Shown in pieces: positions 1 through 64,000 of a stretch of 64,000 bases of DNA (the first letter of the stretch is position 1; each line of letters begins with the position of its first letter). The DNA is from an uncultured Nitrospiraceae bacterium (lineage in GTDB: Bacteria > Nitrospirota > Thermodesulfovibrionia > Thermodesulfovibrionales > Dissulfurispiraceae): positions 32,001-96,000 of the forward strand of contig CAMTVO010000010.1 of NCBI GenBank assembly GCA_947085205.1, written 5' to 3'. The position numbers were made by a program, and so were the translations under genes. The notes beneath the pieces were generated by a model that saw only the letters and a list, made by a program, of their open reading frames with translations, was not told where the DNA came from and did no database searches.

Positions 1-110
1 ACAGGTATAAAAATACCATTGCGAGTTACATGCATGTGCATTACGGCAGCAATCCTGACATTGCAAGGAATTTTATAAATTTTATAAGGGAGACATCATG
101 GAAAACATAA
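1..110 (+). CDS. cbiA: 3' end of cobyrinate a,c-diamide synthase (partial)
   Basis: Frame from nt 3 reads RYKNTIASYMHVHYGSNPDIARNF...KT*, the CbiA/CobB C-terminal motif. Overlaps the cbiX start. Confidence 0.75.
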   Translation, partial: RYKNTIASYMHVHYGSNPDIARNFINFIRETSWKT

Positions 111-1135
111 TACTCATAGGACACGGAAGCCCTAAAAAAGATGCTAATAACATCGAGCTCACAGGCAGGCTCCTGCACAGTGCAATTCATCCCAACTGTA
201 ATAACAACTGCGTAAAGGTCGCGTACCTGCAGTTTGCAGAGCCTGAGATTGCAGACGCAATTAGAGATTGTGTCCAGAACGGCGCTAAAAGAATAATTCT
301 GCATCCATATTTTTTAAGCAGCGGTATGCATGTTACAAAAGATATACCTGAAATAATAAAAGAATCTGAGAAGAAATATCCTGATACAGAATTTGTTTAT
401 ACAGAGCCGCTCGGCATCCATGAGAAATTAGTCCATGTGGTAATCGAAAGGATATGCTCTGCAAACGGACTTCTGCCGCAGGAGATAGAAAAGAGGAGCT
501 TTGAGATAATCTCCGAGGAAATTGATTTGAGCGGTGTGCCGCCAGAGCAGTTACCGATTATAAAACGGGTGATACACGCTACTGCTGATTTTGAATTCAA
601 AAATACGCTTATGTTTCATCCCGATGCCATTAAAGCAGGGGTTGATGCAATACGTGCAGGAAAAGACATTCTCACTGATGTCGAAATGGTAAAGACAGGA
701 ATAAACAGAAGGCTCCTCGAAAAATGGGGAGGACGAGTAATCTGCAATATACAGAAGACAGAAGACAGAAGGCAGAAGTCAGAAATTAAAACAAAGGCAG
801 AGACCGGAATTGAAATAGCATTAAAAGAAAATAACAACATCGGAATAATAGCCATCGGCAATGCCCCGACTGCCCTGCTTAAGACAATTGAGCTTTTAAA
901 CTCCGAACTCCGAACGGCTCGACTGAGCTCGCCGAAGTCTCCGAACTCTGAACTTTTAGTTATCGGCGTTCCAGTAGGCTTTGTCAAAGCGCTCGAATCA
1001 AAGGCGCTGCTCGCAGCGCAGAAATTCCCGTTTATAACAAACTTGAGCAGAAAGGGCGGCACTCCTGTGGCAGTCGCAATAATAAACGCATTATTAAAAA
1101 TAGAGGCTCTTTCTCAAATTGAGTGGGTAACATAG
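98..1135 (+). CDS. cbiX-cbiC: Fused sirohydrochlorin cobaltochelatase (CbiX) / precorrin-8X methylmutase (CbiC/CobH)
   Basis: N-terminal GHGS, YLQFAEP, GMHVTKDIP (CbiX). C-terminal IEKRSF, RVIHATADF, IGNAPTAL, PVGFV, RKGG (CbiC). Confidence 0.9.
   Translation: MENIILIGHGSPKKDANNIELTGRLLHSAIHPNCNNNCVKVAYLQFAEPEIADAIRDCVQNGAKRIILHPYFLSSGMHVTKDIPEIIKESEKKYPDTEFVYTEPLGIHEKLVHVVIERICSANGLLPQEIEKRSFEIISEEIDLSGVPPEQLPIIKRVIHATADFEFKNTLMFHPDAIKAGVDAIRAGKDILTDVEMVKTGINRRLLEKWGGRVICNIQKTEDRRQKSEIKTKAETGIEIALKENNNIGIIAIGNAPTALLKTIELLNSELRTARLSSPKSPNSELLVIGVPVGFVKALESKALLAAQKFPFITNLSRKGGTPVAVAIINALLKIEALSQIEWVT
752..786 (+). repeat. In-frame heptamer tract (CAGAAGN)x5 in cbiC
   Basis: cagaaga cagaaga cagaagg cagaagt cagaaat, encoding QKTEDRRQKSEI. 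Confidence 0.85.
899..957 (+). repeat. In-frame heptamer tract (AACTCYG) with a nested 24-nt element
   Basis: aactccg aactccg aac[ggctcgactgagctcgccgaagtc]tccg aactctg aactttt. Confidence 0.85.
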
Positions 1136-1322
1136 ACTATCCACTCCTTCTTAACCGGGGAGACAACCCAAATATTCCCTCCCCATTTGACGGGGGAGGG
1201 TGGGGGTGATAGAATGTTGTTTTCACCCTCCCCTTAATCCCCTCCCGTCAAGGGAGGGGAAACTAAAAGGAGTGTCTCCCGTCAAGGGTGGGGAATTTAT
1301 CCACTTGAAATGAGAAAGAGCC
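1105..1322. mobile_element. MITE-like element with ISL3-like terminal inverted repeats and internal REP-like palindromes
   Basis: GGCTCTTTCTCA (1105-1116) and TGAGAAAGAGCC (1311-1322) form a perfect 12-bp IR, 21/26 over the extended end. Internal CCCCTCCCGTCAAGGGAGGGG copies. No clear TSD. Confidence 0.7.
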
Positions 1323-1363
1323 AAAACTTTTGACAATACGATTAAAAACCGAGGAGGTTTATT

Positions 1364-2308
1364 ATGTCAGATTCATTATATGATGTAATTATAATCGGCG
1401 GAGGGCCTGCAGGGCTCAGCGCTGCGCAGTATACATCGAGGGCAAAATTGAAAACAGTGGTGCTCGATAAATCTGCCGCTGCAGGCGCTCTTGCCTTTGC
1501 GAGCCTTATCGAAAACTATCCCGGGCTCGAAAGAACTTTAACAGGCAAAGAGCTTCTTGATATATTCCGCAAGCAAGCATTAGATTTCGGTGCAGAGTAT
1601 ATAGAGGCTCAGGTCATCGGCGTATCCCTTGAAGGTGAAGTAAAAGAAGTCTTCACAATGGATAAGACTTACCAGTGCAAGACCGTTATCATTGCTACAG
1701 GCTCTATGGGAAGAAAGCCGACCATCAGAGGAGAGGCTGAATTTTTAGGCAGGGGTGTGAGTTATTGCGCTGTCTGCGATGCTGCTTTTTTCAAGGGGAA
1801 GACGGTTTGTGTTCTTGGTGATTCTGAGGAGGCAGCTAAAGAAGCAGGTTATCTGGCAAAGTTTGCAGAGACCGTTTATCTTTTATCGCCGTCGAAAAAA
1901 CTCAAGGTGGATGACGACTATCCAGCTTTGAAGATGGAGAATATCAAAGTTGTTTTAGGGCATATGGTGTCATCCATCGAAGGCAGCGAGCTTGTGGAAA
2001 GGATAAGGCTGAGGGATATAGAGGGAAATGAAAGCACTATCGAGCTTTCGGGGGTTTTTGTATATCTTCACGGAAGTAAGCCCGTAATCGATTTCCTTCA
2101 GGGTTCTATTGAGGTTTCTGAGGATGAGTGTGTATCTGCGAACAAGATGATGGAGACGAATATTCCGGGTGTATTCAGCGCAGGGGATGTGACATGCACA
2201 GAAGTGCGGCAGGTCGTGGTTGCTGCGGCGCACGGGTGTATTGCAGCACTTTCTGCGGAGAAGTATATTTTTCACAGGAAGAGAAGGAGATACGACTGGC
2301 ATGGATAA
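1364..2308 (+). CDS. trxB: Thioredoxin reductase-like FAD oxidoreductase
   Basis: GGGPAG FAD motif, GVSYCAVCD, PGVFSAGD; GAGGAGG RBS. Confidence 0.85.
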   Translation: MSDSLYDVIIIGGGPAGLSAAQYTSRAKLKTVVLDKSAAAGALAFASLIENYPGLERTLTGKELLDIFRKQALDFGAEYIEAQVIGVSLEGEVKEVFTMDKTYQCKTVIIATGSMGRKPTIRGEAEFLGRGVSYCAVCDAAFFKGKTVCVLGDSEEAAKEAGYLAKFAETVYLLSPSKKLKVDDDYPALKMENIKVVLGHMVSSIEGSELVERIRLRDIEGNESTIELSGVFVYLHGSKPVIDFLQGSIEVSEDECVSANKMMETNIPGVFSAGDVTCTEVRQVVVAAAHGCIAALSAEKYIFHRKRRRYDWHG

Positions 2309-2394
2309 TACAAATGGAGTGCCGGAGTAATGGGGTAATGGTCTATTTATAAAAATCCATGAGCCATTGCTCACAAATGGGTAATGAAGATCAG

Positions 2395-2423
2395 AAAGGA
2401 GGCTACTGACACAGCCTCCTTTT
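2395..2423 (+). terminator. Probable intrinsic terminator
   Basis: aaaggaggct-N8-agcctcctttt downstream of trxB. Confidence 0.55.
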
Positions 2424-2438
2424 GAGAGGTATTTTTAG

Positions 2439-2840
2439 GTGAAAAATGATGAGCTTAAAATAATGATTTTGGACTACATGGAGAAGGGATTTCTTGAGAA
2501 TATCATCGATATGTTCAAGCACGACGAGAGCCTCTTTCCGCTGATAATCGATATGATTAAAGACGAAAGGGTGCGTGTAAGGCTTGGCGCTACAGCGCTT
2601 GTGGAGGAACTGATAAAGCAGAAGCCGGAGCCTCTTGTAAGGCTAATACCTGATATTGCGATACTCTTAAAATACGAAAATCCTACTGTCCGAGGAGACG
2701 CAGCTTATCTTCTCGGCATCATAAGGCATAAGGATGCACTGTCTTTTCTTGTCGATGTTGAAAATGACGAAGACCCAAGTGTTAAAGAGATTGTAAGAGA
2801 TGCCATGCAGGACATAAAATCTATCGTTTCTGCAAACTGA
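2439..2840 (+). CDS. HEAT-repeat protein
   Basis: DERVRVRLGA, ENPTVRGDAAYLLG, DEDPSVKE repeats; GTG start. Confidence 0.75.
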   Translation: MKNDELKIMILDYMEKGFLENIIDMFKHDESLFPLIIDMIKDERVRVRLGATALVEELIKQKPEPLVRLIPDIAILLKYENPTVRGDAAYLLGIIRHKDALSFLVDVENDEDPSVKEIVRDAMQDIKSIVSAN

Positions 2841-2981
2841 TATATTTGAGAAGACCCATGATTACCCTAAAACAGAGATAGAAAATTGTTTTCCAAGTAA
2901 ACCCAGCACTTTCCAGCAACCTAATCGTCAGGCTATAATATCAATTCTGCTATAATAAACAATTCATCTAAGGAGAGCGTA

Positions 2982-4868
2982 TTGTCTACCGCAATATTAT
3001 ACATAACCAACAACGGCCTCACTCTTGCAAAAAGGCTTAAGGGACTTTATCCAGATGCAAAAATTTTAAAATTTAAATCAGAAGCTGTTTCTGAATTCTG
3101 GAATGAGTACAGAAATCTCATATTCATTATGGCATCAGGCATCGTTGTCAGAACTATTGCGCCTCTCATAAAAGACAAGAAAACAGACCCTGCAGTTGTT
3201 GTGATAGATGAAGTAGGAAAATTTGCCATAAGCCTTTTAAGCGGCCATCTCGGCGGAGCTAATAAAATTGCCGAGGCTATTGCAGACTTTTTGGGCGGCG
3301 AGGCAGTCGTTACAACTGCATCTGATGTAAACAATATGCCCCCCATAGACTTGTGGGCAAGGGAGAATAATTTCGTTATCGATGATTGGGATATCCTCCC
3401 GCAAGTAGGCACAAGGCTTATAAACAGCGGTGCATTAAGAGTATATACAGAAGTCGAAATAAAGATTCCCGATGAGTTTTTAAAGGTTGCAGAGCCGAGA
3501 TTCGGGGATGTGCTTATTACAAACAGAAAGGATGTGTATCTCAGTCGTCCGACATGCAATTATGCGGCAGGAGAGCAGTGCTCCACAAGTGCATGCAGAG
3601 TAAAAAGCCAGCTTTATCTCCGCCCAAGAAATCTTGTTGTAGGAATCGGCTGCAACAGCGGCACATCAGAGAAAGAGATAGAGGATGCTGTCAAAAAAAC
3701 ATTGGAAGAAAACAATCTATCATTTTCCTCTATTCATTCTATCGCAACCATAGATATAAAGGCTAATGAGCATGGACTCGCAGCATTTGCCAAGAGACAC
3801 AATTTTGAGATTAATGCCTTTACTCCAGATGAATTAAACACTGTTCAGAGAGTAGAAAAGTCAGAGGCTGCATTTAAGGCGACCGGCGCCATAGGTGTGG
3901 CAGAGCCTGCAGCAATAATCTCATCCGGTAACGACAAACTGCTCGTTCAAAAACAAAAAATCGGGAATGTAACAGTTGCAATAGCAGAAAAGCGGTCAGC
4001 GGTCAGCGGTCAGCAGTCAGAGAAAAAAGGCAAAGTCTACATCATCGGGACCGGCCCTGGGAGCATCGAACATATCACTCCTTATGCCAGAAATGCCATT
4101 AGAAAATCAGATGTAATAGTTGGATATGATACCTATTTGGATTTGATAAGAGAGTTAATAAATGATAAAGAGATTGTTTCTACAGGAATGACCCAGGAAA
4201 TAGACAGATGTAAAAAAGCAGTGGAACTTGCCATAGAAGGAAAGACTGTTTCGGTGATAAGCAGTGGAGATCCGGGAATATATGCCATGGCAGGACTGGT
4301 GTTTGAGATCATCAGAGCGATAGAGCGACAGAGCGGCAGTGCAGAATATCCTAATAAAAATTTTTTACCTGATGAACTGTCGCACTGTAGCGCTGCCGCA
4401 CTATCTGTAGAAGTAATTCCCGGCATTTCTGCCCTGAATGCCTGTGCAGCAAGACTTGGCGCGCCTCTTATGCATGACTTCGCAGTGATAAGCCTTTCAG
4501 ACAAGCTTACACCGTGGGAATTGATAGAGAAAAGAATTACATCAGCCGCAATGTCGGATTTTGTAACTGTTCTCTATAATCCCAAAAGCATGGGCAGGCC
4601 GGAACATATTAATAAGGCAAGAGCGATATTCTTTAAATATAGAAGTGCCGAGACTCCTGTTGGCATAGTCAAAGGCGCGATGAGAGAAGATGAGAGTGTT
4701 ATTATCACAAACCTTAGAGACATGCTCAATTATGATATTGACATGCAGACAACAGTGATAATAGGTAATTCACAGACCTTTACATGGAATAACCGGATGA
4801 TTACACCGAGGGGTTATGAAAAAAAGTGGAGCAATGGAGTTATGGAGCAATGGGGACTAAAAGGTTAA
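2982..4868 (+). CDS. cbiG-cbiH: Fused cobalt-precorrin-5A hydrolase (CbiG) / precorrin-3B C17-methyltransferase (CbiH/CobJ)
   Basis: GIVVR, DPAVVV, LLSGHLGGAN, GVAEPAA (CbiG). GTGPG, SSGDPGIYAM, HDFAVISLSD, YNPKS, TPRGY (CbiH). TTG start with AAGGAG. Confidence 0.9.
   Translation: MSTAILYITNNGLTLAKRLKGLYPDAKILKFKSEAVSEFWNEYRNLIFIMASGIVVRTIAPLIKDKKTDPAVVVIDEVGKFAISLLSGHLGGANKIAEAIADFLGGEAVVTTASDVNNMPPIDLWARENNFVIDDWDILPQVGTRLINSGALRVYTEVEIKIPDEFLKVAEPRFGDVLITNRKDVYLSRPTCNYAAGEQCSTSACRVKSQLYLRPRNLVVGIGCNSGTSEKEIEDAVKKTLEENNLSFSSIHSIATIDIKANEHGLAAFAKRHNFEINAFTPDELNTVQRVEKSEAAFKATGAIGVAEPAAIISSGNDKLLVQKQKIGNVTVAIAEKRSAVSGQQSEKKGKVYIIGTGPGSIEHITPYARNAIRKSDVIVGYDTYLDLIRELINDKEIVSTGMTQEIDRCKKAVELAIEGKTVSVISSGDPGIYAMAGLVFEIIRAIERQSGSAEYPNKNFLPDELSHCSAAALSVEVIPGISALNACAARLGAPLMHDFAVISLSDKLTPWELIEKRITSAAMSDFVTVLYNPKSMGRPEHINKARAIFFKYRSAETPVGIVKGAMREDESVIITNLRDMLNYDIDMQTTVIIGNSQTFTWNNRMITPRGYEKKWSNGVMEQWGLKG
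3991..4020 (+). repeat. In-frame heptamer tract (AGCGGTC) in the CbiG-CbiH linker
   Basis: agcggtc x3 + agcagtc, encoding RSAVSGQQS. The same unit occurs in ribE at 37545-37576. Confidence 0.85.
4313..4403 (+). repeat. In-frame octamer hairpin in cbiH
   Basis: Left arm cagagcga tagagcga cagagcgg cagtgcag; right arm actgtcgc actgtagc gctgccgc acta. Confidence 0.75.
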
Positions 4869-6166
4869 AATCTGTTGCTTTTCTCTGGGACGAATCGTTT
4901 TTATGGGGATTGATGGCCTATAAAGCCATGCAATTCAACAACCTCTCATTTGAACTTTTACGGGCAGCGGACATAAAAAAAGGAAAACTCAAAAATTACA
5001 GAATGCTCTTTGTACCCGGAGGCTGGGCATCGAACAAGCTAAAAACCCTTGGCGATGAGGGCATCAGCGAGATAAAAAAATTTGTGAACAGAGGCGGCAA
5101 CTATCTCGGATTCTGCGGAGGCGCTGGTCTTGCAACACTTGATGGCATAGGTCTCTTAAATATAAAAAGGATGCCCACAAAGCAGAGAGTGCCGAGCTTC
5201 AGCGGAAGAATTCATTTGAATGTAACTGAACATCCAATCTGGAAAAATCTCATTAACTCATCACTCCATAACTCCATAACTCCATCACCCATTTTTCATG
5301 CTTGGTGGCCTTCGCAGTTCTTAATAGAAGACAGGGGCATAAAAATACTCGCCACGTACGGAGACGCGCTGCCGGATTCTTTCAGTTCTGATTTGAATGT
5401 AGGCGACATGGAAGCTAACGGCGGCTGGCTGGAAATGGAGGAGATTTATAAAATTAATCTCGACCCTAAAAGACTGAAGAACGAACCAGCAGTAATAGAA
5501 GGCGCTTTCGGAAAAGGCAAAGTAATATTATCACTTATCCACTTCGATACCCCTGATGATAAGAATGGAGCAAAGGAATTAAAGAATTTGTGGAAATATC
5601 TTTTGGGGAACTATAAAGCTATAAAGCCCTTAAACGATGCACTAATCGCCCCATCACTCCATTACTCCATTGCTCCATCACTTCTTGACGAACTTGAGTC
5701 ATCAGTTAATGACCTAATTAACCACGGCATGCGGAATTTTCTATGGTTTTGGCGAAATCCGATGCTTTTGCAGTGGAGAAGAGGAGTAAGAGGACTTGAA
5801 TGCTGCACGCTCTATATAATAGTAAAGGAGATTGCTGAGATAGTTAAAAACTGTGATGCGTTATCCGTGATGCGTGATGGAGTAAAAGAAAAGTTTTTAA
5901 ACTCATTACCCATTACGGATTACTTATTACGCATAAGAGAATTGCTAATACCCTTTGTAGATAATGCAAAACGGCTTCTGATTTTGGAAAGGCATGCCAT
6001 GCAGAATGGGTATATAACATACGAAAAATGCAATGACCCGGAGATACAGAAAATCAGGACAGAGCTTTTTTCCAACTCAAAGAGTCATGGAGGATTGTTT
6101 AAAAGGCTTATAGATGAGGTTGATAATGTTTTATATGCATTAATAAAAAATAAGGAGGCGCAATGA
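4850..6166 (+). CDS. BPL_N / class I glutamine-amidotransferase-like domain protein
   Basis: LFVPGG, GGNYLGFCGGAG nucleophile elbow, GKGKVILSLIHFD. Start uncertain (GTG 4826 or ATG 4850). Confidence 0.7.
   Translation: MGTKRLKSVAFLWDESFLWGLMAYKAMQFNNLSFELLRAADIKKGKLKNYRMLFVPGGWASNKLKTLGDEGISEIKKFVNRGGNYLGFCGGAGLATLDGIGLLNIKRMPTKQRVPSFSGRIHLNVTEHPIWKNLINSSLHNSITPSPIFHAWWPSQFLIEDRGIKILATYGDALPDSFSSDLNVGDMEANGGWLEMEEIYKINLDPKRLKNEPAVIEGAFGKGKVILSLIHFDTPDDKNGAKELKNLWKYLLGNYKAIKPLNDALIAPSLHYSIAPSLLDELESSVNDLINHGMRNFLWFWRNPMLLQWRRGVRGLECCTLYIIVKEIAEIVKNCDALSVMRDGVKEKFLNSLPITDYLLRIRELLIPFVDNAKRLLILERHAMQNGYITYEKCNDPEIQKIRTELFSNSKSHGGLFKRLIDEVDNVLYALIKNKEAQ
5853..5930 (+). repeat. In-frame heptamer hairpin
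   Basis: gtgatgc gttatcc gtgatgc gtgatgg ag ... ctc attaccc attacgg attactt attac. Confidence 0.8.
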
Positions 6167-7464
6167 CACAGCTTCAAATGGCAGTAAGAGGAGAAGTTAC
6201 AACAGAGATAACAAAAGTAGCAGCAGATGAGGGCATTGACCCTGAGATTGTAAAAACAAGGGTTGCATCAGGAAAGATTGTTATTCCTGCAAACAGAAAC
6301 AGAAAAAATACGATTGTCGGCATCGGCAAGGGATTAAGGACAAAGATAAACGCATCCATCGGCTCATCAACAGATATCGCAGACATACTCATGGAAGTAG
6401 AAAAGGCAAAGGTGGCAGAAGAGTACGGCGCAGATACATTGATGGACTTAAGCGTTGGAGGAGATGTGCGCGGAATAAGAAGGGCAGTAATGGAGGCTAT
6501 TAATCTGCCAATAGGCACTGTTCCCCTTTATGAGGCATTTGCCATTGCCATAGAAAGATACGGCGGCGCTGTAAATATGCCTGAAGAGTTGCTCTGGGAA
6601 ATACTCGAAATGCAATGTGAAGAGGGGGTCGCATTCATGGCAATCCACTGCGGTATTAATCTTATGACCATAGAGCGTCTGAAAAAACAGGGCTATCGCT
6701 ATGGAGGACTTGTATCAAAGGGAGGTTCGTATCTCACAGCATGGATGCTCCATAACAATAAAGAAAATCCATTGTACGAAAAATTCGACAGGGTTGTTGA
6801 GATATTGAAAAAGCATGATGTAGTGCTGAGCCTCGGAAACGGCTTCAGGGCAGGCGCAATACATGACTCCAGTGATAGAGTCCAAATTCAGGAACTCATT
6901 ATAAACTGCGAGCTTGCAGAGATCGGAAGAAATATGGGATGCCAGACAATGGTTGAAGGCCCCGGACACATTCCCATTGACGAGATAGAGGCAAATGTAC
7001 TTCTCGAAAAGAAGATGAGCGGAGAATCACCGTTTTATATGTTAGGCCCTATAACCACAGACATTGCGCCCGGATATGACCATATAACATCAGCCATTGG
7101 CGCAGCCCTTTCATCTGCCTATGGCGCGGACTTTATCTGTTATGTTACGCCCGCAGAGCATTTAGGGCTGCCATTTCCAGAGGATGTTAAGCAGGGTGTT
7201 ATTACAGCAAGGATTGCAGCATATATCGGAGATATGGTCAAACTGAAAAAACGGGACAGGGACAAGGAGATGTCCATTGCAAGGAGAGACCTCGACTGGC
7301 AGAAGCAGTTCGAACTGGCAATCGCAAAGGACGAGGCAATAAGGATCAGAAGTGAAAGACAGCCGTCCTTCGAAGACTCATGCACCATGTGCGGCCAGTT
7401 CTGCGCATCAAGAATACTGAAGGGAATGTTTGATGATGAAATAAAGAGAGGTGGAAAACTTTAA
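6163..7464 (+). CDS. ThiC-family radical SAM enzyme, probably 5-hydroxybenzimidazole synthase BzaF
   Basis: KINASIGSS, EGPGH, GYDHI, TPAEHL, CTMCGQFC. It has SLGNGFRAG rather than the usual ThiC SLGDGLRPG and ends a cobalamin operon. Confidence 0.8.
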   Translation: MTQLQMAVRGEVTTEITKVAADEGIDPEIVKTRVASGKIVIPANRNRKNTIVGIGKGLRTKINASIGSSTDIADILMEVEKAKVAEEYGADTLMDLSVGGDVRGIRRAVMEAINLPIGTVPLYEAFAIAIERYGGAVNMPEELLWEILEMQCEEGVAFMAIHCGINLMTIERLKKQGYRYGGLVSKGGSYLTAWMLHNNKENPLYEKFDRVVEILKKHDVVLSLGNGFRAGAIHDSSDRVQIQELIINCELAEIGRNMGCQTMVEGPGHIPIDEIEANVLLEKKMSGESPFYMLGPITTDIAPGYDHITSAIGAALSSAYGADFICYVTPAEHLGLPFPEDVKQGVITARIAAYIGDMVKLKKRDRDKEMSIARRDLDWQKQFELAIAKDEAIRIRSERQPSFEDSCTMCGQFCASRILKGMFDDEIKRGGKL

Positions 7465-7505
7465 AGGTATTTCACTGTATTTCCTTAATTATCAGCATTT
7501 TTCTA

Positions 7506-7535
7506 TTGACAAGTATAGCTTATAACTGGTATAAA
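7506..7535 (+). promoter_or_regulatory. sigma70-type promoter for the dsrH-E-F-tusA operon
   Basis: TTGACA-18-TATAAA with upstream TG. Confidence 0.55.
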
Positions 7536-7624
7536 GTCATGTTTATTTTTGATTGTGGACCTCAGATTTCAGATTTTAAAAATCTAAAATCATAAATTAT
7601 AAATCTAAAACTGGAGGTGTTAAA

Positions 7625-7921
7625 ATGAGGCTTGGTGTTTTTATGAGCGATTTAAGGATTGGATCTGATATCCTTGACAGGTTAAGTGCCGAAAAACTCG
7701 GTATTATCCTTGTTGGTAATGGCGTCTATCATGCAACTGTTAAGGAAAACGGTAGAGGTTCTTCCATTCTCGACAAATCTGCGACTTTCTATGTACTTAC
7801 AGAAGACATGGAAAGCCGTGGGCTAAGCTCTGCAAGTGTAGACAGTCGCGTAAAGCCTGTCACTTACAGTGATGTGGTTGACCTCATATTCGATGACTAC
7901 GAAAAAATAATATGGATATAA
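7625..7921 (+). CDS. DsrH/TusB-like sulfur relay protein
   Basis: LVGNGVY, YVLTEDMESRGL, VTYSDVVDL match the DsrH pattern. Confidence 0.7.
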   Translation: MRLGVFMSDLRIGSDILDRLSAEKLGIILVGNGVYHATVKENGRGSSILDKSATFYVLTEDMESRGLSSASVDSRVKPVTYSDVVDLIFDDYEKIIWI

Positions 7922-7934
7922 AAAGGAGGCAGTT

Positions 7935-8297
7935 ATGGGAAAATTAACAATTGGCTGCTTTTCATCATTAGTGGGTTCATTGTCCCTTGACTTTGCAGTA
8001 AAGCTCTCGGAAGTAGCCGTAAAAAAAGGCCATAAGGTCGATTTATGGGTATCAGGAAACGCTACAATGCTTTCAAAAAAGGGTCAGAGGGCTTTTAAGG
8101 ATTATTCATCTCTCCAGAAGACATTAAAAGAATTATTGGAAACCGGCAGCTTTCAGATGACAGCCTGCGAGGCATGTGCCGAGGCAAGAGGTTATCACAA
8201 GGAAGACACAATGGAAGGCTGTAAAAGGTTTAGTATGGACTGGTATCTTGCAAGCTGTTTCAGTGCAGATAGAGTGCTTCTCATAGGAGGTGATTAA
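7935..8297 (+). CDS. DsrE/TusD-like sulfurtransferase
   Basis: KKGHKVDLW, TACEACAEARG (Cys at the DsrE active-site position), ADRVL end. Confidence 0.75.
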   Translation: MGKLTIGCFSSLVGSLSLDFAVKLSEVAVKKGHKVDLWVSGNATMLSKKGQRAFKDYSSLQKTLKELLETGSFQMTACEACAEARGYHKEDTMEGCKRFSMDWYLASCFSADRVLLIGGD

Positions 8298-8298
8298 T

Positions 8299-8712
8299 AT
8301 GGCTATTAAAAAATTTGCCTTTATCATCAGGTCGCTCCCCTATAAAACAGAGGCATCAAGGCTTGCGATGACACATGCAATTGCAAGTCAATCGGTTGAA
8401 ATATATTTGGAGGACGGAGACAATGTAGAGCCGGTTGTCTGCTTTATTGGCGATGGCGTATTCAATTGCCTAAAAAACCAGCAGGCAATGAAACACTACG
8501 GTATTACAAGCCTGGAACAACATATAAAGAACAGCCTTCTCCTTGATCTGAATATTATGATATGCAAGGAAGACATCGACAGATTTGGCATCACAGAAGA
8601 TTCCCTCATTATGGATGCAGAGGATATCGGAGGAGAGACAAATGCCCGGATTGTCCCATATAGCGAGATTGCAAAAATAATGGAATCCGTAGATCACCTG
8701 CAGTTTTTTTAA
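8299..8712 (+). CDS. DsrF/TusC-like protein
   Basis: IRSLPY, FIGDGVF..LKNQ, CKEDIDRFGI; GGAGGTG RBS (alternative start 8290). Confidence 0.7.
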   Translation: MAIKKFAFIIRSLPYKTEASRLAMTHAIASQSVEIYLEDGDNVEPVVCFIGDGVFNCLKNQQAMKHYGITSLEQHIKNSLLLDLNIMICKEDIDRFGITEDSLIMDAEDIGGETNARIVPYSEIAKIMESVDHLQFF

Positions 8713-8742
8713 GAACTATACAAGATAAGGAGGATTTAAAAA

Positions 8743-8994
8743 ATGTCAGACTTAAAGTCACAGACGCCAACAGAAACTTTAGATGTATTAGGAAGGGTTT
8801 GTCCCTATCCATTAGTTTTAACAAAAAAGGCCCTTGAAAAGTTACCGAGCGGTTCTATACTTAAAATTATGACCGATGCTCCTGCATCAGCGGAGGATTC
8901 AATACCAAGGTTTGCTGAAAAGCAGGGCTGCGAGATTGAATCAGTAAAACTCGAGGACAAAGGCTATTGGGAGATTTACTTAAAGAAAAAATAA
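8743..8994 (+). CDS. tusA: Sulfur carrier protein TusA family
   Basis: LDVLGRVCPYP motif. Confidence 0.9.
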   Translation: MSDLKSQTPTETLDVLGRVCPYPLVLTKKALEKLPSGSILKIMTDAPASAEDSIPRFAEKQGCEIESVKLEDKGYWEIYLKKK

Positions 8995-9004
8995 TCGAGC
9001 AGAT

Positions 9005-9041
9005 AAAAAAAGGCGCTGAGTTTTTCTCAGCGCCTTTTTTT
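9005..9041. terminator. Bidirectional intrinsic terminator
   Basis: aaaaaaaggcgctgag-ttttt-ctcagcgccttttttt between convergent tusA and ferredoxin. Confidence 0.85.
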
Positions 9042-9050
9042 ATGAATCTT

Positions 9051-9236
9051 TTAAATCTCAGTTATCGTAATTGCATTAGGTGCGCAGACCTGCAAACATG
9101 TCTCACAAAAAACACATTCAGATGACTGATACGGATCAGACTTTCCGTCAACCATTCTAAATACTTCTTGCGGACATTGATTGACACACTCTTCGCATCC
9201 TTCACACTTAGCTGTATCCACTGTCACAATGTACAT
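9051..9236 (-). CDS. 2[4Fe-4S] ferredoxin
   Basis: CEGCEECVNQCP and CVFCETCLQVCA. Confidence 0.9.
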   Translation of the reverse strand: MYIVTVDTAKCEGCEECVNQCPQEVFRMVDGKSDPYQSSECVFCETCLQVCAPNAITITEI

Positions 9237-9283
9237 CTTCTAATCACCTCCCTAATAATTTCATCTACTTAAGTCTATAATCA

Positions 9284-9601
9284 TTACTTCTGAGGAACTA
9301 TCTTTTTAGCCCCTACATAATCATGACACCTGTTACAGAACTTATCAATTTCCATGTGACAGCCGAGACACTCCTCCATTTTCATCTTACCAGCACTCAG
9401 TTTGTCCATATGGGTGGCTACCCATTCCCTTGTTGGTTTATGGTAATCAGGAGCAGGTAATCCTTCCATTACCTCAAGTGCAAGTGGCCCTTTCCCTTTT
9501 ACCGCAGGTTTTTCAATCTTTTGACATGCAACAGAAAACAGGACAACGAGGACTAACAGTGCAACAAAAGCTTTGAACCTTAAACCTTGAACTTTAAACA
9601 T
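9284..9601 (-). CDS. Diheme cytochrome c lipoprotein, DsrJ-like (short)
   Basis: Lipobox SVAC, HM motif, CLGCH and FCNRCHDY; directly after dsrK. Confidence 0.7.
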   Translation of the reverse strand: MFKVQGLRFKAFVALLVLVVLFSVACQKIEKPAVKGKGPLALEVMEGLPAPDYHKPTREWVATHMDKLSAGKMKMEECLGCHMEIDKFCNRCHDYVGAKKIVPQK

Positions 9602-9602
9602 A

Positions 9603-11156
9603 TTATACCCCCTCTTTTGCGCCAAGTACTATTGCCCTGCCTACTAACTGATGTATCCCTCCGACCTCTTCCATCGGATAGCCATAAGTTGGGAACATCT
9701 TGCTCATTTGCGCCTTGCAAATTGCACAGATAAGGGCAAGGAAGTTTACATCGTGGCTGTCCTTTACTGCCTTTACTGCCTGCATCCTCGGCATGGCTCC
9801 CTTCACCCTTATTGGCAGCATATCATCACCGAGGAGCCCCTGCCCTGCACCACAACAGAATGTCTTTTCTTTGATTGTATTTTCAGGCATGTCAACATAC
9901 TTATTAACACACGCCTTTATTACTGCCCTCGGTATCTCGTATTGTCCGTGTGCTGAACCTCCCATCTCCATTCCCCTCGCAACCTGACAGGAGTCATGGA
10001 AGGTTACGGTAAACGCATCATTTGCAGACTTATCAAGCTTCAAAGCGCCTTTATTTATAAGGTCAAGTGTAAATTCGCATATATGTTGAGGTATCGGGTG
10101 CTTCGGGTCAAGAAAGTCAAATGGTCCCCATAATGTGTTACTGTATGAGGACAGCACCCTCCACATATGACCACACTCACCACCTACAACCCTTTTAACA
10201 CCTAACTCCCTCGCTGCATCCCATATCCTCTTGTTGATAATTTTTACATGGTTGTAGTTGCTTGAAAATAATCCGAAGTTTCCACCCTCTGATGCATATG
10301 TGCTCATTGTCCAACTGATGCCTGCCTGGTGAAAGACCTTTGCATACCCGTAGAGGGATTCAATATGGGGCGATGCGAAAAAGTCTGCTGAAGGTGTCAC
10401 AAAAAGCACTTCTGCACCCTTTACATCCAGCGGGATCTTTATATCCATTCCTGTCTGGTCTTTCAAATCACTCTCTACAAATTCAATGGAATTTCTCACA
10501 GCATCAGGAATCATACCGAGATTGTTTCCTATATACTGAGCCTTATCAATAATCTCGTGCATATACTTCTGGACCAGTCCAACGCTGTTGAGGATCTCCC
10601 TTGCAGCCATTGTAATCTCTGCTGTATCTATTCCGTAAGGGCAAAAGACAGAGCAGCGTCTGCATTCAGAACACTGATAGAAATAGATATACCATAATGC
10701 AAGCAGCTCTTCACTTAACTCTTCAGCAGCGCCGAGAGACTTGCCAAATACTTTGCCCGGGGTTGTGAAGTATCTCCTGTAAACCCTCCTCATCAACTCT
10801 GCCCTTGCAACAGGCATATTGAGGGCGTCTTTGGTCCCGAGGAAGAAATGGCACTTGTCTGCGCATGCGCCGCATCTCACGCATATATCCATGAAGAGCT
10901 TCACAGACCTGTATTTCCGTAATATTTCATCGAATTTCTCAAGGAACTTTGTCTTCCAGTCAGGGATGAGTCCTTCTATTGGATAGCCAAGCCTCTGCAG
11001 GGCATCTTTATTTTTAAAGAGCTGTGATGTGTACTTTCTGGATGCAAACTCTTCTATCTTTGGAGTTTCTACCATTCCTGTAAGATCAGGCACTTCGTAT
11101 TTTATCTTTTCCCATTTAATTAACTCTTCCACATTCTTCTCTACTTCTGTCCCCAT
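9603..11156 (-). CDS. dsrK: DsrK, heterodisulfide reductase-like Fe-S subunit
   Basis: CVRCGACADKCH, CSECRRCSVFCP, GECGH, TFHDSC, CCG, CAIC. Start chosen by GGAGG RBS. Confidence 0.92.
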   Translation of the reverse strand: MGTEVEKNVEELIKWEKIKYEVPDLTGMVETPKIEEFASRKYTSQLFKNKDALQRLGYPIEGLIPDWKTKFLEKFDEILRKYRSVKLFMDICVRCGACADKCHFFLGTKDALNMPVARAELMRRVYRRYFTTPGKVFGKSLGAAEELSEELLALWYIYFYQCSECRRCSVFCPYGIDTAEITMAAREILNSVGLVQKYMHEIIDKAQYIGNNLGMIPDAVRNSIEFVESDLKDQTGMDIKIPLDVKGAEVLFVTPSADFFASPHIESLYGYAKVFHQAGISWTMSTYASEGGNFGLFSSNYNHVKIINKRIWDAARELGVKRVVGGECGHMWRVLSSYSNTLWGPFDFLDPKHPIPQHICEFTLDLINKGALKLDKSANDAFTVTFHDSCQVARGMEMGGSAHGQYEIPRAVIKACVNKYVDMPENTIKEKTFCCGAGQGLLGDDMLPIRVKGAMPRMQAVKAVKDSHDVNFLALICAICKAQMSKMFPTYGYPMEEVGGIHQLVGRAIVLGAKEGV

Positions 11157-11959
11157 TTTTCCCTCCATTGCTCCATTGACCATGGTTTGTAGGCATCAGG
11201 TTTTCCTTCAGCCTCTGCCAGTCTTTTACCCCACTCCTCATCTGCCCATGGATTGATATGTCTCTTTGTCCTCGGGTTGTTGACCATTGCCCTTGTTGGT
11301 GTTATGAAAACACCTCCGGCATGCATCAGCTTACTAAACGGAAAGAGGAAAATCAAAAGCAACACCATTATAAGATGCAGAATAAACATGCCGTCCAGAG
11401 AGTCAGGCAAGGGTATGGGACTTAATGCCATTAAATGAAGCATAAAGTCCTTTATGTCTACAATAATAGGCCTTGCGACATATTTCATTATCAGTCCTGT
11501 TGTTCCGATTGCAATTATCAGTGCAGGATAAAGGTAATCCATAAAATTTGAAATATATCTTACTCTGTCAATAGCAAGTCTTCTTAACAGGAGATAGAGC
11601 AGTGAAAGAACCAGCGTGAATCCTGCATAAATTCCGATCTCTGAGAAAAACATAACCCATTCTGGAACAGGATAAAAGAAGTAGCGGAGATGCCTCAGAA
11701 TAACAATCAGGAATGAAAGATGAAAAATGTATCCACCAAGCCAGAGGCCTTTGTCCGCAGCAAAGAGACTCCGGAAAAGAACAACCTCGCTCAACACCCT
11801 CAGCGCTGTCCCCCCCTGTGTTACAGGAGCAGGTCCTGTCGGGATTTTAAGAGGATTTGGAGAGGCAAGCCATCTTGCAAAATGGCCAACAAAACCAATT
11901 ATGAAAATACATGTTACGGCATATACCAAAACTGCAAAAATAATTCTATCTGTTCCCAT
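11141..11959 (-). CDS. dsrM: DsrM, membrane b-type cytochrome (NarI-like)
   Basis: LFRSLF, FH, RHLRYF, FPFSKLMHAGGVF, NPW. Confidence 0.92.
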   Translation of the reverse strand: MGTDRIIFAVLVYAVTCIFIIGFVGHFARWLASPNPLKIPTGPAPVTQGGTALRVLSEVVLFRSLFAADKGLWLGGYIFHLSFLIVILRHLRYFFYPVPEWVMFFSEIGIYAGFTLVLSLLYLLLRRLAIDRVRYISNFMDYLYPALIIAIGTTGLIMKYVARPIIVDIKDFMLHLMALSPIPLPDSLDGMFILHLIMVLLLIFLFPFSKLMHAGGVFITPTRAMVNNPRTKRHINPWADEEWGKRLAEAEGKPDAYKPWSMEQWREKWGQK

Positions 11960-11973
11960 ATGCTCCCCTCTCT

Positions 11974-12016
11974 AAAACAAAGGCAATGCCTTTATAAAAG
12001 CCATTGCCTTTGTTTT
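11974..12016 (-). terminator. Hairpin/terminator after dsrC
   Basis: aaaacaaaggcaatg ... cattgcctttgtttt. Confidence 0.7.
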
Positions 12017-12041
12017 TAAATTGTTATCGGCTTTTCTGGGT

Positions 12042-12377
12042 TTACACGCAGCCTGTTGGCTTTGGCAGCCCTGCATATCTACATGCCTGTTTTGCAGGTC
12101 CATCTGGGAAGAGCTCGTAAAGGTACTTTGTATTGCCCTTCTCAGGTCCCATTATCTTGGCGATCTCCTTCACGAGGATCTTTATCATTGGGGCAATCTG
12201 ATATTTCTGATAGTAATCCCTCAGGAAGTTTATAACCTCCCAGTGGCCTTCTGTTAGCGTTAAACCATCCTGTTTTGCCATCTGCTCACCGAGATCCTTT
12301 GTCCAGTCGTCAAGGTTTACAAGATACCCGTCCTCGTCCACCTCGATTTGTTTCTCCTGAAAATCAACTGTTGGCAT
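12042..12377 (-). CDS. dsrC: DsrC sulfur carrier
   Basis: VDEDGYL; C-terminal ACRYAGLPKPTGCV with both conserved Cys. Confidence 0.95.
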   Translation of the reverse strand: MPTVDFQEKQIEVDEDGYLVNLDDWTKDLGEQMAKQDGLTLTEGHWEVINFLRDYYQKYQIAPMIKILVKEIAKIMGPEKGNTKYLYELFPDGPAKQACRYAGLPKPTGCV

Positions 12378-12414
12378 TGTGCTACCTCCTTTCTCTGTTT
12401 TAATTTTGTTGAAG

Positions 12415-12444
12415 ATTATACTACTATCGATGGTTTTTATTCAA
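12415..12444 (-). promoter_or_regulatory. sigma70-type promoter for dsrC
   Basis: TTGAAT-18-TATAAT on the minus strand, 38 nt upstream of the start. Confidence 0.55.
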
Positions 12445-12521
12445 AACAAAAGTGGTAAGAAAATAATATAGACTTATAAGCCAGGTCAAATAAAATAATA
12501 TTATATATATATTTGCTATTT

Positions 12522-13616
12522 TTATTTATTCTGTTGAGTAACTATCTTATTTATTGCTTCTTTAACTATTTCGCTAACCGTTTTCTTTATCAGCTCTCCA
12601 TCATGATAAAAATTTATTGTGCTGGCATCGTTTACAAGGCTGCTTATATCCTCCGAAAGGATCTTCTCTCCAAGGATTCCGACAACCCATGCGGCATGTC
12701 CCCTGACAGAAGGATTGCTGTCCTTTATCATTAGCTGCAAATCTTTTAATATAAATTTAACAAGGTCCGGCCTAACAGCAGCTATCCGCCCCATTGCCCA
12801 TATTACGCCCGCCCTGAACATCTCTTCATCACGGAAAGACCATACTATGGGAATAATGTCGCTGAATTCATCCGGATCGCTTCTGATAATCTCCCCAAGC
12901 ATATCTGCGGCGCTCCATCCGATGCCTCCCGACTCCTCGCGCATAGACCACAAAAGTCTCCTGATTGTGTCCCTTATCACGTCTCTCCTGTCTCTTGACA
13001 ACTCTCCTGCTACTATTCCTATTGCCTCTATTGCCCTCCAGCTTATGACATCTTCCTTATCGTATGCCAGAGAAATGAGACGCCTCATTACGCCTTTATC
13101 CATTTTTGCAATCTCTGTGATTGCATTGTATGAGCTGGTTTCCAAAAAATTCCTGATCCTGCCCTTCAAGTCTCGCTTTTCTGGCATCCACTCTTCCTCT
13201 GTATTATTTTGATTCTTATTTTCGTTTTTGTCATTGCGAGCAGAAGGCGAAGCAATCTTGAAATTATTGGATTGCTGCGGCATATCATGCTCCTTGAGTT
13301 TAACAAAAACAAGCTTTCCCCTTGCTTCACCGCCCATTCCGGTCGAATAAAGCCTCATATGGTTTTTTAAATCATAACCCATATCCTGAGTCTGATAGTC
13401 CGCTTCTTCTCCGATGAGGTTTATATCCCAGTCTCCCTTTGCCATTGCAAGGGCTTCCATGTAAGCCTCTCCTGCATTATGCCCTGTCGGGTCGCAGACA
13501 TAAACAGCACCGCAGTCGCATTTCCCGCTCAGCACTTCACCAAACTCCGTCCTCGTTTCCTCTGGACGGGCAATATAACGTCCGCAAAACGGGCATTCAG
13601 ACGGATATTTATTCAT
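12522..13616 (-). CDS. Cys-rich N-domain + HEAT-repeat (DVU0298-like) protein
   Basis: CPFC..CDC..C N-terminus; WRAIEAIG, RRLLWSMREESGGIGW; HEAT repeats. Confidence 0.7.
   Translation of the reverse strand: MNKYPSECPFCGRYIARPEETRTEFGEVLSGKCDCGAVYVCDPTGHNAGEAYMEALAMAKGDWDINLIGEEADYQTQDMGYDLKNHMRLYSTGMGGEARGKLVFVKLKEHDMPQQSNNFKIASPSARNDKNENKNQNNTEEEWMPEKRDLKGRIRNFLETSSYNAITEIAKMDKGVMRRLISLAYDKEDVISWRAIEAIGIVAGELSRDRRDVIRDTIRRLLWSMREESGGIGWSAADMLGEIIRSDPDEFSDIIPIVWSFRDEEMFRAGVIWAMGRIAAVRPDLVKFILKDLQLMIKDSNPSVRGHAAWVVGILGEKILSEDISSLVNDASTINFYHDGELIKKTVSEIVKEAINKIVTQQNK
13230..13258. repeat. REP-like palindromic unit inserted in frame in an interdomain linker
   Basis: gtcattgcgagcagaaggcgaagcaatct (attgc...gcaat stem), encoding KIASPSARND. 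Confidence 0.55.
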
Positions 13617-13683
13617 AGCTCATAGTTCATAATTCATGGTTTATAGTCCTTGCTATCAGCTACAAGCCATGAGTTGCGAGCTA
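13613..13683. repeat. Heptamer hairpin spanning the dsrN stop and the next start codon
   Basis: ttcatag ctcatag ttcataa ttcatgg tttatag ... ctatcag ctacaag ccatgag ttgcgag cta. Confidence 0.75.
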
Positions 13684-15148
13684 ATTTATACTCCTTTGCG
13701 TTTCTTATAAGTCCTTCGACCCATTCCCTTGTGCCGAGGGCGTGAATATGCGTGTACGTGGCAAGGACATTTTTATAACATATGCCGTCCATTTTATCTT
13801 TTATACCATGGCCCCTCTTCATTCTGAATGCTGAGTATACCCCCCCTAATCCCCCCCTTAATAAGGGGGGATTAGGGGGGGTGAAAGAATTCTCCACAAC
13901 AGCCGAATAATGGAATTCATGTCCGTGCAGCAAAGTCCCTACAGGATAAAATGGGTTTTCTTTCTCCACCTCAACAATTGTATATCCGTGCGCCTGAGGC
14001 TTATTTTTCATTTCAAAAGTTATTGGAAAGATGTCCACCATCGGATATTTTTTGCCTTCGACTATAATGGAGTTTCCCAGAAACATCAGTCCTCCGCACT
14101 CCGCGTAGATCGGAAGGCCGTTTTCTGCCGAGTTTTTCAAAGAACTTCTGAATTCAGCATTCTCTGCAAGCCTTATGGCATTGGTCTCAGGAAAGCCTCC
14201 GCCGATGTAGAGGGCATCAATATCCGGCAGATGTTTATCTTCAAGTGCATTGATTTTGACAATCTCCGCACCGTTTCTCTGGAGTTCTTCGATGTTTTCA
14301 GGATAATAGAATTGAAATGCGGAATCTCTTATAACACCGATTCTAATTTTATCCGAAACGGTGAATGGGTGATACGGTGAATCGGTGAATGAATGAACGG
14401 ACATGTCTTCTCCATTTCTCCATTTCTCCGTTTCTCCGTTTCTCACATAAAGTAGTTCAGCTTCCTTTGCGATATTTATTATCCCATCAATATCTATATA
14501 TTTCTTCGCAATCTCCCCCACAAATGATATCGCATTCTCCATATCGCGGTGCTCTTGATACGGCGTCAGGCCCATGTGGCGTTCAGGGAACTCTCCTTCC
14601 TTCAATCTCGGCATTGCACCGAGAACAGGCATTGAACAATATTTCTCAACAGAGGCACGCACTACTGATTCGTGCCTGCTTCCTGATACCTGATTCAGAA
14701 CAACTCCTTTTATTCTGACATCTTTATCGAGATTCATACAGCCCAGAACAACTGCTGCAGCAGTTCTTGTCATCTTTGTGCAGTCAATTACGAGTATCAC
14801 AGGCGATTTTAAAAGTTTTGCAAGCTCTGCAGTGCTGTAAGAGCCTTCCGTATCCATGCCATCATAAAGCCCCCTGTTGCCCTCTATAACCGCAATATCG
14901 CCTTTAAAATGCGATATAAAGGAATCCCTTACCTTTTCTTTCGATATGAGAAATGGGTCGAGGTTATAGCATGGATTCGCTGCTGCAACAGACATCCAGC
15001 CTGCGTCTATAAAATCCGGCCCTTTTTTAAAGGGGATAACCTTGAAGCCTTTCTGAGACCTGAATGCGGCAATAATTCCGAGAGAGAGGGTCGTCTTTCC
15101 GCTTCCGCCTCTAATTCCGGCAATAGTCAAACGGGGATAATTATTCAT
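13634..15148 (-). CDS. dsrN: DsrN, siroheme amidase (cobyrinate diamide synthase family)
   Basis: GGSGKT, FKKGPDFID, EGNRGLYDG, ERHMGL, GGGFPE, AECGG, GHEFHYS; follows dsrD. Start 15148 or 15154. Confidence 0.9.
   Translation of the reverse strand: MNNYPRLTIAGIRGGSGKTTLSLGIIAAFRSQKGFKVIPFKKGPDFIDAGWMSVAAANPCYNLDPFLISKEKVRDSFISHFKGDIAVIEGNRGLYDGMDTEGSYSTAELAKLLKSPVILVIDCTKMTRTAAAVVLGCMNLDKDVRIKGVVLNQVSGSRHESVVRASVEKYCSMPVLGAMPRLKEGEFPERHMGLTPYQEHRDMENAISFVGEIAKKYIDIDGIINIAKEAELLYVRNGETEKWRNGEDMSVHSFTDSPYHPFTVSDKIRIGVIRDSAFQFYYPENIEELQRNGAEIVKINALEDKHLPDIDALYIGGGFPETNAIRLAENAEFRSSLKNSAENGLPIYAECGGLMFLGNSIIVEGKKYPMVDIFPITFEMKNKPQAHGYTIVEVEKENPFYPVGTLLHGHEFHYSAVVENSFTPPNPPLLRGGLGGVYSAFRMKRGHGIKDKMDGICYKNVLATYTHIHALGTREWVEGLIRNAKEYKLARNSWLVADSKDYKP
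13839..13882. repeat. Near-perfect 44-bp palindrome in frame in dsrN
   Basis: ACCCCCCCTAATCCCCCCCTTA-A-TAAGGGGGGATTAGGGGGGGT, encoding TPPNPPLLRGGLGG. Confidence 0.85.
14357..14446. repeat. In-frame octamer hairpin in dsrN
   Basis: aacggtga atgggtga tacggtga atcggtga ... ttctccat ttctccat ttctccgt ttctccgt. Confidence 0.85.
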
Positions 15149-15217
15149 GGACATTTATTATACCTTCCGCCCAAACTTTTGTCATTCCATTGTAAACGAG
15201 AAAAATTGCATAAAACT

Positions 15218-15341
15218 GGCTCTTTCTCATTTCAAGTGAATAAATATCCCCTCCCCCGGTTTTATCTGTTCTTTTTCGGAATCATCCTTTATTGCACATA
15301 ATTACAACAAATACTGTACCCACAGAAATGCCGGAAGAACC
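15218..15341. mobile_element. Second MITE-like element of the 1105-1322 family
   Basis: Left end GGCTCTTTCTCATTTCAAGTG is identical to the reverse complement of 1302-1322. Right end reads GGTTCTTCCGGCATTTCTGTGGG on the minus strand. Confidence 0.6.
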
Positions 15342-15346
15342 AAACA

Positions 15347-15384
15347 AAAAGGCAGTCCGCCACCCTCTAAGTGGACTGCCTTTT
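15347..15384 (-). terminator. Intrinsic terminator after dsrD
   Basis: aaaaggcagtcc...ggactgcctttt with T-run on the minus strand. Confidence 0.7.
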
Positions 15385-15408
15385 GAAAACTAAGAATACT
15401 AAAATTTA

Positions 15409-15624
15409 TTACTTTGGTGGAATCTCTACGAAACTGCCGCCAAAATATGTATATATAAGCTTGCCTTCGTCGACTAAATCCTTTAATGCATCTTTTACCT
15501 CATCCCTTGAAATACCGGCCTCTGCTGAGACTGTCTTCTGGATGTCGCTTGATTTCAGCTTTTTCTTGCCCGTAGACTTCTCTACCAACTCGTAAATCTT
15601 CCTCTTTACTTCTTCCTTTTCCAT
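15409..15624 (-). CDS. dsrD: DsrD
   Basis: 71 aa after dsrB; KKKLK, EVKDALKDLVDEGKLIYTYFGGS. Confidence 0.85.
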   Translation of the reverse strand: MEKEEVKRKIYELVEKSTGKKKLKSSDIQKTVSAEAGISRDEVKDALKDLVDEGKLIYTYFGGSFVEIPPK

Positions 15625-15663
15625 CTCGTACCCCTTTTTAGCAGTTTAGCGGTTAATATTTTT

Positions 15664-15700
15664 CTGCCGGGGGATATGCAATCCGCACATCCCCCGGCAG
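15664..15700. other. GC-rich hairpin between dsrB and dsrD (stabiliser/attenuator?)
   Basis: ctgccgggggat...atcccccggcag 12-bp stem. Confidence 0.55.
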
Positions 15701-15715
15701 CTTCTAACATATATT

Positions 15716-16786
15716 TTACCACTTGAATGTTGCTGCTGTTCTGAAGGTCTCCCTTGCAATGACAAAGTCATCAATATGCTGGAATGTAAACGGTAACCCT
15801 GTAACCTTGAAGAACTTCTCCCAGCCTATCCTCTCAATCCACTCGCCGACCCTCTCATGCTTCTTTGCATCTGCAACATAGGCATCGAGGATATTCTTCA
15901 CTGCTGCGGTGACTTCAGGCCACCTCGGAGGATTGTTCTTGATGAACGGCACCGCGAGCTTGGAGAATTTCGGGTTGCTCCTGAGGTTTCCAACCTTACC
16001 GCCTACCACGATTGCAACACCGTCATACTCGGGGTCGTGTATCTCTATAGGAGGGCAGACAGTAAAACAGTTGCCGCAATACATGCACTTCTCTGCATTG
16101 ATCTTCACGCTCTTCTTTGAAGGCTCAGGGCTGATTGCTCCTGTAGGGCATGATCCAATTGTAGATGGAACCTCACACATGTTCTTAACCTTGTCATGGT
16201 CAATTGTCGGAACCTTCCTGTGGACGGCAACAACGGCAATATCGGAGCAATGAACAGCACCGCACATATTAACGCAGCATGCAACAGCCATCCTGACCTT
16301 GTTAGGCAAAGTCTTTGTAGTAAAATAATCTGCAAAGTCATCCATCAATGCCTTTACAATGCCTGAAGCATCTGTACATGCAGAATGGCAGTGAACCCAT
16401 CCCTGCGTATGGACGATATTGCTTATCATGTTGCCGATACCGCCAACCATGTATTTCTTGTCTTGCAGTTCTTTCTGCAGCGGCTCAAGGTTCTTCTCAT
16501 CAGAGACGAGAAACTCGACATTGTTCCTTGTTGTAAACCTGATATAGCCGCCGCAATATTTCTCGGCAATGGCAGCCATATCCCTGATTGTATCTGTGCT
16601 GAGAAGCCTTGGAGATGCTACCCTTACAGACCAAATTTTATCGCCGCTATTTGCCACATGCACCATAACACCAGGATTAATAATCTCATGATGTTTCCAA
16701 TCTCCATAGTTTTTCTGGATAACCGGCGGCAAAAAGTCCTTATAATGAGGCGGACCTATATCTGTTCTTCTTTGTGGTAATGTCAT
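15716..16786 (-). CDS. dsrB: Dissimilatory sulfite reductase beta subunit
   Basis: [45 protein letters not shown]. Confidence 0.97.
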
Positions 16787-16817
16787 ATATTCCTCCTTAT
16801 ATTTATAATTTCTCTAT

Positions 16818-18002
16818 TTATTTCTGCAAGTCTGCTTCTGTCCAGAAGAAGAATGGGTCTCTTCTCGGCTCTTTAACCTGCTGAGGAACAGGCTCAACAC
16901 CAATGAACTCAAGGAACTCTCTCATTCCTTTTCTGATGATAAGCTCGCCAATTCTCTCCCTGTTCTTTCCATACTCATCCCAGAACTCCCACATCTTCCT
17001 GATAAGATCTTTGAACTCATCATAGGGCGGCTCCATCTTTATAAATGGAACAATTACCCATGAAAGTGTTGCGCCGATAACAAATGGAGCCTTGCTGCCG
17101 ATGAGAATTGTTGCGCCCTTTTCACCTGTAGGCTTAAGCGCCTTTGTCATTTTTGCAATACAGTGCATACACCTTATACAGTCTGCGTCAGTTATCTTTA
17201 ATTCCTTTCCATCATAGCTCATGCACTTGCTTGGGCACATATTTACGATTTCTTCCTGAATATTCATGCCGCCCTTTGCATAGTTGGCAACCTCAGACTG
17301 ATCAACTGCTATACTGCCTTTCCATGTGCCTATGATTGAGCAGTCTGCACGGGCAATAGATGCGATACAGTCAACTGCGCATCCTGCTGTCTTAAATTTA
17401 AACTTGTAAGGGAATGCAGGCCTGTGCATTTCGTCCTGCCACTCCTGTGTTATGCTGTAATTAATATCGAGAGTGTCGATATTTGACCACTCACACCTTG
17501 CCGGGCCAACGCAGCAGCTTGGTGTTCTCATTGCTGAACCTGAACCACCGAGGTCCCATCCGCGGGATGTAAACTCTGCAAAAATAGGCTCAAGGTTTTC
17601 GCTGTTTGTTCCAAGAAGAATAAGGTCACCTGTAGAGCCATGAAGATTTGTGAGACCGCTTCCATACTTATCCCAAATATCGCACATCTCATTTAAAAAC
17701 TTTGATGTGTAGAAAAACCCTGAGGTGGAATTAATTCTTACAGTATGAAAGTTTGCAACATTAGGGAATTCTTCAGGAAGGGACGAGTATCTTCCTATAA
17801 CACCTGCACCATAACCGCGGACACCGACTATACCGCCGTGTTTCCAGTAACCGCGTTTGTCCCTGTATGACTTTTCAAGCTGGCCAAGCTCGTCGGCAGC
17901 CATATCGCTCTTTGCCGCCGCTTTCTTAATCTCTGTCACGAAGCTTGGAAACGGGCCTTTTTCCAGTTCGTCCAACAGCGGAGTCTCATACTTCTTTGGC
18001 AT
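16818..18002 (-). CDS. dsrA: Dissimilatory sulfite reductase alpha subunit
   Basis: [50 protein letters not shown]. Confidence 0.97.
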
Positions 18003-18034
18003 AAAATCCTCCTCTTTATTTAATTTTAAGGCTT

Positions 18035-18061
18035 TTAAACATATTAAACATATTAAACATA
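18035..18061. repeat. Three perfect 9-nt direct repeats upstream of dsrA
   Basis: (TTAAACATA)x3. Confidence 0.85.
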
Positions 18062-18183
18062 GAAGGTAAAGACTAATACAGAAGCCGATGGCTCGTCAAA
18101 TAAAAAAAATTTATCGCTATATTAGCTTTATTTTAAAGTTTAACTTGACCGTTTTGATGCCTCATGCGTAAAATTAAAGGCGT

Positions 18184-21100
18184 ATGAAAATTAGACAGAT
18201 CGAGTTTATTGGTTTCAAATCCTTTGCCGACAAGACCTTATTTCCTCTCCACAACGGCATTACCTGCATCGTAGGGCCGAACGGCTGCGGAAAGAGCAAC
18301 ATTGCAGATGCATTCAGATGGGTGCTCGGAGAGCAGAGCGCAAAGAGCCTGCGCGGCGAAAAAATGGAAGAGGTCATATTTCAAGGGTCAGCCACAAAAA
18401 AACAGAAGGGAATGGCTGAAGTCACGCTCATCTTTTCCCAGTCAAGCCGTACCGTGCCGAAAAGCGATTCCGGCAACGGAAACGGCTCCTCCTCTGATGA
18501 GAGCGTTTCGGATGAAATCTCAGTATCGAGAAGGCTCTACAGGTCAGGAGAGAGCGAATATCTCATTAATAAAAAACAGTGCAGGCTTAGGGATATTAAA
18601 GATATATTCCTCGACACAGGCCTCGATGTCAAAAGCTATTCCATATTGGATCAGGGCAGGATCGGCGAGATTATCAATGCAAAACCCCATGAAAGAAGAT
18701 TCCTCATCGAGGAAATTGCAGGGGTTATGAAATATAAGGTCAGAAAGGCGGAGGCGCTTTCGAAACTCGAATCTTCAAAGCAGAATCTCTTGAGGATAAA
18801 CGACATCGTATATGAAGTCAAACGCCAGATAAACAGCCTCGACAGGCAGGTAAAAAAGGCAGAGAGATATAAAAGACTGATAGGAGAGCTGAAAGAGGTC
18901 GAATTAAGAACGGCAAAGAGGGAGCACGCAAGACTCAGCAATGCCCTAAACGCTCTCTTATCAGAGATAGCGAAACAGAGAGAAGCGGATTCCGCAAACA
19001 GGGCCGAGCTAGCAACTTTAGAAAATCTGATAGAGACTAAACGCCTCGAACTCGCAGAGAAAGAAAAAACACTTTTAGAACTCGAAAACAGCCTCTATGA
19101 AAAAGAACGGATAGTCTCAGACACAGAAAAACGCATAGCAGTATTGAAGGCAAATATAGAAAATAAAAAGGCCGACATTGTCAGGCTCACAAACCAGCAG
19201 GAAGAGATAAAGACCAAAAAAGAGGAGCTTTCCGGAAAGATTGTAGAGCTCGATGATGCCGAAAATGCCCTGTTGTCCAGCATGGAAAACATATCGCTGG
19301 AGCTCAACGAGAAAAAGGATTGGGCAGCAGACATCGAGATGTCGATTGCGGATAAAGAATCGGAGATAGAAAACAAAAGAAAAGAGCTATTCAAGGTATC
19401 GGAAAACCTGAGCAATAAAAAGAATGAGCTTCACAAGCTCCAGTCTTCTCACGCAACCCTGAAATACAGGGAATCCGTATCCCTGAAGGATATGGGGAGC
19501 ATAAAGGCCGGAATTGAGGATTTGCAAAAGTCCATAAAAGAAGCCGAAGATTCTATAAAAACCAAAACCGAAGAGCGCCTCAAACTCAATTCCGAAAAGG
19601 AAGCAATAGCTTCCGAGATAACAAAATTAAAAGGTGAAATCGAAAACAGTAAGACGCTACTTGCCAAAGAAAGGGAAGACCTTGCCTCAAACATATCCAG
19701 ACTGAATTCATTAAAAGAGTTGATTGTCGACAGGTCTTTGATGGATTTCATGTCCGAAGGAAAAAGTTATAAAGTCCTTTCTGACGCCGTCTCGGCAGAG
19801 AAGGACTTTGAAATGGCCATTGAGGCCGTCCTTTCAGAAAAGATCAACTCGCTCATAATCGACAATATCGAAGACATCATTTCAGTAGTGAATATTGTTA
19901 AGGAAAAACACCTCGGAAGGACAGCAATACTATACACGGAAATCAGAAGTCGGAAGTCAGAAGTCAAGAGTCAGGAGTCCCATCTCTTCACTCATCCATC
20001 ACTTATCGGCAGGGTATCTGACTTCGTAACATTCGAAAACCCCGATGCTCAGAACATTATAGGCAATCTTCTGGAGAATACATACATAGCAAAAGACTTT
20101 CAATCTGCCGTTGAAATACTTAACTCTGAACTCTTAACTCATAACTCTGAATTAACCCTTGTTACCCTCGACGGCGAGGTTATAAACAGCGAGGGGTGGC
20201 TTTTCGCAGGTCACGGGAAGGATATTCTAAAAAAGAAGAGGGAGATAAAAGAACTTCAGACCACAATAGACGAACAGCAGAACAAGATAAGCGCTCTTGA
20301 GAGCGGTTTAAACACATTGAACGACGGTTTGGCTGCTAAAAAAGATTCTTTGAAAAACATCGAGGACTCCATTATCGACATTGAAAAAAACATATCCCTC
20401 GCCAATCAGTCGTTAAATAACCGGAGAGAAGAATTGGAAAGAAAGACAAGGCGGCTTTCTTTCTTAGACACAGAAATCTCGACTATTTCGCATGAGATAG
20501 AGTCTCTTCAGAATCTTATGAACTCGAAGACAGAAGATATTGCCCTGCTCGAAAAAGAGATAAAGGAGGTTAACGATGCAATAGCTTCCATGCAGGAATC
20601 ACTTTCTGCGATAAAGGGAGAGTACGAAGATGCAAGGTCTCACATCACAGACCTGAAGCTCTCAATGACATCTTACAAAGAGAAGGTGGATGCGCTCAGA
20701 AAAGGAAGGGATAACATTAACAATACAATCGCAGAGTTTGAGAGCAAAAAAGAGGAGGCATTAAAGGAGATTCAGGAGGCTGAGGAAAGGATAAAAGAAT
20801 ATGTCGAAGAGTTACAGAATCTTGAGGAAGGCATAAAAGACCTTATTATTGAGGCCGACAAGATACAGATAGAGAGAACAAACCTGAAAGAAACCATACA
20901 TTCGGAGAATCAAGAGTTAATCTCAAAGGGCAATATCCTCAGGAATATAAGGGTGCAGATAGACGAAATATCCCAGCAACTCTCTGAGCTTAACTCCAGA
21001 GCAGTAGAAAACAGGCTCAGGATAGAGAATATTGAAAGTTCGATTTCGCAAAAATACGGGCTCGATATAAAGACCGAGGCAGTAGAAACAGAAGGGTTCG

Positions 21101-21759
21101 ACGCATCAGAAGACGAAAACATGATAAATGAATTGAACAACAAGATACGGGAACTCGGGCCTGTAAATCTCGGCACTATTGAAGAGTACGAAGAACTCAA
21201 AAACCGCTATGATTTCCTGATAAAGCAGCAGCAGGATCTGACAATGTCCATTGCAGAGCTTGAAGAGGCGATAAGCAGGATAAACGCAACAACAAGGAGA
21301 AGGCTCCGCGAGGCCTACGATGCGCTGAGGACAAAATTCTCTGAAGTATTTACCACGCTGTTCGGCGGTGGAAAGTCCGATATTATACTAACGGATGAGG
21401 AGAACATACTTGACTCAGGTCTGGACATCATAGCCCAGCCTCCCGGCAAAAGGCTTCAGAATATAAATCTGCTTTCAGGAGGAGAAAAGGCGCTCACCTC
21501 GCTTGCTCTTCTCTTCGCAGGATTCCTGATAAAGCCAAGCCCTCTCTGCATCCTCGACGAGGCAGACGCTCCACTGGATGAATCAAACACAGTCAGGTTC
21601 GTCCGGATGATAAAAGAACTCTCTAACGAGACGCAGTTTATAGTGATTACTCATAACAGGACAACAATGGAGGTCGCTGATTACCTTTACGGCATCACAA
21701 TGGAAGAGCCTGGTGTATCAAAGGCGATTTCACTGCAGTTTGCTGATGTGGAAATTTAA
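18184..21759 (+). CDS. smc: Chromosome segregation protein SMC
   Basis: GFKSFAD, GPNGCGKSN, coiled coils, hinge, LSGGEK, LDEADAPLD. Confidence 0.97.
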   Translation: MKIRQIEFIGFKSFADKTLFPLHNGITCIVGPNGCGKSNIADAFRWVLGEQSAKSLRGEKMEEVIFQGSATKKQKGMAEVTLIFSQSSRTVPKSDSGNGNGSSSDESVSDEISVSRRLYRSGESEYLINKKQCRLRDIKDIFLDTGLDVKSYSILDQGRIGEIINAKPHERRFLIEEIAGVMKYKVRKAEALSKLESSKQNLLRINDIVYEVKRQINSLDRQVKKAERYKRLIGELKEVELRTAKREHARLSNALNALLSEIAKQREADSANRAELATLENLIETKRLELAEKEKTLLELENSLYEKERIVSDTEKRIAVLKANIENKKADIVRLTNQQEEIKTKKEELSGKIVELDDAENALLSSMENISLELNEKKDWAADIEMSIADKESEIENKRKELFKVSENLSNKKNELHKLQSSHATLKYRESVSLKDMGSIKAGIEDLQKSIKEAEDSIKTKTEERLKLNSEKEAIASEITKLKGEIENSKTLLAKEREDLASNISRLNSLKELIVDRSLMDFMSEGKSYKVLSDAVSAEKDFEMAIEAVLSEKINSLIIDNIEDIISVVNIVKEKHLGRTAILYTEIRSRKSEVKSQESHLFTHPSLIGRVSDFVTFENPDAQNIIGNLLENTYIAKDFQSAVEILNSELLTHNSELTLVTLDGEVINSEGWLFAGHGKDILKKKREIKELQTTIDEQQNKISALESGLNTLNDGLAAKKDSLKNIEDSIIDIEKNISLANQSLNNRREELERKTRRLSFLDTEISTISHEIESLQNLMNSKTEDIALLEKEIKEVNDAIASMQESLSAIKGEYEDARSHITDLKLSMTSYKEKVDALRKGRDNINNTIAEFESKKEEALKEIQEAEERIKEYVEELQNLEEGIKDLIIEADKIQIERTNLKETIHSENQELISKGNILRNIRVQIDEISQQLSELNSRAVENRLRIENIESSISQKYGLDIKTEAVETEGFDASEDENMINELNNKIRELGPVNLGTIEEYEELKNRYDFLIKQQQDLTMSIAELEEAISRINATTRRRLREAYDALRTKFSEVFTTLFGGGKSDIILTDEENILDSGLDIIAQPPGKRLQNINLLSGGEKALTSLALLFAGFLIKPSPLCILDEADAPLDESNTVRFVRMIKELSNETQFIVITHNRTTMEVADYLYGITMEEPGVSKAISLQFADVEI
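19943..19979 (+). repeat. In-frame heptamer tract in the SMC hinge
   Basis: tcagaag tcggaag tcagaag tcaagag tcaggag tc, encoding RSRKSEVKSQES. Confidence 0.8.
20120..20152 (+). repeat. In-frame heptamer tract in the SMC hinge (partner arm)
   Basis: ttaactc tgaactc ttaactc ataactc tgaat, encoding LNSELLTHNSEL. Confidence 0.8.
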
Positions 21760-21762
21760 GCA

Positions 21763-21791
21763 TTTACAATTAAATGCCTCTGGTTTATACT
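21763..21791 (+). promoter_or_regulatory. sigma70-type promoter for the RRM gene
   Basis: TTTACA-17-TATACT. Confidence 0.6.
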
Positions 21792-21878
21792 AATGAATAG
21801 CTTTTCAAAGTTAAAGAATCCATGGAGACTTTAAAAGCTCTGGGGTTTTTTATTTTTACCAAATTAAGGAGGGTAAGT

Positions 21879-22202
21879 ATGAGCAAAAAAATCTATGTGG
21901 GAAATCTCTCGTTTAGGGCAACAGAAGATGACATCAGAGGAATCTTCTCAAAAGTCGGCGAAGTGGAATCGGTTAACATACTAACCGATGCGCACACAGG
22001 CCGCTCCAAAGGGTTTGGCTTTGTTGAGATGGCATCAGAAGAAGATGCAAAAAAGGCGATAGAATCCCTGAACGGCTCATCATTCATGGAGAGGACTCTA
22101 ACCGTTGCCGAGGCAAAGCCCCAGAAGCCAAGAGAAAGAGGTGGTTTTGAAGGCAGAAGAGGCGGTTATGGCGGAGGCAGGGGGCACGGAAGGAGAGGAT
22201 AA
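21879..22202 (+). CDS. RRM RNA-binding protein
   Basis: IYVGNL (RNP2), KGFGFVEM (RNP1), Gly/Arg tail; AAGGAGG RBS. Confidence 0.92.
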   Translation: MSKKIYVGNLSFRATEDDIRGIFSKVGEVESVNILTDAHTGRSKGFGFVEMASEEDAKKAIESLNGSSFMERTLTVAEAKPQKPRERGGFEGRRGGYGGGRGHGRRG

Positions 22203-22244
22203 AGGCTGCAAGATCCAAGAGACCTGTAGTATAATTTTCATTGT

Positions 22245-23600
22245 ATGAAGAATCCTTCTGGTATCTCCGGCATTCAAATCTCCGCGGATAAAGAAGACCT
22301 AATATGCTACAGCTTTGATGCATCCATTGCAGAGTCAAAACTTCCGCAGGCTGTTGCATGGCCGAAAAATACAGATGAGGTAGTAAGGCTTGTCAAATAC
22401 GCAGGCGAAAACAACCTCTCGATCATACCTCGCGGCGCAGGCACAGGCATGTCCGGAGCGTCAGTTCCATCAGGGAATTGCATGGTCCTGAGCTTCGAAA
22501 AGATGAGAAAGATTCTGGATGTCGATACCAGAAACATGACTGTAGTTGTTGAGCCTGGCATTGTAAATGTCAGGCTTCAGAAAGAGTTGGAATACTTAGG
22601 ATACTTTTACCCGCCCGACCCTGCAAGCCTCGATATATGCACTATCGGAGGCAATGTTGCAACAAACGCAGGAGGCCCGAGGACGATAAAATACGGTGTT
22701 ACAAGGGATTATGTCATGGGCATAGAGGCTGTTCTGCCTGACGGAAGCATAATAAACACAGGAGGCAAGACCTACAAAAAAGCTGTTGGATATGACCTGA
22801 AAAATCTGCTCATAGGCTCTGAAGGAACCCTCGCTATTTCTACAAAGATAAGGCTTAAGATGCTACCCCTGCCGGAGGATGTGATAACGCTCCTTGTGCT
22901 TTTCAATAATCTTGAGGCGTCAGGAAATGCGGTCACAAAGATTCTCTCGTCAAAGATAATACCGAGGACAATGGAATTCATGGACAGGCTCTCAATAGAG
23001 GCCATAGAAAATTACAAGCCTACAGGGCTTCCGACAGATGTGGAAGCGCTTCTCTTAATAGAGCTTGACGGATACCCTGCAACAATCAAAAAAGAGGCTG
23101 AAAGGGTCGTCGATATCTGCCGTTCGCTCGGAGGCGAGGCTGTTGTCGCAGAAGACGACATGGCGCGTAATGGGCTTTGGGAGGCGAGGAGGTCTATCTC
23201 CCCTGCCCTTTACCACATCAAGCCCACAAAGATTAATGAAGATATCGTTGTTCCGAGGGATAAAATTCCATCCATTCTCATGGAATTAAGAAAATTATCA
23301 GAACAAAGCGGGATAAAGATTATCAGCTTCGGCCATGCAGGAGACGGAAACATCCATGTGAATATAATGGTTGATAAAAACGATAAAAATGAATACGCAA
23401 AGGGCATGGAAATCGTAAAAAAGATATTCGCGCTTACCGTCAACCTCGGCGGCTCAATCTCAGGCGAGCACGGAATAGGCATAACAAAAGCGCCTTACAT
23501 CGGCATGGAGACAAAAGAGAAAGAACTGGAACTAATGAAAGGCATCAAGGGATTATTCGACCCAAAGGGAATAATGAATCCGGGGAAGATATTCGGGTAA
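22245..23600 (+). CDS. FAD-linked oxidase, GlcD/D-lactate dehydrogenase family
   Basis: PRGAGTG, PPDPAS, GSEGTL, GHAGDGNIH, GEHGIG, NPGK. Confidence 0.88.
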   Translation: MKNPSGISGIQISADKEDLICYSFDASIAESKLPQAVAWPKNTDEVVRLVKYAGENNLSIIPRGAGTGMSGASVPSGNCMVLSFEKMRKILDVDTRNMTVVVEPGIVNVRLQKELEYLGYFYPPDPASLDICTIGGNVATNAGGPRTIKYGVTRDYVMGIEAVLPDGSIINTGGKTYKKAVGYDLKNLLIGSEGTLAISTKIRLKMLPLPEDVITLLVLFNNLEASGNAVTKILSSKIIPRTMEFMDRLSIEAIENYKPTGLPTDVEALLLIELDGYPATIKKEAERVVDICRSLGGEAVVAEDDMARNGLWEARRSISPALYHIKPTKINEDIVVPRDKIPSILMELRKLSEQSGIKIISFGHAGDGNIHVNIMVDKNDKNEYAKGMEIVKKIFALTVNLGGSISGEHGIGITKAPYIGMETKEKELELMKGIKGLFDPKGIMNPGKIFG

Positions 23601-24626
23601 ATGGAAAAAACCGACCTCAAGGCCTTATCGAAGCAGGAATTGGAATCTTTTGTCAAAGAATCAGGACTGCCTTCGTTTAGGGCAAAACAGATACTGCACT
23701 GGATTTATGAAAAGCATACACAATCGATTCAGGAGATTACAGAACTCTCAAAAGACCTGGGAGAAAAACTTTCGGAAAAGGCGTATATAAGTAATCTTGA
23801 ACTGCTCGACAGACAAATCTCTAAAGATGGCACAGAAAAATTTCTTTTCGGGCTTGAGGACGGAGAGACCATCGAGAGCGTCTTAATTCCTGACGAAGAC
23901 CGCTTAACGCTCTGCATTTCATCACAAGTAGGCTGTGCAACGGTTTGCAGATTCTGTCTTACAGGCAAATTTGGACTAAAAAGAAATCTCAATGCCCATG
24001 AAATAGTTGACCAGATAATATTCACAAGCAGAACCATTAAGCCAAGACGGCTTACCAATGTTGTATTAATGGGCATGGGAGAGCCTCTGGCGAATTTCGA
24101 GAATGTTGTTGAGGCATTGTGGCGGATTACAGAATTTATGAAAATCTCTCCGAGGAGGATTACCCTTTCCACATCAGGCATTGTGCCTAAAATCCTGGAA
24201 CTCCCCCAAAAAGCTCCTATGGTGAATCTGGCCATATCTCTGAATGCAACAACGGATGCTGTAAGGGATTACATAATGCCAATCAATAAGACCTACCCGA
24301 TTAAACAATTGCTTGATGCATGCCGTAAATTCCCGCTTCCGGCAAGGAGAAGGATAACCTTTGAGTATGTGATGCTGAAGGATATTAATGACACACCTGA
24401 AGACGCAAAGAGGCTTATAAATCTACTTAAAGGGATACCCTCAAAAGTGAACTTAATACCCTTCAATCCCTATGAAGGCTCTGAATTTAAGAGGCCGGAT
24501 GATAAAAGGGTTTTGGAATTCCAGAATATTCTCATTAAGGGCAATGTAATCGCCCTTATCAGAAAGAGCAAGGGGCAGGATATTCTTGCAGCCTGCGGAC
24601 AGTTAAAGGCAAGATATGCGTTATAG
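23601..24626 (+). CDS. rlmN: 23S rRNA/tRNA m2A methyltransferase RlmN
   Basis: CISSQVGC..CRFC, MGMGEPL, ITFEYV, AACGQL. Confidence 0.95.
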   Translation: MEKTDLKALSKQELESFVKESGLPSFRAKQILHWIYEKHTQSIQEITELSKDLGEKLSEKAYISNLELLDRQISKDGTEKFLFGLEDGETIESVLIPDEDRLTLCISSQVGCATVCRFCLTGKFGLKRNLNAHEIVDQIIFTSRTIKPRRLTNVVLMGMGEPLANFENVVEALWRITEFMKISPRRITLSTSGIVPKILELPQKAPMVNLAISLNATTDAVRDYIMPINKTYPIKQLLDACRKFPLPARRRITFEYVMLKDINDTPEDAKRLINLLKGIPSKVNLIPFNPYEGSEFKRPDDKRVLEFQNILIKGNVIALIRKSKGQDILAACGQLKARYAL

Positions 24627-24654
24627 CGACTTCCTTGCGCTACAACGCTCAACG

Positions 24655-25425
24655 CTATAATGCCTTACACTTCAGCGTTTCTTCCATCATCAGGATGTAT
24701 TTTGTGTAGTCAAAGCCGAATTTCATCAGTTCTATTTCATCACTCTTTATTTTTTCTAAGGTTTTTTCATCAACATTAAACATCTCAAGGAACTTGCTCT
24801 CGAAGACAAATCTCCTGAATCTGTCGACATCATAGCATGCCATGTAAAATGCCTTCTGTTTTTTCTCGTCAAGGGAATGCCCAGGGAGGTTTCTTCTGAA
24901 CAGGATTTCCTTCCATCCCCTGTTCATGTCGTCATAGACATCCACTCCCTGATCATCCCTCCAACTCTTTATTGTCCACGCTGCATCTTCGTTGAAGCCG
25001 AGGCAGTGCGGCTCTTTAATGAAGAAATAGAATTCCTCGGTTATAGGCTCGTTTATTTTATCGTCCATTTTTTTAAGTGATGCCTGTCCAACAGGATAGT
25101 ACCTGCAGTTTGCAGGCCTGTCCGAGTATATTGTGCAGCCCTCTGCTGTTACAAAGGGACATTTTCTTTCTGCATCTTCGTTCATCTTCAAGAATACGAA
25201 GGGATGGGAAGTCTTCTCGTCTATCTCTATATAAGTAGAGTTGGCCAGAAAATCGCCTGATGAGATGCCCATCCTGTTTTTAAGCCTGAGAATGTCGTAC
25301 GGGGTGAGCATAATATCAATATTGCTGCAGCATTTTGTGAAACATCCGATGCCTTTATGACATCTGAATTTGAATCGTGAATCTATGGAAAGTTGTACTT
25401 TCTCTACATGCTTCATGTTTAACAT
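24655..25425 (-). CDS. YkgJ family CxxCxxCC cysteine-cluster protein
   Basis: FRCHKGIGCFTKCC, CPF, CTIYSDRPANCRYYP; start uncertain. Confidence 0.8.
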   Translation of the reverse strand: MLNMKHVEKVQLSIDSRFKFRCHKGIGCFTKCCSNIDIMLTPYDILRLKNRMGISSGDFLANSTYIEIDEKTSHPFVFLKMNEDAERKCPFVTAEGCTIYSDRPANCRYYPVGQASLKKMDDKINEPITEEFYFFIKEPHCLGFNEDAAWTIKSWRDDQGVDVYDDMNRGWKEILFRRNLPGHSLDEKKQKAFYMACYDVDRFRRFVFESKFLEMFNVDEKTLEKIKSDEIELMKFGFDYTKYILMMEETLKCKAL

Positions 25426-25529
25426 CGCGGGCCTCCAAAAAAACAATTTATTTATTTTAACACGCGGCAGCCAAAAAGGGCTACCGCAAATTGACTTTTA
25501 TCAAGGCGTTTTAGTATTCTAAATGTTTA

Positions 25530-25607
<78 letters not shown>

Positions 25608-25608
25608 T

Positions 25609-25685
<77 letters not shown>

Positions 25686-25694
25686 TATACGAAC

Positions 25695-25770
25695 GGTGGG
25701 CGTAGCTCAATGGCAGAGCACTGGACTGTTGCTCCAGTGGTTGCGGGTTCGATCCCCGTCGCCCACCCCA
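25695..25770 (+). tRNA. tRNA with His-type body (G-1:C73) but GTT anticodon
   Basis: Acceptor G-1 GTGGGCG/CGCCCAC C73 CCA; anticodon arm ctgga-ctGTTgc-tccag. Confidence 0.9.
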
Positions 25771-25868
25771 AAAATCGTGATGGGTAAAGCGTGAAGCGTA
25801 AAGAGTCAAAAATTTTTAGCATTAAAATCCATACTCATTACCGATTACTCGTTACGGATTACGAATAT

Positions 25869-25942
25869 GCGCCTGTAGCTCAGCGGATTAGAGCATCGGC
25901 CTCCGGAGCCGAGGGTCGGAGGTTCGAATCCTCTCAGGCGCG
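25869..25942 (+). tRNA. tRNA-Arg(CCG), CCA not encoded
   Basis: Anticodon arm tcggc-ctCCGga-gccga; GTTCGAATC. Confidence 0.93.
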
Positions 25943-26005
25943 TTATTAGTGAATAGTTATTAGTATTTAGTTAGTTTATTTTTACTATTCACTGTTCACT
26001 ATGCA

Positions 26006-27220
26006 CTATACACTATCTAATAAGTGGCCTAATTTCTTCTTCTTTGTTTTCAGATAAACGATATTTTTGTCGTGAGGTCTTGACTCTACCGATACCCTTT
26101 CAACAACCTTAAGTCCGTATCCTTCGAGGCCTATTATTTTCTTTGGATTATTTGTCATCAGCCTCATCTTTCTTACGCCGAGGTCAACGAGTATCTGTGC
26201 GCCGATTCCATAGTCGCGCAAATCCGGCTTAAACCCGAGTTTGATATTGGCCTCAACAGTATCGAGCCCTTTATCCTGAAGCTCATATGCCTTCAGTTTG
26301 TTTGCAAGACCTATACCCCTTCCTTCCTGCCTCATGTAGAGTATAACACCCTTTCCTTCTTTCTTTATCATCTCCATTGCCTTGTGAAGCTGGTCGCCGC
26401 AGTCGCATCTCTTCGAGCCGAAGACATCGCCTGTGAGGCATTCTGAATGCACTCTTACAAGCACCTTATCCTCAGGTTTTATCTCTCCTTTTACAAGCGC
26501 TATATGGACATTCGGGTCAACATCATTGGAATAGGCTATTGCTGTAAAATCACCGCCGTATTCTGTCGGCATCTGGACAGTCGCAACCCTTCTTACAAAC
26601 CTCTCTGTCCGCATCCTGTACTGAATCAGGTCTTTCACTGTTATGATTTTCATATTATGTCTTTCTGAGAACTCCATTAACTGGGGAACCCTCGCCATTG
26701 TCCCGTCGTCGTTCATTATCTCGCATATAACGCCTGCCGGATAGAGACCTGCGAGTCTCGCAAGGTCAACAGAACCTTCGGTCTGGCCGGCCCTCTGCAA
26801 GACACCTCCGGGCTTTGCCCTGAGAGGGAAAACGTGTCCAGGCCTTGCAATGTCTTCAGACTTTGATTGCGGATTTATGGCAGTAAGTATGGTAACTGCC
26901 CTGTCATGGGCGGATATTCCTGTTGTAACGCCTTTTTTTGCCTCGATGGATACTGTAAAGGCAGTGCCGAATGAAGATGTGTTGGCGTCGGTCATCATAG
27001 GAAGCTTCAGCTCTTCGACCCTTTGAGGCGTTAAAGAGAGGCATATAAGTCCCCTTCCGTGTTTTGCCATGAAATTTATAGCCTCCGGCGTGACCTTCTC
27101 TGCAGCCATGCATAGGTCTCCCTCGTTTTCCCTGTCCTCATCATCCACAAGGATAACCATCTTGCCCTTTGTTATGTCTTCAAGGGCATCTTCTATTGTG
27201 TTGAATTTATGTTTTTCCAT
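26006..27220 (-). CDS. ribBA: Bifunctional DHBP synthase / GTP cyclohydrolase II
   Basis: [40 protein letters not shown]. Confidence 0.96.
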
Positions 27221-27240
27221 CCTGAATCCTCCATAAAAAC

Positions 27241-27315
27241 AGGCTATGGGCAATAGGCCATAGGCAATAGGACAATCTATCGCTCTATTGACTATCGCCT
27301 CTTGCCTTTTGCCTA
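27241..27315. repeat. Heptamer hairpin in the ribBA leader
   Basis: aggctat gggcaat aggccat aggcaat ... ctattga ctatcgc ctcttgc cttttgc cta. Confidence 0.75.
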
Positions 27316-27433
27316 ACCTATTGAGTATAGCAAAATCGGTATATATCTTTCCATTTGGCTTATTTTATGAGAAAAATGTGGGAAAGGCCGAAAGTTCTGG
27401 TATAATTTAGTCAATATTTGCAAAGGAGCTGCA

Positions 27434-28291
27434 ATGGAGCAACTATCGCTGAAGACAGAGAAATTTTTCGACATCCTCAATACCGTCCTTTCTACTCTGA
27501 ATATCGATGAAGTGCTCACAACTGTCGTCAGAGAGATAAAATTCCTCCTCGGCGCTGACAGATGCACCTTGTTTTTGGTCGACAGAGATAACAACGAACT
27601 CTATTCAAAAGTCCTTCAGGCGGACAATCTTATAGAAATAAGGGTTCCACTCACAAAGAGCAGCCTTGCAGGCTATTCGTCCATAACAGGGACGGTCATG
27701 AATATAAAAGACGCATACGATGAAGTTGAATTGAAAGCAATAGACAGCGGCCTGTCTTTTGACAAAAGATGGGACGAAAAGAGCGGATACAGGACAAAAG
27801 GCGTGCTGGCAATACCTGTCAAGGCAAAAGGCGAGATTGTCGGGGTATTTCAGGCGCTTAACAAGCCGGACGGTTTCTCTGCCTCTGATGTCAGCATGAT
27901 GGAGCAACTGTCTTTTCTTTTAGGAATTGCCGTAAACAATGCACTTTCATACCAGACCATAGAGGAAGAAAAGAAGCTCAGAGAGTACATCATAGACGAT
28001 ATAGAAGAGGGCATTTGCATTCTCGATACAAAAAAGAGAATTATCGCTGCAAACAAATTCTTAGAAGTCATGAGCGGCATGAGATCTTCAACAGATGCCA
28101 TGGTTGGAGAATACTTCTTTGAACTCTTCCCGAATTTTGCAAATACACAGCTTGAAGAAAAGATAAACGAGGTATTCCTTTTTGGTTTTAAAAAGATAGC
28201 ATTGCTTGAAGTGCTCGAAGTAAAGATTATTCCGTACCTTGATGAAAAAGGAAGAGTAAAAAAGTTGATACTCATCTTTACGAGGGTATAG
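27434..28291 (+). CDS. GAF + PAS domain protein without output domain
   Basis: ADRCTLFLVD, DEKSGYRTK, LNK..F..D (GAF); IEEGICILD..IIAANK (PAS). Confidence 0.8.
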   Translation: MEQLSLKTEKFFDILNTVLSTLNIDEVLTTVVREIKFLLGADRCTLFLVDRDNNELYSKVLQADNLIEIRVPLTKSSLAGYSSITGTVMNIKDAYDEVELKAIDSGLSFDKRWDEKSGYRTKGVLAIPVKAKGEIVGVFQALNKPDGFSASDVSMMEQLSFLLGIAVNNALSYQTIEEEKKLREYIIDDIEEGICILDTKKRIIAANKFLEVMSGMRSSTDAMVGEYFFELFPNFANTQLEEKINEVFLFGFKKIALLEVLEVKIIPYLDEKGRVKKLILIFTRV

Positions 28292-30024
28292 TGGCGTTTA
28301 AGAGACCAACAGGCAAAAGCTTTGAAGAGCTGCTCATAGAAAGAGGTCTCCTGACAAAGGAGAAACTACAGGAGTTTCTCACAAAGATAACAAAGGAGAA
28401 AAAGAGCCTCGAACAGCTCCTTCTTGAATCCGGATTTTCGGAGGAGAAGATATCCTCCATTAAGGCGGAATACCTCGGCTACGAATTCGTAGATCTATCC
28501 TCCTATCCCCAGCCGTCAATGGATTTATTGAAGCACATCAAGCCTGCCTATGCAAAAAACTATAAGGTGTTGCCTGTGAAATTCGAAGATGAAGCCCTGA
28601 CCATCGCAATGGTAGAGCCAAGGGATTTTATGGCTCTGGACGAGGTTATCCGTCTTTACAGGGATTCAAAGTTCAGGATAAAAGATTCTAAAGTAGTAAT
28701 GACCACAACAAAACACCTCTTTTCGGCCATCGAAAAATTTTATGCCATCCCGAAGGAGGAGATGGGTCTCGGAAGCATACTATCACAGGTTGCAGAGACA
28801 TACAGGGCCGAGATAGAAGTGGCAGAGGTTGCAAGAGAGGATGCCACAGAAAACAGCGCTCCGATTGTCATGCTCGCAAATAAGATAGTGGAAGAGGCAT
28901 TCCGGAAAAGGACAAGCGACATACATCTTGAACCGGCAATAGACCATCTCCGCGTCAGATACCGCGTAGACGGTGAACTGGCGGAAGTAATGCGCGTGCC
29001 GAGATATGCGCAGGATGCCCTTATTACCAGATTTAAAATCATGTCAGACATGAGGATAGACGAAAGACGACAGCCTCAGGACGGCAGGATAGACTTTACA
29101 AAATACAGTCCCGCAGTCGAGATAGACCTCCGTGTCTCTACGGTTCCGACGCCTCATGGAGAGGACATTGTGATGAGGATACTTGACAAGAAGAGCTCTA
29201 TCCTCTCGCTCGATATGTTGGGATTCAATGAACATAATATGAAGTTGTATAAGGAAGCAATAGCTTCACCATATGGCATCCTTCTCCATGTCGGACCTAC
29301 AGGAAGCGGAAAGACAACCGGCCTTTACGCTGCCTTGAAATCCATGGACACCCCTGATGTCAAGATAGTCACAGCAGAAGACCCTGTGGAATATACCCTT
29401 GGAGGACAGATTATACAGAGCAATATCAATCCGCCTGCCGGTTATACCTTTGCAAAGGCAATAAGGGCATTTATGAGGCACGACCCTGATATTATCCTCA
29501 TAGGTGAAATCAGAGACCTCGAGACAGCAAAGACAGCAGTTGAGGCATCACTTACAGGACATCTTGTTTTTTCAACACTTCATACAAACGATGCCATTGG
29601 AACAGTAACGAGGCTTACAGAGATGGGAATAGAGCCTTACCTCGTTGCAGACTCCCTACTTTTAGTCTGCGCCCAGAGGCTTATGAGGAGGATATGCAAA
29701 AAGTGCAAGGAGTCCTACATCGTTACAGACGAAGAGGTGGAGATGTCCAAAGGCGATATCAAGCCCGGAACTACGCTCTATAGGGGCAAGGGCTGCGATG
29801 CCTGCGAAGGTACAGGCTATAAAGGACGTACAGGAGTTTATGAGATACTTGCAATGAACAAAAAGCTAAGGAGCCTTTTGATAAAAGGGGCTTCCACAGA
29901 GGAATTGAGGAAAACGGCCATCGAGACAGGAATGCTGACATTAAGGCAGGATGCAATAGAAAAGGCATTGACAGGCGTCAGCACCATAGAAGAAGTCGTT
30001 TCTACCACACTGGCAGAAGGATAA
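28291..30024 (+). CDS. GspE/PilB-family secretion ATPase
   Basis: SDIHLEP, PQDGR, GPTGSGKT, EDPVEY, DPDIILIGEIRD, TGHLVFSTLH, CxxC..CxxC. Confidence 0.92.
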   Translation: MAFKRPTGKSFEELLIERGLLTKEKLQEFLTKITKEKKSLEQLLLESGFSEEKISSIKAEYLGYEFVDLSSYPQPSMDLLKHIKPAYAKNYKVLPVKFEDEALTIAMVEPRDFMALDEVIRLYRDSKFRIKDSKVVMTTTKHLFSAIEKFYAIPKEEMGLGSILSQVAETYRAEIEVAEVAREDATENSAPIVMLANKIVEEAFRKRTSDIHLEPAIDHLRVRYRVDGELAEVMRVPRYAQDALITRFKIMSDMRIDERRQPQDGRIDFTKYSPAVEIDLRVSTVPTPHGEDIVMRILDKKSSILSLDMLGFNEHNMKLYKEAIASPYGILLHVGPTGSGKTTGLYAALKSMDTPDVKIVTAEDPVEYTLGGQIIQSNINPPAGYTFAKAIRAFMRHDPDIILIGEIRDLETAKTAVEASLTGHLVFSTLHTNDAIGTVTRLTEMGIEPYLVADSLLLVCAQRLMRRICKKCKESYIVTDEEVEMSKGDIKPGTTLYRGKGCDACEGTGYKGRTGVYEILAMNKKLRSLLIKGASTEELRKTAIETGMLTLRQDAIEKALTGVSTIEEVVSTTLAEG

Positions 30025-30085
30025 GCGTTATAGCGTAAAACGATATAACACCGTAACGCAACGCTATAAATGCTATAACGATGAT

Positions 30086-32041
30086 ATGAAGAAAAAAACA
30101 GGCATCTTCATAGGATTATCCATTACTATCTTTGTCGCTGTATTAATGCTCCTCAAACTATCCCCTCTCGAAACCTTTGAAGAAAAGCTCTACGATTATA
30201 GATTCAAAATCAGAGGCACAATCAAACCGCCGGATACCGTCGTAATTGCCGCCATAGATGAAAAGAGCATAGAAAGGCTCGGCAGATGGCCGTGGAGCAG
30301 GGACAAGATAGCGAGGCTTGTAGAAAAGTTAAATGAGGCGGGAGCAGAGATAATAGTCTTTGATGTGATTTTCAGCGAGAGCGAAAGAAACGACGCCATG
30401 CTCGGCAAAGCTATTAAGGATGCGGGGAATGTGATACTGCCGATAGCCTTTGACTTCGAAAAAGAATCAGCGATACAAGACAAGGAATTCCTCCTCCGCG
30501 CATCATTTTACTCGGTCAGCAATCATGAGATGTTTGATAAATATAATCCTATTACGGCAAAGAGCATACTAATGCCTGTTTCAGAACTTATCAGGGAGGC
30601 GATAACCTTAGGACATATCAATATGTTCCCTGACAGCGACGGCACTCTGAGGTGGGAATCTCTCGTAATAGCATATAACGGCTATCTTTATCCTTCAATT
30701 ACGCTTAATGCTGCAGCCTCTTATCTCGGCATTCCTCATGAAAAGGTTGTTTTGAAAGCAACAGAAGGGGTATATGCCGGGAAAAGGTATATACCTACAG
30801 ACAGATGGGGCAGAACGCTTATAAACTATTACGGCTCTAATCAGACTTTCAAACATATATCCATATCGGATATTTTAGAGGGCAAGGTTAATCCAGACGA
30901 ACTTCAGGGCAGGATAATACTCATCGGCGCAACTGCAATCGGCATCTATGATTTGAGGGTCACTCCGTTTTCTCCTGCTATGCCCGGAGTCGAAAAGCAC
31001 GCAAGCGTCATATCGTCCATAATGGAAAACAGATTGCTGAGATGCGTTCCACTGCATACAAATCTGATTATTATCCTGTTGTCAGGAATTTTGTTCTCCT
31101 TTCTTATTGCGAGATTTAAGGCATTGGGCGCAGCTTTCGTCACAGGAATATTTCTTTCGGTTATATTTTCTACAGGCTATTACCTGTTTGCACAAAAAGG
31201 TTTGTGGATAAACATCACGTATCCGTCCATCAACATCCTTCTCATATTCATAAGCGTTACTGCTTACAACTATGCGGTTGAGGAGAGGTATGCAAGGAGA
31301 ATAAGGGCGATGTTTTCAAGTTATGTAACAGAGAAGATTGTGAATGAATTGATCAGAAACCCTGATATGGCAAAACTTGGAGGCGAAAGGAGAGAAATTA
31401 CAATTCTTTTTTCCGATATAAAGGATTTTACATCATTCGCGGAAAAACACTCCCCTGAAGAGGTTGTTTCAATACTTAATGAATATCTCGGCGAAATGAC
31501 AGATATAGTCTTTAAATGGGAAGGCACTTTGGATAAATTCATCGGCGACGCCATTTTAGCCTTCTGGGGCGCGCCAATGAAACAGGAGAACCATGCAGAG
31601 CTTGCTGTCAAATGTGCATTACACATGGTGAGAAGACTCGAAGAGCTCCAGCAGAAGTGGCAGTCCGAAGGCAAGCCTGTTCTGGATTGCGGAATAGGCA
31701 TAAACACAGGAGAGGTGCTCGTGGGAAACATCGGCGCAGAAGGCAAAAAAATGGAATACACTGTAATCGGAGACCATGTAAATCTTGGCTCAAGGGTAGA
31801 AGGTCTCACAAGGAAGTATAATGTGCATATCCTGATAACAGAATTTACTATGAACAGGATAAAGGATTTAATCTCATCAGGCAAGCTATGGCGCACTGAA
31901 GTCACAGGGCTCGAAAGGGTGGTTGTTAAAGGAAAGGAAACACCCGTCTCTATATACGAACTCAAATCCGCAGAATACGGCGTTGAGTCAAAGATTACAG
32001 AGGTTGCAGAAGAAAAGGTCGTCACAATGAAGGAAAAATAA
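30086..32041 (+). CDS. CHASE2-domain class III adenylate cyclase
   Basis: GRWPWSR, FDVIF, DSDG, PGVEKHA (CHASE2); 3 TM helices; FSDIKDFT, DKFIGD, YTVIGDHVNLGSR. Confidence 0.92.
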   Translation: MKKKTGIFIGLSITIFVAVLMLLKLSPLETFEEKLYDYRFKIRGTIKPPDTVVIAAIDEKSIERLGRWPWSRDKIARLVEKLNEAGAEIIVFDVIFSESERNDAMLGKAIKDAGNVILPIAFDFEKESAIQDKEFLLRASFYSVSNHEMFDKYNPITAKSILMPVSELIREAITLGHINMFPDSDGTLRWESLVIAYNGYLYPSITLNAAASYLGIPHEKVVLKATEGVYAGKRYIPTDRWGRTLINYYGSNQTFKHISISDILEGKVNPDELQGRIILIGATAIGIYDLRVTPFSPAMPGVEKHASVISSIMENRLLRCVPLHTNLIIILLSGILFSFLIARFKALGAAFVTGIFLSVIFSTGYYLFAQKGLWINITYPSINILLIFISVTAYNYAVEERYARRIRAMFSSYVTEKIVNELIRNPDMAKLGGERREITILFSDIKDFTSFAEKHSPEEVVSILNEYLGEMTDIVFKWEGTLDKFIGDAILAFWGAPMKQENHAELAVKCALHMVRRLEELQQKWQSEGKPVLDCGIGINTGEVLVGNIGAEGKKMEYTVIGDHVNLGSRVEGLTRKYNVHILITEFTMNRIKDLISSGKLWRTEVTGLERVVVKGKETPVSIYELKSAEYGVESKITEVAEEKVVTMKEK

Positions 32042-32064
32042 AAATCGGTCAGTCTTAAAACTAA

Positions 32065-32096
32065 TGCGGGAGCAGGTTTGCAAACCTGCTCCCGCA
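32065..32096. terminator. Perfect 32-bp palindrome between convergent genes (terminator or REP-like)
   Basis: tgcgggagcaggtttg caaacctgctcccgca. Confidence 0.7.
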
Positions 32097-32102
32097 GGAT
32101 AA

Positions 32103-33926
32103 TCACGGCAGTATAAATCCGGACTTCATTTCTCCTATTGCCTTGGCATCCAATGTGCCTGATGTGCTTCCTGTCATCTTGCCTAACATTACACCTCCGG
32201 CGTCTGTGGCAGTGGTAGATCTGATATTTGCGCCGACTATGGCAGTAGTGCTGTCAATAGATTTTATGCCCCCCTCAACTTTCATACCAAAGGTTGTGTC
32301 AATGGATGTAGAGCCGCTAATAGTCCCGTTGATACCCTGCAGATTTGTGATGTTTCCCGATGAAACGCTCCAGTTCCCCTTGACATTGACATCAAAAAAT
32401 CCGCTTCCAGGAGTCAGTTCAATGCCTTTACCTGCCAATCCTGATGTAATAGTTACATTGCCTACGGATGTGCCGCTTGCATTCTCGAGGGTTAATGATT
32501 GCTCTGTATTAAAATTTATATCAAAGGTTCTGAGAGCTGTTTCTGTAATTGGCACAAAGAAATCTGGCTTTGCACCTGGAAGGGTCGGGATTATCTTATC
32601 AAAAACCTCCCAGAAAGGTCTTGAGCCGTCCCAGAAGAGTCCGTCAGCTTTTGTAGAGAATGTACCGCTCTGACCTGCCCGTGATCCATAGTCATTATTA
32701 TAGAAGATGGTTGTGTAACTGCCTGAAAGCCCACCTATATACCAGTACTTCTTTGAGCCGTCCTCTATCCAGCCTATATTCCCGCCAGACCAGAGTTTAT
32801 CTGGATGCACAAGACTGGAGTTATTAGGGTCACGAAGGATATCGCCGACACTGGCGCCATAAAACGGCTTTCCATCTGCGCTTCCTGAATAAAACATATA
32901 AAACCAGTCATCGGTAGCCGCATATGGTGAAGGGTCTACAGACCTTCCGGCAACCCATGCATAAGAGCCGCTCATATCCAATTTATAATACCCACCTTCA
33001 AGGATTGTCTGATTAAATGTGCCTGATATTGAGCCGCTCTGAATAACTGCTGCAGTTCCCTCGTTAGTACCAGAAGTTGCAAACCAGTGTATCTCTCCAT
33101 CCAGTATGCTGGCTGAGGCATCGAATACCTTGTTTAATGAAATATCCTTAATGTTAGGGAGATCCTTCGGAGGCAGTGGTTGTAATGCTATCTCAGGCGG
33201 CTTTGGTGGTGCTGCAGGTGGTGGCGGAGGCGCCTCTGGAGCTTCAGCCCTTCCTGGCGGCGCCGGCGTTACCTGTTTTTCCTGCTGCTGGTATTCCCTC
33301 TCACTGTAAGGTCTTTCTACAGGCGCCCTTCCATAAAATACCTCGCCAACCTCACCTTTAGAAACTATTACACTGCCGAGTGGATTCTTAAACTCTATTA
33401 CGCCATCCTTCACATACACCCTCTCTACACCATCTGTATAGATTATCCCCTCTGTGCCTCTAACACCGGCAACTGCTGTCTTTGTCTTCATCTCAAATTT
33501 GCTTCCTTCAGCAGGATAAACAGGCTTTGGAATTTGAAACCCCGTCCTTCCCCTGTAAATTTTTAAAGATGCTGCCCTCTTTTCATCTTCTGGTTTGTAA
33601 AGATATTCATCTATTCCGAGCCTTGATTTTGGGCCAACTGACATAACACTCTGGTCAATAAATGTTATCTCTGCCTTGCCGTCGCTCTTTGTCCTTAAAA
33701 CATCTCCTACGTTAACAGCATCTCCAACCTTCACAGCTACAGCAGCAGCCCCTGCCCTCAGTATATCCACCCTGCCCTCAACCTTTGTTATCTTGCCAGC
33801 AAGTTGTGCCTCGGCACTACCAGTGAATAGTGAACAGTGAATAGCGAATAGTAAAAAAAGGCAATAGGCAATGGGCAATAGGCGATAGGCTTTATTAAGT
33901 AGTTCTTTACTTTGTATCCTTACCAT
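32103..33926 (-). CDS. Exported FecR-domain protein with Pro-rich linker and beta-rich C-terminal region
   Basis: Signal peptide ending AEA; GDVLRT, TAVAGVRGT (FecR); PPPPPAAPP linker. Confidence 0.8.
   Translation of the reverse strand: MVRIQSKELLNKAYRLLPIAYCLFLLFAIHCSLFTGSAEAQLAGKITKVEGRVDILRAGAAAVAVKVGDAVNVGDVLRTKSDGKAEITFIDQSVMSVGPKSRLGIDEYLYKPEDEKRAASLKIYRGRTGFQIPKPVYPAEGSKFEMKTKTAVAGVRGTEGIIYTDGVERVYVKDGVIEFKNPLGSVIVSKGEVGEVFYGRAPVERPYSEREYQQQEKQVTPAPPGRAEAPEAPPPPPAAPPKPPEIALQPLPPKDLPNIKDISLNKVFDASASILDGEIHWFATSGTNEGTAAVIQSGSISGTFNQTILEGGYYKLDMSGSYAWVAGRSVDPSPYAATDDWFYMFYSGSADGKPFYGASVGDILRDPNNSSLVHPDKLWSGGNIGWIEDGSKKYWYIGGLSGSYTTIFYNNDYGSRAGQSGTFSTKADGLFWDGSRPFWEVFDKIIPTLPGAKPDFFVPITETALRTFDINFNTEQSLTLENASGTSVGNVTITSGLAGKGIELTPGSGFFDVNVKGNWSVSSGNITNLQGINGTISGSTSIDTTFGMKVEGGIKSIDSTTAIVGANIRSTTATDAGGVMLGKMTGSTSGTLDAKAIGEMKSGFILP
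33821..33893 (-). repeat. Two heptamer tracts encoding the signal-peptide core
   Basis: (YAGTGAA)x5 and (RGGCAAT)x5 on the plus strand, encoding AYRLLPIAYCLFLLFAIHCSLFT. Confidence 0.8.
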
Positions 33927-33938
33927 GTCATGCCTCCT

Positions 33939-35498
33939 TTAAAACCTATACTCAAGGCTTACTGTATAAAGGTTTTTCTTAAATTCATAGACAGCTATAT
34001 TGGAAAGGGTCTTCATATATGTATAACCTACGCTTATATCCAGCGGCTCCATGATGTTATAGGTTAAGGATGTCTGAACAGTGTAGTTATCGTCCTTTCT
34101 TGTATTCCTTGGAATGTTTTTGTAAATAGAATGTACATTAGAGTAGTTTTGTCTGTATGCCTCTGCAAAGATGTTTGCCTTAAGCTTGTTATCTATAAAC
34201 GGATATAAAAGTCCGGCAGATACCTTCATTCCCGTATAATCCCAGTTGGGGCCGTCAGCGTCATTGATGTCTCCCTCCAGTCTTACATTAAACAAGCCAT
34301 TGCCCTTTTTAAATGTATAGATATAGCCGACACCTAAGGCAAAATAACTTGCATCCCTGTCCTCTGCCTTGCTGAGATACGCTCCAAATTTCCTTCTATT
34401 GTATTCAAAATTAAACTCGTCCTTCCTGTATTTAAGGAAGACTTGCCCCAGATTATTGCCTTTGATAATAAACGTATAGGAGGGACTTACAGTGAATGAC
34501 TGCTTATACTTTATGTAGTCGACTTCAAGATAATTATAAGAAAGCAAGAGGCTTGTCACACTGGTTTCTGTATTATAAGAGGGCATTATAGAGAATGTAT
34601 GACTTACTGTGTCCTGGCTGAAAATCTTCTCCCCTCCATTTTTTTTAGGATAATCTTTCTCAAAGTGCTGCGTAATATTAAGAGCATAGGATGCCCTTAT
34701 GTTCCATGGCCCTTTTTCATAAACAGTATATTCTCCAAGCAAAGAATATATCCTTTTCCAGTCTTCCTGCTTTGTTATGTCAACGAGGGACTCATCTATG
34801 GGATTGGCTAAGACATTGTCGTCATACTGAAGACCAACACCTAAGATGAGTCTGTAAGGAGGAGGCATCTTTTCTATTACATCAAGATAGTCCTTTGAAA
34901 ACAAAGCCCAATCGGATGTCGGGTCTACTGTCATTAATCCTTTAAATGCCTCCTTAGCCTTTTTAAACTCCTTTTCCTGAATATAAACAGTGGCAATCTG
35001 GAAATCAGCCTGCTGGGCCAATGAAGGGTCAAGCTCTTTTGCCTTTTTGAATGCCTCAACCGCCTCTGTATTCTTTTTCAGTTTAAGAAGTATCAGTCCC
35101 TTAAGGTAATTGGATTGTGCAATTCTGACGCCCTCTTTTATAGCAGCCTCAATAACACCTAATGCCTCTTCATAATTTCCCATGCCCAAAAGCATTTCTG
35201 ACAGGAGAATCTTCACCTCTGCTGCCTTTGGGTCAAGTCTGAGGGTCTCTTTGAAAAACTTCACAGCCTCGGGGTAATTCTGCATTTCACGGTGGGTAAG
35301 TCCGAGATACGATGTTATGCGAGGGTCATTTGGATTTTCTTTGTATGCCCTTTCAAAAAAGGTGAGTGCTTCCTCATAGTTTTCTGCCTTAAATTCTGCG
35401 ATGCCTTTTTCAAACAAATCTTCGGCACCGAAAACTGTGTAAGGGCTTACAAAAAAGAAGACTGATGCAATAATAAAAACAAACCTCCATTTTTTCAT
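33939..35498 (-). CDS. TPR + outer-membrane beta-barrel protein (Slam/DUF560-like)
   Basis: Signal peptide, several TPRs, YDDNV, alternating beta-strands, C-terminal LEYRF. Confidence 0.75.
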   Translation of the reverse strand: MKKWRFVFIIASVFFFVSPYTVFGAEDLFEKGIAEFKAENYEEALTFFERAYKENPNDPRITSYLGLTHREMQNYPEAVKFFKETLRLDPKAAEVKILLSEMLLGMGNYEEALGVIEAAIKEGVRIAQSNYLKGLILLKLKKNTEAVEAFKKAKELDPSLAQQADFQIATVYIQEKEFKKAKEAFKGLMTVDPTSDWALFSKDYLDVIEKMPPPYRLILGVGLQYDDNVLANPIDESLVDITKQEDWKRIYSLLGEYTVYEKGPWNIRASYALNITQHFEKDYPKKNGGEKIFSQDTVSHTFSIMPSYNTETSVTSLLLSYNYLEVDYIKYKQSFTVSPSYTFIIKGNNLGQVFLKYRKDEFNFEYNRRKFGAYLSKAEDRDASYFALGVGYIYTFKKGNGLFNVRLEGDINDADGPNWDYTGMKVSAGLLYPFIDNKLKANIFAEAYRQNYSNVHSIYKNIPRNTRKDDNYTVQTSLTYNIMEPLDISVGYTYMKTLSNIAVYEFKKNLYTVSLEYRF

Positions 35499-35624
35499 GA
35501 CTTTCCCCCCAGAAGCTGCTCTATAGAAGATTAGTTATCACATTATATTACAAGTTGCAACAAAAATATTTAAAGGCTAAAATTTGGCTAATTCAATTGA
35601 GATTTGTGCTAAAATTTAACCGTC

Positions 35625-36716
35625 ATGACAGAACTAACAGAAAAGATAAAACAACTCAACACGTTGATAGAGTTGTCCGCCCTTATTAATTCATCCCTAG
35701 ATATTGCAGAGATACGGAAAAGGGCAATAAAGGCTGCGACAGAGCTTGTTAATGCAGAGGCGGGCAGCCTGCTTTTCATTGATGAAGAGACAGGCGAGCT
35801 TTATTTTGATGTGGCCATCGGAGAAAAGGGGGAAAAGGTCAAGACCATTCGTCTTAAAAAGGGACAGGGAATTGCAGGATGGGTCGCAGAGAATAATGAG
35901 CCGGTGATTATAAATGATGTTCAGAGTGATTCACGATTTTTTAAAGGCGCTGATGAAAAGAGCGACTATGTTACTAAAAATATGATATGCGTTCCTATAA
36001 AGACAAAGAATAAGCTTATCGGGGCGCTTCAGGCTATAAATAAAAAGAATACAGCATTTAATAATGAGGATTTAGATATATTAACTGCCCTTTCCAATCA
36101 GGTTGCCATAGCAATAGAAAACGCACGGCTGTATGATGAACTGCGGGAGACATTCTACGCAACCGTTCATTCCCTTGCAGAGACCATAGAAAAGAGGGAC
36201 CCTTACACAAGCGGACATACAAAGAGGGTGATGAACTACAGCCTTGCCATCGGAAGGGTTAGGGGTCTGCCTAAAGAAGAGATTGTCAACCTCAAGTTAG
36301 CTGCGATACTGCATGACATAGGCAAAATAGGCATAAGGGACAATGTCCTCTTGAAAAACGAAAAGTTGAACTCCGAAGAATTTAATACAATAATGATGCA
36401 TACTGTATACGGGGCAGAGATACTTAATCATGTAAGGCAGTTAAAGGATATCGTCCCGGGAGTAAAACACCACCACGAAAAGCATGACGGCTCCGGTTAT
36501 CCTGATGGCTTAAAAGGTGATGATATTCCAGTTATAGCGAGAATCATTGCTGTTACTGACACCTTTGATGCAATGACAACAGACAGGCCTTATAGAAAAG
36601 GGTTGAGCTTTGACGCTGCCTTTGAGGAACTAAAAAAGAACGCAGGCTCTCAGTTTGATCCGGATGTGGTCAATGCATTCTTTAGGGCATATAAAGAGCT
36701 TGAAATTATAGTATAG
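35625..36716 (+). CDS. GAF + HD-GYP phosphodiesterase
   Basis: GAF with INK..F..ED; RDPYTSGH, LHDIGK, HHEKHDGSGYP. Confidence 0.92.
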   Translation: MTELTEKIKQLNTLIELSALINSSLDIAEIRKRAIKAATELVNAEAGSLLFIDEETGELYFDVAIGEKGEKVKTIRLKKGQGIAGWVAENNEPVIINDVQSDSRFFKGADEKSDYVTKNMICVPIKTKNKLIGALQAINKKNTAFNNEDLDILTALSNQVAIAIENARLYDELRETFYATVHSLAETIEKRDPYTSGHTKRVMNYSLAIGRVRGLPKEEIVNLKLAAILHDIGKIGIRDNVLLKNEKLNSEEFNTIMMHTVYGAEILNHVRQLKDIVPGVKHHHEKHDGSGYPDGLKGDDIPVIARIIAVTDTFDAMTTDRPYRKGLSFDAAFEELKKNAGSQFDPDVVNAFFRAYKELEIIV

Positions 36717-36731
36717 CTCCGGGGAGGGGAT

Positions 36732-37499
36732 ATGAAGATAAGGGTTCTTGGTTGCTCGGGTGCGGAATTCCCAGGGCATAACCCGCCGGGTTTTCTATTG
36801 GACAATGAAATATTGTTTGATGCAGGAAGCCTGACTAATGTTCTTGATGAGAATGCCCAGCACAAGATAGGGAATATATTTATCACGCATGCACATCTTG
36901 ACCATATAAGAGGCATTTCTTTCCTTGCGGACAATATCATTGTTGCGAAAAGAAAGCAGAGAGTGAATATCATAAGTATTCCATCAGTGCTTAACACGAT
37001 AAAGAAAAATCTTCTGAACGACTCGCTCTGGCCGGATTTTACTATGATTCCCGATTATGAGAATGCCGTCCTGAGATATAGGGCGGTGAAGGCCGGAAGT
37101 TCGTTAAGAATCGGCGACTACAAGATTTCCCTCCATAAGGTCAATCATTCCGTTCCTGCGGTAGGGTATTTGGTAGAGGGCGGAAATAAAAAAAGATTCT
37201 TTTATACGGGCGATACCGGGCCTACCGGGTCTACGTGGGAAAAGATAGGCGACAGAAAACTGAACTGCCTGATAATCGAAACGTCATTCCCGAATAAAAT
37301 GCGGGATATGGCCGTATTGACCGGACACCTTACCCCGCAGTTGTTGAAAGAGGAAATTATGAAGATAAAACAGATGCCTGAACATATATATATTACCCAT
37401 CCGAAACCGCAGCACTTTAAGGTTATTAAGGCGGAACTCGAAAGGCTTAAGATCAAAAACCTCAAGCTATTGAAAGACGGCGATATTATCAGGATATAA
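36732..37499 (+). CDS. Class II (metallo-beta-lactamase fold) cyclic nucleotide phosphodiesterase
   Basis: VLGCSG, THAHLDHI, WPDF, HSVP, GDTG, ETSFPN, GHLTP. Confidence 0.85.
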   Translation: MKIRVLGCSGAEFPGHNPPGFLLDNEILFDAGSLTNVLDENAQHKIGNIFITHAHLDHIRGISFLADNIIVAKRKQRVNIISIPSVLNTIKKNLLNDSLWPDFTMIPDYENAVLRYRAVKAGSSLRIGDYKISLHKVNHSVPAVGYLVEGGNKKRFFYTGDTGPTGSTWEKIGDRKLNCLIIETSFPNKMRDMAVLTGHLTPQLLKEEIMKIKQMPEHIYITHPKPQHFKVIKAELERLKIKNLKLLKDGDIIRI

Positions 37500-38154
37500 A
37501 GCCTGATTTTTTGAGCGCAGATAAGAGTTCGGAATCCTTTTCTTCTGCTGACTGCTGACCGCTGACTGCTGACTGCAGAAATTTCGCCACATACTTTCCC
37601 AAAATATCGGGCTCAAGATTAACCGTATCTCCAATATTTTTAATCCCGATTGAGGTCACTTTTGCAGTATGGGGTATGATTACAATGCTAAAGGCATCCT
37701 TCAAAACATCCACAACAGTAAGGCTAATGCCATCAACAGCAACAGAGCCTTTTCCGACAAGATATTTCAATACATTATCAGGTGCTTCAATCTCTATTTT
37801 CACGGCATTGCCGAGAGGCTTTTTTGACCTTATTCTGCCGACCCCTTCAACATGGCCTGTAACAAAGTGTCCGCCCATTTTTGAATTGGGCTTGAGGGAC
37901 GGTTCGAGGTTAACCCTGTCACCCCTTTTCAGATTTCCAAGGTTTGTGCTTCTCAAGGTTTCGACTGAAACATCAAAGGATAGGCCATCTTTTTCGATAT
38001 CTACAACCGTAAGGCAGACGCCGTTCACTGCAATGCTATCTCCGAGGGCGACATCCTTAACAATTTCATTCCCTTTTAAAGACAGCTTTGCGCTCTCTGT
38101 CTTTTTCTCAAGAGAGATTATTTCGCCTAATTCTATGATTATGCCTGTAAACAT
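37489..38154 (-). CDS. ribE: Riboflavin synthase (alpha chain)
   Basis: MFTGII, GDSIAVNGVCLT, GGHFVTGH, VNLEPD. Confidence 0.95.
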   Translation of the reverse strand: MFTGIIIELGEIISLEKKTESAKLSLKGNEIVKDVALGDSIAVNGVCLTVVDIEKDGLSFDVSVETLRSTNLGNLKRGDRVNLEPSLKPNSKMGGHFVTGHVEGVGRIRSKKPLGNAVKIEIEAPDNVLKYLVGKGSVAVDGISLTVVDVLKDAFSIVIIPHTAKVTSIGIKNIGDTVNLEPDILGKYVAKFLQSAVSGQQSAEEKDSELLSALKKSGFIS

Positions 38155-38158
38155 AGCA

Positions 38159-38764
38159 TTAATGTATCAGTTTCCCCATCCTTCCGAGCCTCGGCATTTT
38201 CTTCATGTTATCCCAAGACCAGTATATTATAAAGGCCTTGCCTTTTATATCCTTCATGTCTACATAGCCCCAGTATCTGCTGTCGTAACTCTGATCCCTA
38301 TTATCTCCCATAACAAACAGCTTATTGGGGGGTACAAGATACGGGCCGAAATTGTCCCTCGGCTCTATGCCTCCTATTCTCATCGAATTATCTGTATGCT
38401 GAGCATAAGGCTCGCTTATGGGTTTTCCATTAATGAATATCTTTCTGTTTCTCGATTCGATCATGTCGCCCTCTACGCCGACAACCCTTTTTATGAAATC
38501 CCTTTTAGGGTCTTCCGGATACTTGAATACAATAATGTCGCCTGTTTTTGGTTTTGTAATAACAATAATTCTATTGTCGGAAAACGGTATCTTTGTGCCG
38601 TATATGAATTTGTTCACGAGTATGTGGTCTCCAATGAGAAGCGTCTGGAGCATTGAGCCCGAAGGAATCTTGAATGCCTGAATCACAAATGTCCTGATGA
38701 TAAGGGCAAGTATTAATGCGGTGACTATTGCCTTAGTATATTCCCATAATTTGCTCTGTTTCAT
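38159..38764 (-). CDS. lepB: Signal peptidase I
   Basis: PSGSM, FIKRV, GDNRDQSYDSR. Confidence 0.95.
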   Translation of the reverse strand: MKQSKLWEYTKAIVTALILALIIRTFVIQAFKIPSGSMLQTLLIGDHILVNKFIYGTKIPFSDNRIIVITKPKTGDIIVFKYPEDPKRDFIKRVVGVEGDMIESRNRKIFINGKPISEPYAQHTDNSMRIGGIEPRDNFGPYLVPPNKLFVMGDNRDQSYDSRYWGYVDMKDIKGKAFIIYWSWDNMKKMPRLGRMGKLIH

Positions 38765-38803
38765 TTCTTAAACTTTATGCCTCCTATTAATTGTTAATGA
38801 CAG

Positions 38804-38969
38804 CAGCATAGAAGGGCAAACTCGCAGCGAAATCACGGTCTTGGAGCCGAACAAAAGCCCTGAAGGCTTTTGTGGGAGTTGCACTTCAATAAACAAATAT
38901 CTTCATCAATAAAACAACTCCACTGGCACTCAGGTAGTTTATTTCGCAAGAGTTTGTCCTTCTATGCTG
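38804..38969. mobile_element. MITE-like element with ~29-bp imperfect terminal inverted repeats
   Basis: cagcatagaagggcaaactc vs reverse complement of the right end cagcatagaaggacaaactc (19/20); internal hairpin acaaaagcc-ctgaa-ggcttttgt. Confidence 0.7.
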
Positions 38970-38980
38970 AATAGGCGCTG

Positions 38981-40777
38981 CTATTCCTTCACTTGCAAAA
39001 CAGACAGGAATGCCTCTTGCGGTATCTCCAGCTTTCCTATCTGTTTCATCCTCTTTTTGCCTTCCTTCTGTTTTTCGAGGAGTTTCCGTTTCCTTGTCAC
39101 ATCGCCACCATAGCACTTTGCAAGGACATTTTTCCTGAGGGCTTTTATGCTTTCTCTTGCAATAACCTTCCCGCCGATGGCAGCCTGAATCGCGATTTCG
39201 AACAACTGTCTCGGTATGACTTGCCGCAGCTTTTCGGCAATCTGCCTGCCCTTATAATAAGCCTTGTCCTTATGCACAATCAAGGAAAGCGCATCCACAG
39301 GCTCTCCGTTAAGCAGTATATCGAGTTTAACAAGCTTTGACTCCCTGTATCCCAGAAATTCGTAATCCATGGATGCATAGCCCTTTGAGACGGATTTAAG
39401 CCTGTCATAAAAATCCCAGAGAATCTCGTTCAGCGGCAGTTCGTAAGCGACCATAATCCTGTCCTGGCTTATATAATTGAATTCCTTCTGCACTCCTCGC
39501 TTTTCCTGACAAAGTTCGAGTATCTGTCCGATATATGCCTGAGGCACAAGGATTGATACCTTCACATAGGGCTCCTCTATTTTCAGAAATCTCTCAGGAA
39601 GGCTGCTTGGGTTGTCCACATATATCTCCTTGCCATCCATGTCTGTTACTCTGTATATAACTGTCGGCGCTGTGCTTATAAGTGAGAGCTCGAACTCCCT
39701 TTCGAGTCTCTCTTTGATTATCTCCATGTGTAAAAGTCCTAAAAATCCGCATCTGAAGCCGAATCCAAGGGCAGACGATGTTTCTGGCTCAAAACGGAAT
39801 GAAGAATCGTTCAGCCTCAGTTTTTCGAGGGCTGTTTTTAAATCCTCATATTGGTGCGTTTCTACCGGATAAAGGCCGCAAAAGACCATCGGCTTAATCT
39901 CTTTATATCCAGGTAGAGACTTATCTGCAGGGTTACTTACATCTGTTATGGTATCTCCTATTTTTGTGTCAACCACATTCTTTATCCCTGCAATCACATA
40001 TCCCACCTCACCTGCTGAAAGCTGCGACACCTCCTGTATCTTGGGCGTAAAGACGCCTACCTTCGAAATTTCGTACTCTTTATCTGCTGCCATCAATTTT
40101 ATCTTCATCCCCGGACGTATTGTTCCATCGAATACCCTCACAAGGACTATGACACCTTGATAGTTGTCAAACCATGAATCAAATATTAAAGCCTTTAAAG
40201 GTTTCTCATCACTACCTGCCGGGGGAGGTATTTTTTTTACAATCGCCTCCAGTATCTCTTTTATGCCTATTCCTTCCTTTGCGCTTGCGAGAATTGCTTC
40301 AGAGCAGTCAATGCCAATGCCGTCCTCTATCTGTTCTTTCACTCTTTCAGGCTCTGCGCCAGGCAGGTCTATTTTGTTGATTACAGGGATTATCTCATGG
40401 TTGCGCTCCACAGCAAGATAAGTGTTTGCAAGGGTCTGCGCTTCAACTCCCTGTGTAGCGTCAACCACCAGCAGACTTCCCTCGCACGAAGCAAGGCTCC
40501 TCGACACCTCGTAAGAGAAATCCACATGCCCCGGCGTATCGATGAGGTTCAGAATGTACTCATTGCCGTCGTCTGCTTTATAAATTAGTCTTACGGCATG
40601 AGCTTTGATTGTGATTCCCCTCTCTCTTTCGAGATCCATCGAATCGAGCACCTGCTCCATCATCTCCCTTGAGCTCAGCGCACCGGTAAACTCCAGCAGT
40701 CTGTCCGCGAGTGTGGACTTGCCGTGGTCTATGTGGGCGATAATCGAAAAATTTCGTATATTTTTAGTCATAGTCAT
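38981..40777 (-). CDS. lepA: Elongation factor 4
   Basis: [35 protein letters not shown]. Confidence 0.97.
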
Positions 40778-40783
40778 TCCCCA

Positions 40784-41725
40784 TTACTCCATCACCTTAC
40801 ACTCCTCAAACACAAGTTTTGCGGCACCGATAATGCCGGCATTATCCCCTAAAGAGGATGGAATAATTTTCACCTTTGCGTAGAGCTCCTTCAATGCCCT
40901 CTTTGACGCCTCCTGTATTGCAGACTCTACATAGATATTCCATGCGCCAAGAAGCCCTCCTGTCAGGATAATTGCATCAGGGCTTAGGATGTTTATCAAG
41001 TTTGCAATACCTATGCCGAGGCTCTTGCCGGCCTCCCTCAGAACAGTCCTCGAAAGGGTATCGCCTTCGAGTGCGGCTTTATAAATATCTTCGGCAGTAA
41101 TCTTGTAAAAGTTTCCGTTGTAGAGGTCTTTTAAAATACTACTGTTGCCTTTCTCTAGATTTGACACCGCATTCCCTATGATGGCGGTTGCCGAGGCATA
41201 AGACTCAAGACATCCCACATTGCCGCATGCACACTGCTGTCCATTTGCATTTATGCTCATATGCCCCACTTCCGCGGCAATGGGTAACAATTTATTGTTT
41301 ATTACAACACCTCCGCCTATACCGGTTCCAAGCGTAAGAACTATAAAGCTATTGAAATCCTTTCCGGCGCCCGCGCATTTTTCTCCGTAGGCAGCAGCGT
41401 TTGCGTCATTTTCTACAACAACACAGGCTTTGTAACGTTTTTTTAACTCGGATTCGAGCCTTTCGCCTGCAAGCTCCGGAATGTTCGGCGACCTTAAAAT
41501 AATGCCATCTTCTCTGTCTATAATTCCGGCAACGGCAATTCCTATTCCGCATACCTGCTTTGAGTGCTTGGAATACAAGGAATCTATAAGCTTATGAATC
41601 ACTGCACCCGGTTTTCTGCCTGTTGATTCCTTAACCTTCATCTCTACTTCTCCGCTGCTGTTGACCAGCGCAGCCCTTATATTTGTGCCGCCTATATCCA
41701 CGCTGACTGCATAGTTTTTTGCCAT
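40784..41725 (-). CDS. ROK family sugar kinase (glucokinase)
   Basis: DIGGT, ENDANAAA, LGTGIGGG, EVGH, CACGNVGCLE. Confidence 0.9.
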   Translation of the reverse strand: MAKNYAVSVDIGGTNIRAALVNSSGEVEMKVKESTGRKPGAVIHKLIDSLYSKHSKQVCGIGIAVAGIIDREDGIILRSPNIPELAGERLESELKKRYKACVVVENDANAAAYGEKCAGAGKDFNSFIVLTLGTGIGGGVVINNKLLPIAAEVGHMSINANGQQCACGNVGCLESYASATAIIGNAVSNLEKGNSSILKDLYNGNFYKITAEDIYKAALEGDTLSRTVLREAGKSLGIGIANLINILSPDAIILTGGLLGAWNIYVESAIQEASKRALKELYAKVKIIPSSLGDNAGIIGAAKLVFEECKVME

Positions 41726-41866
41726 TACACTTTCACCTTCCACACTCGATTTTTGAAAACTATTTATTATACCAGACTGAGAGGCTATATTTTTTATTCC
41801 GCCTTTTTTGCATTTTTTATCTTTGTCCCGAAAAATCGACATAGAAAGTTGTTATTCTTCTCAAAC

Positions 41867-41887
41867 CCCCTCCCGTCAAGGGAGGGG
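41867..41887. repeat. REP-like palindrome, identical to 1239-1259
   Basis: CCCCTCCCGTCAAGGGAGGGG. Confidence 0.8.
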
Positions 41888-42007
41888 GAACTTTTGGAAA
41901 GTTATATGTCTATTTTTGGTTTGTTTTTATAGATTTTTTTGGGATTAAATTGTGTTATACTACCCTTCAATTTTAAGGACAGTTCTTTTGGCATAAACGG
42001 AGGATAT

Positions 42008-44263
42008 ATGAGGAGAAAGGGAATAGCCACGGTTGCAATACTGGTGTTAACCGCGCTGATTATCGGCGCTGCATATGCTGAAGATCTTCCCCTTGTAACA
42101 GCCATCGGCGTTAAAGGACTGAAACGCATCGAGGAAGGGTCTATAAGAGCAAGGGTATCACAGAAAATAGGAGAGCCGCTCTCTCAGGAAAAGACGACTG
42201 AAGACATAAAGACGATATATAAAATGGGATATTTCGACGACGTAAAGATCGAAATAGAGCCATTTGAAGGCGGAATAAAAGTCGTATATATTGTCAGGGA
42301 AAAACCGACTATCGTAAGAGTAGAGTTTCAGGGAAACAAGAAGTTCAAAGACGACGAATTAAAGGACAAGATCGGATTAACTGCGGGTGCAATATCGGAC
42401 GTCACTCTCATTAATGATAATGCATCTAAATTAAGGGCATTTTACGAGGATGAAGGCTACTATCTTGCCAAAATAGTTCCGGTCGTAAAAAAAGCGGAGG
42501 AAGGCGAGGTTAACGTAACATATCAAATAGAAGAAGGCGAAAAGGTAAAGATAAAGGAGATAAAGATAGAAGGCAACAAAGCAATGTCCTCAAGCGCCAT
42601 CAAGAAGGCGATGAAAACGACAGAGAGAGGTATGTTTTCTTTTATATTAGGCGGCGGATACTATAAAAAAGATGTGATGCGCGCCGATGTCGAGAGAATA
42701 AGAGACCTGTATTTCAACAACGGATACATCAAGCTTACTGTAGGCGAGCCTATCATACAACTAACCGATGATAAAAAGGGTATGAGGATTACTGTTCAGG
42801 TTTCCGAAGGCGAGCAGTTCAAGGTGTCCTCCGTGGAGGTTGCCGGCAATAAGGCATTTTCTGAAGAAGAAATAAGGAAGCTCATAAAACTCTCTCCAAA
42901 GAAAATATTCAATAAAGAAATACTGCGCAAAGATGTAGCCGCAATAACAGACCAATATTCCAACAACGGATATGCCCTCATTGTCGTCTCCCCTGACCTT
43001 ATACCGAATGAAGAGACAAAAGAGACAAAGGTGGTTTACAAGATTGACGAGGGCGATAAATACAGGGTCGGAAGGATAGAAATATCAGGAAACATAAAGA
43101 CGAGGGACAAAGTAATAAGAAGGGAGATACGTTTGGACGAAGGCGATGTCTTTAATGCCTTTGCTCTGAAAAGGAGCTATGAAAGGCTCAACAACCTGCA
43201 GTTTTTCGAAGCGGTTGAAGTAGGGCCTAAGCCTAAGCCTGAAGAAAAGCTTGTCGACCTCGATGTGAAGGTAAAAGAAAAGCCCACAGGATTCCTGAGC
43301 ATTGGCGGCGGTTACAGTTCCGTAGACAAATTTGTGGCGATGGTTGATTTAACACAGGGCAATCTCTTCGGCAAGGGCCAGTATATAAAACTCCGCGGAG
43401 AGCTTGGAGGTAGAAGCTCTTTTTATGAACTCTCTTTCAGAGATCCGTGGTTCATGGACAAACCAATATCATTCGGTACTGCTCTTTATAAAACCACAAG
43501 GAAATACGGTAACTTTGAAAGAAAGGCTACCGGTTTTGAGGTGTCGTTCGGAAAGAGCTTCTGGGAATACTGGGGCGCTTCCATAGCCTACAATTACGAG
43601 CAGTCAACAATATTTAATGTGAAACCGGACGCATCCACAACAGTAAAAGATCAAGAAGGAACAAAAACGACAAGCAGCATAACGGCTTCTGTCGGAAGGG
43701 ATACGAGGGATAACCATCTCGATCCCTTGAAAGGCTCTAAAAATACATTGGCCATGACATTTGCCGGTTTAGGAGGAACAAACGCATTTTATAAAACAAT
43801 CTTCGATTCAGGCTGGTACTATCCTTTGTTCGATGTTACCACCGTACATCTCCGTGGAAGGATAGGGTATGCATCAGGATTGTTCGGCAAAAAGCTTCCG
43901 CTCTACGAGAAGTATTATGTAGGCGGAATATATACAGTGCGCGGTCTCGGATACGGTCAGGCAGGGCCTATAGACACCCAGAGCGGCGAGGCATTGGGTG
44001 GAGAAAAACAACTGGTATTCAATGCAGAATATATATTCCCCATCGTGTCTGAATACAAATTCAAGGGCCTCGTATTCTTCGATGCAGGTAGGGCATACGA
44101 TAAAGGGGAGACATTGGGAAGCGACCTCAGATATACGTCAGGCGCCGGTATAAGGTGGATATCACCTATGGGCCCTATAAGGATTGAATGGGGTTATAAT
44201 CTGGATAAAAAACCAGGCGAGTCAGCCAGCAAGGTAGAATTTACCTTTGGGACATTCTTTTAG
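42008..44263 (+). CDS. bamA: Outer membrane protein assembly factor BamA
   Basis: POTRA domains, VRG, SPMGP, C-terminal F. Confidence 0.95.
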   Translation: MRRKGIATVAILVLTALIIGAAYAEDLPLVTAIGVKGLKRIEEGSIRARVSQKIGEPLSQEKTTEDIKTIYKMGYFDDVKIEIEPFEGGIKVVYIVREKPTIVRVEFQGNKKFKDDELKDKIGLTAGAISDVTLINDNASKLRAFYEDEGYYLAKIVPVVKKAEEGEVNVTYQIEEGEKVKIKEIKIEGNKAMSSSAIKKAMKTTERGMFSFILGGGYYKKDVMRADVERIRDLYFNNGYIKLTVGEPIIQLTDDKKGMRITVQVSEGEQFKVSSVEVAGNKAFSEEEIRKLIKLSPKKIFNKEILRKDVAAITDQYSNNGYALIVVSPDLIPNEETKETKVVYKIDEGDKYRVGRIEISGNIKTRDKVIRREIRLDEGDVFNAFALKRSYERLNNLQFFEAVEVGPKPKPEEKLVDLDVKVKEKPTGFLSIGGGYSSVDKFVAMVDLTQGNLFGKGQYIKLRGELGGRSSFYELSFRDPWFMDKPISFGTALYKTTRKYGNFERKATGFEVSFGKSFWEYWGASIAYNYEQSTIFNVKPDASTTVKDQEGTKTTSSITASVGRDTRDNHLDPLKGSKNTLAMTFAGLGGTNAFYKTIFDSGWYYPLFDVTTVHLRGRIGYASGLFGKKLPLYEKYYVGGIYTVRGLGYGQAGPIDTQSGEALGGEKQLVFNAEYIFPIVSEYKFKGLVFFDAGRAYDKGETLGSDLRYTSGAGIRWISPMGPIRIEWGYNLDKKPGESASKVEFTFGTFF

Positions 44264-44280
44264 AAAAATTGGAGGATAAA

Positions 44281-44820
44281 ATGAAAAAAATTCTGGTTGT
44301 TATGCTCGCAGGACTGTGCATACTTGCATCGGGCATGCTTTCAAGCGTTTCTGCCGAAACATTCAAGGTCGGTATAGTCGACATCTTCAGGGCGCTTAAT
44401 GAGTCGGAAGCAGGAAAAAGGGCAAAAGCTGATCTGGAGGCGCTGATTAAATCCAAGCAGGCAGCTATCGAAGAAAAAGGGAAAAGTATTGAAAAACTAA
44501 GGACTGACATGGAAAAACAGGCAGCCATAATATCTCCTGAAGCAAAAAAGAAAAAAGAGGAAGAGCTTGAGCGTCTTATCAGAGATTTTCAGAGAATAGT
44601 TGCCGACTCGGAGGCTGAGGTAAAAAAGAAAGAAGGGGAATTGACAGGGGAGATATTAAAAGAGTTGAGGAATATCATTAATAAGATCTCCCAAGAAGAA
44701 GGGTATTCCTTAATGCTGGAACATGCTGAAGGCCTTATTCTGTATGCCAACAAGTCCCTTGACATTACGGATAAAGTGATAAAGAGATATAACGAGGCAA
44801 AAGCAAAACCGGCAAAATAA
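44281..44820 (+). CDS. skp: Skp/OmpH chaperone
   Basis: KVGIVD, DITDKVI; position after bamA. Confidence 0.9.
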
Positions 44821-44825
44821 TAGCA

Positions 44826-45836
44826 ATGAAGCTCAAAGATATAGCTGGCTTTATAAATGGCAAGGTTATCGGTAATGGAGAAGTCGAGATAGCCGGTGCA
44901 GCGGGTATTTCTGATGCAAAAGAGGGAGAGATCACATTCTTATCATCGGTGAAGCTGTTAAAGGCTCTAAAAAGCAGCAAGGCATCTGCGGTAATTGTAA
45001 AAGAGCGGATTGAGGACATAGAAAAACCGCAGGTAATTGCAAAAAATCCACAATATGCCTTTGCAATGCTTTTATCCCATTTCTATGTAAAACAGCATCC
45101 ATATAAGGGTATAAGCAAAAACTCCTATGTCTCAGATAATGCCAACATCGGAGAGAATACTACAATCTATCCATTTGCATACATATCCGACGGTATAAAG
45201 ATAGGCTCGGGAACTGTCATCTATCCGGGAGTTTTTATCGGCGAAAACAGCATTATCGGCAAGGGCTGCACATTATACCCGAATGTTACGATAAGAGAGG
45301 GCGTTGTGATAGGCAGCAGGGTCGTCATCCATGCAGGCTCTGTCATAGGCTCCGACGGCTTTGGATATGTATTTGAAAACGGCGCGCATCAGAAAATACC
45401 CCAGATCGGCAGCGTTATAATAGAAGACGACGTGGAAATAGGCGCCAACGTAACAATTGACAGAGCGACAACAGGCAGTACCATAATCGGCAAAGGCACA
45501 AAGATAGATAATCTTGTACAGATAGGGCATAATGTTCGGGTAGGGGAAAATGTTATATTAGTAGCTCAGGTGGGAATAGCCGGAAGCTCAATTATAGGCG
45601 ACGGAGTAATTCTCGGCGGTCAGGTAGGAGTTGCAGACCATACCGTTGTAGAAGCTGGTACAATGGTTGGTGCAAAATCCGGCGTTATGGGAGAAATGAA
45701 AAAAGGCATATATTCAGGCATACTGCCTATGCCGCACAGGGAATGGCTGAAAGCAATGTCGGTATTCTCACAGCTGCCGGAGTTGAATAAAAAAGTAAGG
45801 GAGTTAGAAGAAGAAGTCAGGCGATTAAAAGGTTAA
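44826..45836 (+). CDS. lpxD: UDP-3-O-acylglucosamine N-acyltransferase
   Basis: Hexapeptide repeats, [18 protein letters not shown]. Confidence 0.95.
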
Positions 45837-45909
45837 GAGGCAAAGAGTCAGAGTGTCAGAGCTTTAATACCTTTGATGCTCTGACTCTTTGATGCATTGG
45901 CACTTTGAC
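45832..45909. repeat. Octamer hairpin between lpxD and fabZ
   Basis: Perfect 13-bp core caaagagtcagag / ctctgactctttg. Confidence 0.8.
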
Positions 45910-45927
45910 GATATATAAGGAGGTAGA

Positions 45928-46362
45928 ATGATAGACATAAGAGAAATTTTATCCATACTTCCCCACAGATACCCATTCTTGCTCGTCGACAAGATTGTAG
46001 AGTTAGAGCCTAATGTAAAGGCCGTAGGAATTAAGAATGTGACCATCAATGAACCTTTTTTTCAGGGGCACTTTCCTCCTGACAACCCCATAATGCCCGG
46101 TGTATTAATTGTGGAGGCAATGGCTCAGGTAGCAGGTATTCTTGCGTTCAAGTCAGGGGTTCAGGGAAAGGCGGTATATTTTATGAGCATCGAAAAGGTG
46201 AAGTTTAGAAAGCCGGTATTGCCCGGCGACCAGCTCAGGTTCGAAGTGCAGGTTACGCATACGAGGGGGAGCGTCTGGAAATTTTCAGGAAGCGCCTTTG
46301 TCGGAGATAAATTGACATCCGAGGCTGAATTTACTGCCATGGTCTCGGACAGGGAATTATAG
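45928..46362 (+). CDS. fabZ: 3-hydroxyacyl-ACP dehydratase
   Basis: [29 protein letters not shown]. Confidence 0.96.
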
Positions 46363-46419
46363 TAAGCACTAAGAACTATGCAGTAGGGAAGATCTGGTGC
46401 TTACTGCGTAGTGCTTAGT
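46361..46419. repeat. Heptamer hairpin between fabZ and lpxA
   Basis: actaagaactatgcagtagg pairs with cttactgcgtagtgcttagt (2 G-U pairs, 1 mismatch). Confidence 0.75.
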
Positions 46420-46437
46420 TAAGAATATGGAGGATGA

Positions 46438-47217
46438 ATGGCAAAGGAAATACATGAAACAGCAGAAATAAGTTCAAAAGCAGAAATAGATGACGATGTC
46501 TCTATAGGGCCTTTCTGTATTGTCGGAGAAGGCGTGTCGATAAAAAAAGGGACAAAACTCTTGTCAAATATAGTCATAGAGGGCAACACAGAGATAGGAG
46601 AAGAGTGCACGATTTATACGTTTGCGTCCATCGGGCTTCCGCCTCAGGACCTCAAATATAAAAACGAAAAAACAGGCGTAAAGGTCGGTAATAAAAACAT
46701 TATAAGGGAGTATGTGACAATCCACAGGGCGTCTGTGGGAGGAGACCGGCTTACAGAGGTCGGAGACTCTAATTTCCTTATGGCATATGTCCATATAGCC
46801 CATGATTGCAAGATCGGGAATGGAGTGATTATGGCAAATGCAGCCACCCTTGCCGGGCATGTGCTTGTCGAGGACTTTGCATTTATAGGAGGGATTGTTG
46901 CTGTTCATCAGTTCACCCGCATTGGAGCATATTCCATGGTCGGAGGCTTCAGCGGAATAGGACAGGACATTCCCCCGTATACAATGGCATCAGGTCCCCG
47001 TGCAAAATTATATGGACTTAATGCACTGGGCCTTAAAAGGCACGGCTTTTCGGATGACGCTATAAACATTCTGAAAAAGGCATATAAAATACTCTTCAGG
47101 GAAAAAAGGACACTGAAGGATGCGCTAAAAAAGATAAAATCAGATATCCCTGAGACGCCTGAGATAAAGCACCTGCTCGAATTTATAGAAAAGAACAAAA
47201 GGGGAATATGCAGGTGA
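46438..47217 (+). CDS. lpxA: UDP-N-acetylglucosamine acyltransferase
   Basis: PQDLKY, HIAHDC, LAGHV, HQF, RGI. Confidence 0.96.
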   Translation: MAKEIHETAEISSKAEIDDDVSIGPFCIVGEGVSIKKGTKLLSNIVIEGNTEIGEECTIYTFASIGLPPQDLKYKNEKTGVKVGNKNIIREYVTIHRASVGGDRLTEVGDSNFLMAYVHIAHDCKIGNGVIMANAATLAGHVLVEDFAFIGGIVAVHQFTRIGAYSMVGGFSGIGQDIPPYTMASGPRAKLYGLNALGLKRHGFSDDAINILKKAYKILFREKRTLKDALKKIKSDIPETPEIKHLLEFIEKNKRGICR

Positions 47218-48116
47218 GTCGAGAGTCGAGAGTCGAGAGTCGAGAGTCAGAAATTTTAGAAAAAAATGAAAATAAACTTATTGGAATAATAGCAGGAACA
47301 GGAGATCTCCCCAAGATAATCGCCATGGACGCCAGGGAGCGAGGTTTTAAGGTAATCACGATTGCCCTGGAAAATCTTGCCTCTCCTGATTTAAACAAAC
47401 TGTCCGATGAGATAAAATGGATCAATGTAGGCAAGTTCGGAGAGTTAATAGATACCCTGAAAGAATTTGATGTAAACGAGGCTATAATGGCAGGGAAGGT
47501 CTCAAAGTCCCTTCTCTACAAATCGAAAATAACGCCAGACCTCAAGGCAGTGAAGCTTCTTTTCTCCCTTAAGGACAAAAACGACGACTCGATATTAAAT
47601 GCAATAACAAAGGAACTGCAAAAGGAAGGGATAAGCATAATAGATACGCCGACTTTCAGTCCGCATCTATTAACACCTGAGGGAGTATTGACAGAAGAGC
47701 CTCCCGCTATTGATGAATGGAAGGATATAGAATTCGGCTGGAGGATAGCTAAGGAGATAGGAAGGCTCGACATAGGCCAGACAGTTATTGTAAAGGGACA
47801 GGCTGTTATGTCGGTTGAGGCGATTGAGGGTACTGATGAGGCGATACTCAGGGGAGGAAAACTATCAGGCGAGGGAGCCGTAGTAATTAAAGTATCGAAA
47901 CCCCATCAAGATATGCGTCTTGACGTTCCTGTTGTCGGCATAGATACCCTCAAGTCAATGATAGATGTTCGGGCGAGGGTGCTTGCTGTTGAAGCGCACA
48001 AGAGCATGATAATAAACAGGGAGAGATTTGTCAGGGAAGCGGAAGAGGGAGGCATTTCCGTAGTTGGGATATCCAATGAAAAAATTGTAAAAAAGATAGC
48101 CCATACGAAACATTAA
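47208..48116 (+). CDS. lpxI: UDP-2,3-diacylglucosamine diphosphatase
   Basis: GIIAGTGDLP, DIGQTV, EAIEGTD, KPHQDMRLDVP. Start ATG 47208 or GTG 47214. Confidence 0.9.
   Translation: MQVSRESRVESRESEILEKNENKLIGIIAGTGDLPKIIAMDARERGFKVITIALENLASPDLNKLSDEIKWINVGKFGELIDTLKEFDVNEAIMAGKVSKSLLYKSKITPDLKAVKLLFSLKDKNDDSILNAITKELQKEGISIIDTPTFSPHLLTPEGVLTEEPPAIDEWKDIEFGWRIAKEIGRLDIGQTVIVKGQAVMSVEAIEGTDEAILRGGKLSGEGAVVIKVSKPHQDMRLDVPVVGIDTLKSMIDVRARVLAVEAHKSMIINRERFVREAEEGGISVVGISNEKIVKKIAHTKH
47214..47248 (+). repeat. Perfect heptamer tandem repeat at the 5' end of lpxI
   Basis: gtgagtc + (GAGAGTC)x4. Confidence 0.9.
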
Positions 48117-48125
48117 AAAACAGCT

Positions 48126-49118
48126 ATGTCTTATATCTCAATAATAAAAGAAGGAATAAGCACCGTACATAAAAACTGGCAATTGATAATAGTGCAGTTC
48201 GTCTCGATGGTTCTCAGCTTCATGGGCTTTTTTGTCATTGTCGGCATTCCTATTGCCATTGCATTCATAATGTTCGGCCTCGACCTTACGGAAATCCTCA
48301 GACTCAAAGACCTGGCAAGCGCATTTAAAGGCTCAGCAGAGCTGTTACAGAAATACTTTGCAATGGCGATAATAATCATCTTGAGCCTCCTCCTCTATAT
48401 AGCATTTATCGTTATCTTATGGGTATTCACCATCAGCGGCACTATGGGCATACTTAAAAACGACATCCTGAACACCGGCATTAGATTCAGCATGAAGACC
48501 TTTTTTGCCGAAGGAAGGAGTTTCTTCTTTCCGGCATTTTTCTTTTCAGCGCTAATCGGCGCTGTCTTTATACTCCTCGCTTTCATGCTCGGACTCCTCG
48601 GCGGCGGGGCATCCGCAATAATAGAAATGGCAAAGACTCAGGAGGCAGCCCTTGCCCTCTTTCTCGGCGTGTTCTTTTCTCTGCTCATTCTCTCTGTCGG
48701 CATTTTTTTAATCATAGTAACGCTGTCGATAACAACTTATGGAATTGCATATCTGGCGTTCAACAGGTCGAAGTCGCTCGAAACCTTCACAGAAACAGTC
48801 AAATACCTTTACTCAAAACCTTCATCTGTAGGCTTTTACGCTGTTTTATTGCTCGGGTATATGGCAGTAGGCTTTTTGGTGATTTTAATAGGCTCGCCCC
48901 TTGCATTCATACCGATAATTGGCCCCATTTTAGCCCTGCCGTATCAGCTTATTACCTATGCCATTCAGGGATACCTCAGCCTTGTAATGCTTTCTTCAGT
49001 ATTTCATTATTATCACAAGACAGAATATCCTTCACCGCTCCCTGAGTCCATCGAGGGTTCTGATACTTCTCAGACAATAGCAGTAGAGCAATCTCATGCT
49101 CATGAGGAGAAGGCTTAG
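48126..49118 (+). CDS. Multi-pass membrane protein, unknown function
   Basis: About 6 long hydrophobic segments; in operon after lpxI. Confidence 0.7.
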   Translation: MSYISIIKEGISTVHKNWQLIIVQFVSMVLSFMGFFVIVGIPIAIAFIMFGLDLTEILRLKDLASAFKGSAELLQKYFAMAIIIILSLLLYIAFIVILWVFTISGTMGILKNDILNTGIRFSMKTFFAEGRSFFFPAFFFSALIGAVFILLAFMLGLLGGGASAIIEMAKTQEAALALFLGVFFSLLILSVGIFLIIVTLSITTYGIAYLAFNRSKSLETFTETVKYLYSKPSSVGFYAVLLLGYMAVGFLVILIGSPLAFIPIIGPILALPYQLITYAIQGYLSLVMLSSVFHYYHKTEYPSPLPESIEGSDTSQTIAVEQSHAHEEKA

Positions 49119-49824
49119 AATCAACAAGAGTAATACGAAAGGTCTCTTCAAAGGCTGATTTTGTATGCTCCTTAAATTTTTCATGGTCAAAGTCCGGAAG
49201 CAATTCTTTTAAACCGGACATGCCTTGCATGGAGTATTGGGGTGTTGGAGTATTGGCTTTAAATACCAAGCAGGCCTTTTCATAATCAATGAAATAAGGA
49301 ATAGAGCCTTGTTGCAAAAATCCGTCACTCCACCTCTTCTGCGCGGAGCCTATAAGTTTTTTGTCGCTGAAGCTTATCTCTCCGTAGGATGTGGATTGAA
49401 AACAAATAGGACTCCGCATAAGGCTCCTTCCAGATTCCCTCTCCATCTTCATTGTTACATTTAAACCTGCTTTATTCAGAGCCGACTGAAAGGCAGCGCT
49501 TAACTTACGGTAGGTTTCTAAAAGACCTGCTGAGAATTCTCCTGCGTTTTTTGCGGAAAAGCTGTACGTGAGTTCGTCTCCGTGAAGAATCCCTCTGCCT
49601 CCGGTTGGTCTTCTGACAACCGGAATATTATTATCAATGCAATATTGCAGGTTAATGTCTGTTATCTTCTGGAATGAGCCGAGGCTCACGGACGGACCTG
49701 ACCATCCGTATAATCGAATAGTAGGAGGAGCTTCTCTATTTCTAACATGGATGGCAATGGCCTCATCAAGAGCCATGTTATATGTGGCATCACAGCAACC
49801 GGAATCTATAAATCTCCACTCCAC
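48976..49824 (-). CDS. Lipoate-protein ligase / octanoyltransferase family
   Basis: NMALDEA, RLYGW, VRRPTGGR..LH, KKLIGSAQ. Confidence 0.88.
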   Translation of the reverse strand: MEWRFIDSGCCDATYNMALDEAIAIHVRNREAPPTIRLYGWSGPSVSLGSFQKITDINLQYCIDNNIPVVRRPTGGRGILHGDELTYSFSAKNAGEFSAGLLETYRKLSAAFQSALNKAGLNVTMKMERESGRSLMRSPICFQSTSYGEISFSDKKLIGSAQKRWSDGFLQQGSIPYFIDYEKACLVFKANTPTPQYSMQGMSGLKELLPDFDHEKFKEHTKSAFEETFRITLVDSKPSPHEHEIALLLLSEKYQNPRWTQGAVKDILSCDNNEILKKALQG

Positions 49825-49825
49825 A

Positions 49826-50017
49826 CTACTTCGCTTCTTCCAGCACTATCTTGTGTCTCAGCAGGGATATTTCTTTGACATAACCCTCAAAGGTCTTTTG
49901 TTCGCCAAAAAGATTTCTGAGATAGATTTTGCTTCCTTCAGGTATCAGGACATCCACATTTTCGAGATAGAGATATTCCTTGCCGTCCTTGTAGATATAT
50001 GCATTTGCTTCGCACAT
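49826..50017 (-). CDS. CooT-family nickel-binding protein
   Basis: MCEANAY start, LFGEQK, HKIVL; AGGAGG RBS. Confidence 0.8.
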   Translation of the reverse strand: MCEANAYIYKDGKEYLYLENVDVLIPEGSKIYLRNLFGEQKTFEGYVKEISLLRHKIVLEEAK

Positions 50018-50074
50018 ATTAATCCTCCTTAAAAACAAATTCCAAATCCCAAATCTCAAACAAACACCAATGGG

Positions 50075-50162
50075 AATAAAGGGGACGGTTCTATTTAATT
50101 GACAAATCAGGCAGTGAAATTATAATTGACAACTCAAATTAAATAGAACCGTCCCCTTTATT
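50075..50162. mobile_element. 88-bp element with perfect 26-bp inverted repeats
   Basis: aataaaggggacggttctatttaatt ... aattaaatagaaccgtcccctttatt. Confidence 0.7.
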
Positions 50163-50566
50163 TTCTCTTTTATAGTATCTATCAGCTTCTCTATCAAATG
50201 CGGCAAGGGCTCTTTTGCCGTGCCGATCATCTCTACTCCTTCCTGATTCAGCGGAATCAGAAATTTTTTAGCCGGAGAAGATGCTATTGCCTCTGCCATT
50301 TTAGGCGTAAGCTCGCCGAGCATTCCGTTTGCCATAACAATGCTTAAAGGTCCGGTTATTATATCTACCCTGCTCGAATTCCAGACAATAGCATTTTCTC
50401 CGGTAGCTCCTTTGTTTGCCCTTGCCTTCATCATTGCGCTTGTAGCTGTAGAGTTTGTTCCGAGGGCTGTGATTTCGATGTTGTCTCCGAATTCTTCTCT
50501 CAGCATCTTTATGATAAGGCTGCCGATTCCCCCGCCCTGTCCGTCTATAACAGCGATCTTCTTCAT
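50120..50566 (-). CDS. DUF3842 family protein
   Basis: IAVIDGQGGGIG, GTNSTAT, GATGENA, GELTP. Confidence 0.8.
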   Translation of the reverse strand: MKKIAVIDGQGGGIGSLIIKMLREEFGDNIEITALGTNSTATSAMMKARANKGATGENAIVWNSSRVDIITGPLSIVMANGMLGELTPKMAEAIASSPAKKFLIPLNQEGVEMIGTAKEPLPHLIEKLIDTIKEKIKGTVLFNLSCQL

Positions 50567-50669
50567 AAAAATAAGTATACCCAAAAGGCAACTTAAAAAA
50601 CAAAGGTAACCATTCATCCGGTCATTTAAAAGAGTGAACGATTACAAAAAAAGCATGTTATAATTTCTG

Positions 50670-51860
50670 ATGCTCGACATCCTGAAAATCTTTATTGTCT
50701 TTACTGCAATACTTATTTTTCTAAGGCTCAAATGGAACATAGGATACGTCTTGCTTGTTGCATCAGGATTATTGGCAATCCTTTATCTGATGCCCTTCCC
50801 TGAGATACTTTCTACAATCGAATCCACTGTTAAAGACACTGTGACAATAAAATTATTTTTCGCCCTGACACTGATAAGGATTCTTGAAATGGTATTAAGG
50901 GAAAAAGAAGTTCTGGCAAGAATGATGGAGGCATCGAGGACTCTGCTGAAAAGAAAAAAGGCTGTCATCATCTCTATGCCGATGTTAATCGGTATGCTTC
51001 CATCACTTGGAGGGGCATACTTTTCAGCTCCGATGGTCGATGAATCAACAAAAGGACTCAAAATGTCGCCTGAAGAAAAAGGCTTTATCAACTACTGGTT
51101 CAGGCATCCGTGGGAATACATATTGCCTCTGTATCCCGGAATCCTCCTTGCTTCTGCCGTAACAAAAATCGAGCTCAGAAGCTTAATATTAGCGAATATG
51201 ACATATGCTGCCGTTATTTTCATTACAGGCTTTTTATTCAGCATGAGGAATATAAACAGTCAGGAGTCGAGAGTCGAGACTGTTGACTATAGACTTATGC
51301 TGAGCTTTCTGCCTGTTACTTTGGTTTTGATTCTGGTCATGGCGTTTCACATGGAACTTCATTACGCACTTGGAATAACCATATTGCTTTTGTTTATATT
51401 TTATAAATTCAGTCCCAGAGACATATTCAGAACATTTAAGTATGGCTTTGCAAAGGATGTAATTGCGATAGTCTTTGGAACAATGCTCTTTAAGTTCACA
51501 ATGGAGAATTCAGGTGCAGTAGCGCATTTAAGTAAATACTTTGCTGAAAAAGGAATCCCACTTCTGCCGGTCTTGTTTATCCTTCCCTTTGTAAGCGGCA
51601 TCTTAACGGGCATTACAGTCGGCTTTGTCGGAGGCACATTCCCTCTTTTGATAAGCATCGCAGGAGGCGCACACCTGAATGCGATGACCTTTGCCTTTGC
51701 AGCAGGATTTGTGGGTGTACTGCTATCGCCAGTCCATCTCTGCCTCGTCCTCACCAGGGAATATTTCAAGGCAGACATGTGGGGCATCTATAAAAAGACC
51801 ATACCGGGATGCGCAATAATAATGGCAGGGGCATTGATTATGTATTTTATTTTATCCTAA
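50670..51860 (+). CDS. DUF401 family membrane protein
   Basis: GMLPSLGGAYFSAP, NYWFRH.WE..PLYP, SPVHLC. Confidence 0.8.
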   Translation: MLDILKIFIVFTAILIFLRLKWNIGYVLLVASGLLAILYLMPFPEILSTIESTVKDTVTIKLFFALTLIRILEMVLREKEVLARMMEASRTLLKRKKAVIISMPMLIGMLPSLGGAYFSAPMVDESTKGLKMSPEEKGFINYWFRHPWEYILPLYPGILLASAVTKIELRSLILANMTYAAVIFITGFLFSMRNINSQESRVETVDYRLMLSFLPVTLVLILVMAFHMELHYALGITILLLFIFYKFSPRDIFRTFKYGFAKDVIAIVFGTMLFKFTMENSGAVAHLSKYFAEKGIPLLPVLFILPFVSGILTGITVGFVGGTFPLLISIAGGAHLNAMTFAFAAGFVGVLLSPVHLCLVLTREYFKADMWGIYKKTIPGCAIIMAGALIMYFILS

Positions 51861-51934
51861 AAAGAATAAATTTCATATTTCCTATTTGTCTTTGTCAATT
51901 TGAAGCATGCATGCTCTCCATAAAATCGCTCAAT

Positions 51935-52906
51935 TTAACTGTTAAGGATCTTTGCTGCGTCTTTTGCAAAATAGGTGAGGATAAGGTCAGCGCCTGCCCT
52001 TTTTATGGATGTGAGGATCTCCATCATCACCCTCGTCTCGTCAACCCATCCGAGTTTTGCAGCGGCTTTGACAAGCGAATATTCTCCGCTCACATTATAT
52101 GCTGCCACAGGAACAGCAAAGGACGACTTTATGTCAGAGATAATATCAAGGTAGGAAAGCGCCGGCTTGACCATTACAATATCAGCGCCTTCTTCAATAT
52201 CGAAGGCTGCTTCTTTCAATGCCTCGCGTCTGTTTGCAGGGTCCATCTGGTATGAGCGCCTGTCGCCAAACTGCGGAGTGGATTCTGCCGCCTCCCTGAA
52301 CGGCCCGTAAAATGCAGATGCATATTTTGCTGCATAGGACATTATTGGAATTTCACCGAAACCCTCTCTGTCGAGAGCTGTCCTTATTGCAGCAACCCTT
52401 CCGTCCATCATGTCAGAAGGCGCAACCATATTAGCTCCGGCCTTTGCATGCGATACAGCCTCCATTGCAAGGAGGCCGAGGGTTTTATCGTTGTTCACAT
52501 CCCCTTTTTCTATAACACCGCAGTGTCCGTGGCTTGTGTATTCGCACATGCAGACATCTGTAATTACATAAAGTTCCGGAACTGCGTCCTTGATGGCTTT
52601 AATCGCATTCTGAACAACACCATTGTCGTCATAGGCGCTGGTTCCAAGCTCGTCTTTATGTTCGGGTATGCCGAAGAGTATTATTGCAGATATGCCGAGT
52701 GAGTGGACTTCTTTTGCATTTTTGACTATTTCGTCAACGGATTCCTGATAGCAGCCGGGCATTGAGGAAATTCCCTTTTTTACACCCTTTCCGTAAGTCA
52801 CAAAGAGGGGATAGATAAAGTCATCAGGAGAAAGGGATGTCTGCCTCACCATCCTCCTGATGGTCTCGTTCTTTCTTAATCTCCTGCACCTGTGTACAGG
52901 AAACAT
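51935..52906 (-). CDS. hemB: Porphobilinogen synthase
   Basis: [36 protein letters not shown]. Confidence 0.96.
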
Positions 52907-52907
52907 C

Positions 52908-53252
52908 TTATCCGCAGCTGCTGCAGCCTGAACTGCAGGATGAACCAGATGCCGAACCGGATGATAATCCAGCGCCGCCGCTGAGTATAAAGCCTTCCCT
53001 CTCGCCGTCATCGTAATAGTCAAGCTGCATTCCGGTTAAAGCCGGTAGCGTGTTCTTATCAACGAATATCCTGAGGCCGTTCTTTTCAATTACCTCGTCA
53101 TCGACTGACGGCCTTTCGTCTATATCGAGGCCGTATGAAGGACCGCAGCATCCTCCGTCGGCATTATAGATTCTGAGACCCCAGCTATCTTTTCCTTCTG
53201 CTGCAAGAATGGCTGTTGCCTTTTCTGCAGCCTTGTCTGTGATTGTAACCAC
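52908..53252 (-). CDS. IscA/HesB family Fe-S assembly accessory protein
   Basis: [17 protein letters not shown], Cys-rich tail. Confidence 0.85.
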
Positions 53253-53365
53253 TTCATAACCTCCAAAAATTTGATACTTATAGCATAAAAAATTATTCCT
53301 TCAAAAAGCAAATTTGCAAATTTTGACTTTTGACCTTTCCCTTTTAGATAGGATATTTTATATAC

Positions 53366-54433
53366 TTGTTCATGTTACTGATACATAGGTCAATTCTGAA
53401 GGAGCTTCTGTCCTCGTTCCTGCTGTCCATCCTTTTCCTGAACTCCACGCTCATGATGGAAAAGCTCTTGAAGTTGAGCAGAATGCTGTCAGGGGTCGGC
53501 GCATCCATTGCCGACATCACACAAATAATCCTTTATCTCCAGCCGCAACTGCTTATACTTACGATACCTATGGCAATGCTCCTGTCTGTGCTTCTTACAT
53601 ACGGAAGGATGAATGCAGACAATGAACTGATTATTCTCCGAAGCAGCGGCATGTCTTTTAGAAGTTTATCCTTGCCTGTTGTGTATCTGGGACTGGCATG
53701 TTTTGTCATCAGTCTTGCCATGAGCTTTTATCTCAGCCCAAAGGGAAGCTCTCTGTTGAGGGGAAAGGTGGCGGAGATACTGATCACAAGAGCGCCAATG
53801 ACCATAGAGGAGGGAATCTTTAATACATCATTCAAAGACATAATTATTCTGGTTAAAGAAAAACCAGCGCCTGACAGGCTTTCGGGAATATTCATTGTTG
53901 ATGAAAGGAAAAAGGAAGAGCAGAAAGTAATCGTTGCAAAAGAAGGAAAGATAGTCCCTGAAAACGAGTCGCTGAGCTTTTCCTTAAGCAGCGGCCACAT
54001 TTATATAACAAAGAAAGCGATATTTACAGATATAGCCTTCGGCAAGTACCACTTTGAACTGAATCCATTTGTTGAATCTGCGGAGAAAAAGAACAGAGAA
54101 CTAATGCCGTTAGAGCTGCTGAAGGCAGCAAAAGAGGCGCCCGACAAAAAGATTCAGGTCTTTCTTGAATTCCACAGGCGGCTTTCTATGCCCGCAATAT
54201 GCCTGATAATAATACTCTTGGGCCCGTCCCTTTCCCTTATGGCAGGGAAATCAGGGAGGCTTGGGGGACTTACAGTGGGATTGTCGGTGTTTGCGGTTTA
54301 TTACACTTTGATGCTTTATGGAGAAAATCTTGCGCGGTCGGAAAAACTTCCGCACATAGCAGGCGCATGGATGTCATTTGTCATACTTGGGGTGTTTTCG
54401 CTTTTTATATTTGAAAGGGTGAATAAGAAATAA
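53366..54433 (+). CDS. lptF: LPS export permease LptF
   Basis: GRMNADNELIILRSSG, EFHRRLS, TM pattern. Confidence 0.85.
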   Translation: MFMLLIHRSILKELLSSFLLSILFLNSTLMMEKLLKLSRMLSGVGASIADITQIILYLQPQLLILTIPMAMLLSVLLTYGRMNADNELIILRSSGMSFRSLSLPVVYLGLACFVISLAMSFYLSPKGSSLLRGKVAEILITRAPMTIEEGIFNTSFKDIIILVKEKPAPDRLSGIFIVDERKKEEQKVIVAKEGKIVPENESLSFSLSSGHIYITKKAIFTDIAFGKYHFELNPFVESAEKKNRELMPLELLKAAKEAPDKKIQVFLEFHRRLSMPAICLIIILLGPSLSLMAGKSGRLGGLTVGLSVFAVYYTLMLYGENLARSEKLPHIAGAWMSFVILGVFSLFIFERVNKK

Positions 54434-55555
54434 ATGCTGATAATACAGAAACTATACATAAAAGAGTTCTTGAAAGTCCTCTTAATCCTCGGCATCGGGA
54501 TATCCGGTGTCTTCAGCATCATAGGACTCATCGACAAGATAGACGACTTCATGCCGCACAAGCCTCCATTCGGCTTGCTTATGAAATATACTTTTTTAAG
54601 CATTCCAAAATACACCCATTATCTCCTGCCGATGGCGATTCTTCTGAGCAGCCTCTTTATATTTTCACAGGCGATTAAACGCAAGGAGATTGTCGCAATA
54701 AAGGCTGCTGCGGGAAAGATGAAGAGCATTCTTGCGCCATTTATTGCAATCGGCGTAATACTTACTCTTTTCGGCTTTGTCCTCGGCGAGATTATTGTTC
54801 CCACTACATCCAAAAGGCTTCATGCCATTAAAAACAAGATAACTAAAAAAGAAAAAGGGGTGACCTTTAAAGAAGGAGCTCTCTATATGAGGGGAAAAGA
54901 CGGCTCCATCGTGAGAATATCCCTCTATCTTCCTGATAAAAACATCTCAAAAGGCGTCAGCATCTTTAAATTTGACGAAGAAGGGCTAAAGGAGAGGATA
55001 GATGCTGAGACTGCGGAATGGGAAGGAAATACATGGAAGCTAAAAGACGTAACGCTTTATGACATGGCAAAGGGCAAAACCATGGCAATAAAAGAGATGA
55101 CTTATCCTGCCATAGAATCTCCGAAGATATTTCAGGAAGACATGTGGAAGGTCGAGGAGATGACCATGATGGAGCTTCTGAAATATCAGAAAAGACTGAG
55201 CGAGGCGGGATTTAAGAATATAAAATTGAGCGTGGATATAAGTTCAAGGCTGTCTTACCCGTTGATAAACTTTTTCATGCTCCTGCTCGGCATATCTCTC
55301 TCCATAGGCGGCGACTTTGCAGAGCAGAGGGTCTTGCAGATTTTCTCCTCGCAGAAGATAAAGGAAGGGACCGTGGGAAGCGGCATCATTGCAGCAGGCC
55401 TTGGACTATTGATAAGCCTTATTTATTGGTTCAGTTATTCTCTTTTCTTATCACTCGGATATGCAGGAACAATTCCGCCGATTATTGCGCCGTGGATTGT
55501 TCCTGCAATATTCGCAGTTGTTTCTATACATCTTTACACTCAAATACCGGAGTAA
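54434..55555 (+). CDS. lptG: LPS export permease LptG
   Basis: EIVAIKAA, RIDAETAEW, IPPIIAPW. Confidence 0.85.
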   Translation: MLIIQKLYIKEFLKVLLILGIGISGVFSIIGLIDKIDDFMPHKPPFGLLMKYTFLSIPKYTHYLLPMAILLSSLFIFSQAIKRKEIVAIKAAAGKMKSILAPFIAIGVILTLFGFVLGEIIVPTTSKRLHAIKNKITKKEKGVTFKEGALYMRGKDGSIVRISLYLPDKNISKGVSIFKFDEEGLKERIDAETAEWEGNTWKLKDVTLYDMAKGKTMAIKEMTYPAIESPKIFQEDMWKVEEMTMMELLKYQKRLSEAGFKNIKLSVDISSRLSYPLINFFMLLLGISLSIGGDFAEQRVLQIFSSQKIKEGTVGSGIIAAGLGLLISLIYWFSYSLFLSLGYAGTIPPIIAPWIVPAIFAVVSIHLYTQIPE

Positions 55556-56241
55556 CCCTCCTTCATTATCTCAACACCTGCACTTGTCCCTATCCTTGTA
55601 GCTCCTGCTTTTATAAAGTTCAAGACCTGAGATAAGGTCTTTATTCCGCCGGCTGCCTTTACCTCTGCCCTGTCTGCTAAAATCTTTTTAATGAGCTTCA
55701 CATCCCTTATGGTTGCGCCTTTTGTGCCAAAGCCTGTTGATGTCTTAATGAACTTTGCGCCGAATAGAGATGCGATTTTCGTGGCTGCAATCTTTTCCTC
55801 TTCTGTGAGATAGCAAGTCTCGACGATAACCTTGTGCACAGCGGATTTTGTGGAAGAGATGATTTCTAAAATCTCCTCTCCGATATAATCCCAGTTGCCT
55901 GACTTTGCAGCGCCGATGTTCATCACAATATCAAGCTCGTCTGCTCCGTAAATGACTGCTTGTTTTGCCTCATGGATTTTTACATCTTTTACGGTCATTC
56001 CTAATGGAAATCCTATGACGGTTGTAACTTTTGTGTCGTATCCTTTTAGTATTGCATTGCAGAGAGGCACAAAATAAGGATTTACGCAAACAGAATAAAA
56101 GTTGTATTTTATTGCGGACGTGCACAATTTGATGATATCCGCCTCTGTTGCCTGCGGTTTTAAAAGGCTCTGGTCTATGAACCTTGCAATTTCATTCCCA
56201 GAGAGACGGGCCTTCTCCCTTTTTCTCTTTGACATATCCAA
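55540..56241 (-). CDS. deoC: Deoxyribose-phosphate aldolase
   Basis: VIGFPLG, KVIVET, IKTSTGF, KAAGGI, RIGTS. Confidence 0.93.
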   Translation of the reverse strand: MDMSKRKREKARLSGNEIARFIDQSLLKPQATEADIIKLCTSAIKYNFYSVCVNPYFVPLCNAILKGYDTKVTTVIGFPLGMTVKDVKIHEAKQAVIYGADELDIVMNIGAAKSGNWDYIGEEILEIISSTKSAVHKVIVETCYLTEEEKIAATKIASLFGAKFIKTSTGFGTKGATIRDVKLIKKILADRAEVKAAGGIKTLSQVLNFIKAGATRIGTSAGVEIMKEGYSGI

Positions 56242-57076
56242 GCACCTCTTGTCTGTATTTTTTCAGGAGCAGTCTCAATACATCCCCGACCTTGAAATTA
56301 GTCTTATCGACCCTGCAAACCGGCATTACCTCCATCGTGGTATTTGTTATAAAAACCTCGGATGCACGATACAGTTCATCTTGAGTGAATGCTCCCTCTT
56401 TCACTTCGACCCCATTTTTTATTGCAAGGTCTATAACCATTGCCCTTGTTATGCCGTCGAGGATTCCGCATTCTACAGAGGGCGTGCATAAAATCCCATC
56501 CTTAATAAAAAAGATATTGCTTATGGTTCCTTCTGTGAGATGACCTGAAGCATTCAACATTATTGCCTCATAAACATCTGCCTGCTTTGCCTCTATCTTT
56601 GCAAGGATGTTGTTCAGAAAATTAAGTGATTTAATCTGCGGATTCAACGCCTCTTTCAGATTCCTTCTGACATCGGCGATGATTAATTTTATTCCATCTT
56701 CATAATACGCCTTTGGATAATTCTTGAATTCGTTTGTTATTACAACAAATGTCGGTTCCTTGCAAAGGTCGGGATCAAGACCTATCGGGCCTTGTCCTCT
56801 GGATACTGTTAATCTGACATACGCATTTGTCAGTTTATTTGCCTGCAGGGTTTCGTAGATTGCGATTTTTATATCAGGTATGTTTTTGGGGATATCAAGG
56901 CCAATGAATGACGCAGAACGGTAAAGCCTCTGAAGATGCTCATCCAGCATAAAGACCACGCCGTCATATACGCGCATGGTCTCGTATATACCGTCTCCGT
57001 ATAAAAAACCGTGGTCGAATACAGAGACCATTGCCTCTGATGCCGGAACAATCTTGTCGTTGAGATATACAAACAT
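56192..57076 (-). CDS. Class IV aminotransferase (branched-chain aminotransferase / ADC lyase)
   Basis: DHGFLYGDGIYET, IKSLN, EGTISN, ILDGITR. Confidence 0.9.
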   Translation of the reverse strand: MFVYLNDKIVPASEAMVSVFDHGFLYGDGIYETMRVYDGVVFMLDEHLQRLYRSASFIGLDIPKNIPDIKIAIYETLQANKLTNAYVRLTVSRGQGPIGLDPDLCKEPTFVVITNEFKNYPKAYYEDGIKLIIADVRRNLKEALNPQIKSLNFLNNILAKIEAKQADVYEAIMLNASGHLTEGTISNIFFIKDGILCTPSVECGILDGITRAMVIDLAIKNGVEVKEGAFTQDELYRASEVFITNTTMEVMPVCRVDKTNFKVGDVLRLLLKKYRQEVLGYVKEKKGEGPSLWE

Positions 57077-57078
57077 TT

Positions 57079-57423
57079 TTAAAACGCCTCCGCTATATGG
57101 TTTACTTCTGCATTTTTGTCTCTGGATATGATGCTCACAACATCAAACCTTACAGGTGATTCTATTCTATTGTGCTTTAAATAATAAAGGGCGATCTTTT
57201 TGAGCTTCTCCTGTTTTCTGTAATCCACTGCCTCAAAGGGCTGGCCAAAGGCACCGCTGCTTCTTGCCTTCACCTCCACAAATACAATCGTATCCTTGTC
57301 TTTAACAATGATATCCGCTTCGCCCAAAGGTGTTTTATAGTTACGATGGAGAATCTTATAGCCCTTTTTCTTTAAATAATTTGCGGCGATATCTTCGCCT
57401 GTTGAACCGAGGGGTTTCATCAA
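57079..57423 (-). CDS. yraN: YraN family (UPF0102) endonuclease-like protein
   Basis: GED.A..YL, GEADII, FVEVK, RFDV. Confidence 0.9.
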   Translation of the reverse strand: MMKPLGSTGEDIAANYLKKKGYKILHRNYKTPLGEADIIVKDKDTIVFVEVKARSSGAFGQPFEAVDYRKQEKLKKIALYYLKHNRIESPVRFDVVSIISRDKNAEVNHIAEAF

Positions 57424-57857
57424 ATATCACCCAAGAAGCCTTCCATCTCTTTGTCTTTGCCGACCTTCACTTCCTCTCCTGCAAGCCTTTCAAGGAGCGC
57501 TGGAATTCCTTCAATGTCCTTAATATCCTTCTGGCAGAGGATCTTTATTATTTCTCTGAATGGCGCAAATTCTTCCCAATGCCCCTTCAAATGCCCTGAT
57601 AATGTTTTATAAAGGCTATCTCCCTTTTCATCCCAGTCCATGAGGAGGATTATCCTGTGAAATCTTTCAGTAATATCCTCACAAAACTCATACATTCCCT
57701 TGCCACCATGAAGAACTATTATTTCACCAATGAGTCCTATTCTTCTCAAGGCGCGGACATCCCTTTTGCCCTCGACAATAATTGGAATGCGCTTATTTAC
57801 CTCATAGAGAGCCTCAAAGACCTCTTTCAGCCTTTCCGCCCTTTCAAAATCGTTCAT
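57420..57857 (-). CDS. Small TOPRIM-domain protein
   Basis: IIVEGKRD, LLMDWDEKG. Confidence 0.8.
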   Translation of the reverse strand: MNDFERAERLKEVFEALYEVNKRIPIIVEGKRDVRALRRIGLIGEIIVLHGGKGMYEFCEDITERFHRIILLMDWDEKGDSLYKTLSGHLKGHWEEFAPFREIIKILCQKDIKDIEGIPALLERLAGEEVKVGKDKEMEGFLGDI

Positions 57858-57890
57858 ACTCTTTCCTCATGGCATGTCTGCCATAGCAAA

Positions 57891-58121
57891 CTACTCCACT
57901 GCCACAAATGTCTCTGTGCGATTTATTCCTTTTATCCTTCTTATTTTCTTAATAATCTTGTCAAATATCTCGGCTGCATCCTTAGCCTCTAAAACAGCTA
58001 TGATGTCATAATGGCCTGTGACAACATCAGCATTTACAACACCTTTTATACCCATTAGTGTATCCCTTATGGATACATCCTTTCCCGGCAATACATTCAC
58101 AAGCAAATAGACCCGTGCCAT
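57891..58121 (-). CDS. Stand-alone Lrp/AsnC ligand-binding (RAM) domain protein
   Basis: VTGHYDII, IRRIKGINRTET; no HTH. Confidence 0.85.
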   Translation of the reverse strand: MARVYLLVNVLPGKDVSIRDTLMGIKGVVNADVVTGHYDIIAVLEAKDAAEIFDKIIKKIRRIKGINRTETFVAVE

Positions 58122-58186
58122 GACATCCCTCCTGATAGTTTTATTAAAATTATACGATTTTTGCGGCAAATTAGCTAAAGGTAAAA

Positions 58187-59452
58187 TTAACGGCAGGTAG
58201 CTGGCTCTAATAGATAGCCAAATCTCTTCTTGAATTCCTCAGGTGTTAAATTCGCTGTCTTTGCGAGGCGTTCTAAATTCTCTCCTTCGAAGTCTTCCTT
58301 TTCGAGCCTTATCATATATTTTCTTCCAACCTCGTAGGTCTCGGAGGAAATATCAACAGTCCTTACCTTTACCCTTCCTGTGGCATAATCTATCACCTCT
58401 ACGAATGGTATGGGCCTCAGGCGTCCTTCAAAAAAGGTTATCATTGAACCTGTGCCTCCCCTTAAAAGATAACGCACAGCGCCATAGCCGAGATTTCTCG
58501 TGTATTCGATGTCGAATGGTATAGGGTCTGCTGCCCGCAATTCATAGCCGATGTTTTTGTCCACTATTGTGACCTTTATACCGAATGAATCGAGGATATT
58601 TTTCACTATGTTTTTAAGCACCCTGCCGAGTTGGATTTCTGAAAGCCTTATCCTGCCTGTCTCATCCTTTTCGAGATGCTCGAATGTGCTTAATTCTTCA
58701 AGGTCGAACTTTTCTGCTATTCCCTCTGCAAGGACTGCAACGCCGTGATCCTTGCCCATAGAGAGCCTTTTTATGATTGAGCCGGCAAGCATGTCCGCAA
58801 CTTTTTTAAGAGAAAGCTTTTCTTCGAATTCTTCTGAAATGAGGGTTATTGTTGCGCCTGCTGCCTTTCCCATACCCAGAGCCAAATGTCCTGCATGCCT
58901 TCCCATAGTTGTTATAAAGTACCATCTGCCAGTAGTCTTTGCGTCTTCCATTATGTTTTTGACGATTTCGACCCCCCAGTGCCTTGCTGTCTGGTACCCG
59001 AATGTAGATACGCCTCCGGGCAGAGGAATGTCATTGTCTATGGTTTTGGGTACATGGACGACATTTATAGAGCCTCTCGCCTCTTTTTCTATCCAGTTTG
59101 CCATGAAGAGAGTTCCTTCGCCGCCGATGGTGATGAGATATCGGATTCCGAGCTGCTTGAGGGTGGCCATGAGAACTTTAAACTTCTCTTTTACCCTGTC
59201 TGGATAGTCACGGGAAGTTCTGAGTATGGAGCCTCCCTGCGTATGTATCCTTGAGACATCGTCTATGGTGAGGGGAATTGCACTGCTTTTATCGCCGTTG
59301 AATAGGCTCTTAAAACCGCCCATGATTCCCAGAACGCTCTTGCCTTCATTGATTGCCTCAATCGCAGCAGAGCTTATGACGCCGTTTATTCCCGGCGCAG
59401 GCCCTCCGCCGACTATTATACCGACTATGTCCTTAGCTTTACTCGCCCGCAT
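58187..59452 (-). CDS. 6-phosphofructokinase, Pfp-like clade
   Basis: GGGPAPG, GGSILRTSR, PKTIDND, MGRHAG, GYELR. Confidence 0.88.
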   Translation of the reverse strand: MRASKAKDIVGIIVGGGPAPGINGVISSAAIEAINEGKSVLGIMGGFKSLFNGDKSSAIPLTIDDVSRIHTQGGSILRTSRDYPDRVKEKFKVLMATLKQLGIRYLITIGGEGTLFMANWIEKEARGSINVVHVPKTIDNDIPLPGGVSTFGYQTARHWGVEIVKNIMEDAKTTGRWYFITTMGRHAGHLALGMGKAAGATITLISEEFEEKLSLKKVADMLAGSIIKRLSMGKDHGVAVLAEGIAEKFDLEELSTFEHLEKDETGRIRLSEIQLGRVLKNIVKNILDSFGIKVTIVDKNIGYELRAADPIPFDIEYTRNLGYGAVRYLLRGGTGSMITFFEGRLRPIPFVEVIDYATGRVKVRTVDISSETYEVGRKYMIRLEKEDFEGENLERLAKTANLTPEEFKKRFGYLLEPATCR

Positions 59453-59531
59453 TTTTTAATATCTCCAGAATAAGCGCATCTTTTAAATAGAAACCTATTT
59501 CTTTTAATTTGTCCATTACCGTTTCATGCAT
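59439..59531 (-). pseudogene. Internally deleted DUF3368 (PIN-like toxin) remnant
   Basis: MHETV-MDKLKEIGFYLKDALILEILKNAGE*; overlaps the UPF0175 stop. Confidence 0.65.
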
Positions 59532-59778
59532 TCTGAATATCCTGCTGCAATTCTTCAGAACTTAATTCAAAAATAGGCACACCGTATCGTGAAAGTGATT
59601 GCAGAAAACTTACTCTTGGAATACCTGCAAGTTGAGCGGCCCGTCCTGAAGACAATCTGCGCATCTGGTACAGATGAACAGCAGCCAGCATACGGATTTC
59701 TCTTGAAAACTCTTCAGAGGGTTCCTTTAATGAGATTAACACTTCATCAGGGATATCCAAAACTATTTTTTCCATCAT
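59524..59778 (-). CDS. UPF0175 family putative antitoxin
   Basis: AAVHLY..LSSGRAAQLAGIPR..FL..L..YGV, ends D..NA. Confidence 0.85.
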   Translation of the reverse strand: MMEKIVLDIPDEVLISLKEPSEEFSREIRMLAAVHLYQMRRLSSGRAAQLAGIPRVSFLQSLSRYGVPIFELSSEELQQDIQNA

Positions 59779-59793
59779 GCACCTCTTTGGTGT

Positions 59794-60492
59794 TTATTTG
59801 TTTTCACTTTCAGTTTTTTCGACATTGTCTTTTTTTATAATTTTAGAATCACCGTCTTGGTTGTGCTGTGGATGATATTTACCATACGGCAATGAAGACA
59901 TGGTCATAAAATTTGCTTGTCTTGCTACAGGCATATAATCAGCAGCGGCTGTTTGAACGGCTGTTAGAACTACTTTAACAAGTAAGCCCGCTAAACCACC
60001 GGCACCGCCATCGCTTCCAGTGGTATCAAGCACCATAGTCCCATCATATTTCCATAAGTTTTCTCCAGAAATAGTAGACTTTAGTGCACAATCTACACTA
60101 ACTTTCACATTACCGCCTATAACATAATAAGATGTATCCCACTTTAAAATTTTGATATACATTACGGCATCAGCACCAAAATACTGCCTAAACTTCTGCG
60201 GAGGAGTATTTATTAGCAATTCTGTATCATAAAATCCTTCATTCTTTAATATCTCCGATGTAACCTCCATGGGGAATACATAATAACCCATTAAGCTAAG
60301 TGGTTCTGTTACTGTAACGCTATAATATTCTTTTGCATCCGCTGCAGTAGTCTGATTTATCGGAGGTAAAACTAAAATTGATAAAGGGCGGTCGGTATAC
60401 ATTTGCGGGAAAGCCTCTTTTTTAGTTGTATAGCTTGCACACCCTGCAGTAAAAATTAACACAAATAATATTAGTACTTTAAAGAGACGCAT
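59794..60492 (-). CDS. DUF799/GNA1162 family lipoprotein
   Basis: Lipobox TAGC, PLSILVLPPINQT, GYYVFP, FGADAV, LPYG.YH. Confidence 0.8.
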   Translation of the reverse strand: MRLFKVLILFVLIFTAGCASYTTKKEAFPQMYTDRPLSILVLPPINQTTAADAKEYYSVTVTEPLSLMGYYVFPMEVTSEILKNEGFYDTELLINTPPQKFRQYFGADAVMYIKILKWDTSYYVIGGNVKVSVDCALKSTISGENLWKYDGTMVLDTTGSDGGAGGLAGLLVKVVLTAVQTAAADYMPVARQANFMTMSSLPYGKYHPQHNQDGDSKIIKKDNVEKTESENK

Positions 60493-60896
60493 TATATACC
60501 CTCCTTTTTCTTTGCTGTTTCAGAACTGCTAATGTTAGCATTACTCGATTTGTCACTTTTATTTAGATATGATTTAAGGTTTTGCATAAACACAGCCGAT
60601 TCTGGGTATGTCTTTTCCTCGAGATCAAAATATTTTAACGCCTCATCTTTTTTTCCTTTCTTTAAGAGGATAAATCCATATTCACAATAAACACCGGGAG
60701 GAACCCTCAAGTCTTTTTCTTTAGAATTTTCCATGATGGCTACAAGCATTTCTTTGTGTTTTTGCAAGTTTTCATCTGTAGGGTCTTTTTTATACTTGTA
60801 AAGCGAAAAGGGATACCGCTCCCAATTGTATAATTGCTGTTTAGCGCAGCCTGAAATTAAAAAACCTATTAAAAGGAAAAGAAGCAATTTTTTCAT
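60492..60896 (-). CDS. DUF4810 family lipoprotein
   Basis: Lipobox ISGC, LYNW..Y, VPPG, EEKTYPES. Confidence 0.8.
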   Translation of the reverse strand: MKKLLLFLLIGFLISGCAKQQLYNWERYPFSLYKYKKDPTDENLQKHKEMLVAIMENSKEKDLRVPPGVYCEYGFILLKKGKKDEALKYFDLEEKTYPESAVFMQNLKSYLNKSDKSSNANISSSETAKKKEGI

Positions 60897-61234
60897 GGCA
60901 CAAAAACCTCCATAATAGCCTGATTTTCTAATAATAAAATTCTGTTTACAACTATAACTCCATCTTTATAAATTTTTATCGTATGTTTCCCGGGTGAAAG
61001 CTGATATAAGTTGTCTTCAGGAGATTTTTTTTCCGTCGTTCCGGTTTCGCTGTTGCTAACAATAAAACTTTCGAGCTTAAATTGTGCTGTATCATCGATC
61101 TGAACTAATGCATTCTGCCAATTGCCTACAAACTTGAGATAACTTTTTTCTGCTTTCTGTATAATTCCTTCTTTATATCCACATGAGCTTAAAAAAAACA
61201 ATAATACAAAATATATAAGAATTATTTTTTTCAT
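60893..61234 (-). CDS. Hypothetical lipoprotein
   Basis: Lipobox LSSC, PGKHTIKI; GGAGG RBS. Confidence 0.7.
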   Translation of the reverse strand: MKKIILIYFVLLFFLSSCGYKEGIIQKAEKSYLKFVGNWQNALVQIDDTAQFKLESFIVSNSETGTTEKKSPEDNLYQLSPGKHTIKIYKDGVIVVNRILLLENQAIMEVFVP

Positions 61235-61247
61235 TCTATCCTCCAAA

Positions 61248-62198
61248 TTATTTTTCAAGCATGTACAAATCAGCAAAGTTATAAGCAGCCATATTCCCTT
61301 CTAATAAAGTACAAATAGAAATTTCATTATTCGGATCGTCTCCTGTTGTAGACAAGACCTTGAGTTTTGCGACTGGCTGCCCGGGGAGTTCAATAATCAT
61401 CCCCGTTTGTGGGTTTTTAACTTTATTGCCTTTTTTATAGACGGTAAATACATCTCCCTCTTTTATTCCTTGAGCCTTGCCTCCGGAAATTATATAATTG
61501 CTGCTTTCTTGGGAAAGGATATATGCTTTCCATGGTTTATCTAAAAGTTTTTCTACGACGTTGTTTGACAGCTTAGATATTGCTGCAGAAATAGCTTTGT
61601 CATTTAAACTGGAATCATAATCTGCTCTGGCCCCTATCCCCATAACAGACCCTGCCTCGGAGAAAGCCTGCCCATCCCCTTCTTCTGAATAAATAATCTG
61701 GCCTGTCTGAACATCTATCAATCTTACGTTTACTTTAGCGTATGCCTCCTGCTTTTTTACACGGCTGAACCAGCCTACATCGCTTGTTGTTTTCCTTCCA
61801 AATTCTGAAACAGATCCAATGATTAAGTAATCTGCTGGAATATTTAAAGAGGCTAAGTTACCTATTTTTAGTTCTTTATTAATTTTTTCAATATCGGCTC
61901 TTTCAAGCAAGATAAACTTGTCTGTAGCTGCAAGTTTTGCCGACAATATGTCCATAGCCTGTTTTCCTATCTGATCTTTATTTTCATCTACAAAAAAACC
62001 TTTCCCGTATATTGTTTCGTTAGTAAACCGTGCTATGGCTACCTTTCTTTTAAGCATTCTTACAGCCGGTTTTTCGAGGACTTTGCTGACTTGCGGTTTT
62101 TGTTCGATAATTTCAACTTCTTCTTTTTTTACGGTCGCACAGGACTGCAGTAAAAAAATTGCTACAAATAAAAAAATAACAACCAATCGCTGAAACAT
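61248..62198 (-). CDS. CsgG/HfaB family lipoprotein
   Basis: Lipobox LQSC, VAIARF, FILLER, GSVSEFG, VRLIDVQTGQI. Confidence 0.85.
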   Translation of the reverse strand: MFQRLVVIFLFVAIFLLQSCATVKKEEVEIIEQKPQVSKVLEKPAVRMLKRKVAIARFTNETIYGKGFFVDENKDQIGKQAMDILSAKLAATDKFILLERADIEKINKELKIGNLASLNIPADYLIIGSVSEFGRKTTSDVGWFSRVKKQEAYAKVNVRLIDVQTGQIIYSEEGDGQAFSEAGSVMGIGARADYDSSLNDKAISAAISKLSNNVVEKLLDKPWKAYILSQESSNYIISGGKAQGIKEGDVFTVYKKGNKVKNPQTGMIIELPGQPVAKLKVLSTTGDDPNNEISICTLLEGNMAAYNFADLYMLEK

Positions 62199-62348
62199 AA
62201 ACTCCTCCCGATTAATATTAGCTTCAGGCAATGTAACTTGCTGGTAACTATGAGGAAGTATATCATAAAACTTTTTCAATGGAAAGCGCAGAATAATATC
62301 GCAGAAATCTATTGGTCAATAGGTTAAGACATCATCGGAAAACAGGAT

Positions 62349-62402
62349 AATGGGTTCAGTTGTTTCAAAGGGTCAAACTAAAGCGGAACAACTGAACCCA
62401 TT
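62349..62402. terminator. 16-bp inverted repeat downstream of the aldolase
   Basis: aatgggttcagttgtt ... aacaactgaacccatt. Confidence 0.5.
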
Positions 62403-62425
62403 CATTATTATTATTGTTCTTGAAA

Positions 62426-63784
62426 TTACAATCCCAGCAGGTCTGTATTTATCTCCTTTTTAACAACCACAGGCTTCACTGTCCTTTTCACAATGTCCAC
62501 AGTATTCATAACCCTCAGCTTCTCAAACAATAGTCCGAACTTTGCCTCAAGCTCTTTCATTATAGGCTCTTTTACGCTTGATGGCAAATCCCACCACTTC
62601 TTTTTCATAGCGCCGAATCCTTTTTTCCTTACACTGTAGAAGAACTGCTCGTCTGTCTGTCCTTCTTTCCTTTCTTTGGCGCATTCCTGCTTCAGGTATT
62701 CATAAATCTCATTCTTAAAATCAGCAGGAAGATGATTGCTGTCATAAATAATATTCTGGAAGCCTGTTGCCAAATGAACTTCCGAAGTGCTTGTCTCAGG
62801 GAACATATGAAATGCCTCCTCTGGAAGGGTTGATGCTCCGTGCTGTACACAGCCCGAAAGCCCGTACTCCTTTCTCGCGAGGTCTGACAGCTGCCTTAAT
62901 GTGTCGAAGTCTATCTTTACCTTTGCAAGGCTTCCGTCTGGAAGGACAACTCCACCGTGACTGGTGCCTGTCTGGACACTGAGCTTGCTCAGACCCTTTG
63001 TCCCCTTGAAGGTCTCTCTAAATCCGTCAAGATATGCCCTTAATTCATCGGGATTGCTGTTTTTGCCGCCGATTTCGCCGATTTCACCGCCTATGGATAT
63101 TTCCACGCCAGACGGCTGTAATTGTCTTACATGTTCTGATAGCTCCGCGGTCTTTTCGAAATTCGGCCGCTGCTGCTCCTTTGTCGTAGGCTTATCAAGG
63201 TCAACGAGAGTGGAAGAGTCGATGTCTATATTATAGAACTCAGCCTCTACTGCCTCTGCTATAAGCCCTTTTACATAGTTTGTTTCGAGATCAGGGCCGC
63301 TCAGATAATTCTTCCTCACAAGCTGAAAGTGGTCACCCTGTACAAATACAGGACCTTCAAATCCCTCTCTTACTGCAGCGGCAAGGACAACGGTTGCATA
63401 TTCCAGGGGTTTTTGTTTTGTGTATCCAATCTCTGAGCGCGCAATCTCGAATATCAATGCACCAACATTCATCTCCAGCGCCTTTCTGAATATTGCCCTT
63501 GCAACATCATAGGTGAGTCCCCTGATATTTATTGCAGGTACTGTAAATCCGGGATAGTTCCTTCCCATATCTTCGTACAATCCCTGAATAGATGCAGGCA
63601 CAGCGCCGCATGCCTTTGCGACTTCCCTGACAATGGTAAAGAGCGCTTTTCTCTTTTCGTCGTCCGCTTCGAAAACAGCTTCATAAATAAGGCTGTCCAT
63701 GAGGTTTTTGACAGCATTTTTGTCTTTAACGGAAACAGAACCGTCTTTGATTTCGATAATATCTCTTAGCCCTTTTAAAGACAT
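62426..63784 (-). CDS. Class II fructose-bisphosphate aldolase family
   Basis: VPAIN, QGDH, DIDSS, GTSHGG, QHGASTLP, HLAT. Confidence 0.85.
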   Translation of the reverse strand: MSLKGLRDIIEIKDGSVSVKDKNAVKNLMDSLIYEAVFEADDEKRKALFTIVREVAKACGAVPASIQGLYEDMGRNYPGFTVPAINIRGLTYDVARAIFRKALEMNVGALIFEIARSEIGYTKQKPLEYATVVLAAAVREGFEGPVFVQGDHFQLVRKNYLSGPDLETNYVKGLIAEAVEAEFYNIDIDSSTLVDLDKPTTKEQQRPNFEKTAELSEHVRQLQPSGVEISIGGEIGEIGGKNSNPDELRAYLDGFRETFKGTKGLSKLSVQTGTSHGGVVLPDGSLAKVKIDFDTLRQLSDLARKEYGLSGCVQHGASTLPEEAFHMFPETSTSEVHLATGFQNIIYDSNHLPADFKNEIYEYLKQECAKERKEGQTDEQFFYSVRKKGFGAMKKKWWDLPSSVKEPIMKELEAKFGLLFEKLRVMNTVDIVKRTVKPVVVKKEINTDLLGL

Positions 63785-63871
63785 AAAATCCTCCTGAAAG
63801 AATTTTTGAAACTATTATACCAAATCCCGCCGCATTTGACATTACACTTGACAACAAGAAATAATTAAAAC

Positions 63872-64000
63872 ATGAGCCGGAGATATAACACATTCGGGCC
63901 GTATCTCAAGAATAAATTCGGCGCTGTAGTTTACAAGGTAAATGTCGATGCAGGCTTCACCTGTCCGAACAGGGACGGCGTTTTGGGGGTAACAGGCTGT
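63872..64000 (+). CDS. YhcC-like radical SAM protein, 5' part
   Basis: MSRRYNTFGPYLKNKFG..YKVNVDAGFTCPNRDG..G.TGC. Confidence 0.85.
   Translation, partial: MSRRYNTFGPYLKNKFGAVVYKVNVDAGFTCPNRDGVLGVTGC

Follow-up and report, generated by a model that had tools for sequence, protein, structure and literature searches.

A tRNA-His gene with an assembled asparagine anticodon in an uncultured Nitrospiraceae bacterium, and its probable origin as a base error

Results

The window, by which we mean the whole 64,000-nucleotide stretch of DNA analysed, contains a cluster of four tRNA genes (Table 1), all of which pass the Rfam tRNA model (gathering score 29). The third gene reaches 68.7 bits and is labelled tRNA-Asn(gtt) by ARAGORN, at 25696-25770. 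Its G-1 (25695) pairs with C73 (25767) and is followed by G1-C72, giving an acceptor stem of 8 bp whose seven pairs after G-1:C73 are GTGGGCG/CGCCCAC. An anticodon stem CTGGA/TCCAG carries the loop CT-GTT-GC (25726-25732), which places T36 at 25730 and G37 at 25731, and the CCA end is gene-encoded (25768-25770). In the minimum-free-energy fold all eight acceptor positions are paired, including G-1:C73, and the T arm is formed; the D and anticodon arms of the cloverleaf are absent from that fold, and the cloverleaf assignment is that of ARAGORN and Rfam. An earlier annotation made from the letters alone (hereafter the sequence-only reading) had described G-1:C73, the 8-bp acceptor stem, G37, the CT-GTT-GC loop and a Pro-Arg-X-Arg cluster, and it proved exact on each of these points against the sequence, ARAGORN, Rfam and the fold.

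The protein-coding neighbours of the cluster are ordinary housekeeping genes, for an RlmN-like radical-SAM methyltransferase, a CxxCxxCC-domain protein and a fused RibBA (DHBP synthase and GTP cyclohydrolase II). Together with GAF/PAS and T2SSE proteins these make up the proteins found around the cluster, and there is no synthetase among them. Two spacers contain short tandem arrays of period 7 and period 14.

Table 1. Features at and around the tRNA cluster (positions in the window)
Feature	Position	Strand	Evidence
RlmN-like radical-SAM methyltransferase	23601..24626	+	
CxxCxxCC-domain protein	24655..25446	-	
tRNA-Pro(TGG), first of cluster	25530..25607	+	ARAGORN; Rfam tRNA 64.7 bits
tRNA-Arg(TCT)	25609..25685	+	ARAGORN; Rfam tRNA 72.7 bits
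tRNA-His gene, anticodon GTT as assembled	25695..25770	+	ARAGORN; Rfam tRNA; 71/73 identity to closest relative's tRNA-His(GTG); synteny
Anticodon position 36: T in assembly, G in all contigs from four public runs	25730	+	Contig alignment
Spacer with tandem arrays (GTAAAGC, GTTATTA, ACTATTC units among the two spacers)	25772..25862		
tRNA-Arg(CCG), last of cluster	25868..25943	+	ARAGORN; Rfam tRNA 68.6 bits
Spacer with tandem arrays (units as above)	25942..26016		
Fused RibBA	26006..27253	-	

The tRNA cluster served as query against forty genomes from the same family or order, and 29 loci were retrieved. Five of them (L012, L016, L026, L028 and L029) have no tRNA after Arg(tct) within the retrieved DNA and stand outside the comparison; in the other 24 the tRNA directly after Arg(tct) is in every case His(gtg) according to ARAGORN, and in 12 of these 24 it is followed by Arg(ccg), the same order as in the window. 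On alignment, all 24 tRNAs carry G opposite T25730. Relatives' loci differ from the window at 2 to 18 of 84 aligned columns, flanks included, and the closest (L002, from genome G008) differs only at position 36 and at one T-loop base. Isotype was judged by pairwise identity: 71 of 73 bases are shared with the tRNA-His(GTG) of L002 as against 51 of 73 with the genome's own tRNA-Asn (78 aligned columns for the latter). By sequence comparison, then, 25695-25770 is the orthologue of tRNA-His(GTG) with one difference in the anticodon, at position 36, much as the sequence-only reading had proposed in ascribing a tRNA with His identity elements to one G-to-T change at 25730. tRNA-His is typically a single-copy gene in this group; at E<=1e-10 it was found once in 36 of the 40 relatives, twice in two and not at all in two.

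The assembly (1.885 Mb in 65 contigs) is 89.7% complete, so that a missing second tRNA-His gene is not formal proof of absence. ARAGORN finds 43 tRNAs in it, with no other tRNA-His(gtg) in the 65 contigs, and blastn and motif searches of the assembly found no second His-like gene and no GTG-bearing His-like arm. The canonical tRNA-Asn, on contig C39, has U1-A72, G73 and A37 and lacks G-1, and so matches the features given in the sequence-only reading as normal for bacterial tRNA-Asn. The search for further tRNA-His(GTG) and tRNA-Asn genes that the same reading had recommended thus yielded no other tRNA-His and one canonical tRNA-Asn. The HisRS gene lies on a different contig from the cluster (C58; TIGR00442, 501.8 bits, cut-off 286.75), and no second HisRS scores above the cut-off in the assembly. 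Ile(gat) and Ala(tgc), tRNAs usual in rRNA operons, are also missing from the 43-gene set, which suggests that the assembly lacks the rRNA operon. Contig C59 carries a tRNA-SeC(tca).

Histidine codons are in normal use: CAT makes up 1.19% and CAC 0.61% of the 423,328 codons in long open frames of the assembly. When the hisS locus was compared with those of 24 relatives, CAT was aligned with His in 53% of cells and CAC in 68%, and AAT was aligned with Asn in 52% of cells and AAC in 45%; His was not within the top four residues aligned to AAT or AAC. This tally takes all stop-to-stop frames of at least 100 aa in the locus, among which possible non-coding overlapping frames dilute the signal and do not create it. 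A tally of HisRS alone was set aside as too small (7 CAY and 17 AAY codons, with one invariant-His column, CAT, and two invariant-Asn columns, AAT). The organism uses the standard genetic code and needs a tRNA that decodes CAY. With only one tRNA-His in the assembly and CAY in normal use, a fixed G36T would deprive these codons of their decoder.

Nine public runs contain part of the 4.5 kb around 25730. Run X1, in which 0.98 of the sampled words occur, is a possible source of the assembly, as are a co-assembly or another run. Logan contigs of X1, of X2 (same study as X1, different sample) and of X5 and X6 (two other studies) were aligned to 24000-27500; X3 and X4, further runs of the X1 study, lie outside this contig comparison. 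At 25730 the contigs, which were used in place of raw reads and which drop rare variants, read G at 752/752 depth in X1 (four contigs), 243/243 in X2 (one contig), 484.8/484.8 in X5 (one contig) and 27.4/27.4 in X6 (two contigs). No contig in any of these four runs reads T.

Two of the X1 contigs, records 4 (25652-25741, depth 174) and 5 (25723-25944, depth 142), are each one letter off the window and extend into species-specific spacer absent from relatives; both are from the same strain as the window. Their depths (142-174) equal those of the flanking single-copy contigs of X1 (146.5 and 135), which show 0 differences from the window over 1576 and 1585 bases. X2 yields a single 248-base contig (25626-25873) that covers the tRNA and both spacers and reads G. 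The X5 and X6 contigs over 25730 carry other differences (at 25738/25739 and at joints) and are from relatives, not from the same strain, so that same-strain support for G comes from two samples of one study. Across the tRNA cluster the summed depth in X1 climbs from about 146 to 836, and the contigs there fragment into pieces of 73-222 bases; in these samples the cluster is a repeat shared between genomes.

The T form was also sought elsewhere. The 23-base anticodon arm with a base other than G at position 36 had no exact match in the genomes of 185,579 species (one genome each) and none in 241 million metagenome records, the window's own genome possibly being excluded from both scans. The same arm with G, used as a control, gave at least 120 matches in many lineages. 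A pattern specific to the species, made of the 5' spacer and the tRNA with N at 25730, matched no metagenome record and is uninformative, the exact string of the species being absent from that collection. A limited literature search found no published tRNA-His with a GUU anticodon.

Discussion

The gene resembles bacterial tRNA-His(GUG) in having G-1:C73, an 8-bp acceptor stem, an encoded CCA and its place after Arg(TCT), and departs from it only at the assembled position 36 (T, not G), where the contigs of four runs read GTG. Its likeness to bacterial tRNA-Asn(GUU) is confined to the GTT anticodon, and then only as assembled. A37 beside the anticodon is the rule for bacterial tRNA-Asn; compared with the genome's own tRNA-Asn on C39, the window tRNA has G37 (25731) for A37, and it has C73 for G73. 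The bacterial tRNA-His identity set, as set out in PMC9976931, comprises G-1, C73 and G34 U35 G36, with the anticodon a lesser determinant than G-1/C73, and the same text gives tRNA-Asn identity as the anticodon plus G73.

The nearest natural parallel is tRNA-ProX of Streptomyces and Kitasatospora, described in PMC10404621 as dual-identity tRNAs, with Pro-tRNA bodies bearing Asn or Thr anticodons. As assembled, the window gene shares with these a body of one identity that carries the anticodon of another, here Asn. Whereas the tRNA-ProX mismatch is inherited among relatives, the T occurs in none of the 24 relatives and gave no match in either arm scan. tRNA-ProX genes are additional to the canonical tRNA, whereas the window gene is the sole tRNA-His in the 89.7%-complete assembly and sits in the ancestral slot. 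A distinct synthetase isoform adjoins tRNA-ProX, whereas no HisRS lies near the window gene, the only match above the cut-off being on C58. Finally, none of the contigs of the four runs carries the change.

We consider it very likely that T25730 is a base error of this assembly and that the gene is an ordinary single-copy tRNA-His(GTG). T25730 is at most a rare variant, and the GTT anticodon of this gene most probably does not exist in the organism itself. In tRNA-His, an encoded G-1 is kept during processing, HisRS charges through G-1:C73, and CAY is read. The window gene would likewise be transcribed within a Pro-Arg-His-Arg tRNA cluster, retain its encoded G-1 in processing, be charged by HisRS via G-1:C73 and decode CAY. 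As to how the T arose, we infer that the wrong base was likely picked up where the assembler crossed a stretch common to community members and the graph was fragmented; in such tangles a contig can be led along an erroneous path of low abundance. Oxidative damage to guanine in library preparation would likewise be expected to produce G-to-T changes. Several considerations count against the error reading: assemblers normally take the majority path, the contigs may have missed a minority T allele, X1 is only a possible source of the assembly, and same-strain support for G comes from two samples of one study.

The sequence-only reading had held a sequencing or consensus error and a tRNA inserting His at AAY codons to be equally serious explanations. 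The error half of that pairing is borne out by the G in contigs of four runs and by the GTG anticodon of all 24 sister tRNAs, and the suppressor half is not. The same reading had looked to reads or sister genomes for G at 25730 as the outcome that would speak against a real change; G is what both the run contigs and the 24 sister tRNAs show. Its corollary, that a real change could require a second tRNA-His or editing, finds no counterpart in the data: a second tRNA-His gene was found neither by ARAGORN nor by blastn or motif search, and RNA editing is unnecessary, the DNA contigs already reading G.

The T might nevertheless exist in the natural population as a minor allele, or predominate in a sample outside the comparison, so that the sole tRNA-His gene carries G36U there and the assembler took that path. 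Consistent with this, contigs can miss rare variants, X3, X4 and further runs lie outside the comparison, and the assembly itself contains the T. We nonetheless think it unlikely, given that the G-bearing same-strain contigs of X1 stand at full flank depth (142-174 versus 135-146.5) and that the variant arm has no match in two large collections. tRNA-His is moreover single-copy in 36 of 40 relatives, with no second copy in the assembly, and CAY is in normal use, so that cells with the T would have no His decoder unless they carried another copy of the gene. If the T were real, the tRNA would most likely still accept His, to judge from the greater weight that G-1 and C73 have in His identity than the anticodon. 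Decidedly improbable is the specific case in which a real allele, present in a minority of cells or in an uncompared sample, makes the only tRNA-His gene a His-charged, AAY-reading, spontaneous His-for-Asn missense suppressor; a cell could tolerate such a suppressor only if it had more than one copy of the chromosome or a second, unassembled tRNA-His gene.

A fixed and real T would make the gene product a His-accepting tRNA that reads AAY, that is, a natural missense suppressor or a means of deliberate mistranslation, with CAY left to a second tRNA-His encoded in the ~10% of the genome that is missing from the assembly. The intact G-1 and C73, with the anticodon only a minor determinant for HisRS (PMC9976931), would permit this; natural dual-identity tRNAs exist (PMC10404621); and a genome 89.7% complete, from which the Ile-GAT and Ala-TGC tRNAs of rRNA operons are missing too, has room for another gene. 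Yet the same-strain contigs read G, the gene occupies the ancestral tRNA-His slot and is not an extra copy, and apart from position 36 it is one T-loop base off the nearest relative's tRNA-His. The T is found in 0 of 24 relatives and in neither the genome nor the metagenome arm scan. A single HisRS match exceeds the cut-off, on C58, with no synthetase among the cluster neighbours, and H is outside the top four residues aligned to AAY. We therefore hold a fixed T to be very improbable. More improbable still is an alloacceptor shift, in which the former tRNA-His was remoulded into a second working tRNA-Asn. The GTT anticodon as assembled and the ARAGORN label Asn are what such a shift would give, but the gene has C73 and G-1 in place of the G73 needed for Asn identity (PMC9976931) and G37 in place of A37, a canonical tRNA-Asn is already present, the only tRNA-His would be lost, and the contigs read G. 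We give this possibility almost no credence.

Were the T real, it would be striking: a natural tRNA placing His at Asn codons in an organism without a normal His decoder. Under the reading that we prefer, of a base error in an ordinary tRNA-His(GTG) gene, the case bears on assemblies more generally. Because tRNA genes are almost identical, letter for letter, among community members, single-base errors can occur in them in metagenome assemblies, and a mismatch between anticodon and isotype in a MAG should be verified in reads before it is read biologically. Annotation pipelines would call the present gene tRNA-Asn and report a genome without tRNA-His.

The route to Asn-tRNA in this organism can also be sketched. 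No AsnRS scores above the NCBIfam cut-off in the assembly; the best matches to the model score 108 and 105 bits and presumably represent AspRS and LysRS. GatB is present (629.7 bits). The lack of an AsnRS above the cut-off, together with the presence of GatB, makes it probable that Asn-tRNA is made via the indirect ND-AspRS/GatCAB route. Matches related to AsnRS and GatB lie on contigs C1, C19 and C38.
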